DNA of 64,000 nt from Lama guanicoe. Its lineage: Eukaryota. Below, piece after piece: positions 1-64,000 of the stretch; within the stretch, counting starts at the first letter, position 1; every line of letters begins with the position of its first letter. The position numbers were made by a program, and so were the translations under genes. The stretch is from contig MU054391.1 of NCBI GenBank assembly GCA_013239625.1, positions 310,001-374,000 of the forward strand. The letters run 5' to 3'. The notes beneath the pieces were generated by a model that saw nothing but the letters and a program-made list of their open reading frames with translations, was not told the origin of the DNA and searched no databases.

Positions 1-1249
1 GTCGGCACGCGCAGCTCCCCTCTGAGAGCAAGCAGGCTACTAACACATGTTTGGAGGTAAGAGAAGACAACACCACCAGGTCCCCCTGCAGACGGCTGGG
101 GCCGCCTGACCCGTGTGAGGGCAGGCCACATCCTCCAGGGAAACGCGGACAATCCACTGCCTATTCAAAAAATACATTTCCTTATAAAATAGAGTAACAT
201 GTTGGACCCGACAAAGCCCTGGGAAGAGGTCTCATCAAACCCGGTGGTGTGGTGACCTCGTAGCTGGGCGAGCTGAAGGCTCCAGGAGGAAGGGGAGGCG
301 TCACTGCCGCTCTGAGGAGCAGCACGAACTTGAGAAGAGGTATGCGCCTGCACTTGTCTGCGAGAAGCAAACAGATGCACTTTCCCTCGCTGTGACTGCA
401 TCGTTTACAGGACGCCGAGTGGCCCAGTCCTCCACCCCAGCCGGAGCGCGAGCACGAGCCTCTGAGCCACCCCGCTGGGCGCGGGGTGCCAGCCCCCGCC
501 ACGCTGAGTCACAGCCGCCCCTGCCGCAGCTCTTCCCGGGCAGCGTGTCCAGCAGGAGAGGAAGCCTGTCCAGGTACTGAGCAAACCTAAGAGTCGCTGA
601 GGTGACGCTTTGGTCTTGAGCCGCTGACGTCTGCGGGAGGAGGTCAGACACCTGCCGGAGATCCGTAGTTTAATCCCAGAGCCCGGGGTGCTCTGACTTT
701 CTCGTTGAGGCTGGTTGAATGTGGGCTATTTGGTCAGTGAAATTATCAACTGAATGACACAGCATTTCTCTCTTACTTCCAGCTGCGGTCCTTCACAGCC
801 ACTTCGGTGAGGGCCTCTGTCCTTGTCACGCCTGCCTCGACCGTGTTGTGTCCTGAGGTCCAAGTGTGTCACAAATGTGTCATGTTTACTTATGAATGAA
901 TGGATGAATTGGCATATGGTCAGTGTCTTGCTGGGGTGTCAGACTCGCCAGTTTACCAACATTTTCTTCTCTCCATTCTTTTTCTACTTAGTATTCTATC
1001 CAGTGCTCCTGATACAGGTAATAACTAATTCTTATTTAGCAACTCACAGTTTACCAAACCCTTGATGTCCTCGCATTTTACCTGGACAAACCCCCGGCAC
1101 AGGCGTCAGCATCGTTCTCCCCTCAGCTGATGAGCTGAGGCTCAGGGAGCCGAAACGACTTCAGTGCAGACTGTGTGATTCGGCAGCGGGTAAATCTCCT
1201 GTCTTCTTCTGGTGCGACTGCGTTTAACACTAAGTTTACAGACGCTGTT

Positions 1250-2115
1250 TCAACAAGGCGCCACCTCACCTATCAGAAGGACCAAATGCAGACATTGACA
1301 GCACTGCGGGCCGGCGAGGATGTGGAAGGACGGGAACCGGCTCGCGGCTGGTGGGAACACAAAACAGCATCGATACTTGGAAGACAGTTTGGTGGCTTTT
1401 CACGGAGCTAAGCGCTCTTTTACCACACTACCCAGTAACCATGCCCCCTGGTGTTTACCGAAAGGAGCTTCAAAGTTACGTTCACACAGAAGCCTGAGCA
1501 CAGATGTTTATTGCAGTTTTATTCATAATTGCCAAAACCTGGACACGACCAAGATGTCCTTCAGCACATGAATGGAAAAGTAAACTGCGCAACATTCCAG
1601 ACATAATAACAGAATGTTATTCAGCACTAAAAAGAAAGGAGCTGCCTGCCCATGAAGAGACATGGAGGCACTTTATATTCACGTTAACTGAGTGAAAGGA
1701 CTGGATCTGAAAGGGCTATGATGCACGATGCCGACTCTGCAGCATTCTGAAAAGACAGAACCACAGAGACAGTAAAGAAAGTCAGTGGTGGCCGGGGGTT
1801 GCTGGGGGATGGACAGGTGGCAAGAGGGTTTCAGAGCCGGGCAGCCACTCCGGTAACACCGTCACGGTGGGTCCTTCTCATCACACGTGTCTATGCCCGC
1901 AGAATGCACGACAGCACGAGTAGACAGAGCCAGCTGTGGACTCGGTGGTGAGGACGCGTCCAGACAGGACGTGGCTGATCAGCTGTAACAGGACACTCCG
2001 GCTGGCGGGGGTGCTGATGACCGGGGAGCGTGCCACCAGCGGCTGTGCCTGAGCCCTCTGAACCTTCTTCCCAGGTTTCTGTGAACCCAAAGCTGCTCTG
2101 AAGAATAAAGTCTAG
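1250..2115 (+). mobile_element. Old LINE-1 3' end (L1MC-like)
   Basis: L1 ORF2-end and 3'UTR motifs: GATGTTTATTGCAGTTTTATTCATAATTGCCAAAACCTGGA, GAATGTTATTCAGCACTAAAAAGAA, and terminal GCTGCTCTGAAGAATAAAGTCT. Confidence 0.85.
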
Positions 2116-3279
2116 CATGATGGTCCCCTGCGTGAGGACAGACTGTCTCATCCGTGGGCACACGTATCTGTATCGTGTGTGTTATAGTTACATACGTGTA
2201 TATTACCCAGCCGCACAGACACACATGGCCGAGCAGTCTGCTGGCTAAGAGGTGAAGCCCTTGCTGAACAACTGACAGCCGCCCTGTGGTTCCCTCGTCC
2301 CCGGGCTGCAGGCTGCCCTCCTCACCTCTGCTAATGAGCAGAACGAGCCACAGTGCTGTTTCCCTAAAACGTGAACCCCAGCCCCCCAGCTTTATTCCAG
2401 GGCCTGGGGAGTGTCCTCCACGCGGGCGCTCACTCTGTCTGGGACCAATGTTCTCCGCTCTGGACCCACTGCAGGCCCGTCCCCCGAGGGCCGGGCTGCA
2501 TTTCTGTCTCTTGTCACCGTCACATCTGCAGACGCTGGGCCTCCGACTGGAGCACCCGCACTGTCCTGACGCCACAGTGCTCATTTGCGCATTGTCTGCA
2601 CACATTGTTGGCGTGCAGCTGGCCACATTATCCGCACAGCCCAGCAGGCAAAGCAAAACTGCACCCAGGCTATGCTGATAAGCTGCTCATTCCCTCAGCC
2701 TGGGCTGTGAGAAGCCAGAATAAGGAACGGGAGGAGTCACCAGTGGGCGGGAGCTGAGTCACGCTGGTCCCGAGGACCCGCAGAGACACCTGCCGCTCCA
2801 GGAAGCACTCGTGCGAACAGCGCTGCCCTCCCGACCTCAGCCTCTCCAGGTGAGGCGGGCTGAGCTCTGCCTACAGCCACCAACGTCCAGTAGGAGATGG
2901 ATGCCCAGAGGACTGTGCCCACGTGGGCCCTCCCGCCACCGCCTCCCTGCCGCCTGCACCCTCCCGGCTGGAGGCAGGGCCTCCGTTTCCCCACCTGGCC
3001 ATCCACATATTTCAGCATCTTTGACAAACAGCTCGCCTTCATGGTACATATGGTTTTTGGTTTTTTTATTGTTTGGTTTTTACTTCTGACTTATTCTAAC
3101 TTCTTCTGATCTAAGGGCGGGATGACAAATGTGCATTAATCATCCTGACCGGGGACAGTCCAGTCTCACGCCCGGACGCAGAGCTGGGGCCAGGCTGACC
3201 GCAGGGAGGAACTCAATTACGTGGGGTCTGCAAGATCCGTGACACAGAGGGCCCTGCTGCTAAAAAGGTGCCTTTCCTT

Positions 3280-3720
3280 CTTTCTTTTTTTCCCAGTGTT
3301 TTTTATTGACAAAATACATGTAGCATAAGATTTACTATTTTACCCGTTTTTAGGCGTACAGTTCAGTTGGTGAGAATGTAACCAGTGCAACCACTTTGGA
3401 AAACAATATGGAGGTTCCTCAAAAATATGAAAAAGAGAACTACCGTGTGCTCCAGCAACCCCCCTGCTGGGTGTGTGATCAGATAAAATCACTCTCTGCA
3501 CAAGACATCTGCACCCCGTGTTCACGACAGGCGAGAGACGGTAACAACCTAAGTGTCTGGTGGTGGATGAACGGATGAAAAACGTGTGTGTGTATATGGT
3601 GGCATGTTCTTCACCCTTAAAGATACAGGAAGCCCTGCCGTTTGCAACAACGTGGGTATCCTGACTATGCTAACTGAAGTCAGCTGGACGCAGAGGACAA
3701 CGTGCAGGGTCTCACTGACA
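3280..3720. mobile_element. LINE-1 (L1MA/L1MB-like) with internal inversion
   Basis: 3280-3368 is a T-rich tail plus L1 3' terminus on -. 3369-3720 is L1 ORF2-end/UTR on + (CCACTTTGGAAAACAATATGGAGGTTCCTCAAAAA). Confidence 0.75.
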
Positions 3721-4608
3721 AGAGACCACCTTCCTCATTGTTTTCGCTGTGGTAAATGCATCACACACTTGACGAAGTGGAAGAACTGACTTTATAGAGA
3801 CATTTAACCTAAATTTCCTGGAAGTCTCCTGTGCGTCTCCAAGTTTCTACCACAGGCAATGACGTCACCCCAGTACGGTGGGACCCTGAGCGGTTCTGTC
3901 ACAGGAGCTCCGAGATCCGCTGTGGGACGTTTCCAATTGGATCAAACCAAACAGTCCACAAGCTGCTGCGCTGCATGACCCACAGCCCCGGGGGGGAGGT
4001 TTGGGAGCTGCCTTGAGATCTCCGCCACATCCAGCAAAACCCACAAACAGCACTGAAAATGGAAAGTATTTCCGCCATCTATTAAAATGCTCGAAACACT
4101 TAACGCACACATTACTTTTTAAGAAACCAGTCAGAAACAGCAGAATCACCAGTGGAAGCACACGGTGCGCATCCAGGTGCTTCCTTGCGAGCGGAGGGTG
4201 CGTGCGCGGCCGTCAGGAGCAGGTTCCAGAATCAGCCCCAGCTCAGCCACTTACCTCCTAGCCGGCCCCGCAGGGAGACCTGTGCCCACGCGTGTGAAAG
4301 GGGCATTACACGTGTGGCTTATGCGCGTCATCGAGGGGAGGGAGTTAATCCACACCCAGCGCGGCGCTGCCCCAGAACCGCTCAACGCACAGCCATGGCC
4401 TCGCAGTCCAAGTCCCGTCCAGGATCTTCCCGGCCCTTGAATTCTAACCTGTCATTCTTCAGCCCAGGTGAGGATCACAGCCCCAGGCCTCTGGGGCGTC
4501 CCTGGGGACTTACACGCTCATGTCACGGTTTATTCCCGTTCCGCTAATTCTGAAATAGCTCAGACTTGAGGACTCCAGAGGAGCGGTCGGAGTTTATTTC
4601 CAATTCTT

Positions 4609-4610
<2 letters not shown>

Positions 4611-4642
<32 letters not shown>
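4611..4642. repeat. (CA)16 microsatellite
   Basis: Direct reading. Confidence 0.95.
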
Positions 4643-4644
<2 letters not shown>

Positions 4645-5279
4645 GGTCCTGCAGCGGAGAACAGCCTTGTTCTTGAAACACACGTGGACGACCCAGGACT
4701 GGGATTTACTGGGCGCTTTGCCCCAGCCTCACACCAAGCACCATCTCCTTCCCTTCTCAGAAGCAAAACCCAAGTGTATCCCTTTTCTGAGGCCGAGCCC
4801 TTGCCTGTCATCTCGGTCTCCCAGTGCTGATCAACACTCTGTCCCCAGATGTCTCCTAGTCCAAGTGCCCTGATAGCTTTTTCCTCAACAGAAGTGTTCT
4901 CATTCTTTTTCTTCTTATTAAATGAATACAATAGCCAGTAGAAATGTGAGAAAAGGCTTTCAAGCACCGGATTTCCAAAAATGACAACTAAAACAATAGT
5001 AGAATCTTCCTTTTCCAGGCAAATTGGTGAAGGAGGGAAAGGACCCCTTGCTGTGTGTTCATTGGTGGGATGTCCAGGGTGAGCTTTTGGAAAGACCACC
5101 TAAAAATGTGTGCTGATAATTTTAAAAATATGTGCATCAGTGCCAGAAAATTTTTGTAAGGAAAAGAAAATTTGAGAAGAAGCAAATATGCATGTTTAAG
5201 GATAATCTTTACAGCAATCTTAAAAATTGAGGGAAAAACCTGGAAACAAAATAATTCTCAGTTAGCAGAAGAGCAGTCA

Positions 5280-5600
5280 GGTAGATTATGATAAATCCAC
5301 AAGTAGAATTCTATGAACACCCAAAACCGTAATTATAGGTTGACTTACTTGGAAGCATGCTGGCAATATTCTGTTGAGTGAAAAAGAAAGGTTTACAAAA
5401 GAGGAAAACAGCAGTATCCTATTTTTGAAAACTATAAAGTACACAAACTGAGAAACCTGGAAGAACACATACTAAATAGCTAAGAACAATTATTTCTGGG
5501 TGATGAGATAAATGGATGATTTAATGTAGTTTACTTCTGTTAAGTTTTAAATATTCTGTAATGAACATAAAGTACTTTTACAAGGAGAAAAAGTATTTTT
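5280..5600 (+). mobile_element. Old L1ME-like 3' UTR fragment
   Basis: A-rich. Motifs TATTCTGTTGAGTGAAAAAG, TTATTTCTGGGTGATGAGAT and TTCTGTAATGAACATA are typical of L1ME 3' ends. Confidence 0.55.
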
Positions 5601-7319
5601 CCCTTAAAAGAATAAACACATATTGCAGCAAGGTGCACCAATTTTAACATATTGTATCAATTTTTCTGACATTACAATAAATACCCCCAAAATCCGAGTC
5701 CCCTCTTCAATGTCAGAATTTTCCCGTTTTGTCTGAAAGAATAATGGCAAGCATCACTGTCTAGGAGAGCCCAGCGCACGCGAACTCACGCTGCCTCCCA
5801 AGGTGAGCTGTAGGCTCAGGGGCCACACTGTTTCTGCGGCCTCCCCAGGGAGTTTACCTTGGCAGAAATCAGAACCTAGGGCTCTCAGGTTTAACCACTT
5901 GAACGAGTGGGCGCCAGCCGTGCTGCGCAGGCTCAGTCTTCACAGAGACTCACTGCGCCTGCCCCTCGCTCCTTCCGTCGCTGGGTCTCCGCGGGGTGCA
6001 TTCGCCGTCCTTCGTGGTCATTTCTTGAGCGTCAGCGTGTGGGTGGGGACACTCGGGGGCTGGGACGATGCTGCTGCCCCGGGCCCTCGTTCAGGGGCCT
6101 GGGTTCTGGGAGGGGGTCCTCCACCGCACCTGCCGTTCTCCCCCCACCACCCCACCCCAGGGAGAGACTGGGCCCGGGGTACCGGTCGCCGGGTGGGGGC
6201 TGGGGGCCCGCCTGCGGGAGGGAACAGTTGCCTTCTCTCTTCTTCCTTTTCTCCTTCTTCTTCTAAGAAATTGCTTTCCCTTGGTGCCCAGAAAGCTAGA
6301 GCTCATGGTTCTGGAAACGATCATCATCCACACGCTTAGGGTCTGTGCTTTGTCAAGACTCTTAGCGTTTGCTTCCATGAAACCTGTTAGAAATTTTGCT
6401 TTTGATGAAAGGTTTTTAAAAAGTCACTTTTAAGTGGAAGATTTTAGACTCACATGGTATTTAGAAGTAGAGTCTCTCACTGATGTGGAATGCGTAAAGA
6501 GTATGGTCCTGTAGGTTTCATGGAGTGTTCGTCATTCGTTTCAGTCAAGGGGAACTGAAGGTCTTCTGCCTTTCGATGGCTCTCAGCTCTTTGTGGCTCT
6601 GGGGGCAGACAACGGGGCAGGCGAGCTGTGTTCACGCTCCCAGGCCCCTGAGCCCCCAGCCCTCTGGCCTCAGATGCACGTGGGGGCCTGAGGGTCCCTG
6701 TGGGGAGAAGAGTGGGAGCCCTTTCACACAGTAAGCTGAATGCTGCGCCTAAGCGCCTGCTCTTCCCCGGACCCTGCTGATTTCAAAGGATGCCAGGTGC
6801 TGACTGGGGGGCAAACTAGCATTTAACCGGGAATCTGCCTCAAAACCTTGCAGGAAACAAACAGTTACCCGCTCTCCTTTCTGTCTCTTCAAGACCTCTC
6901 TTGCTTTTCGTTCGATTTTGGAATATATGCAGCTCTGTAAAAAACCGAGTTTTTATAAAACATTTGGCAAAATGTGGATTTCTTGCAAAATTACTGGAAA
7001 GGTTACCAAGACAAGAGTTATTTAACTCCCTTGTGGGCTGATTTTGTTTTGCTTTGTTTTGTTTTCGAGTGTTTCGACACTTATTTGGGCGGACTGGTTC
7101 AGTTTGTTTTCTCAGAGTACTCCTGGGAGAGGCGGGTCATTAGCTGGCAAGTGGGACTGGACGAGGAGAAACTTGGGGTTCGTGGCACTTTACGATGGCC
7201 CAGGTGTCTGGTGGACGGGGTCAGCGGTGGTGCGGTTGGTGGTGGGCCTGGCAGTGCGGTCAGCAGAGCTGGAGGCACCACAAGAATCTCAGCTGCAGGC
7301 GCCCTCTGCTGTCAGAGCC

Positions 7320-7455
7320 TCCCTCCATCCCCTCTCCATCGCCCCTCTATCCCCCTTGATCCCTCTCTCTCCCCCTCCCTCCCCATCTATCCTCCCCTCC
7401 ATCCCCCCACAGCCCGATCCCCATCTGCCCTCCACCCCCTCCATCCCCTCTTCAT
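7320..7455. repeat. Low-complexity C/T-rich tract (CCCTCCATC-like units)
   Basis: About 135 bp, predominantly C/T on +. Confidence 0.85.
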
Positions 7456-9599
7456 CACTTCTGCATGTTAAGGAACAGCTTCATTCATTCTTTCTTAGGA
7501 TTTTGAGTATCGTTGTAATGCAACTCCCTGTCCCCAGTTCATCTTTGAAAGGGTGGAGAGGCTCCAACCGAAAAAAGTAAGAATCAAGGACAAACTCAAA
7601 ATTGAAGCCTCCAGCGAGGCCCCAACCCGACATGCAGTGGGCGTGTTGTTGGCGAGGACATGCACCCAGCTCGCCGCAGACGGGCCACAGGTGCCACCCA
7701 GTGAGACACGTCCTCGCTCTGCACCCACTGTCACAGGTGCAAAGTGAAAGGAGGTCGCCTCTCCCTGACAGTTCTCACCTGGTAAAGACAGGGGTGTCTG
7801 CCAAACATTGTGGCCCAGGTGACTCGACTTGGGCAGACTGTCTACAGCGCCTTACGTCCACGCCGCTCCCTCATAAAGACCCTGCCATCTAACTGACCTT
7901 CTCGTCTCTCAACACCTCCTTCTATTTGGAAGTAGATGTTCTGGTTCACTGGGAGGAATATCAAACATCAGCTCTATGCACTCTCTATGCACTCTCATAT
8001 CTAGAGAGACATCTCTAGATATGAATATTTGCCACCTTACACAGACAGAGAAGCCAAGACTCTGGTTTGTTTACTGTAACTCTATTTTATTATCCCCAAC
8101 TCTGATTGCTACTTGAGCAATTGGGCCTGAAGAGACAGAAAATCATCTTTTATTAGGTTCAAGATTGTGCTAATGGAAGTGACCACGTGCCCCCCTGGAC
8201 AGTGATTTATCCATTCATGAAGAATAAATTAGAATTGCCAAAGCCATGCTACTAATGAGTCAAAACAAGGAGTTTACGTCTTCCTCACCTCTTAGAGCCT
8301 TGGACCATTTCATGCCTGCAGAATGTCAGACCTCCAGGCCACAACTCTGAAAGAGGGCCCTGGTCCCGGGACAGGCAGGTTCCCCACGTCAGGAACACTG
8401 GAGCACCAGCGATGGATCTGCAGGAGGCAGTTGAAGGCGGGGCAGCTCTGAGTAACTGCTGAAAGCAGCGGACCTCTCTTTCTGCACTTCCTAATCTGTG
8501 TATTTTCTTTGAAAGATGCCAAGAATGACACAGCTGCATCCTCTTAAGACATTTATGTCCATGGAAATGAGGTGGGCTTTCAAAGTTTAATTATGGAACA
8601 TACTGAAGACACATCTAAATAAGGGAAATGAGTCTTCTAAAAAAGACCTTCTTTAAAAGTTGTACAAATGAAAAGACACAGGAAGGCTGGGGTCTGAGTC
8701 AGGTGGGCAGCCCCAGGGGTGCAGGATGGACTCACCTCATCTGTGTCCCGGGGAAGGTGGCAGGTCCTTGAGTCTGACAGCTGGTGTCTGGACACCAGTG
8801 CCAACCGTGGTTCACTTCCAGGGCTGCTGGACTTCGTAAACGGCCCTCTGCTGACATGTGGAGCTGCAGTACCCACCTTCAAGTATCAGTGAGAGGAATG
8901 AAGAACAAAATGTTTCAAGGGGTGCTCAAATGGAGTTGCCATTGCTCTGTTGAGAGTCAGTGGTTTTCCGGCCCCTGATTTCTCCCAGGAAAACGCTGGG
9001 CTCTGTCACGGCTGCTCTGGGCAGGCAACTTCCCACACATGCTACACTCCTCACTCCCAACTAAGGGACGACACACGACCTGGGAGCACGCTGGGTACAG
9101 GGGAGGAGGTCCTCACAGTAAAGGCAAATGGGTAATGTGATGCGTCTGCCCCACACAGAGCTCAGAGTCCCAGCACACACAGGCCAGTCGCCACCCCCAC
9201 CTCCAGCTCAGAGGAAGCACCTCTGCCAGGGCCCTCTGAGAGCTTCTTCCACAAGACCGAAGCTGCCAGGTAACCCTGATGTCCTCAAGGACGGGAACGG
9301 CCCTAGTGGCTGTCCACCCCATCACCAGCTTGGGTGGGTCAGAGGCAGGCATGAGGAAACATCTGGCAAATCCAACACAAGGCAACGAGGGGCAGCTCCA
9401 TTCCAGGCAGTGCTCAGGGCTCCCCGCAGTGGGCTACATAGCTGTTGGCCAGCCTCCTGCCAGCCTGGCATCACCCGGCCACCACAGAGACAGCAGTGGG
9501 CTCTTCCTTCACTGGCTGCCCAGCGGGGCTGCAGATGTCCTGGATCCTGAGGGACAGTCTCAGCCAGAACACCTCCTACCAGCAGTACAGATACCGGAG

Positions 9600-12150
9600 G
9601 AGGAATTGATGAACTTTAAGACGTCTGTGATTAGTATGTGCAAGAATTGGTAAAACAATGAACTTTAGCAGAGGGCTGGAAGCTATAGAAAGACTCCTGG
9701 GAATTCTAGAATTAAAAAATCAGTAGCTGAAACCAGTAACAAACTTGCCAGAAGGGACAGTTAGTGAAGTAGACAGTAAGAGGTGAGCCTCAGAGCAAAG
9801 CACAGAGAGACACAGGAGAGAATCCGTAAGAACAAAGTGCAGGACCTGCTGAACTTGCAGTCGGGCTCTGGAGGGAAAGGAGCCCTGGATGGAGAGAAGT
9901 AATCACTGAACAGATGAAAAGTCTCCAGAGCTGATGAGAGACATCAAGCTGCAGATTTGAGAATCCCATGACCCCCCACTCAGAATAAGCATGAAAGAAT
10001 AAAGAAATAATATTCCAGAACAAACAAAGACAATCAGAAAATCTTAAAAGCAGCCTGGAAAAGAAAAGACATGCCGTTTTACAAAAACAGAAACTGAGAC
10101 CGATAGCTAACTTTCTGACCAAAGAAGCCAGAAGCTTCTGCATAAGAGTGTCTCCAAAAATAATAAAAGCAGATAAATGTGAGTGAAGATTCTATAGGCA
10201 GTGAATGCGTCTTGCTAAAATAAAGGGGAATATAGCAAATTTATTTAAAAGGAGTGGGGCAGGAATTGAAAGGGAATATGAAAAGTTAGAAAAACCTTGT
10301 CAGTTGCCTGAGAGATACTGATTTCCAGTACAAGGGTGTTACTTCAAGTTAAATGCTAGGAGGGAGATCACTTACTGAGAACCAGGGGACAGCGTTCAAA
10401 ATAGAGGGAATCAGAGGGTATTGGGTGAGATTACTGGGATAAAGCACACAATACACAGAAATACAAACCTTTCTATAAACTGAATGGCAAGCGGGGAGCA
10501 CGGAGGGCAGAGAATAAGCTGAGGCAGAGACTGTGAAAGGCAGGTGTCACATAAACACAACGTAAAATGGAACAAGAGATTCAGATTGAAACACCAGCTT
10601 CAGTAAATGTACGTGTGCTTAATGCACTTACTGAAAACGTTTTAGGTTGACTAACAGGGCAAAATCCAAAACTATTTTGTACATAAGCAACACACCTTAA
10701 ACAAAAGGTTAAAAAAAAAGCTCTAAAAGGAAGGGTTAGAACAGAGCGGTGAGTGTCAGTGGTACGAAGTGGGCCTCACTGTTTTCATCTGTGATGGGGC
10801 AGGGTTGTGCAGGAGCCCTAAGAGACGAGGAAGGATGTGCTCTGACTCTGAGGATTCAGCTCTTGATAATTACAACCCAAGGATGGAGCAGAACCTGCCA
10901 CAGGCCGGAAACTGCAGGAGACCTGCGGGGGAACAGGAGGAAACGCAGGCAATTCTCTCAATCCGAGACAGGCACTGACGTTGAAGACTTTGTGTAAGTG
11001 TGTTCGTCAAAATCAAGGTGATCAGGAAGACACTTGCACGGGTAGGTGGAGAATTCTGGTCCCTGACACTGGAGAACACAGCTTTGCTTCAAGTGCACAA
11101 GGAACGTTCTTAGAAGTTTGATCACAAAGAAAACCTACACAATCTCAGAGGAGACTTCAAAAAATTTCAAGGAAAAGAAACGAATACCGGATTTAAAACG
11201 TCAGGTAACGGACCACGAAAGAGCGAGAGACGGGACAAGCCCGCGCGGCGCGGGGGTGGCGCCCCGCGCGGGCTGTTTGCCCGCATTTCCGCGTGTCTGT
11301 CGAGGGGAGGCGCCAGAGAGCGCGGGCCCGGCCCGAGGCTCAGCCGCGCGTCCCCAGCGCCGGCTCCCCAGGCCCCGGGCGCGCCCGCCTCGGGGGCTCC
11401 AGTTCCGACACCCGGACCCCCCCCCCCCCCCGGCCCGCCCGGCCGGCGCGGCGCTGGGTCGCCTTGCCGCGCGTCAGGGACGCGGCTGCCAGCGCCTCGG
11501 GCTAAATTCTCTCCTAAAGCAAATACAAAACAAACAAAAGGAGAAAGCAAGCGCGGGTCAGAATCAGCCACGCAGGGAGGAATCAATGAATTACAACACA
11601 AAGAGCAGAACGAATGTCGGAGAGATACATCTTCATGAAAACCAACCAAATAGGCAAAACTCACAAGCTAACTCAATCAAGAAGAGGAGAAAAACAAGTA
11701 AATTAACTTAGAAATGACAAGGAAAAAACCCCCATAAATCAGCAGAAAAATTTAAAATCCAGGAAACCTGTTGTGCAACTTTATACGTATAAAATGTGAA
11801 CACTAAAATAGGTAAAAATTTCCCTTTGTAGCTCTATGAATTTGACCGTAGTGGTCAGAAAGTTTAAACTAACAGCTTTAAAAGAAGTTGATACAGAGCT
11901 TTCCTGTAGAAGACAAAACTCCCGGATAGTCCAACAGGCAAATTCTATCAAATTTCATAAACGGGGTTATCCCAGTGCCGCTTAAATTATTCTGGAGCAC
12001 AGGGGAAAAGGGAAGCCTCCCATCTGTCTTTATTAGGGGGGAAACATTGACTCCAGAAACAAAGAGTGAAATAAAACAACTGCGAATCACTTTCCTTTAT
12101 GATGCAAAAAAGTGAGCTGTTTGCAAAAGAACGCAGCACATTAAAATACA
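9600..12150 (+). mobile_element. Degenerate L1M, ORF1 to ORF2 (endonuclease/early RT) region
   Basis: ORF1-like AGAAAATCTTAAAAGCAGCC at ~10036. ORF2-like segments at 10600-10720, 11100-11220 and 11500-12110 (GGCAAATTCTATCAAATTT). Interrupted by the GC peak. Confidence 0.75.
11230..11500. promoter_or_regulatory. Short CpG island / GC peak embedded in an old L1
   Basis: About 270 bp that are nearly all G/C with dense CpG and a long C run, flanked on both sides by A-rich L1-like sequence. Confidence 0.7.
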
Positions 12151-12178
12151 GTCCTTCTTTAACGCAGTCACTCGAGCA

Positions 12179-12410
12179 GAGTGGTCCCTGAACTGTAGTC
12201 CGGGGTCCTGAGGTCCCTGAGACACCTAAGGGAGTCTTGAGGCCAACACCGCTTTCAGAACAGTGCGCGGGTGCTGCTTTTCCTACTCCGCTGATACTAC
12301 TCTGACAGTGAGACAAAAACAAAAGCAAGCAAAACCCAACCTCACAAAGGAAGGGTGGGGAGAACGGCCGGCGCCTTAGTGCGAAGGAGGCAGCGGTCCC
12401 AACCATGGGG
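12179..12410 (+). mobile_element. hAT-Charlie DNA transposon fragment (Charlie1-like)
   Basis: AGTGGTCCCTGAACTGTAGTCC...GTCCCTGAGACACC and GCCGGCGCCTTAGTGCGAAGGAGGCAGCGG resemble the remembered Charlie1 terminal region. Confidence 0.5.
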
Positions 12411-15400
12411 CTGGGGACACGTGGGGACCAGCTCTGGGGGGGACGCCCTGGGGGCACAGTGGCCTCGCTCACATAGTTTATGTGTCATGTACAGAAAGAT
12501 GCATCTCACACGCTCTGGGATGTTGATGGACAGGGAAGAGGGGAGTCAGGGACGGAGGAAAGAGAACCCCAGAGCCTGGAGGCACAGAAAGCAAGGACAG
12601 TGACGTGCCGGCAATGGGGAGGAGATGTGACACCTCGCTGTCCTCGAGTTCCATGGGAGGACAAGACAGAGCAGACAGAACAGAACAGGAGCAGCTCTGT
12701 TTTTACCAAAAGTAATTTAAAAACATTTTTCATCCTTCTTGCCACTATTAACCTGCACAATTTTAGCTTTGCTATTTGGCTCCATGTTACATTATTTAGT
12801 AATCCGATATATCTGCTAAGTGGAGTGAAAACTCTGCATAACAGAACGACCAAGTGCAGAAAGTCTTTATGGATTACAGAGCATTGATTTTAGACGTTAC
12901 ACTTCCCTCCACTTGCTGAGGTCAGTTTTCACACGAGGAGACTTTGGTTTCGTGTAATCTGGGAAACCACTGTCCTTGAAGGGTGGGTGGGATGCAGGCA
13001 TGCAGTTCCAAGGATGGGCTGTCCTCTGGGGGAGCTTCCCCCCAGCTGAACACCGGGTTTTGTCAGAGGTGCTGTGCGGGTCTGCCCAGGACCTCACAGG
13101 CTGAGAACCCGGTGGCCCCATCACTCCCACCACACTCCTGGGGTGGCCTCGGAGCCGGGCGCTGTCTGGAGAAAGGCAGCTCCCGTGGGTGACTGCAGAA
13201 GAGCGGCTGGTGCAGACGCAGCCCATGCCTCAGCAAACTTTCTTCTTACCCACGAGTTGGAAAAATAAGGAATAAAATAGTGCAAATTTACCCTGCTTAG
13301 GGGACTAGAGCATTCCAGAGAAGAGTGCCAAAGAGAAAATGGTGCAGGTGTCTGAGCAGCTCAGCACAACGCTCCCCGCTCCTGAGAAGACCAAACGCAG
13401 AGGGGTGACAAGTGGAGATGCTCTGAGTCGGGGACACTTGCCCAGAAGTGCCCTGGGACTTGGCTTTAGGGAGTCTGAATAGCCTTAATCAGTTATTAAT
13501 GATCTGGGAAAGGTGGCAATCAGCCCTGTGACGTCACTTGAGTGGGGCTGACGTTCAGAGAGGTCACTGACCTGCGAGAAAGGTGAGAATGTAAATGGTT
13601 CAGGAAAATGTGGTCGTTCGGCTCTGAAATTGCTAAGAACCTGGTAAGAAAGAGGAGCTCAGTTTTAAATCAATAGCTCTGTTCTGCTTACAAAGTGAAC
13701 GCTGGTTCATCTTTAAACTTGATCGTCGCCAGAGATCTGAGCATTACAAGGAGAAAACAAGCAAGCAGGGGCACTGTCACACCCACCTGTAAAGGTGACA
13801 GTGGCCCTGGCAGGCTGCCTGGGGATCCAACCCCACGCACTCTGCCTGCCCTGGGCCATGAGCACGGCGCAAACCTTCTATCCAGGAGCCCGTGAGCCCG
13901 GCCCTCGTCCATCTCTCCCAGCCCGACCCCTCCTCCTGGGAAGCACATCCTCACCTTTCAGAAACTGCTCCAGCCCCTCTGTGAGGATCTGTGGAGACAT
14001 GTTCCCCGCCGTCCTCCTGCTGCAGGTTCTGGGATGAGGACGTGCCGAGGGGGTCCAGCCGCTCGGGGACGCACAGGGGTCGAGGGAGAACCTCTCTCTC
14101 TCCTTGGTTCTTGGCTTGCTGACACAAACATGGAGGTGATAAAAGAGAATAGGCTTTTGCTGGGAGAGAACTGGCCCTGAACAGACCCCCTTCCTTTCCA
14201 GCAAATAAAATACAGCAGCTTAACTGTGTTGCCACCAGTAACCGAAAGCACCTTGATGCCTGCGTCCTGTGGGACAGGGTTTTCCAGGTCAGCAGAGCAG
14301 CACTTGTGAGGTAATAAGGTCTCCTAAAAATCGTGTCTGTTGGATCGTTTGGAGAGAAAAAGACTGTTCTAAGGACAAGCAGGAGCCGGGCTTCCCGGTC
14401 GTCTGCTCGCCCTGCTGGAAAGCCCAACCCAGGACCTGAGAGAAGACACGTGAAGTGAAGGTCAAGGCAGCAGGGGCCTCCCTGGGAGCCCAGAGCGTCC
14501 CTGCGGGGAACCAGCAGACGGGCTCCACCTGGAGAGTCTGCACGTCCCCGGAGCCCCCGGTCCTGAGACGTGGGCACCGGGTCACAGGCTGTTTCCCTCG
14601 AGCTGCTGTGGCTCCGTTAGAACATGTGTCGTGTTTTACTGTAAACGACTCCAAACTTGTGTAAACACACCATCGTGTGCTCACGTGTTTCCCCACGTCC
14701 CCACGTGTGCACGTCTGTACGGTCCGCAGCATGCACACGCAATGCAGGGGCACTGACGGGCCCTGGGAAGAGGCGGCACACGCTTCTGAAAGTCGGGCGT
14801 CTTCCCTTTGCTGTCGCGGCAGCACAAGACTGTAATAACCGCTCCGTCGCTCAGAATGATTGGCACTGGAAGCAAACAAAAGCCTGATTCTCTTGGCCTC
14901 TGTATGAATCTCACAAAGTTAACTTGCCCTGTTCACAAGAACGAATCTCACGAAAAATCATCAACACTGCTTAGGTGTCCGCCTTGCCGCTGGATGGCTC
15001 CTCGGAAACGGTCTGCACGGTCCCGCTTCCAGTTTAGACCTATTTTGACTTGCGTGTTGCAAGGCGCGTGGTGGCGGTCTGGTCCCTCACGAACCGCTCA
15101 TTTCCTGGCAGTGGAGGCGGAGGAGGAGGCAGTGGCTTCACGTCAAGAAGGGACCCGGGCGTCTCGTCAGCGCCCGGCTCACCACAGCCAGGCTCGGGTC
15201 GGGCCGTGCCGTCTGCCCCTTCGCCAAGGCCACAGGCTTGAACGTGAGGGGTTTTAGGCCTGTGTGTGTCTGAGGCTAAAATGAAAGTGGAATCTGTTTC
15301 CTTCTGGGCTGCTCCCTCTGAATTCGGCCGTGATTAGATCTGGGAGTCGCGCTCCCGGCAGCAGGAAAGGTCAGCTTCTAGTCCTGGTCTTCAGTTCCAG

Positions 15401-16477
15401 ACAAAGCAAGCCAGACAGAGGTTGGGGGCCATGCGGCGGGTCCCTAACGACGTTACGTGAGAAGACGGATCTTGGGTTGCGTTTTATTCGTTTCTACAGA
15501 AATGAATCAACTCATTCATGAAGGTCAAGTGACATTAACTCAATAGAGACACGTTGTAGCACACCCGACAGGAATGTTTGATAAAATACTGTCTTTTCAT
15601 GTTTGTGCTAAGTCATCATTCAACGTTGAAGATCATATTTTGCTCAGTTCTAACGCCAACTGTTCAGACCTTGGTGGTCTGGGCATCCCTTTAGATATAA
15701 AAAGCATTTATTTAAAGAGCCGTGAAAGAAGCTGAAGTTGGTGTTGAACAACCTTCAGGAGCAGTCGCTGGGGTTTCAGACAAGCTGACACCACTGTGCT
15801 TTACACGGAGGGGACTGAGACCAGAAGACGCCTGCCTCCTCTGAGCCCACACGGCTTCCATCACCACGTCTGCCAGAAGAGGCGGGCTCTGGGAACCCCC
15901 TCCCAAGGAAGGACGGGCCACCTTCTAGGACCCTGGGTGCTGGGCCTCCTTCCAACCAGCCAGCACCCTCGCTGGGCCAGGAACAGACGTGAGGCACTGC
16001 TGGCCCCCGTCCCAGGATCAGGCCTCCTTCTGGAGGAAAACTCTCCGTCTTCGGGCCCTGGTGATGATTGTCTCCACTCTCCCCGAGCAGGAATGTGGGG
16101 AGAGCTGACCCCCACCAACAGAGCAGCTGCTCCGGCCAGTGTCCTGGGGTCCCCACCTGGACCTCATGTGCGACACTGGAAAGCAAGGGGCCAGGCACAT
16201 GGGGTCACGGGGACTGAGGGGACATGGGGACCTCCAGCAGAGAGCTGAGGGCGTCCTTCCTCCTCCAGAGCTCAGAGGGCCGACGGTAACACTGTAGACA
16301 ACAGGAGTCGAGGGATGAGTCTACAGCTAAATTCTGTTTGTCTTCCTCGTCCCTGGAAGAGACGTTCATCAGACCCTACATGTAGCTATTTCTCCCCTGC
16401 AGCAGGGTCAGGAGGAGGCAGCCTCCGCTTCCCAAAGAGAGAGGGTGGGATGGGTTCTGGAGGGGGGAGGGGGTTCT

Positions 16478-16607
16478 NNNNNNNNNNNNNNNNNNNNNNN
16501 NNNNNNNNNNNNNNNNNNNNNNNNNNNNNNNNNNNNNNNNNNNNNNNNNNNNNNNNNNNNNNNNNNNNNNNNNNNNNNNNNNNNNNNNNNNNNNNNNNNN
16601 NNNNNNN
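16478..16607. other. Assembly gap (130 N) flanked by G-rich repeat units
   Basis: N run with GGGTTCTGG/GAGGGGG units on both sides. Confidence 0.95.
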
Positions 16608-17289
16608 GAGGGGGTTCTGGGGGGGTGGGGGCTCTCAGTAGGATGCGAGAGACTCTGCTGTTCCCACTGGCAACAAAGCCTGTACTCGGAGCCTCCTGGC
16701 AGAGTCACCTGCATTTTCTGTCCTCCAGTCGGCCTGAGGGGAGAGGATGAGTTCTAGGATTTAGACAACAAATCCCACAAATCTTTAATAATTTATTTTG
16801 TTTGTTTTTTTAATTTCATTGGTGAAATGAAATATTACCATATTACCATCACAAATCCTAAATAGCATAGGAAATAGAATTGTATTTGTAGAAAAGTACA
16901 AAGAACAGTGGAAATTATGTTTTCCCAGCCCTCTGGAGTATTAATTACATTTGGTCATTTACCAGCTAAATGCTCATGGACTATGGGTGATGAGAGAGAC
17001 TAACCACACTGTCAGAGGCCCTGGTCACTGTGCAGCAGTGATGGGTTAGACCTCCAAACCCCAAATGCTGCCTCGTCTGAAACTGACCCCTCGCTCTCGG
17101 CCGCCAGTCTGGGAAGACTTCAGGGACACCAGGAGGGGACCAGAGGGTGGCCGGGCATGTGGGCACCATCCCACCTCTTTCTTTTGTCCACAAGGCCAGG
17201 CTTTGGGACACCAAGGAATGGTCAGTTCTGCCCAACACGCCCCATGCACGACTGAAGGTACCCACATCTCTTGATTTCCGTGACCCCAG

Positions 17290-17700
17290 ACCTGCCTTCC
17301 AGAAATTCCCTTATTTCATTTTATCCCCCTGCTGTGTTCCCAGATTCTCAAACTAAACTTGGAACGTTCTTCCTCAATCTCGTCCCTTTGCCCTCAGCCC
17401 TCACCTGGAGCTCCCTGGTGTCCTGTGAGCCCCTCTCTGAAACGGGGTCCAGATCCACCCTCTTTCCTCCATCTCTGCTGCCCCCCAAGACCGAGTCCTC
17501 ATCCGAGCTCACAGGCAACACTGCAGGGCTGCCAGCTGCCCATCCAAAGCCGGACTTCGATTAGCTCACTGTACAGCTTCAAGTTCTCCACATGGTCTCC
17601 ATCCAACCTGGGAGAAAACTGAGGGTTTTCTTCTCCTGCCAGCCCTGAGGCCTGCCTGAGCTGGTCTGTGTCCACCCGACCCTGGCCCCTCTTCTGCTCC
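17290..17700 (+). mobile_element. L2 LINE fragment
   Basis: Pyrimidine-rich, with the L2-like motif ATCCACCCTCTTTCCTCCATCTCTGCTGCC. Confidence 0.45.
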
Positions 17701-18765
17701 TGGCCCCAAAGTCTTGGCTGCTCGAGGCTTTTCTGCTTCTCAGCCCTGCTCAGGATGCCCCACGGACATGGCTGCCCCCCACCTGGGGCCTGAGTCGGTC
17801 TCACCTCATCACAAGGGACCTTCTTGACACCGGGCCCCACAAGGGCTCCGACTCCTTGACCGTCTTACATCCAACAGGCAGTCATGACCTTGTTACGCAC
17901 CAGAGTCCAAGAGATGGAAGCTTCGTTCAGAGAGGAAGATGGTGAGGAGCTTTGTCACCTCTGAATCTTTGGTGCACAAGGCGGGCACCTAACAGGAATC
18001 TGTTAATGAAAAGTCACCCAAGGAGGGGTGGTGTGGAGCTGAGGACAGAGACTGAGAGCAGGCTGGCCTCTCCCGGCACGTGAGGAGGGGCACAGAGCAG
18101 GGGAAGGCACGGAGCCCTGACCCCCCGACACCTTCCTCTTTGTCTTGTCCTGCTCACCGGGGCCCGGCGTGGGGTCTCCCCCCCCCCACGGGAGCCAGGC
18201 CCAGGCAGCGGGGCCTCCGGGTTTGGGTGGTAACTGTCCCCATACCTGCTCATCCTCGGGAGACACTCAGCCGGTGGCAGGTGGGTGAGGACGGGTCCCC
18301 CTCGTTCACACCGCCTCCTCTTCAGCTGGATGAACAGGCCAGCGCCCGGGGGAACCGGCCATGCACACTGAAATCTGATTCGTCCCCACTGACTCATCTT
18401 TCTGGAGGTAAAACACAGCTACCGGTGATCCAGCTTCTACCCAGGGCCCTGGCCTGACCTGGGCGACCTGCTCTTCCACCACCTGGAAGAATGAGCGGGA
18501 GGCAGCCACCAGCAGCTGTGAGCTCACACTAGTGCGAGGTATGCCGTGTTGTGATATGCAACCAGGTACGACGCTGCAGGTTACGTTTGTTCTTTAATTC
18601 TTAGAAGGAATGCATCACATGTTGTATTTTTATGTGTTTTATGTTCTATGTGACACAGTAAATACACAACATAGACAATAATTTTGTGCACATTTATACT
18701 GCCTATTATACAGTTTCCCTGTAGCTCATAGTCCTTGTCAACACTTGGCAGCGTCCAGACGTTAG

Positions 18766-18835
18766 TATACGTGTGTGTGTGCATGTGTGCGCATGTGTTC
18801 ACGTGTGTGTGTCTGTGTGCATGTGTGTGTGTGCT
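18766..18835. repeat. Degenerate (TG)n, alternating purine-pyrimidine
   Basis: GTGTGTGTGTGCATGTGTGCGCATGTG... Confidence 0.85.
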
Positions 18836-20574
18836 TCTGTGTAAAAACATACAAGCTGCCTTGTGGTCACCCCACGTGGGTTTGTTCAAAGACTAACCAG
18901 GTGAGTGAATTCAGTGAGTTTTGTGAATTTCCAGAATACGTGCCTGCAGTTTCCTGGGGAGAAGAGAGGCGCCCTGTTGGTGGTCATTGTCCCCAGGACA
19001 GAGGCCCTGAGATGGAGAGGCTGCACGGGGCTTGCTGGGGGCTGCTCTCAGCAACACCGATGGCTTCGGGGAGGCCCCTTCGTGGCCCCTCTGCCTCACT
19101 GTCGTCAGGCGGCGCAGGACGTGTCACCTGGACCTGGCAGCTTCCTGCATGCCCCGCGGTGTCTCCAGGAGCCCCAGCCTGGCGAGTGGGCAGCCAGGCC
19201 CTCGGGAGCTGCCATGATGATGGTCTCCACTCTGTGTGTCTGCGAAGTATGCGGGCTCCCGTGCGTGTCTCTGTGTGTGTGTGTTCACGTGAGCTGTTTT
19301 GAAAACCGATCCATGTTTAATTCTATCAGTCCACACAGAGTAGTTATTTTGTAGATACAATCATAGTAAAATTAACTCAGGCACTCTTCAAAATGAAGCT
19401 AATTAACGCCAATGACTGTGGATGGAGGTTCGTGTCTACCTGCGCGCACTTCCTGGTGGACAACGGCAGCCCCCGTGTGCGGGCACTGTGCCTCTCCAGT
19501 GCCGATTCCAGGTTGGATTAAATCGCTTGACTCAGACTCAGCGTTAATGCAGTTGTCAGCCGAGTCTTAGGTGCCGAGATCAGAGGGACGTGTGGGGAAA
19601 GGACGAGCGTTTTTCATTGACGCGATCAGTGCAGACTTTCTGTTTCCTTGAACCAGTTTTTGTTCGTATGACCTGCAGCAAATGACTCAAAGGGACTTTA
19701 ATGAAATGCTAAGGAAGGAATAAAGCGTTAGTATCGTGTAAACAGAATCCCGACTTTGTAGGTGGGAGCACTGAGGCTCAGGAGGGGAAGTGAGCTCCCA
19801 AGGGAGGAGTCATGGAACATCTGGCTTTTCAGCCGGACGCGCGCCCTCCAGTACCGCTCACCGAACTGGCCGCGGACACCGCGAGCTCGTGCTGTGAGGC
19901 CCGGACTCGCGTGCGTGCGAGCGGCTCGCAGTTCCTAACCGGCTCCACCTGAGAGCCGCCCCCTCACCCGCAGGCTCCCGCTCGCTGTGAAAGGCAAACA
20001 TTGTGTTTCTCAGAACCGCCCTTTTCCTGGTTTTGCTAGGATAAGGAATGTCATTTTTTTTGGCTCTCAGCCCAGAAATAAGGGGAAGGGGCCCGTCCTG
20101 GCAGGTGCCGTCTCAGCCCTGATGGTTATCTCCCCTTTGTCAGATCGGGAGCCTTCCCGCTCCCACCAGGACGCTGAGCCAGCCACAGGAGCTGACGAGC
20201 TCGGGGAGGGAACCCAGGGCGAGGGGTCCTGGGGGGCTCCCTTCCTGACCCTGAGTCTGAAATCCACCCTTTGTGCTGATTATGCTTTGCTGACCCTCAG
20301 AAATGGGTGGTGAAAGACTGTCAGCGACAGCAAACACCTGCGTTGTCTTGCTGGGCGGAGTGCGTGATGCTGTGACTACGGTTGTTTGGACAATTAACTA
20401 AGATAACAGAGGCTTTATCCTTGAGTTTAAAATTCTTGACAGAAAACACCTTTTTATGTTTACTACTTCCCGTGAAGGACAGGAGTCTGCGGCAGGGGGG
20501 AGTCGTGGGGGACACAGGCCACCGCCGAGTTCTGCCCCGGAGCCGGCTCTCACCCCGCCCAGGCTCTGCGGTTC

Positions 20575-20597
20575 GTCAGTCAGTCAGTCAGTCAGTC
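20575..20597. repeat. (GTCA)5 tetranucleotide repeat
   Basis: GTCAGTCAGTCAGTCAGTCAGTC. Confidence 0.9.
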
Positions 20598-21405
20598 GCT
20601 CCCTGGGCCTCCACCCACCTGCAGCCGTGAGACCTGGAGTTGCCCGGGTGACAATGGTCTGGGTTGTTTGTATACTTTCCCCCAAAAAAGGAGTTCAAGA
20701 GGAAATAAGTGTCATAACAATAAAGGTCAAACATCCAGAACAGGCCCCCAGGGGTCCCAAGCGTCTCCATGGCTGCACGCCCGGAGCGCAGCTCTGAGCT
20801 GTGACTGGCTTCGCTGGTAAACAAACTGACTAACTAACAAAGCAGACACGGAATTATAGAACACGGGAGAAGAGCACGTGACGCGGACAGATAATTCCTG
20901 AATCTTCACCTGCTTTATTACTTGTGGGCACTGTTACTACCAGGCATTATAAATAAGTAAAGGCTTTTCAAAGCCTTTCATTAGCAAGACTGAGCGCAAA
21001 AAATTCATGAGCCCAGAGCGTCTTTACATGTGCAGCTGCAAGTAATCCGTTCCCTGGAACCTGCTCCAACGGTTCTGTGTGGAACGGCTTTACAGCAGAG
21101 AAAACCGGAGAGACGGGTTTTACTGGCCCTGACGCTCACACCGGGTGATTTAACCGAGCGCTGTGCTCTGAGCACTGCTTGAAAGTATTTCTGTTATTGA
21201 TCATGTAAATATTAAGATTGGATTACTTTTGATAATACTGTTAACATTTACTAAAAAATTCATAAACAGAGAAGGTTAACATTATACTATATTAAGATGC
21301 TCTGGAAAGCAGTAAGAACAAGACATAATGGAAGAAAGGCAAAGGGTATGGTCTGGTAATTCTCGGGGAAGAATGTGAATAATCAAAATAATGATCAGCA
21401 CACGC

Positions 21406-21570
21406 AGTGGGGTTTGGCCCTGAGCTCATCACCACTGGGTCAGGGGAGAACCTTCCACCTCACTAGCTGGAATATGGTTTCTCTCTGAGTTCTGGTTTCG
21501 ACGCCTGGGGACCCACCCTCCGGGTGGTCTGTTCAGGTGAGCTGATGTGTGGTCAGGTTTGGGAATAGCT
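21406..21570 (+). mobile_element. MER5-like hAT MITE remnant
   Basis: Starts CAGTGG and ends CAGGTGAGCTGATGTGTGGTCAGGTTTGGGAA, similar to the MER5 3' end. Confidence 0.4.
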
Positions 21571-22692
21571 AACATACACTAGATGTAACTGAACACTAAT
21601 GACTTCGAAAAATCAATAAAATGGATAACAATGAAAAATACAATTGGCCAAAATTTATTTTCAAATGTTATAGACTATGTAAGTATCCAAAATAGAAAGT
21701 TTTAAATAACGCATCATCTCCAATAGTGGTTCTGGAGTCAGATGTCATGCCTGCAGGTTCTCCCAAGATTTCAAGAATTAACACCTGGAAACCTGTGTAA
21801 ACGCCAGCTTCACTCTGACCTCTGACACCAGGCTGTCAGAGACGCTGCCTGGAGGGGTTCCAGGGACAAACCCACTGCCGAACATTTGTGCGAGAATCCG
21901 GAGCAGTCAATCGTTTCTCTAATGAGGAGGTCCAATATCAGGAAATTAAGTTTAGTGCATCATCCAGGCAACTGAGATGTGTTCAATCATCTTCCCAGTA
22001 AAATAAAACCTTGCAACCACTCTCGACAGAAGCCTGTCTTAAACCAACTGGAGAACCCATATTCACAGGGAGCCCCACAAACAACTGTAAACTATCACAG
22101 TCATCCTTAAAACATGCTTGGAAGTTCTGCTCAATCTAATTAAAACATGAGATTGATTTTTTAATATAACCATCTTTCGAACTCCTTCCACACAATAGAC
22201 ATTCAATAAATATGCTAAATAAATAAGCAATTGAGAAAAAGAATGATGCTGCTTTAAACTGAATTTCTGTGTACCATACGACTGACTCAGCCCCGCTCTG
22301 TGCTCCCTCTGTGTGTGCGGTTCATGCGTGAAGGAAGCCGGCCAGGGTTACTGGGCAGCCTGGAGCTGCTCCTTTTGGAAATCATGACGTAACTACTCCA
22401 ACAGGCTTGTCGGGCTGCAATGCCCACGCTGGACGGTCGAGTCATTCCAAGGAGAGGGAGGCGGAGAAGGCCCAGGGCGTCTGGACAGACTCCAGCCAAG
22501 ATGCAACCCCTGAGTCTGTCAGAGAGTCCCCCGCAGAGACAATGAGGCGTGGAGAGGCCACTCAAAAATCTCCAGCACCCGGAGGGCTCTTGAGAGCCCG
22601 ACACCAGCGCTGAGCTAGTGACAAGAGGGTCAGGAGTGAGGAGGAAGGGGGCACCGAAGTCCAGGCGTCCGAGGTAGGACTGCATTAGTCTG

Positions 22693-22770
22693 CACACACA
22701 CACACACACACACAGAGAAACCACAAACACACGCACATGCACACACGTGTGCACACGCATGCACAGCATG
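22693..22770. repeat. (CA)n microsatellite plus degenerate CA/CG extension
   Basis: A (CA) run followed by ACACGCACATGCACACACGTGTGCACACGCATGCACA. Confidence 0.9.
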
Positions 22771-25700
22771 TTGGACACGGGCCCGGCGACTCTGGGGCTG
22801 TTTTTATACACAGGTCGTGTCATTGGACCACGCTGTGGGGCTCCCTAAGGCAGCCGGAAATCCAAAGTAGACGCCACCGAGGAATTCTGGAATCACGGTG
22901 CAGCTCTGGGGCAGGTCATTCCAATTAACCAACTTTCAAATGTTCAGATATAAATATATTTAAAAATTGTAATTACTGTACAAATTTTTAAATAACTCTA
23001 AACTCCCAAGGTTACAAAACCATGTAATTTCAAAGTGGTTGAACTTTATGTATTGTGAGCAGAAAAAAAAATCAGAACATATATGTGTATGAATATATAT
23101 TTAAATTTAAGTTTCTTTCTTTAAATTTCTACAGCATAGACCGCAGTACTATGTTATAGTAATTTACAGACAGTGTTCCCAGCAGGATGTCCAGGAAGGA
23201 GTGAAACATGAAGTTACACTGGAATATTTACCAATTATCTCTTTAAATAAAGCAGAACACTCAAAAATTTTAATTAATAATTATTAAAGCTTTAGTTTGT
23301 AGCTAGCTTTAAAATTCTAGAAACTACTTAACATACTGTATCTCTTGTCTATCAAATGTGCACAACATACACACAGGTATACGTGTGTCTCGACCCAACT
23401 TCGGCGCAGCTGTAGTCCCACTTCTCTGCCCCAGCGACACACTTCCCTAAGGAAACCTGCTTGCCGCCTGCTGACACTCCTAACGTGCCTTTACGAAGTA
23501 GTTACGACTTGTGGAGGTAGAATAAGATAATGCACTGTGTCTCTGACCAAGAGCAGATGATTTTCAGTACACTCCTCATCTATCAACAAATTATTTTTCA
23601 AAATAGCCAGGAGACAAAATAAATGATCGTGGTCAGAAAAGAAGCACAGCCCCGGTTGCTTTTACTGAACTTTGTATTTATAATTATGCCACTAAATTAA
23701 TTTTTAATTAATAAATAACATAGACATAAAAGGGAAAAACAATGTGTTAAATATTTAATTATGCTGACATGTTTTTGAAAAAAGGTGAAATGCATGGTAA
23801 ACACTGGACTTCCCCGTAGTGGCCAGGTGTGCCGCAGGGTCTGTCTGTGAGGACCAACAGTCACAAATGACTCCGTGACCTGCTCCGGCATCGGTGACCT
23901 TCTCCGTGGGTCACACTTCCCGGACATGCAGCCCAAAGCTGCCCATCTTCCCACGGGGTCAGAAAACACAGTTCAATCATTTTAATTTGGATTTTTTTGT
24001 GAGCATGAAGCAACAGGTACACATGCAGATAGGAAGCGTCTTAAGCATTAAGACAATTTGGGTCGAGATTGTGAACAGCCCATGTCCCGGTGAGCTCCAG
24101 GCACGGCGGCGCCACCCGTGTGGCCTTCTCTGGGGTCCATTCTAGCTGTCTTCACAGAGAACCTGCCACACTTCCTGATACGTCCCGTAAGACCTCCGAA
24201 GGTTCTCACCTTCTCAGGCGTCAGAGGAGCGCGGCTGAGGGACATGACTGGGCCCACTGTTTGGAAGGAGGGAGCGTCCACTTTGTGGAGAAGCTGCCGG
24301 GAGCATTTGAGCGCCTGGGACTCTCTTGCTGTCCCTCCTCGTTCACAGAATCCCAGGCCTGGTCTCCCGTGTTGTCCTTTGTCCTCACGTTCGCTTTATC
24401 TTCGCGGCTGGTTTCAGATCTGCCGTTTAAACCTGGGGACTCAGGGCTGGGGACTCTGCGATCCAGGCCCCGGGAGCGGCCGCCTTCACCAGGGTTCTCA
24501 AAGTGACTTCCCATCACAGTGGGACGCGAAGCTGCCCTGGGTAACCACTAGACCAAGGCGACTGTTTACAGCGCACTTCGTTAACCTTAAACTGCCTGGA
24601 GTTGCAGGCGCTGGAAAAGCACCGACTTGCAGTGGCTTTACGTGTTAAGTTCTCTGGAGACCTGCCCCCGCGGCGTCCCTCACCCACCGCACGCGGCCCC
24701 AGCACACAAGAGGAGGAACGGCATACACGGGGCCCCATCCTGCCACCGGCCCCCCCGCAGGAGCCCCGTCCTCAGGCTGGGCCGGCCTCCCCGTGTGCCT
24801 GTTACACGGGCCCCAAGTAACACGGGGGTGCTGTCTGCTGTGCGGGCCTCTGCTGGTTTGTTTTTTGGTTCAGTGGCTCTTGTGCAGTGGGTCCACGCTG
24901 ATCACGCAGTTGGAGGAGGTGACTTTAACTGCTGTGAACAAGTCCGGGAGCGCCCGTCTCCCTGCGAGGCACCAGTGGGAATTCTGTGCTCAGGGAACCA
25001 GACCCAGGGGCTTGCACCCCTGGGGCTTTCCGTCTCCTGGGAAGACAGTCCCACCAGCCGCTGAACATAACACGCCTGACCGCGACCATGGGAAGTAACG
25101 TTTATGCTAATGATTAAAACAATGTTTATCGTCGAACCACGCTGGATGCTTTTCTGAAAATAAGCACCTGAGTATTAGGAGAGTAATCCATACAGTGATA
25201 CACTTATCACGTGAAGTGCACTAAAGTACTTCACGTTTCAGGAGCAGCCCCCAGATTCAGACGTGGCAAAAACACCGAGAAAAGCGATGTTTTAGAAAAG
25301 AACTACATTAAAAGTAAGGTGTAGAGAAACCCTGATTAGAGAATAAACACAGATAAGCCCAGTAGAAAACTGGAAAGACTTGAAAAGAGAGAAGTATGTG
25401 TGTTGCTTAAAAGAAAACTGAGGAGAGATGACGCCTGAAGTGTGGAAGTCGGGAGACGAATCAGCGTGTCGTTCCTGGCACTTACGTGAAGGGCTTTACC
25501 TTTGTGCAGTGGAGAACGGAGAACGCCCTTGTGGTGGAGGACGCAGCTGATGGAGCTGGGGGACCACCGGGTAGGGCTCATGGGGACACCCACGTCCCCG
25601 CCCGCGGAGACAGCCTACACGCACACTTCCTGAGTCACTGTTTACAAGTCTGGGCACCGCCCGCGGCTCCAGGGCCACAAAAACTGATTAAAAAGCCCCT

Positions 25701-26079
25701 TGCCCCTTACTGCAAGTGGCCACCTGTGTTTTAGTGCTAGATCTTCTCACGTCAGACGCCGCATGGTTAGGAATATTGGTTTGGTTTGGTTTGGCTTGCT
25801 TGGATTCCAGGAAAATTAAAGCACAGGGGATACCTTCACTTCATTTATAACTGTAGAGTGTGTGTGTGTGTGCACGCACATCTGTGTGCGGGGTGGGGGG
25901 AGAGAAGAAAAGGGAAAAAACATCAATTTATCTAACAGGAAAATGCATAAAACAAATACTTTTATTAGGAGTGGAATTTTGAATTACAATAATTTGATAT
26001 CTTGAAATCTGGAAGAATTCAGTTAGGATAACTTTCTTTAAGAAAAACTACTATCTAATGATAATGAAATATTACCGCT

Positions 26080-27270
26080 CTCTGCGAAGGATATAATGCG
26101 ATGGATTTTTCCATTCTCCTGTAATGGTCACTGACACTTCCAGAGTTTCTCTTCTACAAATAATGCAGCCAAGAGGATGACTATGTGTCTCCTTGGGATA
26201 TGCCTGATAGGTTCCTTGAAGCGCAGACAGCGGGGAACGCTGCACGTGCAAATCTGCCGCACGCTCACTGCTGTTCACTGGTGTCTTGGGTGGCAGAGAC
26301 ATTGACACTCTGTGCATCCATTCATGGTCCCACATGGCTCCAGACACTGACCAGAGCGTGGCGATTCTGGGCTGGCATCTTGCTGGAGTTTCACTGTGCA
26401 CCACCCTGACTACTAGTGCCCCCTGCTTCAGTATCGTTATCACTGGGTATTTATCTGTGCACAAGTGTGCTATCTTCTGCCCGTTGTAGCAACCGGGCTC
26501 GGCATTTTGCACTGTCTTACAGCACTTCTCCATGCTGTAGCAGCTAATTCTCTGTGGGCCGTATCGCTCACCACACCTTTCTAACACATCTTGACACTTA
26601 GTAGGAAAAGTAGCCATGCCAATTTTGGTTTCAGAATTCTCTTGTTTACATAAAATTTAAGGGCCATTTTCAAAGCCCATGTAAAACCCTACTGGGATTT
26701 TTATTAGAACCACAGAGAACGTACAGATTCATTAGGGACAGAAGGCATCTTTCTCATAATAGGTGTTTCTATCCACGAATATCATATGTGAATCCCTTGA
26801 TTTTTCATTCATCTTTTTCAAGAAGTGCTAATTTTCTTCTCTGTAGACTCGGTTTTACTGAGCAAACAAACATATCATCTTCAAATAGTAGCAGTTTATT
26901 TTTTGAATCTTTGCCTCTTCTGTTTGTCTTGGACTATTATCTAAGAGGGACACTACCTACAGCACGCTGCCGAGTAGAAATGCTGTCAGCGGCCATCTCT
27001 GTCTCTCTTCTAATCAGCTATAATGTTTGCTCTATTTTCTGGTAAATAACCTTCATTAGTTTTCTGGTGTTTAGTCCTTTTGATTTGCTAAGAGTTATTT
27101 TAGAAAATCATAAATGGGTGTATACTTTGTTCAGATGCTGTTTTTTCTCCATCTATTAAGGAGATCATATGGTTTTTATTTAGTCTGATAGCAATTTTCA
27201 CACAGTCATATGTTTGTAATGTTAAAACCATCTACTCCTTTCTGGGATCACCCTAAATTAGTCTTGATAC
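26080..27270 (-). mobile_element. Old L1M/L1ME ORF2 3' region
   Basis: T-rich antisense L1 motifs: TTCCATTCTCCTG, ACAAATAATGCAGC, CTACTGGGATTTTTATTAGAA, and TCCATCTATTAAGGAGATCATATGGTTTTT. Confidence 0.75.
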
Positions 27271-27309
27271 ATTGTTTTGTTGTTGTTGTTGTGTGTGTAT
27301 GTGTTGTGT

Positions 27310-27790
27310 TTATATTTTGCTACAGATAATTTAAGTAACAAAATGAACAGTCCTGACTTAATACACACAAAAACTCACTGTCAAGTTTTGGAGACGTTCT
27401 GAAGCACACGTGGAACATTCCAGAGCTAACCACATATCAGGCCATAAAACAAGTTGAAATCACTACAAAAACTCAGTGTAAGACATAAAACTTTTCTGAC
27501 CACAGTACTACTGTTAGAAATTAGAAGTAAACTGTTATTTTAACATATAACAGCATAAACAGCATTTGTAAAGTAAATTAAATACTTCGACACATATTAC
27601 TCATAGAGGAAAAGCATATCAAAGAAATTTTAAAAATATGTATAGATAAATAATAACAAAAATACCACATATTAAATCTTTGGAAAACAGCTAAACAGTA
27701 CACAGAGGGCAATTTATAGTCATAGGTACTCAAACTAGAGGGTTTTTTAAGGGCTGAAAAATAATAATTTAAGAATATAAGTAGGCCCCA
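27310..27790 (+). mobile_element. Old L1M endonuclease-region fragment
   Basis: GGAACATTCCAGAGCTAACCACATATCAGGCCATAAAACAAG, TTTTCTGACCACA and CAGCTAAACAGTACACAGAGGGCAATTTATAG. Confidence 0.7.
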
Positions 27791-29653
27791 CGCGTCTGGG
27801 TCATGGAGCTGTCACTCGCGGTCACCTCTGCAAATGGGCTCCGTGGTCTAGCGTCCCCGTCCCCGCCACCTGTGATTGTGCACCAAGGCCCGTGAGGGGG
27901 TGGCCGCCTAGCTTTCTACCAGCCCACAAGCAAAAGCATGGCAGCCACCCCAGCCTGCGGCTCCCTCGGGGCCACCCCCGACTCCGCCTGGGCCTGCCCA
28001 GCCCCACTTCCAAGACCAGCTCCTGCGGGAGTGCGGAGCACCCGGGGAAGCCAGCCCCCAACACTCGGTCTCCCCAGAGCCGGCCCAGCACACTGGTGGG
28101 CTAGCTGCCTTCTCGGGAAGCCCACTCTCCCACTCAGGGCCACAGTGCTGGAGCTCCCAGGGCACTTGGAATCACCCAGACCTCCACCAGCACGATCACC
28201 TGTGCCCTGGCTCGGGAGGCCGGGGCGAAGCAGCAGCCTGGTGGCCAGCCTGGCAAAACGAACAGCAGGCCCCCGTCCTGAGTGGCCGCCACCAGCTGCC
28301 AGGCTCCCTTCCAAGGCGCTAGGCCCACAGGAGCCCGCCCCCTCCTCTTCCCTCCCCTCCCCGAGACTAAGCAGGCTTCGGCCAACAGAAACAGTTGGGT
28401 TCTTTAATATCAAAACAGCAAAACGACAAAAAGAAAGTTGAGAGAACCCCACTCTTTACTATCCAAGCCACACGAGAGCCTTGCTGGCGCCTCATAACCC
28501 TGTGCCTTGCACCAAGTAGACCATAAATTCCCAGCAGTCATCAAAAATACATATATGTAAATGTTTATGCCATTAAACTAATCAGATGGGTGGTTTAAGA
28601 TCTACTTACAAAACGACTAGTAGTCTTGAAGGCTCTATATGAGTCACATCAATGCGTCAGTAGAAAGATGAGAACCAGGCAAAGGGCATCACTGAGCCGT
28701 CTGGGTGTGAGGGCTGGGGCCCACAGCCCGAGGCACAGCCCGGCCTGCCCTGTCACCCCTCTGGGCTGCGGGACCCTGCTCTGTGGTCAGCCAGGTTACC
28801 AACGCCACCTTCAAAGGGGCTTTGCTGGTCATATCCCCAGGCGTGGAAGGGCGCCCCCAGAACTAACTGGAGGTGCAGTCACTCAGGACCTCAAGCTGAG
28901 CCGGGGTGGCGTCCTGTCTGGGGCTGCGGACCTGCCATGGGCATCAGAGGTTAGAAGGCCGGGGGTGGATGTGAGGCCAGCCCCCAGGACTGGGGGAGGG
29001 AGCCATTTGACTGGACACAGGAGGGCACGTGTACACACGTACTTGTATTTACACGTATTTCCACATTTCTTCATTTCCTGCGGCAAATGCCGGAGTTCAA
29101 AGGTAAATCTTAGCCGAGGTGTTCTGCCAGCTTCCCTTCCTGGGAGGCGCCTACGCTGGGGTCGAGCCAGCCACGCCCTGCTCCTTCCACTGCCCCTCCC
29201 AAGGGGGCCCGTCTGGTGTCCTGAGTGAGGTGGGATGGCGACTGGTCTGTCCTGAACATTCGCCACAAGAATGAAATGCACACCACACGCTCAGTGTTTA
29301 GATGAGAACTGCAAAGGGCTGAGGGCACCTATTTGGGTGAGAATTTCATGAAACATTACACTTTATGTCAGTTCTGTCTGTATTACTAACACTGTAGATC
29401 TGCTCCCTTAAATATCTGTCATTGACACATTAAATGTGTTACTGCTGCTGAACTGGATTTTTAAAAGTCAAACTATATTTACATGTTACTTCACAATGAC
29501 TAAAATCTCTTATACTATGAAATTGGCTTTCCTTATTTTGTGAATAAAAAGAGCTTCATAACCCTATTCTCAAATGGCATCTTTAGGTTACTATTTAAAG
29601 TGATAATTTTAGCTATAGTTGAATACATTTTGCTTCATAAAACTAAGGCACTT

Positions 29654-29735
29654 GGGGAAGACATAGCTCAGAGGCAGAGCGTGTCCTTAGCATGCACGAG
29701 GTCCTGGGTTCAATCCCCAGTCCCTCCATTTAAAA
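29654..29735 (+). mobile_element. tRNA-derived SINE, camelid Vic-1-like
   Basis: GGGGAAGACATAGCTCAGAGGCAGAGCG...AGCATGCACGAGGTCCTGGGTTCAATCCCCAGTCCCTCCA has an A box and a B box (GGTTCAATCC) plus an A-rich tail. It resembles the remembered Vic-1 consensus. Confidence 0.8.
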
Positions 29736-32700
29736 GAGGTTTAAAGAGATACAACCTCACATGAACCACTGATTTGGCCTTCACGCCTGTAAGCGTGATT
29801 GTGCAGTACTGTGAGCATCACGTAATCTGTACACGTGTGTTTAGCAGGAAAACCAAGGAATCTGTACTTTCCCCAGCAGCCGCGACTGGTCTTCAAAACT
29901 CTCAGCTTCATGGGGTGTTTTCACAACTAAAGTTAGAGTTGGGGTTAAAGGGAGGATCTCACCGATCAATGGATTAACTGTCTTGTTAGAATGAAGAATG
30001 TGAGAAACAGGAATGTCTGCTCGTGTTGTTCTAGGAAAAGCTGACTTGTTTATTCAGGATGTGAGGTGAGCATGGCGCCCCAGGGTCCCAGTGTCCTGTG
30101 GCCCCTGGTGGGGGAGCTGGAGGAGAGGGTCACGGCCGTGCCCACGGTGAGCAGCACCAGTGCAGGTGCTCTGGGAAGTGGGTGCAGGGGACGGGCAGAC
30201 GCCCCCGACTCTGCTGTGACACAGGCCTGGTTGGGCGGGAATCCGGGATGTCAGGCTCCCAGAGGGGGTCTCTCAGGAAACGCCCCGCTCTGGGACTCTC
30301 CCCGATTCTGAGGTGTCTGCAGGTGCAGCCCTGGGAGGGGCTGGCTGCCCCGTGGATGGAGGGAGCACCAGGTTTGGCTAAATCAAGCACCTCCACCTTA
30401 GACTCCGCACTTGAGCCCCACGGGAGTTCCTCACCAGGTTGGGGGTCCACACCGGGGTCGGGGTGGGGTGGGCAGCCAGCGGGTGGGAGTCAGCTAAGCC
30501 TTCAGGCCAAGTTCAACTCAGGTGCAGGAAGGAGAGGAGTGTCTTTCATCTGCAGGAAACTCCACAACCAAGACTTGAAGGTGGGACGGCCAAGCAGGTG
30601 TTTGGGGCGTTGGTACCAGCGCGCAGAGGGAGGAGCCCTGTGGGTCTGACCTGGGGGACCAACAAATTGACAGAGGAGGGGATAAATGGATGGATAGACG
30701 GGTGTGTGGTGGGGACCAGACTGGGAACCGGTGACAGAGCTGCAGGTGACGGGAGGGCGTGGAAGACGGGGTGGGAGAGTTTTACAGAGAAAACACCGAA
30801 GAAGTCACGGAAAGCCTCAGGCTGGGGCGCAGGAAACCGAGGTCCACGTGTCTGGAGGCGGTGGGACCAGCGTGGTGTTCAGAAAGGCGCTGGTGCCCCC
30901 TGCCGCCTCCGCTCGGAACAGCTGCCAGCCCTGCTCTCCTCCCCCAGGAGGGAAGCACCACGTCTGAGGCCTGTTACTCACTGAAAGGAGAAACACAGGG
31001 GCAGGTGCCGGACGTCTACTTTAGAGTCTCGCCCCAGCCTCGTTCCCGACACTCACCTGGAAGGGACACAGGGCACAGACAGGTGGTGTGGTTCCAGGTA
31101 AGACAGCAAAGGAAGGAAGGAGAGACGGCTGCAGAGCGCTGTCCTGGGCCTCCCTTCTGAGGGGCCGGGCAAGAGAGCCCCTCCATGGGCCTCAGCAACA
31201 TCTGAGCACCAGGGGGTCTCAGGGTGAAACAGGCCCCCAACCCACCCATGGCAACATGGGGAGTCCCCAGAGAGTTTCTCCTGTCGTCCGTCCGAGCTCC
31301 AGGGGCGAGTCGTGCAGCCGCCTTCTCACCTGCAGTCCCCCGTCCATTCCACAGCCGAGCATCCAGGCAGCCTGCTGGACTCTGAGACCAAACGTGGGAA
31401 CGTCTGTGAGCATGCCGGGGAGAAGGTTTTGGAAGTGCAGCCCTCCCCAGCCCACCCACAGCAACAGCAGGTGCTGTCCTGGGTCTGGTTTCCCAGCCCT
31501 TTCAGCGTTTGCCCGGACCTCCCTGAGCCAGGGAGGTCGCCTGGAAAGGAGGAGTCACTTTCTCGGAACACAGTCTGTCAGGCAGTATCATCAGGACGCA
31601 CAGGGCGGCAGGCGGGGGCTCCCAGCGTCTCCACGGTCATCGCTTCACGTCCATAGCTGTCACTGGGGAAGAGTTTTCAGACGGGGAGAGAGCTGAGCTG
31701 AGCTGGGGGCCAGCGGGGCTGGGGCAGAACTGACCACTCAGGGCCTGGTCAGAGGAGCCGAGACGCGGCCTGTCCAGGACACAGGCTGAGTCTGGAAGTC
31801 AGCATTTCTCAAATCTGGGTGATGTGCCCACCCTTTAAAAGTGGGGAAATCACCCAAATTAATTAATTTGAGAACTGTTTGCCTAAAAGACTAAATTTCT
31901 TTAATTCTATCAATTATTAAGTATCACTACAAGATAGGCCTTTCAAACTGCCGAAGTTAAAGATTATCACAAAAATGCAACTAGGCTTTGAAACACCTCT
32001 TCCTCCAGACTCGACTTCTGACTCCCTGGACCCAAGTGAGCAGAGGCAGACCCTGATGTGGGTGCGCCTTGCAGACTCCTCCTGGAGAGGAAGGATGTAG
32101 GCTGTGACTCGAGGGTGAGGGGCATCCGACGGCCCCGGAGCAGATGTGGGGCTCGTGGGAAGCACTGCAGACGGACGCTGAAACCTGCTGACCCCGGGCA
32201 CGAGCGGCTCTCTGCAACTGAGGACGGAGCCAGTGAGCAGGCTGTGTGCACACGGGGCTGTGAAGTCACACAGCAAGGCCCTGTGGGTGCAGGCGGGGTA
32301 CAGCTTCTGCACGAAGCACCAAACAAGGCGGGTGGAGGGTTTACGGACTGGGAACCGCGGGGCAGAGCCGGCCTGTGGAAACGCGCTGGTAGCCTCAGGG
32401 CCAACTCCCTGCCCGGAAAGCCGGCGGCTGTGCCCCTGGGGGCAAGTCACAGCTCCCCCGTCGCCTTCCATTATGGGGCCAGACAGCAGTTTACTTCTGT
32501 GTGTGGTTCATATGAAAGTGAGTTCAAGTATGTCTTTCCTCACCTGGCTTTGGAGAAACAGGAGTCGACGTGTATCAACACCCAGCAGTGAGCGCTGTGT
32601 TTGGATTCGTGGATTGGCTGGGTTTCATTCCGAGAGCACTTGGGTCACCAAGTCTGGGCTCCCTTGTTGTCGATAATCAAAGATGACCGACAGTCACGCT

Positions 32701-33023
32701 ACTCTAGGTGTTACCAAAAACGTGCTGATAGGAGTCACAGCAGTTGCTGTGATGAAACTGGCAGCACAGCTCAATGAACTGTCCTCTCACACCACCAGAC
32801 CTCTTCTCATTAACATGCTCGCGCACTGGCCCTCTTCTGTTTCCCCAGAAAGACAAGCTGTCCTCTTTCCCGCTGTGCTCTGGATGGTAGCCTCATGCCC
32901 AGCTCGCTGAAGACGGTGACACCACCTGCTCTGGTCTCCTTCTGGGCCCGCGGTTTCTCGTGTTCTGCCCCCAGAAACCACACAACGGCGATACAGAGTG
33001 AATGCACAAAGAACTAAAGGAAA

Positions 33024-33417
33024 TGGTACAGAGTTAACCTACTTTTCCAATTCTGACACCAAATCCCAGGGGCTGCGGATTTTCCTCACCACCAAGTGAT
33101 TCTCGATGCCGGCTGCGTGTGTCCCATTCAACTCAGTTCTGACACTGTCCGCGTGGAGATGGCGCCAGACCCCACGCAGGTTAAGGGCTGTGTCCTATGA
33201 GAGCCCCTCCACCCCCGCTTCAGTTGTCACCTGGGTGGCCAGGACATCACCTGTGCTTCTGACCAACAGGTCAGGGCTCCTGCCCCTGTGGGGCCTTCAC
33301 ATCCAACGTGGGTGGTGACTGAACTCCGCCTCCCGCCCTGCTCCCCTCCTGGGGGGTCAGAGGTCGGCTGGGACTCAGACCAAATGCGTATTTCTCATTA
33401 TAAATCACAACATCACA
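33024..33417 (-). mobile_element. MER21-like LTR, internally deleted
   Basis: Minus-strand start TGTGATGTTGTGATTTATAATGAGAAAT. Internal motifs TTCTGACAC...CAGACCCCAC.CAGGTTAAGGGCT and CACCTGTGCTTCTGACCAAC match the remembered MER21 consensus. Confidence 0.75.
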
Positions 33418-35199
33418 GTATTACACCAGGTCCTTGCAGTTTTAAAGATAATTATTACTGGAACGTTTTGGCCATTATCTGTGTATGAATTTGTGTATTT
33501 TTGATTAAGTACACTAACACATGTATATTTTATACATACAATTTGCCAAGAAACACCTGGCTCGGCTTACAAGCGTCTGTAAGCACGGTTGTGTTTCCCA
33601 AGTCTTCGACCGGAGGACACGCGTGTACGTACAGCAGCGTCCACACCAGGCCCATCCCTGAAACTTGCCAGACGTGCGCATCCCTCCGCTTCAGACGTGG
33701 AGCCTGGGACGGCCTCCCGCCGGGGGAAACGGGCTCCTCGAGTGAAGGCGGTGACACTCGGGGCATGCTGTTGGCACAGCGACAGCACAGCCTGACCTGC
33801 GGGGCTGAGGGTGTGGGCCACCCTCCCAGACACCCAGAGCAACACAGGGGAGGGGGCTGAAGAGCCTGACTTTCAGGAAGACCTGCTCAGGGAGCCGAGG
33901 AGGCTTCCTGGGCCGTAAAGCTGGCAGCATTCCTGCGAAGCAAACCCACGCTGCGCGGGAATGGCTACTCACAATTCCCAGTGCTTCAGATCCCAACGGT
34001 GTTTGCATCTTACTCACAATTTCTAAAACCCTGAGACACTTCTACTTGTAGAGCAGACTTGAGCTATAGCCTGAAAGTGCAGGAGACAGTTTTGTGCAAG
34101 ATGTTTCGCAGATACGGCCTTCTAGTTTCTTAGAATAACTGCTTTATCCTTTTGCAAAGAAGTCACTGCTTCCTGAGTGACCTCCCGCTGCTCACGTTAG
34201 TCCCAGGAAAGAGTTAAGTTTGAAAAAGTGAAATTCCCTTGTCGGCCTGCCTTTCATCCTTCAGTTGCACCAAAACGCAATTCAGGTTCAAGTATTAGGA
34301 ATATTTTTCTCTATATGAAAAATATAGCCAAACAGAACAAAATGCCCATGTATCTATACATGAAGATTTAAAACTGCAACTGCGGTCATTCTTTTCTAAT
34401 ACAGATTTGGCAAAAAGAGAAAAAAAAAAAAGAGGGCCTTTGAGCTGAGCAGGGGCCAAGGCACTTCGGACGTCGGAGTTCCCAGGTGAGCTGACGGCGG
34501 TGCTTCCCCCAAGTGCCAGTCTGCCCGCGTCTCCTGGAAGCTGTGGAGGCCACAGGGGACACTGGGTTTCACTGACCAGGTGGGTCAGGACCGTGCAGGG
34601 CACACTTCCCGACAACACTTGGCTCGTATCAGTGAGGTAATATTTTCAAGATGACTCTGAAATGCATCTTTAATGAATTAAGTTATGACACACCTGCAGA
34701 CAGTTGGAGCAACACATACCTTTAGGTGCAATCCTGAGCTCTCAGAAACCACACGATTGTGTCAGCAATCAATGCCGCCGTCATCTTGTGTTCCCGAAAC
34801 GTGGGCTGCGCGCCAGGCACATCTGTTCTGGCAGAAAGAAGATCGCTTTTTCCAATTTTCATGCCATCGCATTTGCTAAAATACCCTTTTGCATTTACAG
34901 TTCAGGGCAAATATCTTATTTTTTTTCTCCCCTGCAGACTTCATGCTTCCATAGGACTTTCCCAGAAAACAAATTGGACGACTCATGTTAGTTCTTCAGT
35001 AAATACTCACGGCCAGGACTGCAGGCGCTGTGGGGAGGACACAGAAGCAACGACACAGCCCTGGGTCCTGGAATAACTACTGCCATGTTCTATTATCTGA
35101 TTTGTCTTGTATGACCTCGTTTGTGCCCTCAGGGAAGTTATCTGCTTAGATGATACGCAAGCACTTAAAGGGATGGGTGAAACCAAACGCCGTGTGCTA

Positions 35200-35385
35200 C
35201 CATTTGTTCAGTAACGTCCGCATGCCAGACCCCAGGTAAAGTGTCATGTTTTCCATGATTTCCTCTAATTTTTGTCAAAACATCCCTTCTTCCCACTGAA
35301 ACTGAGGCTCAGAGAGGTTGAGTGTTTTACCAAAACTCAAAAAAGCAGAGCTGAGACACAGAACCAGGTTGTCAAATCAGAGCAT
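35200..35385 (-). mobile_element. MIR SINE
   Basis: Core GAAACTGAGGCTCAGAGAGGTTGAGTG, followed by GCAGAGCTGAGA. Confidence 0.75.
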
Positions 35386-38300
35386 ATCTGTCTCTTCCCA
35401 CCGTGCCCGCCCTGCGAGACCTCCATGCGGCCACTGTCGTGGGGTCTGCAGGACCGTCTCTTTAGGGGCCCTGATTGCCCGCGTCTGCCCGGTGCACGTC
35501 CAGACTCACAGCAGGGTTGAGGGCCGGCCCGTGGGTCCCCAGCCACAGCCCCCATCGGCCGGACTGCAGGCGGCGGTCATCCCAGGCGTCGTTGGCGGGA
35601 CTCAGTTCCTCACCGAAGGCCTCCTGCAGCTCTGGCCTCTCCAGCCTGGCGGCTTGCTCCACCAGAGCCGGAAACGGGCAGAAACGGTCACATCCCAATG
35701 GTGAGGTGGCCCTGTCGTTCTGTGCCAGTTGTTGGAAGCCCCTGAGCCCAGCCCACACTCAGCAGGAAGGAAGCTCTCGGGGCCTGAGCACCAGGACCGT
35801 CCCTGAAGGATGCTAGCTTGGTGGGGGGTGGGGTGGGGTGAGGGAATAACTGGGTTGACAATGAGTGAAATTTCACTCTCATCAAAGGACAGAATGTTCT
35901 CTAAAAATCAGAAGCACAGAGCCCTCGACAGCTGGTCCAAAAGCCAGTCTGAAGGAGAAACAGCTGTGATGACCTGGGAGCGGTGGCAGGGGTAGGGGAG
36001 TGCATGGAAGGAGGTGGAAACACGGTAAGGCCACGAGGACCCTGGAGGACCCCGAGGCACAGCGTGGCCCCCATGCCCTTTCCCAGGCTGACACGAGGGC
36101 TTGGGCAGTGGGGAGGGCGGTTAAAATGCAGCTCTGTGCACGGCATGGGAGCCGTAGGGCCTTCTCAGATTCCAGACAAAGTCACCTGGAAGTGATGGCC
36201 TGGCTTCAGGACAGTGTGGGCAGCAGGGGGACTGGAAGGCGGGCAGACACACTGCTCAGCGTCAAGGTCGGAACAAGGGCAGGGCTGACACTAACGGTCT
36301 TCGTGTTGGTCCCTGCAGCCACTGGGCTGGGCTGTGTCCACCGTCCCCACCCTGTGTGGACAGGAGGGAAGGGGGCCTCCTCCACCTATGAGCACGGCCG
36401 CTAGACTGTCCAGGGAAGCAATGTCCATCCCGGGGCCGGGACCCCTGCCCTGACGGCCGAGCACTGCTGCTGGCGTCGTCCGCTCGCGCCCACACGCGGG
36501 GCAGCAGGGGCATGTGCCTCTGCTCGGGGCTGGTGGAGCTCCGGACGGCGAGCTCCCAGGAAGTCTGCGTCCCCTGGGACCTGCCTGCAGAGACCGCCGG
36601 GCAGTCAGCTTCCCAACACTGCTTATCACCAGATCTTCCTGCTACAAGCCTCCATTGTGGGGTGTGTGTGACACCAGATCGTGGGAAACTCACCAAGTGT
36701 TCAGCCTCTTCTGTTTACTCGAGTGGATGCAATGGAATCAGCAGCAGCCCTGCCCAGAATCTGGGGAGTGAGCTTCTGGAATGGATTCTAAAATACTTGC
36801 AACACAGGGGTGGGCGTTGTCGGCCTTTGCAGTAAAGTCCGGTCAATCACGAGCTGCAATGCTCTGCATTAACGCCACGTGACCGTGTGTTCAGGCTGCT
36901 CAACAGGCAGCGGTTTTAAAGGGACTTGACAAACTGAACTCTCGGCCTGTTTTCCCTTCGAGAGTCTGCGGTGGAACGCCCCTCACCGCCCTCCCTGGGA
37001 ACGAGACGAAGGGAGTCTGCAGAGCCCAGAATTACCGCCCGTTACACTTTGCTCGCTGACGGGAGGTTTGGTGTCTCAGAGGCCCCACCACCTCTCCATC
37101 TGGTACAGAGGGACCTGTGCGCCGGTTCCACTCCCTTCAAACTGCTCCCAACAGCAAACCCGCCAGCCAGCACCCACAGAAACTAGGGTTAAACTAAAGA
37201 AGAAACACCTTCCTCAGTTCCAAAAAGCACTTTGGGGCCCGCCGCGCGCTAGGCCTGCGGGAATCCCCAGGGACTTGGATCCACGCTGCATGAGAACAGG
37301 AGGAGGCAACGCCAGGGCCCCAGATCCCTGCAGCCCCAGTGTCCCGAGCTTCTCCTCACGAGCCTTTGACGGTGAGATTTCTCCTACACGTGGAAAGAAA
37401 AGCTTTGCGGTCTATTAAAGGGTCTCATACAAAACAATACAGAACACGGTGAACAAAGAAACACACTGGAGGTGCAGATCAGGGCCCGGGGGGAAAAGCC
37501 CGTCTGTACACGAGACGGAGCCTTAGGGGAGGTCTGGCCTCTGTGATGCCCTCCAGGACCCTGCGTGGCCGAGGAGGTGCTGGCAGGGACCCCGGGAGCC
37601 GTCCCGGGAGGCAGGGCGCCACGTGACAGCTGGTCGCAAAGACGGTGGCAATCTGATGCAGGAAAGAGGTAGGAGCCCCCTTTGCCTCGTGGGGCCATCC
37701 CAGGCCTCAGTCCACCCAGTCTGGCCTGACACCCCCTCCACCGGGGTGGACAGCGCTTTGGCAGTTGCTCCTCTGGAGCTGATGCCGCCGGGCCCCCCGC
37801 CCAGACTCCCAGTGCAGGGACCCTCACGTGGCTCTTCCCTGATGATGCTTCTCCCACTGAGACCCCTCACCACCTCCTCTGCCCGTGTCCACCTTCTTAC
37901 GGACGTGGGGCAGCATCCCACTGGGAGGGAGCCCTCAGCCCGCCTCTGCCTCTTCCCCCTCCTGATGCGTGGTCCTGAGGACCTGGGCTTCACCCGGGGG
38001 CAGCGGCCTGTGCCAACCAGCCTCAGGCAGGGACGCTGATTCCTGGCTCCTGGCTCCAAAAGCTGACTTGCTTTTCTACATTCACCTGGTTGAGCTCAGA
38101 GGAAAAGCATTTCACACTCAGGAACGCAAGGAGAGAAGCAGTGGGGTGCAGACGTGTCCCCCATGGGGCGTCCGGGCGTTTGAATGCAACCACACACACC
38201 GCAGACCATGGCCTCCCCACCTCCCACGGCTGCGCTGCCCGCGTCCGACCCCCGGATGTTCTGGCCAGGGCTTCGAGACCTGCCTGCAGTTCAGGTGTGG

Positions 38301-40748
38301 AGACTCAAGGTGGCCGAGGCTGTAGGACCCAGGGCATCAGGCGACTGTGAGAGTGAGGGACCCAGGGGGGCGGGGGCTGGCAAACCCCAAGGCTTTGATG
38401 CCGACCGTGACCTCAGTGCAGCCGCGTGGTCCAGGGAGGGAACTTCCCCTCTGCTGGCAAGGGGCTCCCCAGGTGGGTGCGCCCTGCTTGGGGGAGCTGC
38501 CTCCTGGGGGACCGTCCTTGGTTGGGACAAGGTGCGTGTGTGTGTCCCTTGGGGGGATTCTGGCTGTGGAGACACAAACGGCGGAGCGCTGATGCCCAAG
38601 AGCCCCAGCATCCCTGGTGATGGGTAAACAGGCCCCAGCGCGGGCAGCTCTGGTGACGTGGCAGAGTGGCCCCCGCTCTGAGCTCTGCGGGTCCCCCTCA
38701 GCCCCCTGGGGTCCGGGGCTGAGGGCCACACGGCCAGCGCCCCGGCTGGGTTGGACCGCCTTATCCAGGGTCCGGGGGGGCCCGCACTCGGGCCTTGCTG
38801 CATAATACATGCTTGATGAGAATTCGCTCCTCACCCCATCGCCTCTGGCTCACAGCAGACACATCTGGGTTTCTATCACGCCCTCCCCCCAAGAGCAGAG
38901 CTACCCTGGGCCCTCTGGACAGTCCCCAAGGAGCGGCTGCAGTGAGGTCAATGCTGGTGGCATAGCCAGGCCGAGAATCTTCCAGAAATGACAGACCGTC
39001 CTCAAGGACAGGGCAACAGCCAGCCACCCGAGTAATAAAGATACTTCCTTAAACACGGTGATGTTTTCAACAAAGACTCTGAAACAATTAAAAAACAAGC
39101 AAGCAATACGTGCAAAAAAGAGCAGAAAACAAGCTAACCTGCCACGCGTTCTCAGGCACAAGCATTGCTTTCCCCTGAAATTGCGGTTTGGATTAATTCC
39201 ATCAATTTACATGTAAATCTGGATTTCTAGCCTTTATATTGTAACACAAACAACCAAACTTCTACCTTGTTATTTTTTTTTTTGAAGTTGAATCTTGGGA
39301 AAATTCCAGGTCTTATTTTCTCTTTTAGCTTCTGTCAGAAATCACCTGGCCTTTCCCTGTTGTACAAACTCGAGTCTCTGCATCTGAGGTGACAGGGCAT
39401 TGCTGGTTCTGCAGCCCGAGAGCATGACTCCCGACCAGCCTCTGCCTCCCTCATCTGCTAGAGCAGGGGGTCAGTCTGTGCTCTGCTCCCCTAATTCCTG
39501 CTCGTTTTGCTGCATCATGATTCAGGTTGGATGCCCTCACCCCGACGGACCTCACAGTTCCCCGTCTCTGCAGCCCTGGATGCCCCCACCCCAACGGACA
39601 TCCTCCGATGAACATGCACCCCCACCCTGACACACAGGTCTTCTGACTCTGCCTCCCCGAGTGGCTTCAAACTCATCAGATTCAGTTCCAGTTATTGGCC
39701 TTTCTTCTAGTTTTGTTGCATAAAAACTAGAAAAAACGCTGGCATTTCTAGACCGTGTACCTTGAAGTGTAAGCGTCAGGGTTAACCTTGGAACAGAAGC
39801 ACCCATTCGCTGGAACTTGGTTAAAAGCGGCTGGTGGGACCAAGCCTCAGGCCACTCCCGCTCTCAGGTGAGCCCAGGTTCTGATGAGGCGTCCCTGTGA
39901 TCTCATCACTTTCCCTCTAGAGTGGTGACCACACGGGCGTCATACACCGTCCACGGTCAGGCAGGACGCATGTGAACAGCTGAAGCGGACGGCAGGCTGG
40001 TCCCACTTAAGTCACGCAGGAGCTGGAGACTCAGGGACGAAGTCCCCACCTGGTGCTCCAGGCCTTGGGCTCAGCCGGAACCACTCTGCGTGTTTACTCG
40101 GCTCATCAGGCCAAACTCAGTGCCAGCCCTGTAACAGACACGGAGGTTGGGAGGCCAGTGAGGCGGCCCCCTCCCACCCCCCACCTCCCAGGACCGAGCG
40201 GTCGGAGCCTGGGATGAGGCAGGTGACCGTCAGCTTCCAACTCACACCTACCACCGAGAGGGACTCCGTGGTCTGAGTTCTTCGGCGCAGGGCCAGACCT
40301 TCATCTCTGCTCCCAGGGCCCTGGGCCCCGCCCACAGTGGGTGAGTAATGAACTCCCATGTTTTCCACCCGGGGGTCTGCTGGGCCGGGGACACACTCCT
40401 CACCAACAGCCTGTCACCCCTCACACCCCTTTCCTGACTTCCTCCGCCTACTGACATGGTGTCCTGAGACGAGAAGACAGGCTAGGGGACTGAGGGGGAC
40501 CAGGAACAGGCTGCGTGCGGCCGCAGGTGAGCGCTGTCCACGATCTCCCGTTGCCCGCGTGCGTGTGCACACGTGTGTGCGCATCTGGGACCCAGCGTGA
40601 CTTGGGCACTGTCAACCTGGTTCACGTGAAGAAGGGGAACCACGCCCGCTAGTCCTGACCGGCTCCCTCTAGCTGGGACAGCAGGCTTCCATCAAAGACG
40701 CCAGCCTCCCGGGCGGGCGACCGCCGGCTGGACGCCGGCCTCGGTGCA

Positions 40749-40767
40749 TCAGCGCCCCCTGGAGGCC
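40749..40767 (-). promoter_or_regulatory. CTCF binding motif
   Basis: Minus strand reads GGCCTCCAGGGGGCGCTGA, close to the CTCF core CCASYAGRKGGCRSY. It lies in a small CpG cluster. Confidence 0.65.
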
Positions 40768-42840
40768 TTGTGAAAACACTGCCATTTAGACAAGGATTTG
40801 AGGAATAATGTGCCCCTGACACTGGCATGTGTTTTCTGAAAACTGACTTAGCAAGTCACCAACTGCCATGGAATGTCAGTAGATTTTGACTCCACTTCAC
40901 TTGTTGGACCTTATTCCGAGTCAGTAATTGACATGCTGACGAGCGCCTCTGAAGCTGCAGATTTCCGTTGACCGTGTTCATTTTAAAGAGCGCCGCGCCT
41001 CCAACACCAAGAACCGGCTCAGTGAACTGAACTTGCCCCCGTACAGCACGGCTCCCACACTGTACACAGTGGTCGCTGAAAATTATGTTCCATACTGAAA
41101 TATGGCCACGGCAAAAGGGATTGAGAAGATCACAGAAAGGAGACTTTAAGGAAAAAACGAGGCAGTGAATGGGTACCTGCAAATACCCCGAGATCATACA
41201 AGAAGAAACAACGAAGCACAAAGGCAGGTCTCAGGTCACGGGGCTGGGGCCGACTCCGCGTGAGGCCGAGTGTGGAGTCTGGGGGCCCGGGCGGCCTCAG
41301 CGTGGCCCCTGCGAGGCTGTCAGTGGGCTGCCTGCCCCCGTGGCCCAGCTTCCCGTGCGTGGACTGGAGGCCTGGCCCGGCCCTGGCTTGTGTTGTGTGC
41401 TCTCCAATGAGGCTCTGACTCCACGATGTAACAGCCAGGAGTTTTCACAAACTGAAGAAAGGTTCTCAGCCTGAGACCTGGTTAGGACACAACAGCTGAA
41501 CTCAGAACGTGAGGGTACAAGCCCGAGACCACGTTTTACCCACGAGGCAGCGAAACCCAGGGGCGGGGCCCTGGGCTGCGAGGACAGGGGATACAGATCG
41601 ATCCCAGCCCAGGTCTCCGTGGAGACGTGCTGCCTGGTCCAGGCAACGCGACCTCACCCAGCGTCCCGCTACCACCTGCCTCCCCCGAAGCCCTGGGAAA
41701 CACCTCTGCATTCTTTTGCGACTCCCCATCAAACTTTTTAATTTTTAAAGCTCTACAGCACGTTTGGGTAAGGGGTGAGAAGATGCTGACGTCTCAGCAC
41801 GACGTCTCACTGTAAGGGACTCACTCAGGTCCGCGTGCCGCCTGTCCACACCGAGGAAAGCGAGTTTCTCTTCCTCAAGTCCAGTGTCAGACACTGGATC
41901 AAGGGGCCCCAGCAGCACGGGTGCGGCCAGCCCTCTGGGAGCCCCTTTCCGTTTACAGAGTCAAAACCGAGTGCAGTTGTGCAGAAAAAACATACCACGT
42001 ATCGTTACATACACACTTCACTTCACAACGGATGAGGCGTCAAGGATCTGGGGTATGCAAAGTACACGTTCACCATGAAAGTCCTCTCCTCCTGTTCATA
42101 AAGACAACAAAACCTGCGCTCTCCTGCAGCCTGCCACGGGGCCTCCAGCGGCGCCTGCTCCCCCAGGGCTCCACCAAGCACAGCAGCCTCGTGCACCCCA
42201 AACCCTCTAAAGGGCTCACACTCCAGACACATCACGTAACTGTCTGGGACGACTGCAGCTGGGAGGGTTTCCCCGAGTGCAAGGACAGCGAAGTATCTGC
42301 TAACACTGTAATTTAAGTCACTGATCATGAACTTTCTAAAAACAGTTAAAAAACAAAGTTTGTGTTCATGAAACAGGACATAACTGTTCCAAAAAAACTA
42401 CCCACACCAGTGAAGGAAAGGCCCCCGGTCTTGTCTTTAGATCGAGTCCCTAACACCTGATTCATGCAAAGTTAACAGTATTATCACACTATTCTCACAG
42501 GAAAAATGAGATTCAGTCAGCCAGTCCCGATTTACAGCCCGAGTAACTGTGGGAAATGAAAAGGCCCCCACGACCTCTGTGTGGCCCAGGCCGAGGCCAG
42601 GACGTCTCCACGAGGGTTCCTGTCCCTGGTCACCAGCCACCCGCCCGCAGCCCTCCCACCACCCCACTCATGGGTGACCCGCCAGCCCGTCCTGCTCTCT
42701 GAGAAATTACTTGTGATACAGTGGACTCTTCTGAAGCCACAATACCATGAAACATCCTGGACTGGTCATTTTCAGAAATGCGTAACTAAGTCTGCTGTCA
42801 GGTACAAGGAATTCAAAAGTTGACTTCACAAGGGAGGCTG

Positions 42841-42846
42841 TTTATT
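42841..42846 (-). terminator. Candidate distal polyadenylation signal of TMEM18
   Basis: Second AATAAA on -, about 1 kb after the stop, at the end of an AT-rich 3'UTR-like stretch (42850-43200). Confidence 0.4.
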
Positions 42847-43695
42847 AAGTCATTTTAAGAAATGCTCAATATAAAAGTTTAACACCTCAAAAAGGGGCTG
42901 GAAAAATACCAGGTTAAACACCCCCGTATCTAGGAAGCTCCATCTGCTCCCTTCTAAAGCTGAGGTCAAATTTCAGGAAATAATTTCTCTACTAAGAGTT
43001 TACAATTGTCTATAAAAACATTATGTATCTGGATTTCAACGTTTAATTTCATAATCTACCAAAATGTCGCCTTTTGAGCTGCTAAATATAAATGCTTTCA
43101 TATGAACCACTTTTTTTCTTTTTGAATTTCGAAGAATATAACTTAAGAGAAAAAAAATCTTGTTAGAATTAAGAGAACTATTCACAAACTGCTTTTCAAA
43201 CCAAATCGGGAGCCACAGTGCTCTCTGTGGGTCGCTGTGTTCTAGCAGCGTGGGCCTGTGCTCGCCTCTCACCATCCAGTGGCAGCCCCAGCCCCGATAG
43301 GAGTCGGCCTGGGCACAGGGACCACAGGAACCGTGCACCTGCTCTAAGGACACCAACGCCCAGAGTGCCCGCGAGCAGAAGAGCTGAGACGCAGGAGCAC
43401 GACTGACCTTAGTATCTGCCGTAACCTGTCAGCTGAGGCAGGTGAACACTGACTATTCTTACTTGGAACTTTCCAGCCTGAGAAATGACTCAGGGGTTCA
43501 CGCAGCTGCTGCAGAGAGGCGAACACTGCACGGACCAGGCCGGGTGAGGAGGTGACGGGGGTGACACAGCGTGACAGGGTGACGGAGGGGCCTTGCCTGG
43601 ACTGCACTGTCTACGACTCAGTCAACCTCTTCACACTGACTGGCTGTTTTACAACCAATACCAGACACAGGAACACTGTGCCCAGGTAGCAATGG

Positions 43696-43701
43696 TTTAT
43701 T
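43696..43701 (-). terminator. Proximal polyadenylation signal (AATAAA) of TMEM18
   Basis: TTTATT on + is AATAAA on -, about 160 nt after the stop codon. A GU-rich tract follows on - (GTGTTCCTGTGTCTGGTATTGGTTGT). Confidence 0.65.
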
Positions 43702-43859
43702 TACAGTTGAACCAGAGACTGAACACCCCTTGGTCAGACACAGGCCTGGCGAGCGCCACGGCGGACACGAAGTCAAATGTGTCTTAAACGCTGACCACAG
43801 CCTGCTGGAGGAGCGGACGGTCCTAGGAAGACGTCTCCAGGGCGCAGCCCGGCGGGTCG

Positions 43860-43949
43860 TCACTCCTCCTTCCGCAGCCTCTCCCGCCGCCTCTCCCGCA
43901 AGCCCCTCAGCTCGGTCATCACGCTCAGGGTCTTGCGCACCCACAGGAC
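43860..43949 (-). CDS. TMEM18: TMEM18 coding exon 5 ([29 protein letters not shown])
   Basis: Acceptor TTCTCTCTAG|GTC after an 80-nt intron. 30 codons ending in TGA at 43862-43860. Basic C-terminal tail. Total CDS 57+121+55+94+90 = 417 nt. Confidence 0.95.
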
Positions 43950-44029
43950 CTAGAGAGAACCGTGGGAGATGCACTTAGAACAGGGGCGTGCCCCTCGGAG
44001 ACGGCAGAGGCCGGGAGCCTGGCACGTAC

Positions 44030-44123
44030 CACAATGACCGCGGCGTTGAGCAGCAAGGGCGCTGAGAACACTAAGGAGACGAACATGCCCCTCGAGTCGA
44101 AGTACTGGTATTTTGAAAACAGC
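44030..44123 (-). CDS. TMEM18: TMEM18 coding exon 4 ([31 protein letters not shown])
   Basis: Acceptor GAAACAG|G and donor GTG|GTACGT. 94 nt. Contains the family signature [13 protein letters not shown]. Confidence 0.97.
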
Positions 44124-45438
44124 CTGTTTCAAGGAAGAAATTAACGGTTACCTGGGGGAACAAAACGGCATTACTGTATATTCTTCGTCTCACACGTTTT
44201 GGGGGGCCCTCGGTGAGGGCAGGACAGCCCACCCTAGGTCCAGAGCCACCCACATGTCTTTTAGGATCTGGACCCTGGACTGCGCTGCCTGGTCTGGAGA
44301 GGATGCAGGGACCCCTCAGCAAAGACACAGGACCCGTGTGCACAGGCAGACAGGTGGGGCAGATGCCCTGCACACGACGTGGCCCTTCCTAACCCCGTGG
44401 GGTAAAGACCCTGTGGCCGCTACGAGGGGCAGGAGCCGCTCCAGGCGCAGGGACAGCTGCCCCAACGCCGCGGCTGGGCCACCTGTCACAGCAGGTGGAG
44501 GGGATCACCACGTCCGGGCACGGCTGTCTTCGGGCAACCCACTCACAACGTCAGTGACAGTCACGAAGCACCGCCCATAGCCCGGCCACGGCACCAAGGG
44601 GCGGACAGCGGGCAGGCGGAGCCCTGCGCTCGGAGCTGTTGGAGGGCAGCGGCTCAGACAACCGGGGTGGTGGGAAGCTGTGTCCTGATCACACTCAGAG
44701 GAAAGGAAGCAGGGATGGCCTGCAGAATGTGCATGTGGGCGCAAGGACGGCTAAACACAGGCTTGAGGACCCAACAGGGCCCAGGGGCTGTGACTCTACT
44801 CTGAGGCCTGTGGGGTCAGGATGCTGATGGACAGGCCTTGTCACCCACAGGCAGCCGGGATGGCGGGGGAAAGGCTGTGCTCCCCTGCCCACTTGTTTCA
44901 AAGGCAGAGGCCACATGACCACCCAAGGGTTCCTGTGTCACCTGCAGGTCTGTTCTAGGAAGCCAGGAGGAGAAGCCGCCCCGGGAGAAGAGATGGCTTG
45001 GGGCAGGTGCAGATGGAGTGGGGATCGGGGAGGGGGGGTAGGATGACTTTATGATGTTTACTGGACATGGTGTGGGCTGCCCAGGTGGTAACACAGTCTG
45101 GCGTCTGGAGACCAGAGCAGGAAAGGACCAGAGGAGAGGGCACTGGCAGGGAAAAAGGCGGATCCCAGCTAGCGGCCTAGAAACCAGGGAACTAGCGTTT
45201 TCAGGACTAAGGAAACAATGGACGGATCACAAGAGCACCTCCACCTCAAGGTGGGGCGTGAGCGCGGTGGGCTGGGAGGATGGGCACCACCACCGCTCAG
45301 GTCTCCTCGTTAAGCAGCCGGAGACACAGGCAGGGGACAGAGAGGGCATTTGCAGAAGGAGAACTGAACGTCTCTGAGCATGTCCTTCAGCTGATGGGCG
45401 TGGTTTCAGACATAGTCACCATGCCCAGGCACGGTTAC

Positions 45439-45493
45439 CTCCAGTTCATCGCGGCCACTTCATTGATGTACTCGGCACAGTAGACCAGGATCA
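45439..45493 (-). CDS. TMEM18: TMEM18 coding exon 3 (VILVYCAEYINEVAAMNWR)
   Basis: Acceptor TTCTCCAG|TG and donor AG|GTAACC. 55 nt. Contains the YCAEYINE..AAMNW motif. Confidence 0.97.
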
Positions 45494-46214
45494 CTGGAGA
45501 AGAGGAACCACGCGCCAGAAGTCAGATGATGGCCAACCAGTGTGGCGTTACATGCTCTTTACAAAGAATATTTAACACACGTGTAACAGAACAGCATGAG
45601 TTTGACTAGACACGTAATTTCCATCTCAGATACAATGTTATGAAGGAACATTACAACGCTGTAAAATGAGACAGAAGGAAACCAAGGTGAACACAGGCCA
45701 GCTGGTGGTCTCCGTGGAAGGGGGCCCACCCTCAGCAGGAGCAGGCCAGGCTGGGCTGCCCGCCAACCCCCCAGCAGTGCTGGCAGCCAAGACCCAAGAC
45801 AGGGGAGAGATAGCCGACCCAAGGGCAACCAGAGCAGCAGGAACAGCCTGGACCCCCAGGTCTGCTCCACAGGGACCAGTCCCACTCAGGGCAAGGGAGC
45901 ATGGGAGTGGGGCTCACCCCAACCCGGGCAAGAGGACGTGGGCTGCCCAGCACACGCTGCTCCCGCACTGGAGAGAGCGCAGGGCGGCGACCAGGAACTT
46001 GGCGCCTGAGTCTCAGCCCCGGGAAAGCGTGCAAGCCCTCCGTTCGCTCCTGGTGTGAAACCGGAAGCCTCCTGACGCCTCCCTCCAGGACTGGACCCCA
46101 AGACGCATGCCAAGGAAGCAAAAGAAGGGAGACGGGAGAGAAGCAGAGGGGCTGGTGGGCAGGGGGCCCCTCCCCGCTGATGAGGTATGCATGTCGACCT
46201 GCCACCCACTCAGG

Positions 46215-46330
46215 ACCTAGGCTTAGTCAACCGATCTGAGCCTCGTCTGTAAAACTGCAGCAAAAAATGCCCAAATCGTCCATGGGTCTGAGAATCAAAC
46301 GAGCATCAGGTCTGTACATGCACTGAGAAC
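46215..46330 (+). mobile_element. MIR fragment (TMEM18 intron 2)
   Basis: TCTGAGCCTC...TCTGTAAAA...TGAGAATCAAACGAG resembles the MIR core. Confidence 0.55.
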
Positions 46331-46429
46331 AGCCTCTATCATCCCGAGCATGAAACTCCCCCCTCTTCATCCTAGAAAACAAACCCACATGAAGCTCCCA
46401 GGTTCACAAAACTGTTCCAGTCTCAGCTC

Positions 46430-46740
46430 CTGGGAGGGGCTGTCACCTTTCTTCCTGCCTCGGGGCCTTTGCACATGCTGTTCCCAGGCATGGAGTGCCC
46501 CTTCCGCCCTTGCACAATCGCTGCCTGACTCGCTCCTGCCCATCCTTCCCACCCCAGTGTAAACGATCCGGCAGGGACCCACAGCAGGCCCCCTCCGGGG
46601 TCTCACAGTGCTCCTGCCTTCCTGCCCTGGTGCTCAGCAGGGCTGTGGTTGCTCAGTGGAGGCGGAGCCCCACCTATCCCATAAGGCTCAGGCGCCATCT
46701 GCTCTGCTCACCCCTGCAGCCCCAGCGTCCCTTACTATGG
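46430..46740 (+). mobile_element. L2 fragment (TMEM18 intron 2)
   Basis: CCTGCCTCGGGGCCTTTGCACATGCTGTTCCC is a hallmark L2 motif. Confidence 0.7.
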
Positions 46741-47592
46741 CTCTCACGTGAAGAAATGAAGTGCTATCCACCCCGACCATACATGTTCCTGTGACGCAGA
46801 CTGCCTCACTCCTGTCTTAAGGTAACCTCTTGTTTGGAACTCACACCTTGCTCAAGGTCAAGTGAAAAATCACATTTCAGATTAGGTTTTGCATTTTGTT
46901 AAACTACCAAGCGAAAGTTTAGTGTCTTCCCAAGGTCCACAAGATTAACAGCCTTGGTCCAGCCGCTGAGGTCCTGGCCCACCCTTCCTATGGGAGAATA
47001 CTGCCAACTATTCTGCATCAGAAATGCGGTTTCTCTGACACTTGACCCACTCTTTCTGCCCAACACCCCCTGTGCTCTGATGGGGTGCCTGGGTCAGACA
47101 TCTGTCCCTTATCTCACCTAAGAAAAAGAAATTTTAATCACTCTTTATACCCCCTTCCATGATTTTATTTTCTCTGTGTAACCTTTCTCAATGATTCCAC
47201 CCATCTCGGTTCCCCTTCAGATCCCTGTAGGTCTTAATCTTTAAAACTGATTTGGGCGACGTTATTTTATGCCCAGAACAGAGCAGGCAGTGCACTGAAG
47301 CCCACAGAGGAGAGCACCTTGTACAGAGCGCTTCACCAAACCAAACTCTTCTTTGTGTAACAGGTGTTCAGCACCCTCTTGGGAACAGCAGGTGCTCCTC
47401 CAGAGTCCCTTCAAATCCAGGATCCGAAACACACTTCATAATGCCCAAGAGTGGAACCTGGGTGTGCCCTGAAACCAGAGCAGGACACGTGACAGGAGGG
47501 CCGGGAGGTCTTAAAAATCTCATCACGTGGTGAGGCTACAGAGAAAACACGCACACAGCCATCGGAGCCACGGGACTGCTGATTCTACTCAC

Positions 47593-47713
47593 CCAGGCAC
47601 AGGAAGTGCCCGACCTGCAGCTTGTACCTCTGGGACGAGAAACACGTGAGCAGCAGGCAGAACACGTGGAAGACGGCCAGGCCCACGAGCCACGGCTCCG
47701 TCCAGTCTGTCTG
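47593..47713 (-). CDS. TMEM18: TMEM18 coding exon 2 ([40 protein letters not shown])
   Basis: Acceptor TCCTGCAG|CAG and donor G|GTGAGT. 121 nt, in frame with exons 1 and 3. Contains the TMEM18 motifs DWTEPWL and GHFLCL. Confidence 0.97.
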
Positions 47714-48280
47714 CTGCAGGACACACGAGAAACTCGTCAGGCCTCCCAGAACACGGGGAGGGGGGCAGGGAGCCCTCCTGCACCCGCGTCCGGCGTCCAC
47801 ACGGGGCGGAGAGCTGTGCTGCCTGTTGAACGGAATCGCGCGGCAGGCCGGGAGAGCCTGAAGACCAGCCCCCGTGCGGACAGGAGGAAGCGGACTCCGG
47901 GGTCAGGCACGCACTCGGTTACCCCGGGGTTCCGGCTCCGCAGACCAGGGACTAAGGCCTCGGGAAATCCGGGCCGCCCTAGTTCGCAAGACGTGTTTTT
48001 TACTGGCCGTTCTGCCACACACCCCGCCCTCCAGACACTGCTGCGACTCGAGTCTGCTCCGCCCTGGGTGGACACGTCCTCATGGTAGAACGCGGGCCCC
48101 TCCCTAGGCGAGGGCCCCCCTGGGGGGACGGGGGCCGGAGGAGCAGCCCGCGCCCAACCACTCTGCCCACCGCGGGTCCGCTCTGCCCGGACCTTCCCGC
48201 GCCCCGACGCGGGAAGCATCCCCGCGGCCCGGCCCCGCCCCAGGCCCCACCCTCTACACCCCGCCCACCAAGGCAAGCCT

Positions 48281-48297
48281 NNNNNNNNNNNNNNNNN
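48281..48297. other. Assembly gap (17 N) in TMEM18 intron 1
   Basis: N run within the GC-rich CpG island. Confidence 0.95.
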
Positions 48298-48396
48298 TAC
48301 CCCCCCAAGCCCCGTCCGTTCATGGCGGACGCCGGGAAGTGGGAGCAACCCCAACCGCCAGCGGCCGAACTGGCGGCCAAGGAGGCTGCGAGTTAC

Positions 48397-48453
48397 CGTG
48401 ATCACGGCGGGGATGCTGACGGGGAACGAGCTGACTGAGAATGCGGACGGCAT
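48397..48453 (-). CDS. TMEM18: TMEM18 coding exon 1 (MPSAFSVSSFPVSIPAVIT)
   Basis: ATG at 48453 in the context GGGACG-ATG-C. The 19 codons match the remembered TMEM18 N-terminus MPSAFSVSSFPVSIPAV. Donor GTAACT follows at 48396, phase 0. Confidence 0.97.
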
Positions 48454-48777
48454 CGTCCCTGGAAAGGCCGAGCCTCAACACCACCTTTTTGTCTTCCCCG
48501 CCCCTCCCGGATAGGACAAAGAAGGCCTCTGGCGTCCTCTCGCGAAATCTCCGTTTCTCGCGGTGCCTGCTGTGTCCGGAAGCGGGAGCTATGCACCCTG
48601 CAATCTCGCGACATCTCCAGTCCCCGGGACCTTGCCCAAATCTCGCGTTAGTCCGTGGCGTTAAAGTAAATATAAGGCGGTTACAAGCAGGCTCTAGGAT
48701 TGTCTTTCCCACCAAGCCGCGGCGCCGTGGCGTCTTCAGTTCTTCCACTGCGGCTGGGGATGCGGGGCATCGCCCAG

Positions 48778-48975
48778 GTGAGAGACCCGGATCCCGGAGG
48801 ACAGGAGGGAGTGACCTAGACCCCGGGGACACAGGGGACAGTGAGCTGGACTCTGAGGGACAGAAGGGGGGGTGACCTGGACCCCGGGGGGACAGAGGAG
48901 GCAGTGCTCTGGATTCTTAGAATACAGGGGACCGTGACCTCGACCCCAGGGGCTGCAGAGGGACCGAGGGGACAG
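48778..48975. repeat. Degenerate ~30-32 bp minisatellite upstream of TMEM18
   Basis: Units GTGACCTAGACCCCGGGGACACAGGGGACA / GTGAGCTGGACTCTGAGGGACAGAAGGGGG / GTGACCTGGACCCCGGGGGGACAGAGGAGGCA / GTGCTCTGGATTCTTAGAATACAGGGGACC / GTGACCTCGACCCCAGGGG. Confidence 0.8.
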
Positions 48976-49051
48976 TCCCCCAGAAGCCAGGGTTTCCAGA
49001 ACTCCCTCTGCCCTCAGCTCTAACAGTGGGTGCTGATTGCCTCTAGCTGAC

Positions 49052-49454
49052 TCTAACCTTAAAATAAAACAGCTTGTTATTTTATCAGCAAAATGGCTTT
49101 CTTTGGGAATAGAAAGGAATTGCAGTTGGGGACATGTAATCTAAGTTGGGCAAACAAAGGAGAGGAATGTGTTATTTTAGAGAGAAAAAGGCGGAAGAGG
49201 GAAGGGCTGCTTTGAAGTAAAGTCCATTGGAAGAAAGCGAGAGTGCGGGGTGGTGAGGGGTTCCTGTTGGCTGAGCACTGGGGGTTTCTTATTGGCTGAG
49301 TGGTGACGGTCTGTTATTGGCTGGGCTGTTGCCGGGCGGGGAGAAAAATCTTCCCTTCTCTGTTTTCCCTGAGTAGAGACCTTGCTCCTGTTGGGTCTGC
49401 AGAGAAGCCGGGTGGCACCTGCCTGAGGGCGCCCCCTTCCACCTCCGTCTTACA
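49052..49454 (-). mobile_element. ERV1-class solo LTR (MER34-family-like)
   Basis: Minus strand begins TGTAAGA and carries three CCAAT boxes. It ends ...TGCAATTCCTTTCTATTCCCAAAGAAAGCCATTTTGCTGATAAAATAACAAGCTGTTTTATTTTAAGGTT, like MER34-type U5 ends. Confidence 0.6.
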
Positions 49455-50994
49455 TGAGGGTCCTTTTACTGATTTTCGCACAAATCAGGGAATCCTGAAT
49501 TCTCTCCCAGAGGGTTGATTCAAGGCACTGAGGTTTAGTGGAATAAGCACAGGGCATCCCACCGGGAATCGCAGGCCAATGGGGAAGCGTTTGCTCACAG
49601 GCCCTTGAGAGCCCGGGAAGAGAAGGTGGTCCCTGTTTTCTGGGTGGGGCTGGGGGAGGGTGTGGGGAAAGGACCAGAGCCCCTCGCCAACTTGAGGGGA
49701 CTCGGCACCTGCTCGGGGGCAGGGGAGGGAGAAAGTGGGTTCTTGGCCGGTGGCCTCCCTGGACGGCAGCATCGCCAGAACTGAACCCAAACACGGGAGC
49801 CAGCCTGCATGGGCTTTCTTGTCCTGAGGAGCGTTGCTGAAACTCCGCATGCGGTGAATTGGCAACTCTGCCAGTCCAGCCTCCAGGGGTGGCTTTCAGG
49901 GAACTCTACCCATCACCCCCACCCACCCACCCCTCCCTGGGGCCGGCTCTGTCAGTATCCCACAGGCCTCTACAGCACAGGCACAGCCAGCTTTAGAAAC
50001 GTAAATTAGGTGAAGCTGTTAGCAACAAATGCATTTTCATACATACATAGTTGAGAGGTTTTAGTTTACACCATTTAATTTTGGGTAGAGAAATACTTTC
50101 CCTCTGAGTATCGTAGAATAGCCAGATCTGTTATTTCTGACTCTTTTTCATAGTTTGCCTTTACAAAATTATAGTCATTTAAAAATTTGCTGGCGGAAAA
50201 ACCCATAATTAGGGATAATAAAAACCTTACAAATAAAATCGAACAAAGTAATATCTCATCTTCACTTAATATTTTCAGTATTCTGTTAGTACCTCCCGAC
50301 CTCAGTGCTCCGGGAGGAGTTTGTAACTCGTGGATTACGGAGCGCGTCACTACGTGCTAGTTCCGTTGATTTTTGCTTCTGTCTCAGACGTGGGAAATGT
50401 GTATATTTTTAATTGTTCTTTCTCAAACTCACAGCATTTTGTTCATTGCCTAGACATATTAACAATTTTTTAAATGAAACTTGGGGATTTAAATCATGTG
50501 TCACCATTGTGCCTTTCAGGGGCTGCCAAGCTGTGGCCTGGGGCCAACCGTGGACTCAGGCTGGGCGTGGGCTCCGAGCTGGGTAGGCAGGTGCTTCAAC
50601 TGTGGTGGTTTGCAGACCTGGGCTCAGCCAGGCAGGTTTTGGCCTCTGCACGTGGCACTGATGTAGGTCCCACAGAGGCAGGGACTGGGGTCGATGCTGT
50701 CAGAGATGCACGCTCAACGAGAGCTCGATTGTACACACGTCTTAGCAGCACCGTGGGAAGCCATTCGCTTTGGCCTTTGCAGGGCAACTCCAGCTGTGAA
50801 GGGGTTTCTGGTCCAGCAGATGATGGTGCCCACATGGTTCTGCAGGGAGGGCCAAGGAGTGAACTCTGGAAACCCTGGACCATTCAGCAGCACACGAGTC
50901 CCACCTCCCCACCCCCAGCTGCCTTGACTGAGCAGGGATGTGGGGGCCTCTGGAGGCACTTTCCTGGGGCCTAAACTCGCAGGCAGGCAGCACT

Positions 50995-51332
50995 GCATTG
51001 TTTCAGGGCCATCCTGACGGACCACGAGACTGCGGGCTGGAGACACCAGGGGTTATTTGCCCTCAGCCTGGAGGCTGGAAAGTCGTGAGGGCAGCAGGGC
51101 TGGGCTCCCTCTGAAGGAGGCACGGAGGCCATTCCTATGTCTTCCAGCTTCAGGTGGAGACAAACCCTCTATGTACACGTGCCTCTGTCTTCTGTTCTCA
51201 TCGGGGCATCGGCCACTGGACCCGGGTCCATGTCCCCCAGTGGAGCCTCATCCTAACTTGATCACACCTGCAAAGAGCCTGTTTCCAGTAGGGTCCCACT
51301 CCCAGGGGCTGGGACTGGAACATACCTTTTGG
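50995..51332 (-). mobile_element. MLT1C-like MaLR LTR
   Basis: CTGGAGGCTGGAAAGTC, GCTCCCTCTGAAGG, CCTCATCCTAACTTGATCACACCTGCAAAGAGCCTGTTTCCA and AACATACCTTTTGG are antisense MLT1 hallmarks. Confidence 0.75.
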
Positions 51333-51350
51333 TTAGGGTTAGGGTTAGGG
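51333..51350 (+). repeat. Short interstitial telomeric repeat (TTAGGG)3
   Basis: GG-TTAGGG-TTAGGG-TTAGGG-TT. Confidence 0.85.
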
Positions 51351-51942
51351 TTTCCTGAACAGCTCAGGACCTAGAGAAGGCATCTGGGCCAAGATTATTT
51401 CTTTTTAAGATACTGGAGACAACTAAGATCTAATTTAAATGCAATTGTTAAATACAACAAAATCACCTGTACTTCAAGCAAGCCTTGGCTCATTCTTACC
51501 CAGTTAATGGGCCAAAGGTGTTTGGAAGACACTCTCTCACCTTATTCATGTAGAGGCACCTGCTACTGTCCTGGGGCCACAGACAAAACAAGGCCCAACA
51601 CCCTGAACCGCACAGCCTTCAGAAGCCTGCCGTGACTTCCAGCAGAATCAGCAGGCGATCGTTTCTGGGCTCTGACATGCAGAAGAGCATCTGGGATTCA
51701 CTGAGTGTGGGGGCCTCCGTGCTCTGACGGAAGACGGGTGTTCAGAGACTTGTGTGCACGTGTGTCGGGATGGAGGTGGCAGGATTCCCTGAAGGTTGCA
51801 CCCTTCTCATTGGTGTGAGATCACAACGTGGTATGTGGTGATTAGTCTATGGGGGTCGGTGTCCCGCGGCGTTCAGGGAGGTTGACCCAGGCTTCACAGG
51901 GAGCACCTTAGTCCTTCCGTGAGAGCTGCCAGTGATGTTCTG

Positions 51943-52308
51943 CACGACGTTCTGCTTGGGCTGCTGGGACACAGCACCGCGGGCCAGGTGGGCGACACCG
52001 CAGAACTTCCCCACCTTACGGTCCGGGGCGGGGGAGGCTGAGTCAGCATTCCAGGGCTGGTTTCCTCTGAGGCCCCCTCCTTGGCTCGGAGACACCGCCT
52101 TCGCCCTGTGTCCTCGCGTGGTCGTCCCTGAGTGCCTGTGTCCCAGCCTCCCCTTCCTGTGAGGACACCGGTCACGCTGGACTACGGCCTCCCGCGTGAC
52201 CTTACCTTAATTAAAGTCCATATTTCTAGGTATCACTGCATTCTGAGGTACTGGGGAAGGTGGGGCCACGACGTGTGAATTTTGGGGGACACAGTTCAGC
52301 CCCTGACA
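51943..52308 (-). mobile_element. MLT1A/B-like MaLR LTR
   Basis: Minus strand begins TGTCAGGGGCTGAACTGTGTCCCCCAAAATTCACA...CCCCAGTACCTCAGAATG, the typical MLT1A/B 5' end. Confidence 0.8.
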
Positions 52309-53569
52309 GCTCCCTAGGGGACTGTCCAGTGCAGAGGCGTTCATGTCCTTTTCTCTGATTTGATAAGCATCTGAGATAAGCACCAATAAGTGGCAAGAAA
52401 AGAGAATTTAGATCAGAGAAAACTGGATTTGAATATGAGTGCTTTCCCTTACGAGCTGCGTGACCTTGGGACTGTTATTTTTTTAATTGTCTGGGCCTTA
52501 GATCACGCGTGTGTAGTGAGCACAGTCATGCCTTTCTGGTGGGCTGCCGAGAGGGGCTGTGACAGTCTGCCCTAACTCCTTGCCTTGTGCCAAGTGTGCA
52601 GTGTCTGCCCGATACATAACGTCTGTTACTGTCTCTGCTGTTTTATCCCAACTACCCTCAGGGTGTCTTCTTTTCAACTCTTTTTTTTTTTTTAATGCAT
52701 AAGATGGGTATTCTACCTGTTTCCAGCTCTTTTCTGCATGTAGCAGAAGTAGGGGGGCCTCATGTGATGACCACGTTTCTTTTTTTTTCCAGGATGATGT
52801 TCTGAATAGACCATTGCATTTTATTTGCTTCTTTGAACTCCATTGCACATTGAATATTGCATCTTGGAAGCAGTTTAAAGGTCAGGAACATTTTTCTGAG
52901 AATCTATGGCTAATTCATATCCAAACAGTATAACCCTGTAACTCAAATGATTGCTTCTACTGTAAATACTCCTGTATTAACTGAACATAAGCTGTTTACA
53001 CGGGTCTTCTAATCTGAAGCTGGAGTTGAGGTTGCCTGATAAATCAGTCTCTTACTGAAGATGTGAATATGTTCGTCTTTGCTTCCTCTTGCCCTCACTG
53101 CTTCCAGCCCATGAGAGAACGCAGGATGCACAGTTTCTCCTCGGAAGCAGGTGGACACTTCTGACCAGTGGCAGGAGGCAGGCGTGAGCCCGGTTTTTAC
53201 CAGACTCCTTTCTTCCTCCCAGGCACAAGGCTTACCCCAGCTTCCCCGGCTCCAAGTGACAGTGTTCTCGCCATGTGGTGAGAGCAGACGTGATGCCCCG
53301 TCCATCCCCAGCTGTGAAGTCCCCCCGAGGTCCCTCACACTCTCCCCTCCCACCAGCGTGTTGCAGATGAGGTGGCCCCCCCGGGAGGCCACGTGTTGGC
53401 AGTGGACAAGCCACAGGTGGAAGTGGAGTGGCGGCCGGCTCGGACTCAGGGAGGAGGCACCTCTGATGTCTGAGTCATCACGCAGCCTGGGATCTGTGTT
53501 TTGTGTCTGCAGGGTTAACTGAAGAGGGAGCAAGTGCTTCCTTCTTTAATGCGGGGGCTGTTTTAACAT

Positions 53570-53690
53570 TAATAATAACACTTAATGTTTATTTGGTGCT
53601 GACTTAGTGCCAGGCAGTAGACTAAGCTCTTTACATACATTCACTGTTTATACTAAGACTGTGCGGATTTGGGACTGTTCATGTCCTCAG
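53570..53690 (-). mobile_element. MIR fragment
   Basis: AATAATAAC...TTTATTTGGTGCTGACTTAGTGCCAGGCAGTAGACTAAGCTCTTTACATACATT. Confidence 0.65.
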
Positions 53691-53699
53691 GGCACCCAG

Positions 53700-54060
53700 G
53701 AGCACCTGTCGGGTGAAGAGACATTGTCAGAGGAACAGAAGTATCTTGGCCACTGACTGGCTGGAGAAGGACGAGGGAGAAGACAAGGGGACATGTAAGA
53801 ACATGGACCAAGTGGTTTATAGGACTCTGAGCATGCAGCGCATGGGTGACGCAGAGCGGGGGCCCACGCGGCGTAGAAGACAGCGATGTCGCTTTTTCCT
53901 CTGTTGAGGTAGAGCTGCTTACGTGAAATTTTCTTGTAAGAAGTCCGGAGGCTGTGCGAAGACCAGTCAGGCCTGAAGGTTTGTTCTGATGTCCTTCAGA
54001 GTGCAGATGGTCAGGGAAGGCACAGACGTTGATGGAATCCCCACCTTAGAGACCAGAAGA
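53700..54060 (-). mobile_element. L2 fragment
   Basis: Purine-rich, antisense-L2-like sequence (TCTTGGCCACTGACTGG, CAGGCCTGAAGG, GATGGAATCCCC). Confidence 0.4.
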
Positions 54061-54914
54061 GAAGTGAAAATCCAGTGTTTTCTTTTTTTCTTATACAGAT
54101 GAAGTGATAACAAATGCCTCCTGTTAATACGCCTTTCTTTCCAAAAGTGTGTGGGACTGGGGTTTTGACTTAAAAAGCCAGTAACAGGAAAGCAGTATAG
54201 GAGAGATACACTCAGACCTTGAACATTTAAAGGCTGTAAGCCACGTAAATGATTACTGAGTGGCCAACATGTAAATGGGCTTCTCTCATGAGGATTCTGG
54301 ACTGAGGGTAAGAATAGTCTTTCTTGCTTGAACTTTACCCAGAATGCATCTTGAAGATTTCTAATTTAAAGTGAGTGTGATTTTAAGGACATTTGCAAAA
54401 TTATCTAAGTGTAGGGTGTTTCTAAGTTCTGTATTGATTGATTGATTTTTTGTTTTCTCTACACATCCCAGTGGACTCTAAAATTTACAGGTCTTTCAAA
54501 GCATTCAACTTAGCCCTTGTTTATGAACATTTAATTCAATTAAATTATATAATTGCAGTAACAAGCAAAGCCTTAAGAACTGGAGTGGGAACAAACAGCT
54601 CACTTTTCGTAAGAATAAAACTGCGGTGCTGGGCATGCACACACGCTGGCCTCCAGCACTCAGGACCCCGTGGGCCACAGCGATAGAAAACAGGGTGTGG
54701 AAGAGAGCTAATTCAGTGAGCTAAATAAAGGATGATTCAGACAGCAACTTCTCTGAGGGGAAATATTCCTACAAAAACTTGGTGGAAAAAATGAGGAAAA
54801 AGTAGGCATAAAAAGATTTTCAAAATGTCCTTAACACCTAAATTGCATTTTTCAGTTTTGCATCTCAGGAAATAGAGTGCTCTTAAAATTTAGCCTTCTC
54901 AACATAGGTTTGTT

Positions 54915-54915
<1 letters not shown>

Positions 54916-54957
<42 letters not shown>
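54916..54957. repeat. Poly(T) tract, ~42 nt
   Basis: Direct reading. Confidence 0.95.
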
Positions 54958-54961
<4 letters not shown>

Positions 54962-55599
54962 GAGTAGTGCAGTTAGACAAATTTGCAGCTTTGTAGAATC
55001 TTAGAGACCGGATCCCTTCAGCCACTCATGTTACAAACCATCCCTGCTCTGTGCCTTACAGGGAGTCGGGTGCCTTCAAAGCCTTCCTCTTACAAACGCC
55101 AAGGGACACACTGGATCCTAGGGTGAAGTGCACATTTTTATTGGATTTCATTTCTCAAGTGTGTGTATGTGTGTCTGTGTGTTGAAACCTCACAAGGCAC
55201 CACCAGTGTGATTCTGGAGCTGGATGGTTCTGTCGTATCTGAGACACACACACATACATGCACAACACACACATGCCCCACATAATGTGGTAATGACACA
55301 CCTTTTCCTTTGACAGCAGGGTGAATTTAGTTCTTGAGAAGCAGGAACAATTAACAACATACTTCGAATGGATTGATCATTTAATCAAAAGCCAGTTGAA
55401 TACATCATTTTCTTTTTGACAAAATCAGTTTCTGAAGCTGTTGCCCATGGAGGTCTCAGTGGATCCACTTAAAAGGCTAGTATGATGTTTTGATTCCTAA
55501 CCACAAAAACAATATGAAGTAAAGTTTCTAAGATGCTGATGAAAACACGTGATCTAAATCTATTCCATACCCGGTAACAACAGCAACGAATAGTCCCTG

Positions 55600-57100
55600 A
55601 TCATGGTCACCGGTGTTTGCGCACGTCGCTTACTTGGTAACAACAGTGGACACACAGCCGTCCGGCGCCTGCCGGTGCCGAGCGTTGCCCGTTCTCCCCC
55701 GGCACCAGGAACTCGCAGAGCGCACGCACTCAGTGTGGCTTTTGTAATTTCAAAACAAAAGGAAAACAGCGAAAGTACATACAGAATGTATGAGGAGTAA
55801 ATGATTTCCCTCTAGCCGTCTGGTTATTCCTTTCAGCTTACCCAGCTTTACTCGCCGTTAACTATCTTAAGGTCTGTCGCGATGATCCATCCTAACAGCA
55901 ACGAGCAAACGACCGGGCGTCGCGCAGACTCGCCTCCGGTCCCGGACGGGGAGCTTCGCGGAGGCGCCAGCGGGCGCCTGCACGGCCGCGTCCGGCCGCT
56001 GGAGGGCGCGCCCCGCGGTCCGCCTCCAGGCTTGGTCCGGCCGCGACGCCGCGTCCCTCGCCTCTCTGATCCTTGAGCGGAGACTGCCTGTGACGTTTGC
56101 ACCGCCCTGTTGATAACTCTTGGCACTTTTCGTGCCTTCAGTTAACCTCAAGGCTGGATCATTATTCAAGTGGGTGTGTCGGGGAGAGCGGCTGCCCGTG
56201 CAGGGGGAGCTGGGGACCCCGGACGGACCCGGCGGGACGAGCCCGCGGCCGGCGTCCGAGCGCGCTCTGCGAGAGGACTGGGAAGAAACGCTGGGCGGGG
56301 GGATGGAGCTCGGGGCTGCAGGCTTCTCCGGGTCAGAGGTTTGCTGCAGGTGGCACTGCTTTGCAGACGCAGCTCAGAAACAATTCCCGGCAGGAAGCCT
56401 TCTGTTTGGAAATAAAAAGTCAGGTGACGGCAGCAGTGCCGAGCGCTCGGGGCGTCCGGCGCCAGGAAGGACCAGTGCCTCCTCTCCCGCGGCCCGGGGC
56501 GTGTGCCCCCCCCCCCCGCCACCCCGGGAGGCCGAGGCCGGGAGGTCCCTGCCGGGGTTGGGGGGGGGTTGGTCCTGGAGACCCCGGTCTGCTCCCGAGG
56601 TGGAGAGGCGCCGGGAGACACGGCCGGCGGCGCTGAGGTCTGAGGTCGGGGGCCCAGCCCGAGGCGCCTCGGGGCCTGGATGGACTCTTCTCAGGCTGCA
56701 GAGGGAGCGGTGTGAAACCCCCAGCAAACTGTCACTGTGACTCTCCCTCGTGGTGGAAACGCGCGGAGTGGGAGGACACGGGGCGGGAGCGGGGGTCCCG
56801 ACTCGGACGGTGCCCTCTGGGCGGAGGGAGTGACGAGGCTGCTGTCACCTGAAGGGCCTCGGGGGACCGAGACGGAGGAACTGGGGCGGCACCGGGGTCT
56901 GGGCACCACTGGTCGGGTCGGGGCTGGGAGCATTTCAGGGTGGGCGCAGCCCTAACGCTGGCATTTCACTCTGCGCCCTCATGCAGGGCCGGGCACCGCT
57001 CATTCCTGGGGTCCTGGCTGTACCCCAGGCCGCCACCTGAGGATGTGGGCGCCGACCGGAGGACGGAGGGCACTGTAGACAGAGGACTGAGCTTCCGCAG
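55600..57100. promoter_or_regulatory. Orphan CpG island
   Basis: Very GC- and CpG-dense (e.g. 55910-56060, 56200-56660). No recognisable coding exon. Confidence 0.75.
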
Positions 57101-58479
57101 CGTCACGTTCGTGCAGGCCCTGGTTTAATTCCACTGCGTCTCTTGACTCCACCATCACGTTCGGGCTCGGGGTCACCTGGCCCCTCCTCCCTCCTGTGTA
57201 CCTGGCACTGTCCTCTCTTGTGGTGGCAAATGCTGCTGCCTTGAATTCTGTGGTGTGAATCCAGCCCAGAACTGATGCGTCTCAGCTCGGAAACCCCGCT
57301 TTCTTTTCCGCACGGAGACCCACCTGCGCGTCCCTCGGGTACAGGGGTCGTGGGAACTGTCGGCCTGTCTTTGCAGTTCCCTTGGCCCGTGTTAGGCAGT
57401 CCTGGGGCTCCTGCACAGACAGTAGTAGCTGAACACAGACGCCGCCTTAAGACTCTTTAAACCAAACTTTCTATATTTATTCAGAAATGCGCACTGTTAA
57501 CCAGGGTCATGAGACTAACGTGTGTTCTCAAAACCCCAGGTTTCTTCTTGAACCTCCTCGGGTGACATTTGTTTGTCTTTTTCAAGCCAGGAGAGAAAAC
57601 TTTACTTTCAAAACCCAGTCTTTAAGTAAAGGACAGCAAAGGTGTCCCCTCCACGTCCCGCCAGCACTGCGTCCACGGCGGCTGTCTGCCCGAGGACAGC
57701 CTGCACCTGCACTAAAATAGATGTGGAAACACCGCTGTGGTCACCTGGTGGACCTGTTCATTGCTGTGGCCACGGAGAGGAGCAGAGCGCCTCAGGTCCC
57801 GACCTGGCGCCTCCTGCGGCTTAGGGTCTGGGGACCTGTAACCGGTGGTGGTTCCAGGGGTGTATTGCGGGAATAATTTCTGCTTGTATGCAAGTAGCAC
57901 TATTTCCTAGAAAAAGTAACTGAATGTGAGAGCTGCTGGACTTTTGCCAAAATAGTTTCTCATAAGAAAAGTTAGGTGTTTGCTTGAAAAATATGTGTAT
58001 TGACTAGTCAGTCATAGATGAGATTAGATTTTCAGCCCCATTCATTAAAAAATGATTAAGTATGAAAGGAATCTCATTTTAAAGCATGACTGAGATACAG
58101 TCACGCTGGTTACTTCACGGGGTGTCTGCACAAGGGTGCTTTCTCATGGCGACATGTGGAGCACAACTGGGGGAGGAGGAGGTGTGACAGCTGGGGACAC
58201 TGTTCCTGTGGCTGGATATCAAATATGAGCCTAGTGGGGAAAGAGGGGGCGTCACTGACACCAGCCTGGATGGACTGAGTAAGTGACACCAAGTGTGATA
58301 TTTGACACTCAGAGGGGGACGACCAGCACAGAGCTTGTGGAAACGGAGAGGAGGGAGACCCGAGAGGGATAGAGATGAACAGCATCTCCGTCTTCAGAAG
58401 GCTGCAGGGGTTATCGTTCCAGAGCAGAAATTAGAACAAAATTTAAACAGAGGACATTTTAAATGCATTAAAAAAGCTT

Positions 58480-58700
58480 TAACATAGTTCCTACCATTTA
58501 CCCAGAAGTTTCACTTCTAAGAATTTCACTAGAAGAATAAGCATGCACACTAAGATTGCTTAACAAAGGTGACAACTGATCAACTGTTTAGAATAAATAT
58601 TACCAAAAAAATTGGAAGTAATCTAAATACCCAAGAACGACTAACATACGTTGTGGCATGTAGAGAGCCTGAAACGCTCTGAAGCACCTGCGCGTTGGGA
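58480..58700 (+). mobile_element. Old L1ME ORF2-end fragment
   Basis: ACCCAGAAGTTTCACTTCTAAGAATTT and AAAAATTGGAAGTAATCTAAATACCCAA. Confidence 0.6.
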
Positions 58701-59519
58701 TGGAGAGAAACACGTACGTGACAGAGCGTGGGGTCTGCGCTCCAGCTGTGCGGTATCAGACGAGGGTGGCTGGAGCGGGTGGCCGGGGCCACTCCCGTGC
58801 CTGTCGCCCTTGGGTTGCCTCTCCTCCCATCGCGTTTCGGTGCGGGCTTGCAGTGATTCTGTTCTGTGTTGGGTTTGGTCTTTCTGACGGACTCACATCT
58901 TGTGTGTTCACTGCCCTCCACCCGCTCACCCCTGCCGCCTGTGCTGACCCGCAGGGGCTCAGGATGAGGCCACAGCAAATGTGGCCTCGGATTAAACAAG
59001 CATCAGCATAAACGCTGTCTTAACCAGCTGCCCTGCAGGGACTGAGATAGAAATTGTCGAGGCACTGAGAATTTTTGGTTATGGTTTCAGATGTATGGGG
59101 AAACTGTCTCTGTAAATGACAGAGGACTGACTTCCAGAGCCAGTTCAGATGCACTGGAATAGAGATTTCAGATGAGAACAGGGCTAATCTCACTGGTCCC
59201 AGCAGAAAGCGTTCTTTCAGACACTGCATCTGTGACCATAAGGTGGATTCTTAATAAAAATAAAGATAACCATTTATGTTTTTAAAGAACCAGGCTTTGA
59301 AGAACGAGAGGTGAAGTTTGGTGCTGAGGGAGGTCTTTGGAGAACTTCATTAGCACGTTCTGTGTGTTGCTATAAACTGGTTTCAACACCTATTTATGTT
59401 ACCAAGTTTAGCTGTCATCCAGCTTTACAGTTTTATGCGTTTTATTACAAGCTAACATTCTGAGGTTAAGAGCAGGGGTGCTGGGTTCTCACATCCACGT
59501 TGTTTGAGCACTGAGTTTC

Positions 59520-59660
59520 TCTTGTTAATTGCACATCTTTGGATTAGTAAATTTACCACCCTAAGCTTCAGTTTTTCCATCTAGAAAATGAGGATTGAAA
59601 ATAGCACATAAGTGATGAGGATGCCAGGAAGTAAATGAAATCCTGTGAAACAGGCATGAG
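59520..59660 (+). mobile_element. MIR fragment
   Basis: CTAAGCTTCAGTTTTTCCATCTAGAAAATGAGGAT matches the MIR core. Confidence 0.7.
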
Positions 59661-60051
59661 TCTGTCTTTATTGAAGGTATGAGAACTGAGGTCAGGGAGC
59701 TCAGTGTTCAGCTCTGCTCACTGGCCCACACGGTGCTCGGGTCAGAGTTGGCCCCAGGGCCATGCAGTCCAGTTCCACACGGTGCTGCGAAGCCACACAC
59801 TCCTCCCCAGCAGTCTCTGTCACCTGCTCACTGCTTCACTTTGGCGCTGAAGACACGCGGGGCTTTTGCACGTTTGCTTCAAATGTGAAGAGAAGCATCC
59901 AAATGTGTTTAGGGACAGAGCACGTCTCAGGGCACCTCCATCGCTGAAAGCTGAGCATAGATCATGATCTTGCAGTTCAAAATGCAGACATTTTTAAACA
60001 AACTCTCCCCTGAAGTATCTCTGGGTCTCTCTCTCTGTCCTTCATGCAGAC

Positions 60052-60071
60052 GTGTGTGTGTGTGTGTGTGT
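60052..60071. repeat. (GT)10 microsatellite
   Basis: Direct reading. Confidence 0.9.
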
Positions 60072-60699
60072 GGTCAGTGACCTTCTGCAGGGTCGGTGGG
60101 GCCAGCCCTGGGTGAAAGGCTTAGTGGACGTGGGGTCTCTCCTGAAGAAGCGTCCTCAGACAGCCTTCAGAGGTTCCCTCCATCCCCCCATGAGTGTGTC
60201 TGTATCAGAGGAAAACAAGAGGCAGAGTTTCAAAGGGAGAGGCAAGAAAATAACCTAGAAGTTCCCTTTCTTGCACAGAAGTCCAAGCACCCCCTCAACT
60301 TCAGTGATTGCAGGTTTGAAATTTTCTATAGGGATTCACGAGTCATCCTGAAAATCACATAGAAGACTGAAGATTTTTTGATGGCGAAATTGTGACTTTG
60401 TAGGCAGGGCCCAGCCGCGAGATTTGAGCACTCATCAAGGTGACATGGGTCAGAGTTGGGCTGCAGACGACACGCTTGAGCTGACTTTCAGGTAAAGCAT
60501 GGTTTTCTGTCAACACAGACAGTTTGAACTGGAATGAGATGCTTTAAGACACTGAGAACTAGTCAGAGCAAAACAGCTCGTCAAAGAGGGAAGCAGCCGT
60601 GGTGGATCCGATTTTACTGTGTCTGTGAGAAAAGACGTGGCTGGAGTTTTTGAAACGCGTGTCTCCCCCCGTGAACATGCAGGACGCGTGAACACCTTC

Positions 60700-61600
60700 C
60701 GCAGAGGCAACTGGGGCCCCTAGGCCGCAGCGCGGCCCCGGGACGGAGGCTCCGCGTGGGGCACCCGCGCGTCCCGGGGGCGCCCTGGGCCCGAAGCCCT
60801 CCCTGCGCGAAGCCGCGCCCGGAGGCCTCCCCGCCCGGAGCCCAGGGCCCGTCCACCTGCGCTGAGCCGCGGCCTCCCCGGGGTGGGGTGGGGCCTCTGG
60901 GTCAGCAGCGCGTCCCTCTCCCGGGACTCGTTTCCACTTCTCGTCCTCACATTTTCTCCACTTGGTCCTTTCGCTGTTTGTAACGTGGGGAAAGCAGTGT
61001 GAGTGCTGACGCAGCTGGTCAGCCAGCTGGTGTCACTTGCCGTTTTTTAAAGGATGGACTTGAAGGCGATCTTTCAGGTTTTATTGGTGCTCTGGCCTCA
61101 CCTAACAAGCCGCTGGAGGAGGGCGACGTGAAAACGAGGCACTCTGGCCGGCGTGGTAGAATCTGATGCAAGGAGTGAGAGGAGCGACTTATCGGCCAAC
61201 AAAACGCAGCGGAGAAAGCAAAGCAGACGAGTGCGACGGCGACGCGGCGCCCAAGGCGGGCGGCCAGGCTGCTCGTCGTGGGCTGCGGGAGGGAGCACGT
61301 GCCTCTCGGACCGCGCGGCTCGCCTGCAGCGGCAGGGCTCACCGTCCGCATCCGCGAGCCGCCGCTGCCCAGGGAGCATCCGCGAGCATCCGGGAGCATC
61401 CGCGAGCATCCGCGAGCATCCGCGAGCCCCCGCTGCACCTGGCGGCGCGAACCGAGGAGCAGGACTCGCAGGCCGCCGCGTGGGCGGGTTTGCGGCCCCG
61501 GCGCGCCGGCTTCCCCGCCGCGCAGCGGAGACGCGCCCCTTCCCGCTCCAACGAGCCTGGCGTCTGAGCTCCAGCGTACCGCGTTTGGAGATCGCTAATG
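60700..61600. promoter_or_regulatory. Orphan CpG island with internal 10-bp tandem repeat
   Basis: CpG-dense blocks at 60720-60930 and 61130-61590. Confidence 0.75.
61371..61430. repeat. 10-bp tandem repeat (CGCGAGCATC) x ~6
   Basis: AGGGAGCATC CGCGAGCATC CGGGAGCATC CGCGAGCATC CGCGAGCATC CGCGAGCCCC. Confidence 0.92.
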
Positions 61601-62869
61601 CTCGAAACTAGACACTTAGTTTGACTGGCTTAACTTCAAAAACAATAACTGAACTTAAATAACCGGACTGTGAGTGGAAGAGAAAAGGAGGCAAGAGCGT
61701 GGAGACGGATGTGAACACCACAGCAGGAGCAGTCTCCTCTCCTCCCTCCAGCGGGCGCTGCGGGTCTCAGTTCAGTTCTGGCTACTTCTCCATGTTTGAT
61801 TTTTAAAATTATTTTAAGTAGCAAATTTTGACTTGCCCGATGGTTTTGAAAGTAGTTACAATTTTTAAATTTTTTTTTATTTCTGGTTTTCCCAAAATGC
61901 GAAGGAACAGATGTCTTAGGGCTGATGCCGCCTTTCCCGATCACGTGCTTGGGACTTCTGCCGTCTTGGTACGAAGGAAACGCTTAATTCAGGTGTGTTC
62001 TAGAACACGAGACTCGGGCTGGAGCGGGTATTTTCAGGGAACAATTTCATGCTGTTAACTTGAAAAAAGTGCTAGGCTGGCTGCATGCACTTGACAAAAT
62101 GCTCCTCTTTAAAAATACGTACAGTGGTAATAGTCCCAGAGACAGTTTGTAATTTCTTTGTTGTGGTAAAAATCTAGCACATTCTGATCTACTTGAGATG
62201 TAAACATGTGTGTGAACCATACGTGGTGAATTCTTTGGTCTAATACCTTTGTTGTCAGGATAACCTGGCATCTCAGAAAAGTGATGTCATTCCATTTAAA
62301 TAGCATGAAAAAATAAGCAGTTATTTTTATCTATATAAAACAGTATTTGGAGACAAGATACATGCTAGAAGCTGTAGAATGTACTTTTCTTTTATGACTG
62401 AGTTGCAAAATAGGATTCCCAGGATGATTACAGTTTATAACAAAAGCCTCCGAAAATAATGCAAAGAATCGTGGTCACGGGTGTGTCTGCTTCCTCATCC
62501 CTTCCCGCCTCCCTCCACCGTGAGAAATGCACGTGGTTATTCCATTTATTATAACTCTTTCTGTGGTGGTAAACGTTGGGAAAGCCTACGGGTTTGCTGT
62601 TAGTAGAATAGAATTAGGCGCTGGAGAACCACTCCACTATCTGGAGTGATAAATCACATTTACATGCAGTAACCAATTACATCAAAAGCAAGAAACAAAA
62701 TGAGACGTATCTCACCGTATTAAGTATGTGAATTAAAATACATGAAGAACATATCGTCTGTTTTTTCACCCACGTGGCAACAAAGACATCCATTGATCGT
62801 GGCAGAGTGAGTGCCTGTGGGAGGGAGAGCACAGACCAGGAACGGAGGACAAGGGGACAAAATAGAAAA

Positions 62870-64000
62870 TGAGGTCATTTATCGTAAATGAAAATGGTCT
62901 AATACACCAACGAAAAGTCAGAGGTTGTCAGAATGAATTTTTTAAGTGACTGAAAGAAGATGTTTAAAGGAAACCCACTTCAAAAATAGTGACACACATA
63001 GGATCAAAATAAAAGGGTGTAGATAAATGGACCAGCACACTTTAATTAAATTTAAATTTAAAAAGCAGGAATTATTGTATCAACATCACATAAAGTAAAC
63101 TTCAGGGCAAAAAGTTACGAGAGACGGAGGTAAATACTACCTCTGGGTAGAAACCTTGGCGGCACAGCAGAAGGCATAGCGACCCTGAGCGCCCGCCACC
63201 AACCAGGGCTTCCACACACAGGAGACCCGCGCCAATACGGAGCTGAGCAAGGAGCACACGGGCCCCACTGGCCAGCGGCAACTTCGCAACAACGGACGCA
63301 GCTCTCAGAAAGTCACCGCAGGCAGAGGGCAGCTGGACACCAGGGGCGGTGGAGCTAAGGGACATTTACTCACGGACACGTCCATCCAGAGTCCACAGAA
63401 CACTCACCAAAATGCACCACGTCTTAGTTCATATGAAAAGCTGAACAATTTTAAAATACTTGAAACCATGCCAAGAGTGTTCTCAGACCAAATGGAATTG
63501 AACTAGAAATCAATAAAATAAAAACAATAAGAAAATCCTTGAAAATAAAAATTAACAGAACATTTTAAAATAATTCATGTGTCAAAGAGAAAATTTCACA
63601 TAAAATAAGAATAAATCAGACAGACATTAATACAAAAGGAAATATGACATTATCAACACCATGGGAAGCAGCTAAGCCAGGCCGAGAGGGGAACGCACAG
63701 CAGGAAATGCTAGCACTCACGAGGGCGACGTCCTTGAACAAACGGGCTGTGCTCCCGGCTCAGGAGAACACAGGAGATAAACCCCATCATGGAAGAGCAA
63801 GGGGGTGGGGCAGAAACCCTAGAGTTGAAAAAAAAGAAATAATACAGATCATCTATGAAACAAACAATTGGTTCTTTTCAAATATTTTTTAAAATGACAA
63901 ACTTCTAGTGAGACAGCAAATGGTAAAAAGAGAAAAGATACAAGCTACCAACGTGAGTGGTGTCACGTCACCGCCACTCACAGGAATCACAAGAATGTAT
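62870..64000 (+). mobile_element. Old L1M ORF2 endonuclease region, running off the window
   Basis: AAATGGTCTAAATACACCAACGAAAAG, TGTTCTCAGACCAAATGGAATTGAACTAGAAATCAATA, and TGAAACAAACAATTGGTTCTTT. Confidence 0.8.

Follow-up and report, generated by a model that had tools for sequence, protein, structure and literature searches.

In the 64-kb stretch of Lama guanicoe DNA analysed here (the window), a GC- and CpG-rich block of 275 bases stands within an old L1 element, at a point where the element itself lacks about 250 nt. We put at about one half the probability that this block was made in place by a long-lived hotspot, at which GC-biased gene conversion (gBGC) and error-prone break repair overwrote the L1 letters. 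Judged by its sequence, the block is a candidate orphan CpG island. The nearest identified gene is TMEM18, with exon matches on the minus strand at 44021-44125 and 47591-47722, 32.5 kb from the block, in agreement with the original prediction that the block lies in the region downstream of this gene.

A CpG-rich block inside a collinear L1 relic

The host element is recognisable through four nhmmer matches that are each weak individually and yet collinear, namely L1 reference positions 360-527 at 9915-10068 (E 0.61), 1178-1326 at 10565-10710 (E 0.02), 1731-1827 at 11061-11145 (E 6e-4) and 2519-2690 at 11865-12024 (E 9e-5); the identity is about 65% at confidently aligned columns of a profile that draws on 59 L1 loci in this genome and is not subfamily-matched. 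With a composition-calibrated pair-HMM, the end of the left flank of the block falls right on the TDH codons, at reference position 1866 (21.5 bits vs -2.8 elsewhere), 11503-11660 maps to reference end 2300, and the right-flank pieces 11503-11760 and 11770-12024 reach 21 and 38 bits, respectively, at their L1 places. The anchors are 285 nt apart at the block, compared with 258 nt (86 codons) in the same-genome reference L1 and 230-319 nt in 46 L1 copies, and the other three anchor-to-anchor gaps of the relic are 8-24% short. The collinear flanks and the matching length support the original prediction that the L1 segment was replaced or rewritten in place rather than just interrupted, and its count of 95 codons between the anchors (TDH to LNSLLKQ), against about 86 in L1, holds for the same-genome copy as well. 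Elsewhere in the window, at 26844-27726, old L1 ORF2 pieces adjoin in opposite orientations, possibly representing an inverted L1.

Table 1. Features of the block and its host element, in positions of the window
Feature	Position	Strand	Basis
Old, heavily decayed L1 relic, ORF1 end to early ORF2, one collinear element	9915..12024	+	nhmmer
Milder GC-raised patch, still at its L1 place	10750..10900	+	52% GC vs 34% in old copies; 0/40 shuffles
Left L1 anchor, end of endonuclease region to DH codons	11061..11216	+	mapping to reference end 1866
Stop-free frame, 197 codons	11118..11711	+	by-product of GC richness, not preserved ORF2
Left CpG halo in L1-derived sequence	11178..11227	.	6 CpG in 50 bp, GC not raised
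GC/CpG block, CpG island by sequence	11228..11502	.	composition, fitted edges, homology tests, donor searches
15-nt inverted repeat, 14/15 complementary, 7-nt loop	11238..11274	.	matched by 1/60 shuffles
C15 run (11417-11431) and adjacent C tracts; predicted G-quadruplex motif	11411..11440	-	motif match
Right L1 flank	11503..12024	+	pair-HMM mapping

CpG islands are defined by a length of at least 200 bp, GC above 50% and a CpG o/e above 0.6. The block satisfies this definition by sequence, with 46 CpG, GC of 0.83 and o/e of 0.99 over the 273 bp at 11230-11502. The abrupt switch from A-rich L1 to GC and back is there, with fitted edges at about 11228 and 11502, and so are the roughly 270 bp of GC- and CpG-rich sequence, although 0.83 is short of the near-pure GC that had been claimed. 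The block contains the top 200-bp GC of the whole window. In 464 kb of the contig there are 17 peaks that reach 76% GC or more; the block ranks third among them by maximum GC and, with one peak set aside for an unmeasurable flank, has the lowest mean flank GC (0.49 and 0.36). The best 500 bp over the block have a GC of 0.648 and a CpG o/e of 1.03. Further along the contig, at 409709-410069, there is an isolated peak of 79% GC, also with low-GC flanks (0.40 and 0.48).

The block is real and shared among close relatives

Could the block be an artefact or chimera of the assembly? The contigs of two of the four runs compared break at the C15 run, and at the C15 run alone. In the other two runs, however, a single contig spans 10400-12400 with 6-7 substitutions and one gap, read depth is even across both block junctions in every one of the four and flat outside the C15 run, and 20 DNA runs from 7 studies, under 5 organism labels, contain 0.71-0.93 of the words of this stretch. 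No RNA run was listed beside them, which says nothing about expression. The artefact reading is refuted by the spanning contigs, and we give it next to no weight. The original prediction had itself named a misassembly and a second copy of the block as observations that would speak against it; neither was found, in view of the spanning contigs and of the searches of the animal's own genome described below.

The contig comparison covers 4 of the 20 runs and the 2 kb at 10400-12400, and the block is present under all 4 organism labels compared, which limits how newborn, in the words of the original prediction, the island can be. There are 9 substitution sites across these 2 kb, 3 of them within the block and all three C/G exchanges; CpG transitions between runs number 0 among the 46 CpGs of the block and 1 among 46 flank CpGs, counts too small to discriminate. 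At 11371-11373, two sites carry a G/C swap relative to the window in all four runs, which reflects either an allele private to the sequenced animal or an error in the consensus of this assembly. Both spanning contigs are 1 base shorter than the window, and if the missing base falls in the C run, the frame at 11118-11711 would be shifted in those animals.

This sharing raises the possibility that the island is old, that is, already present in distant outgroups (for example, as a conserved orphan enhancer near TMEM18) rather than lineage-specific. Its presence under all 4 labels, with C/G differences only and no CpG transition, is compatible with such an age, as is a CpG o/e of about 1.0, similar to that of the remaining islands of the window. 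Yet the block sits inside a collinear L1 and hence is younger than the insertion of that element, and the CpG transition counts are too small to separate the readings; we consider an old island improbable.

The open reading frame follows from GC richness

The original prediction stressed that the reading frame is still open across the block and that its start is L1-like. The frame is indeed open for 197 codons, but this openness is not meaningful, because all three plus-strand frames cross the block without a stop (11235-11500). The frame also starts out of the L1 register: the L1-aligned codons at 11119-11145 belong to the frame of ORF 11114-11638, not to that of 11118-11711, so that the N-terminus quoted as L1-like is out of register. 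Shuffling the core leaves the frame open in 1421 of 2000 cases (71%), and of 1000 piecewise shuffles, 204 contain an open stretch of 197 codons or more in some one of the six frames; end-to-end openness of the 11118-11711 frame itself is seen in just 16 of 2000. The frame has 0 Pfam families, no convincing match in the PDB (best E 0.5) and no protein homologue that passes among 1221 candidates. Thus, we have to regard the open frame as a trivial effect of GC richness that carries no information.

The core bears no recoverable signature of L1

The most literal form of the original model is a point-by-point repainting of the L1 segment by gBGC, in register. The length match is as this model would have it, and a forced Viterbi alignment of the core to L1 resembles, convincingly at first sight, a clean A-to-G and T-to-C conversion. 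This signal had to be rejected, given that shuffles, four unrelated islands and the reverse complement of the core score alike (z -1.5 to 1.3); the weak-to-strong look is produced by the alignment itself, GC-rich against A-rich DNA. Forced alignments of this kind always mimic weak-to-strong conversion, so shuffle and power controls are required whenever a GC-rich sequence is aligned to A-rich L1.

Under such controls, nothing of L1 emerges. When both anchors are kept in place and long gaps are permitted, the L1 score of the core is matched by 116 of 200 shuffles (z -0.27); at the syntenic place, the core scores -13.9, or -5.8 with the C run shortened, compared with -9.7 +/- 4.7 for shuffles, and not a single core position aligns to L1 at a posterior of at least 0.7. 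When allowed to float freely on 2344 profile columns, the core does not pick its syntenic L1 place, in a test that is weaker, recovering 8-20 of 20 controls without extra exchange. Slices at the core edges yield at most a right-side hint (4 of 60 and 5 of 50 shuffles at best). The slice 11457-11536 did map (0 of 40 shuffles) but contains the L1 anchor, and when its GC part alone is shuffled, 4-19 of 60 shuffles do as well; an inverted L1 segment was likewise rejected as the source of the core (reverse complement z -0.5).

The anchored test has power. Flanks of the relic remain recognisable when painted to 83% GC (z 3.5-12.4, 20 of 20), and so do painted flanks with 10% extra C/G exchange (z 1.9-10, 20 of 20) and simulations at the divergence of the flanks (z 4.9-12.8, 14 of 14). 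Only at about twice the flank divergence, combined with long rearrangements, was the signal lost in simulation, with z at or below 0.6 in 6 of 14 runs. Under the weak-to-strong model, then, the ancestral L1 sequence in the core is untraceable (z -0.27, with 40 of 40 painted controls at z of at least 1.9). In the same relic, 10900-11060 has 52% GC, 7 CpG and roughly the right length and does not map to L1 either (39 of 40 shuffles score equally); signal loss is accordingly not unique to the core, and parts of the relic are too decayed.

The simple repainting is thereby largely refuted, all the more so because the right edge of the block is a step and the GC of the shoulders is not raised (see below), and we hold it to be very unlikely. 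What survives of the proposal that an intense gBGC hotspot made the island out of L1 is a version with extra turnover, that is, with indels and template switches.

Edges, shoulders and internal structure

The right edge of the block is a step: widening the transition to 20 bp lowers the log-likelihood by 4.7 units, and widening it to 40 bp by 6.6. The left edge spans no more than about 20 bp, in a fit that assumes independent bases and so overstates the sharpness. The same fit finds graded edges at an alignable patch near 63 kb, unlike the right edge of the block. The two shoulders carry 9 CpG per 200 bp compared with 27 per 1635 bp (p=0.012), about 3 times the density of the rest of the relic, with p about 0.01 at 50, 100 and 150 bp; the excess is mainly on the left, the first 50 bp of the right shoulder having 0 CpG. 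Shoulder GC, in contrast, is 0.39-0.40 versus 0.41 in the remaining relic, so there is no GC rise. We expect graded GC shoulders of a gBGC tract, from the spread of conversion tracts, and this expectation fails at the block, with its sharp edges and flat shoulder GC. A CpG halo without a GC halo would fit methylation protection better than a conversion gradient.

Within the core, inverted 7-mers number 40 vs 20.7, a count reached in 1 of 300 shuffles, compared with 14-214 of 300 for five other island stretches; together with the inverted repeat in Table 1, this excess is what template switching would leave. The overall folding of the block is no better than that of shuffles (z 0.01). An internal direct pair of 32 nt is matched by 8 of 200 shuffles, and the direct 7-mer excess of the core is found in other islands too. 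A tandem-repeat origin was rejected, just the C15 run and a weak 9-mer being seen.

The search for a donor

So could the block be a foreign GC-rich piece? On this account, a break-repair patch or the remnant of the CpG-rich 5' end of a retrocopy would have been inserted, about 250 nt of L1 would have been lost either along with it or subsequently, and the newcomer would then have stayed unmethylated and drifted away from its donor. The absence of an L1 signal in the core, the step-like edges and the CpG halo without a GC halo, as from spreading hypomethylation, are all compatible with such an origin. Templated insertions of 73-414 bp have been obtained by experiment, among them a class that lacks both target-site duplication and poly(A), in the portions of PMC5110952 consulted.

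No donor has come to light in any search, although matches that are old or short would escape these searches. In the animal's own genome, there is no second match to the whole block or to three parts of it, in a DNA search whose paralogue hits were confined to about 70-80% identity over 75-235 nt and which missed the L1 kin of the relic; two of the six core frames, when translated, match only themselves in that genome. Among the surrounding 464 kb, the best candidate donor scores 33.7 bits (shuffles 28.3-37.4), the contigs of 4 runs contain no donor at 80% likeness, and Rfam gives 0 matches to the block at E up to 1. The L1 5' UTR was rejected as a donor, its best score among 16 stretches upstream of L1 copies, 24 bits, being within the shuffle range of 19.7-34. 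The edges of the block show no direct repeat of at least 10 nt, hence no target-site duplication, and its A-rich right flank is L1 by mapping rather than a poly(A) tail; L1-mediated insertion (retrocopy, class 1 TSIP) would be recognised by these two marks, neither of which the block shows. A foreign insertion further requires that the deletion matched the insert within about 10% by coincidence, and PMC5110952, in its sections on the subject, speaks of microdeletions. All things considered, an inserted piece is the main rival of an origin in place at a hotspot, though to us the less likely of the two.

GC gain in the surrounding region

Milder cases of GC gain are found nearby. Besides the patch at 10750-10900 (Table 1), 63130-63384 has 62% GC and 16 CpG (native GC 35%) and 63670-63800 has 57% GC and 7 CpG, each mapping to its L1 place (0 of 40 shuffles in both cases). 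Weak-to-strong changes at 63685-63784 affect 19 of 44 sites and strong-to-weak changes 2 of 14. These two patches belong to a second L1 relic and are cleaner cases of in-place weak-to-strong change than the block. In the flanks of the block, weak-to-strong rates are 0.22-0.27 vs 0.055-0.135 in 18 control L1 copies, which helped build the profile, so that the control rates are biased low.

Larger CpG islands lie upstream of TMEM18 at 55781-57480 and 60541-61700 (o/e 0.79 and 1.0), the latter containing a 10-mer tandem array at 61374-61427. Over contig positions 1-464000, GC and CpG o/e climb inward: they start at 39% and 0.17 over the first 10 kb and reach 50-57% and 0.5-0.6 past 140 kb, the reverse of a simple telomere gradient. 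The first 10 kb, with 39% GC, contain 2 TTAGGG and 0 CCCTAA and no array of telomere repeats.

How strong would the conversion bias have to be? In our model, 83% GC requires B of about 4-6 over the whole life of the element, and more if the episode was shorter. The same model predicts G above C in the block, and the two are about equal in the core once the C15 run is excluded. Human gBGC is described as near-neutral on average, strong in 1-2% of the genome and acting in short episodes (PMC4510005, in the parts consulted). With strength confined to short episodes, a stable, PRDM9-independent hotspot would be needed for the block.

Origin of the block

A long-lived hotspot that combined gBGC with error-prone repair appears to us to accommodate most of these facts. 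In this scenario, regional gBGC would have raised GC in patches; the patch at the block would have turned CpG-dense and unmethylated and gone on attracting breaks; small insertions, deletions and template switches may then have scrambled the L1 register while length was roughly kept; and low methylation would have spared new CpGs in the adjoining L1. At hotspots, indels are reported to be up 100-fold or more per break, leaning toward insertions, with template switching (PMC7615360, in part). Such churn accounts for the length match (285 vs 258 nt), the missing donor, the excess of inverted 7-mers and the in-place A/T-to-G/C patches nearby, all of which support it; it does not account for the sharp edges. 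Also counting against this scenario are the absence of an L1 signature in the core, the flat shoulder GC beside the step at the right edge, the near equality of G and C, and the start of the contig, where telomere proximity is not shown. We rank the hotspot above an insertion in part because, by our own estimate, islands born from gBGC greatly outnumber foreign patches of matching length.

In a bolder extension, a self-reinforcing hotspot would have erased the 250-base stretch completely. What remains would be an unmethylated island with sharp edges, serving today as an enhancer or promoter, specific to the lineage, in the region downstream of TMEM18. We regard this as a long shot; if true, the block would end a series whose earlier, still alignable stages, at 52%, 57% and 62% GC, are found within the same 64 kb. 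The block would matter more only if outgroups showed that it arose in one lineage and chromatin linked it to TMEM18.

Comparison with known systems

A literature search, confined to titles, found none on this locus, and we make no claim of absence from print. The route itself is a known one: in the dog, gBGC generates new CpG islands, most of them intergenic (PMC4350167, in part), and the sources named for species-specific orphan CpG islands are gBGC and transposon insertion (PMC11170920, likewise in part). Since gBGC-born intergenic CpG islands have thus been described, the block would be a further case. If the hotspot reading is true, it would be a saturated example of the known route from repeats to CpG islands, one that implies that such islands can lose every trace of their origin.

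In its particulars, the block resembles the dog gBGC islands and GC peaks, as characterised in the parts of PMC4350167 and PMC4053742 consulted, in being short, intergenic and CpG-dense, with a high o/e and weak-to-strong patches in the region. It differs from the dog GC peaks in being much shorter than their mean of 965 bp and in failing the 1.5-fold rule for 500 bp relative to 10 kb (0.648 / 0.516 = 1.26; PMC4053742, in part). Like the species-specific orphan CpG islands of PMC11170920, as far as its passages on them go, it appears to lie away from promoters, the nearest identified promoter island being that of TMEM18, at about 36 kb. Templated insertions of class 2, in the portions of PMC5110952 that describe them, share with the block its size, a sharp junction and the lack of target-site duplication and poly(A); unlike them, the block has no donor that we could find, and the loss of about 250 nt exceeds the microdeletions described. 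Finally, hypomethylated, PRDM9-independent hotspots are reported to be active in many mammals (10.1101/2023.11.17.567540, in part), and those at hypomethylated CpG islands of placental mammals are the kind of long-lived hotspot that the explanation of the block needs. Unlike the block, the hotspots of that study, as its main text presents them, are loci of conserved hypomethylation defined from mouse; the words "camel" and "alpaca" occur 0 times in that main text.
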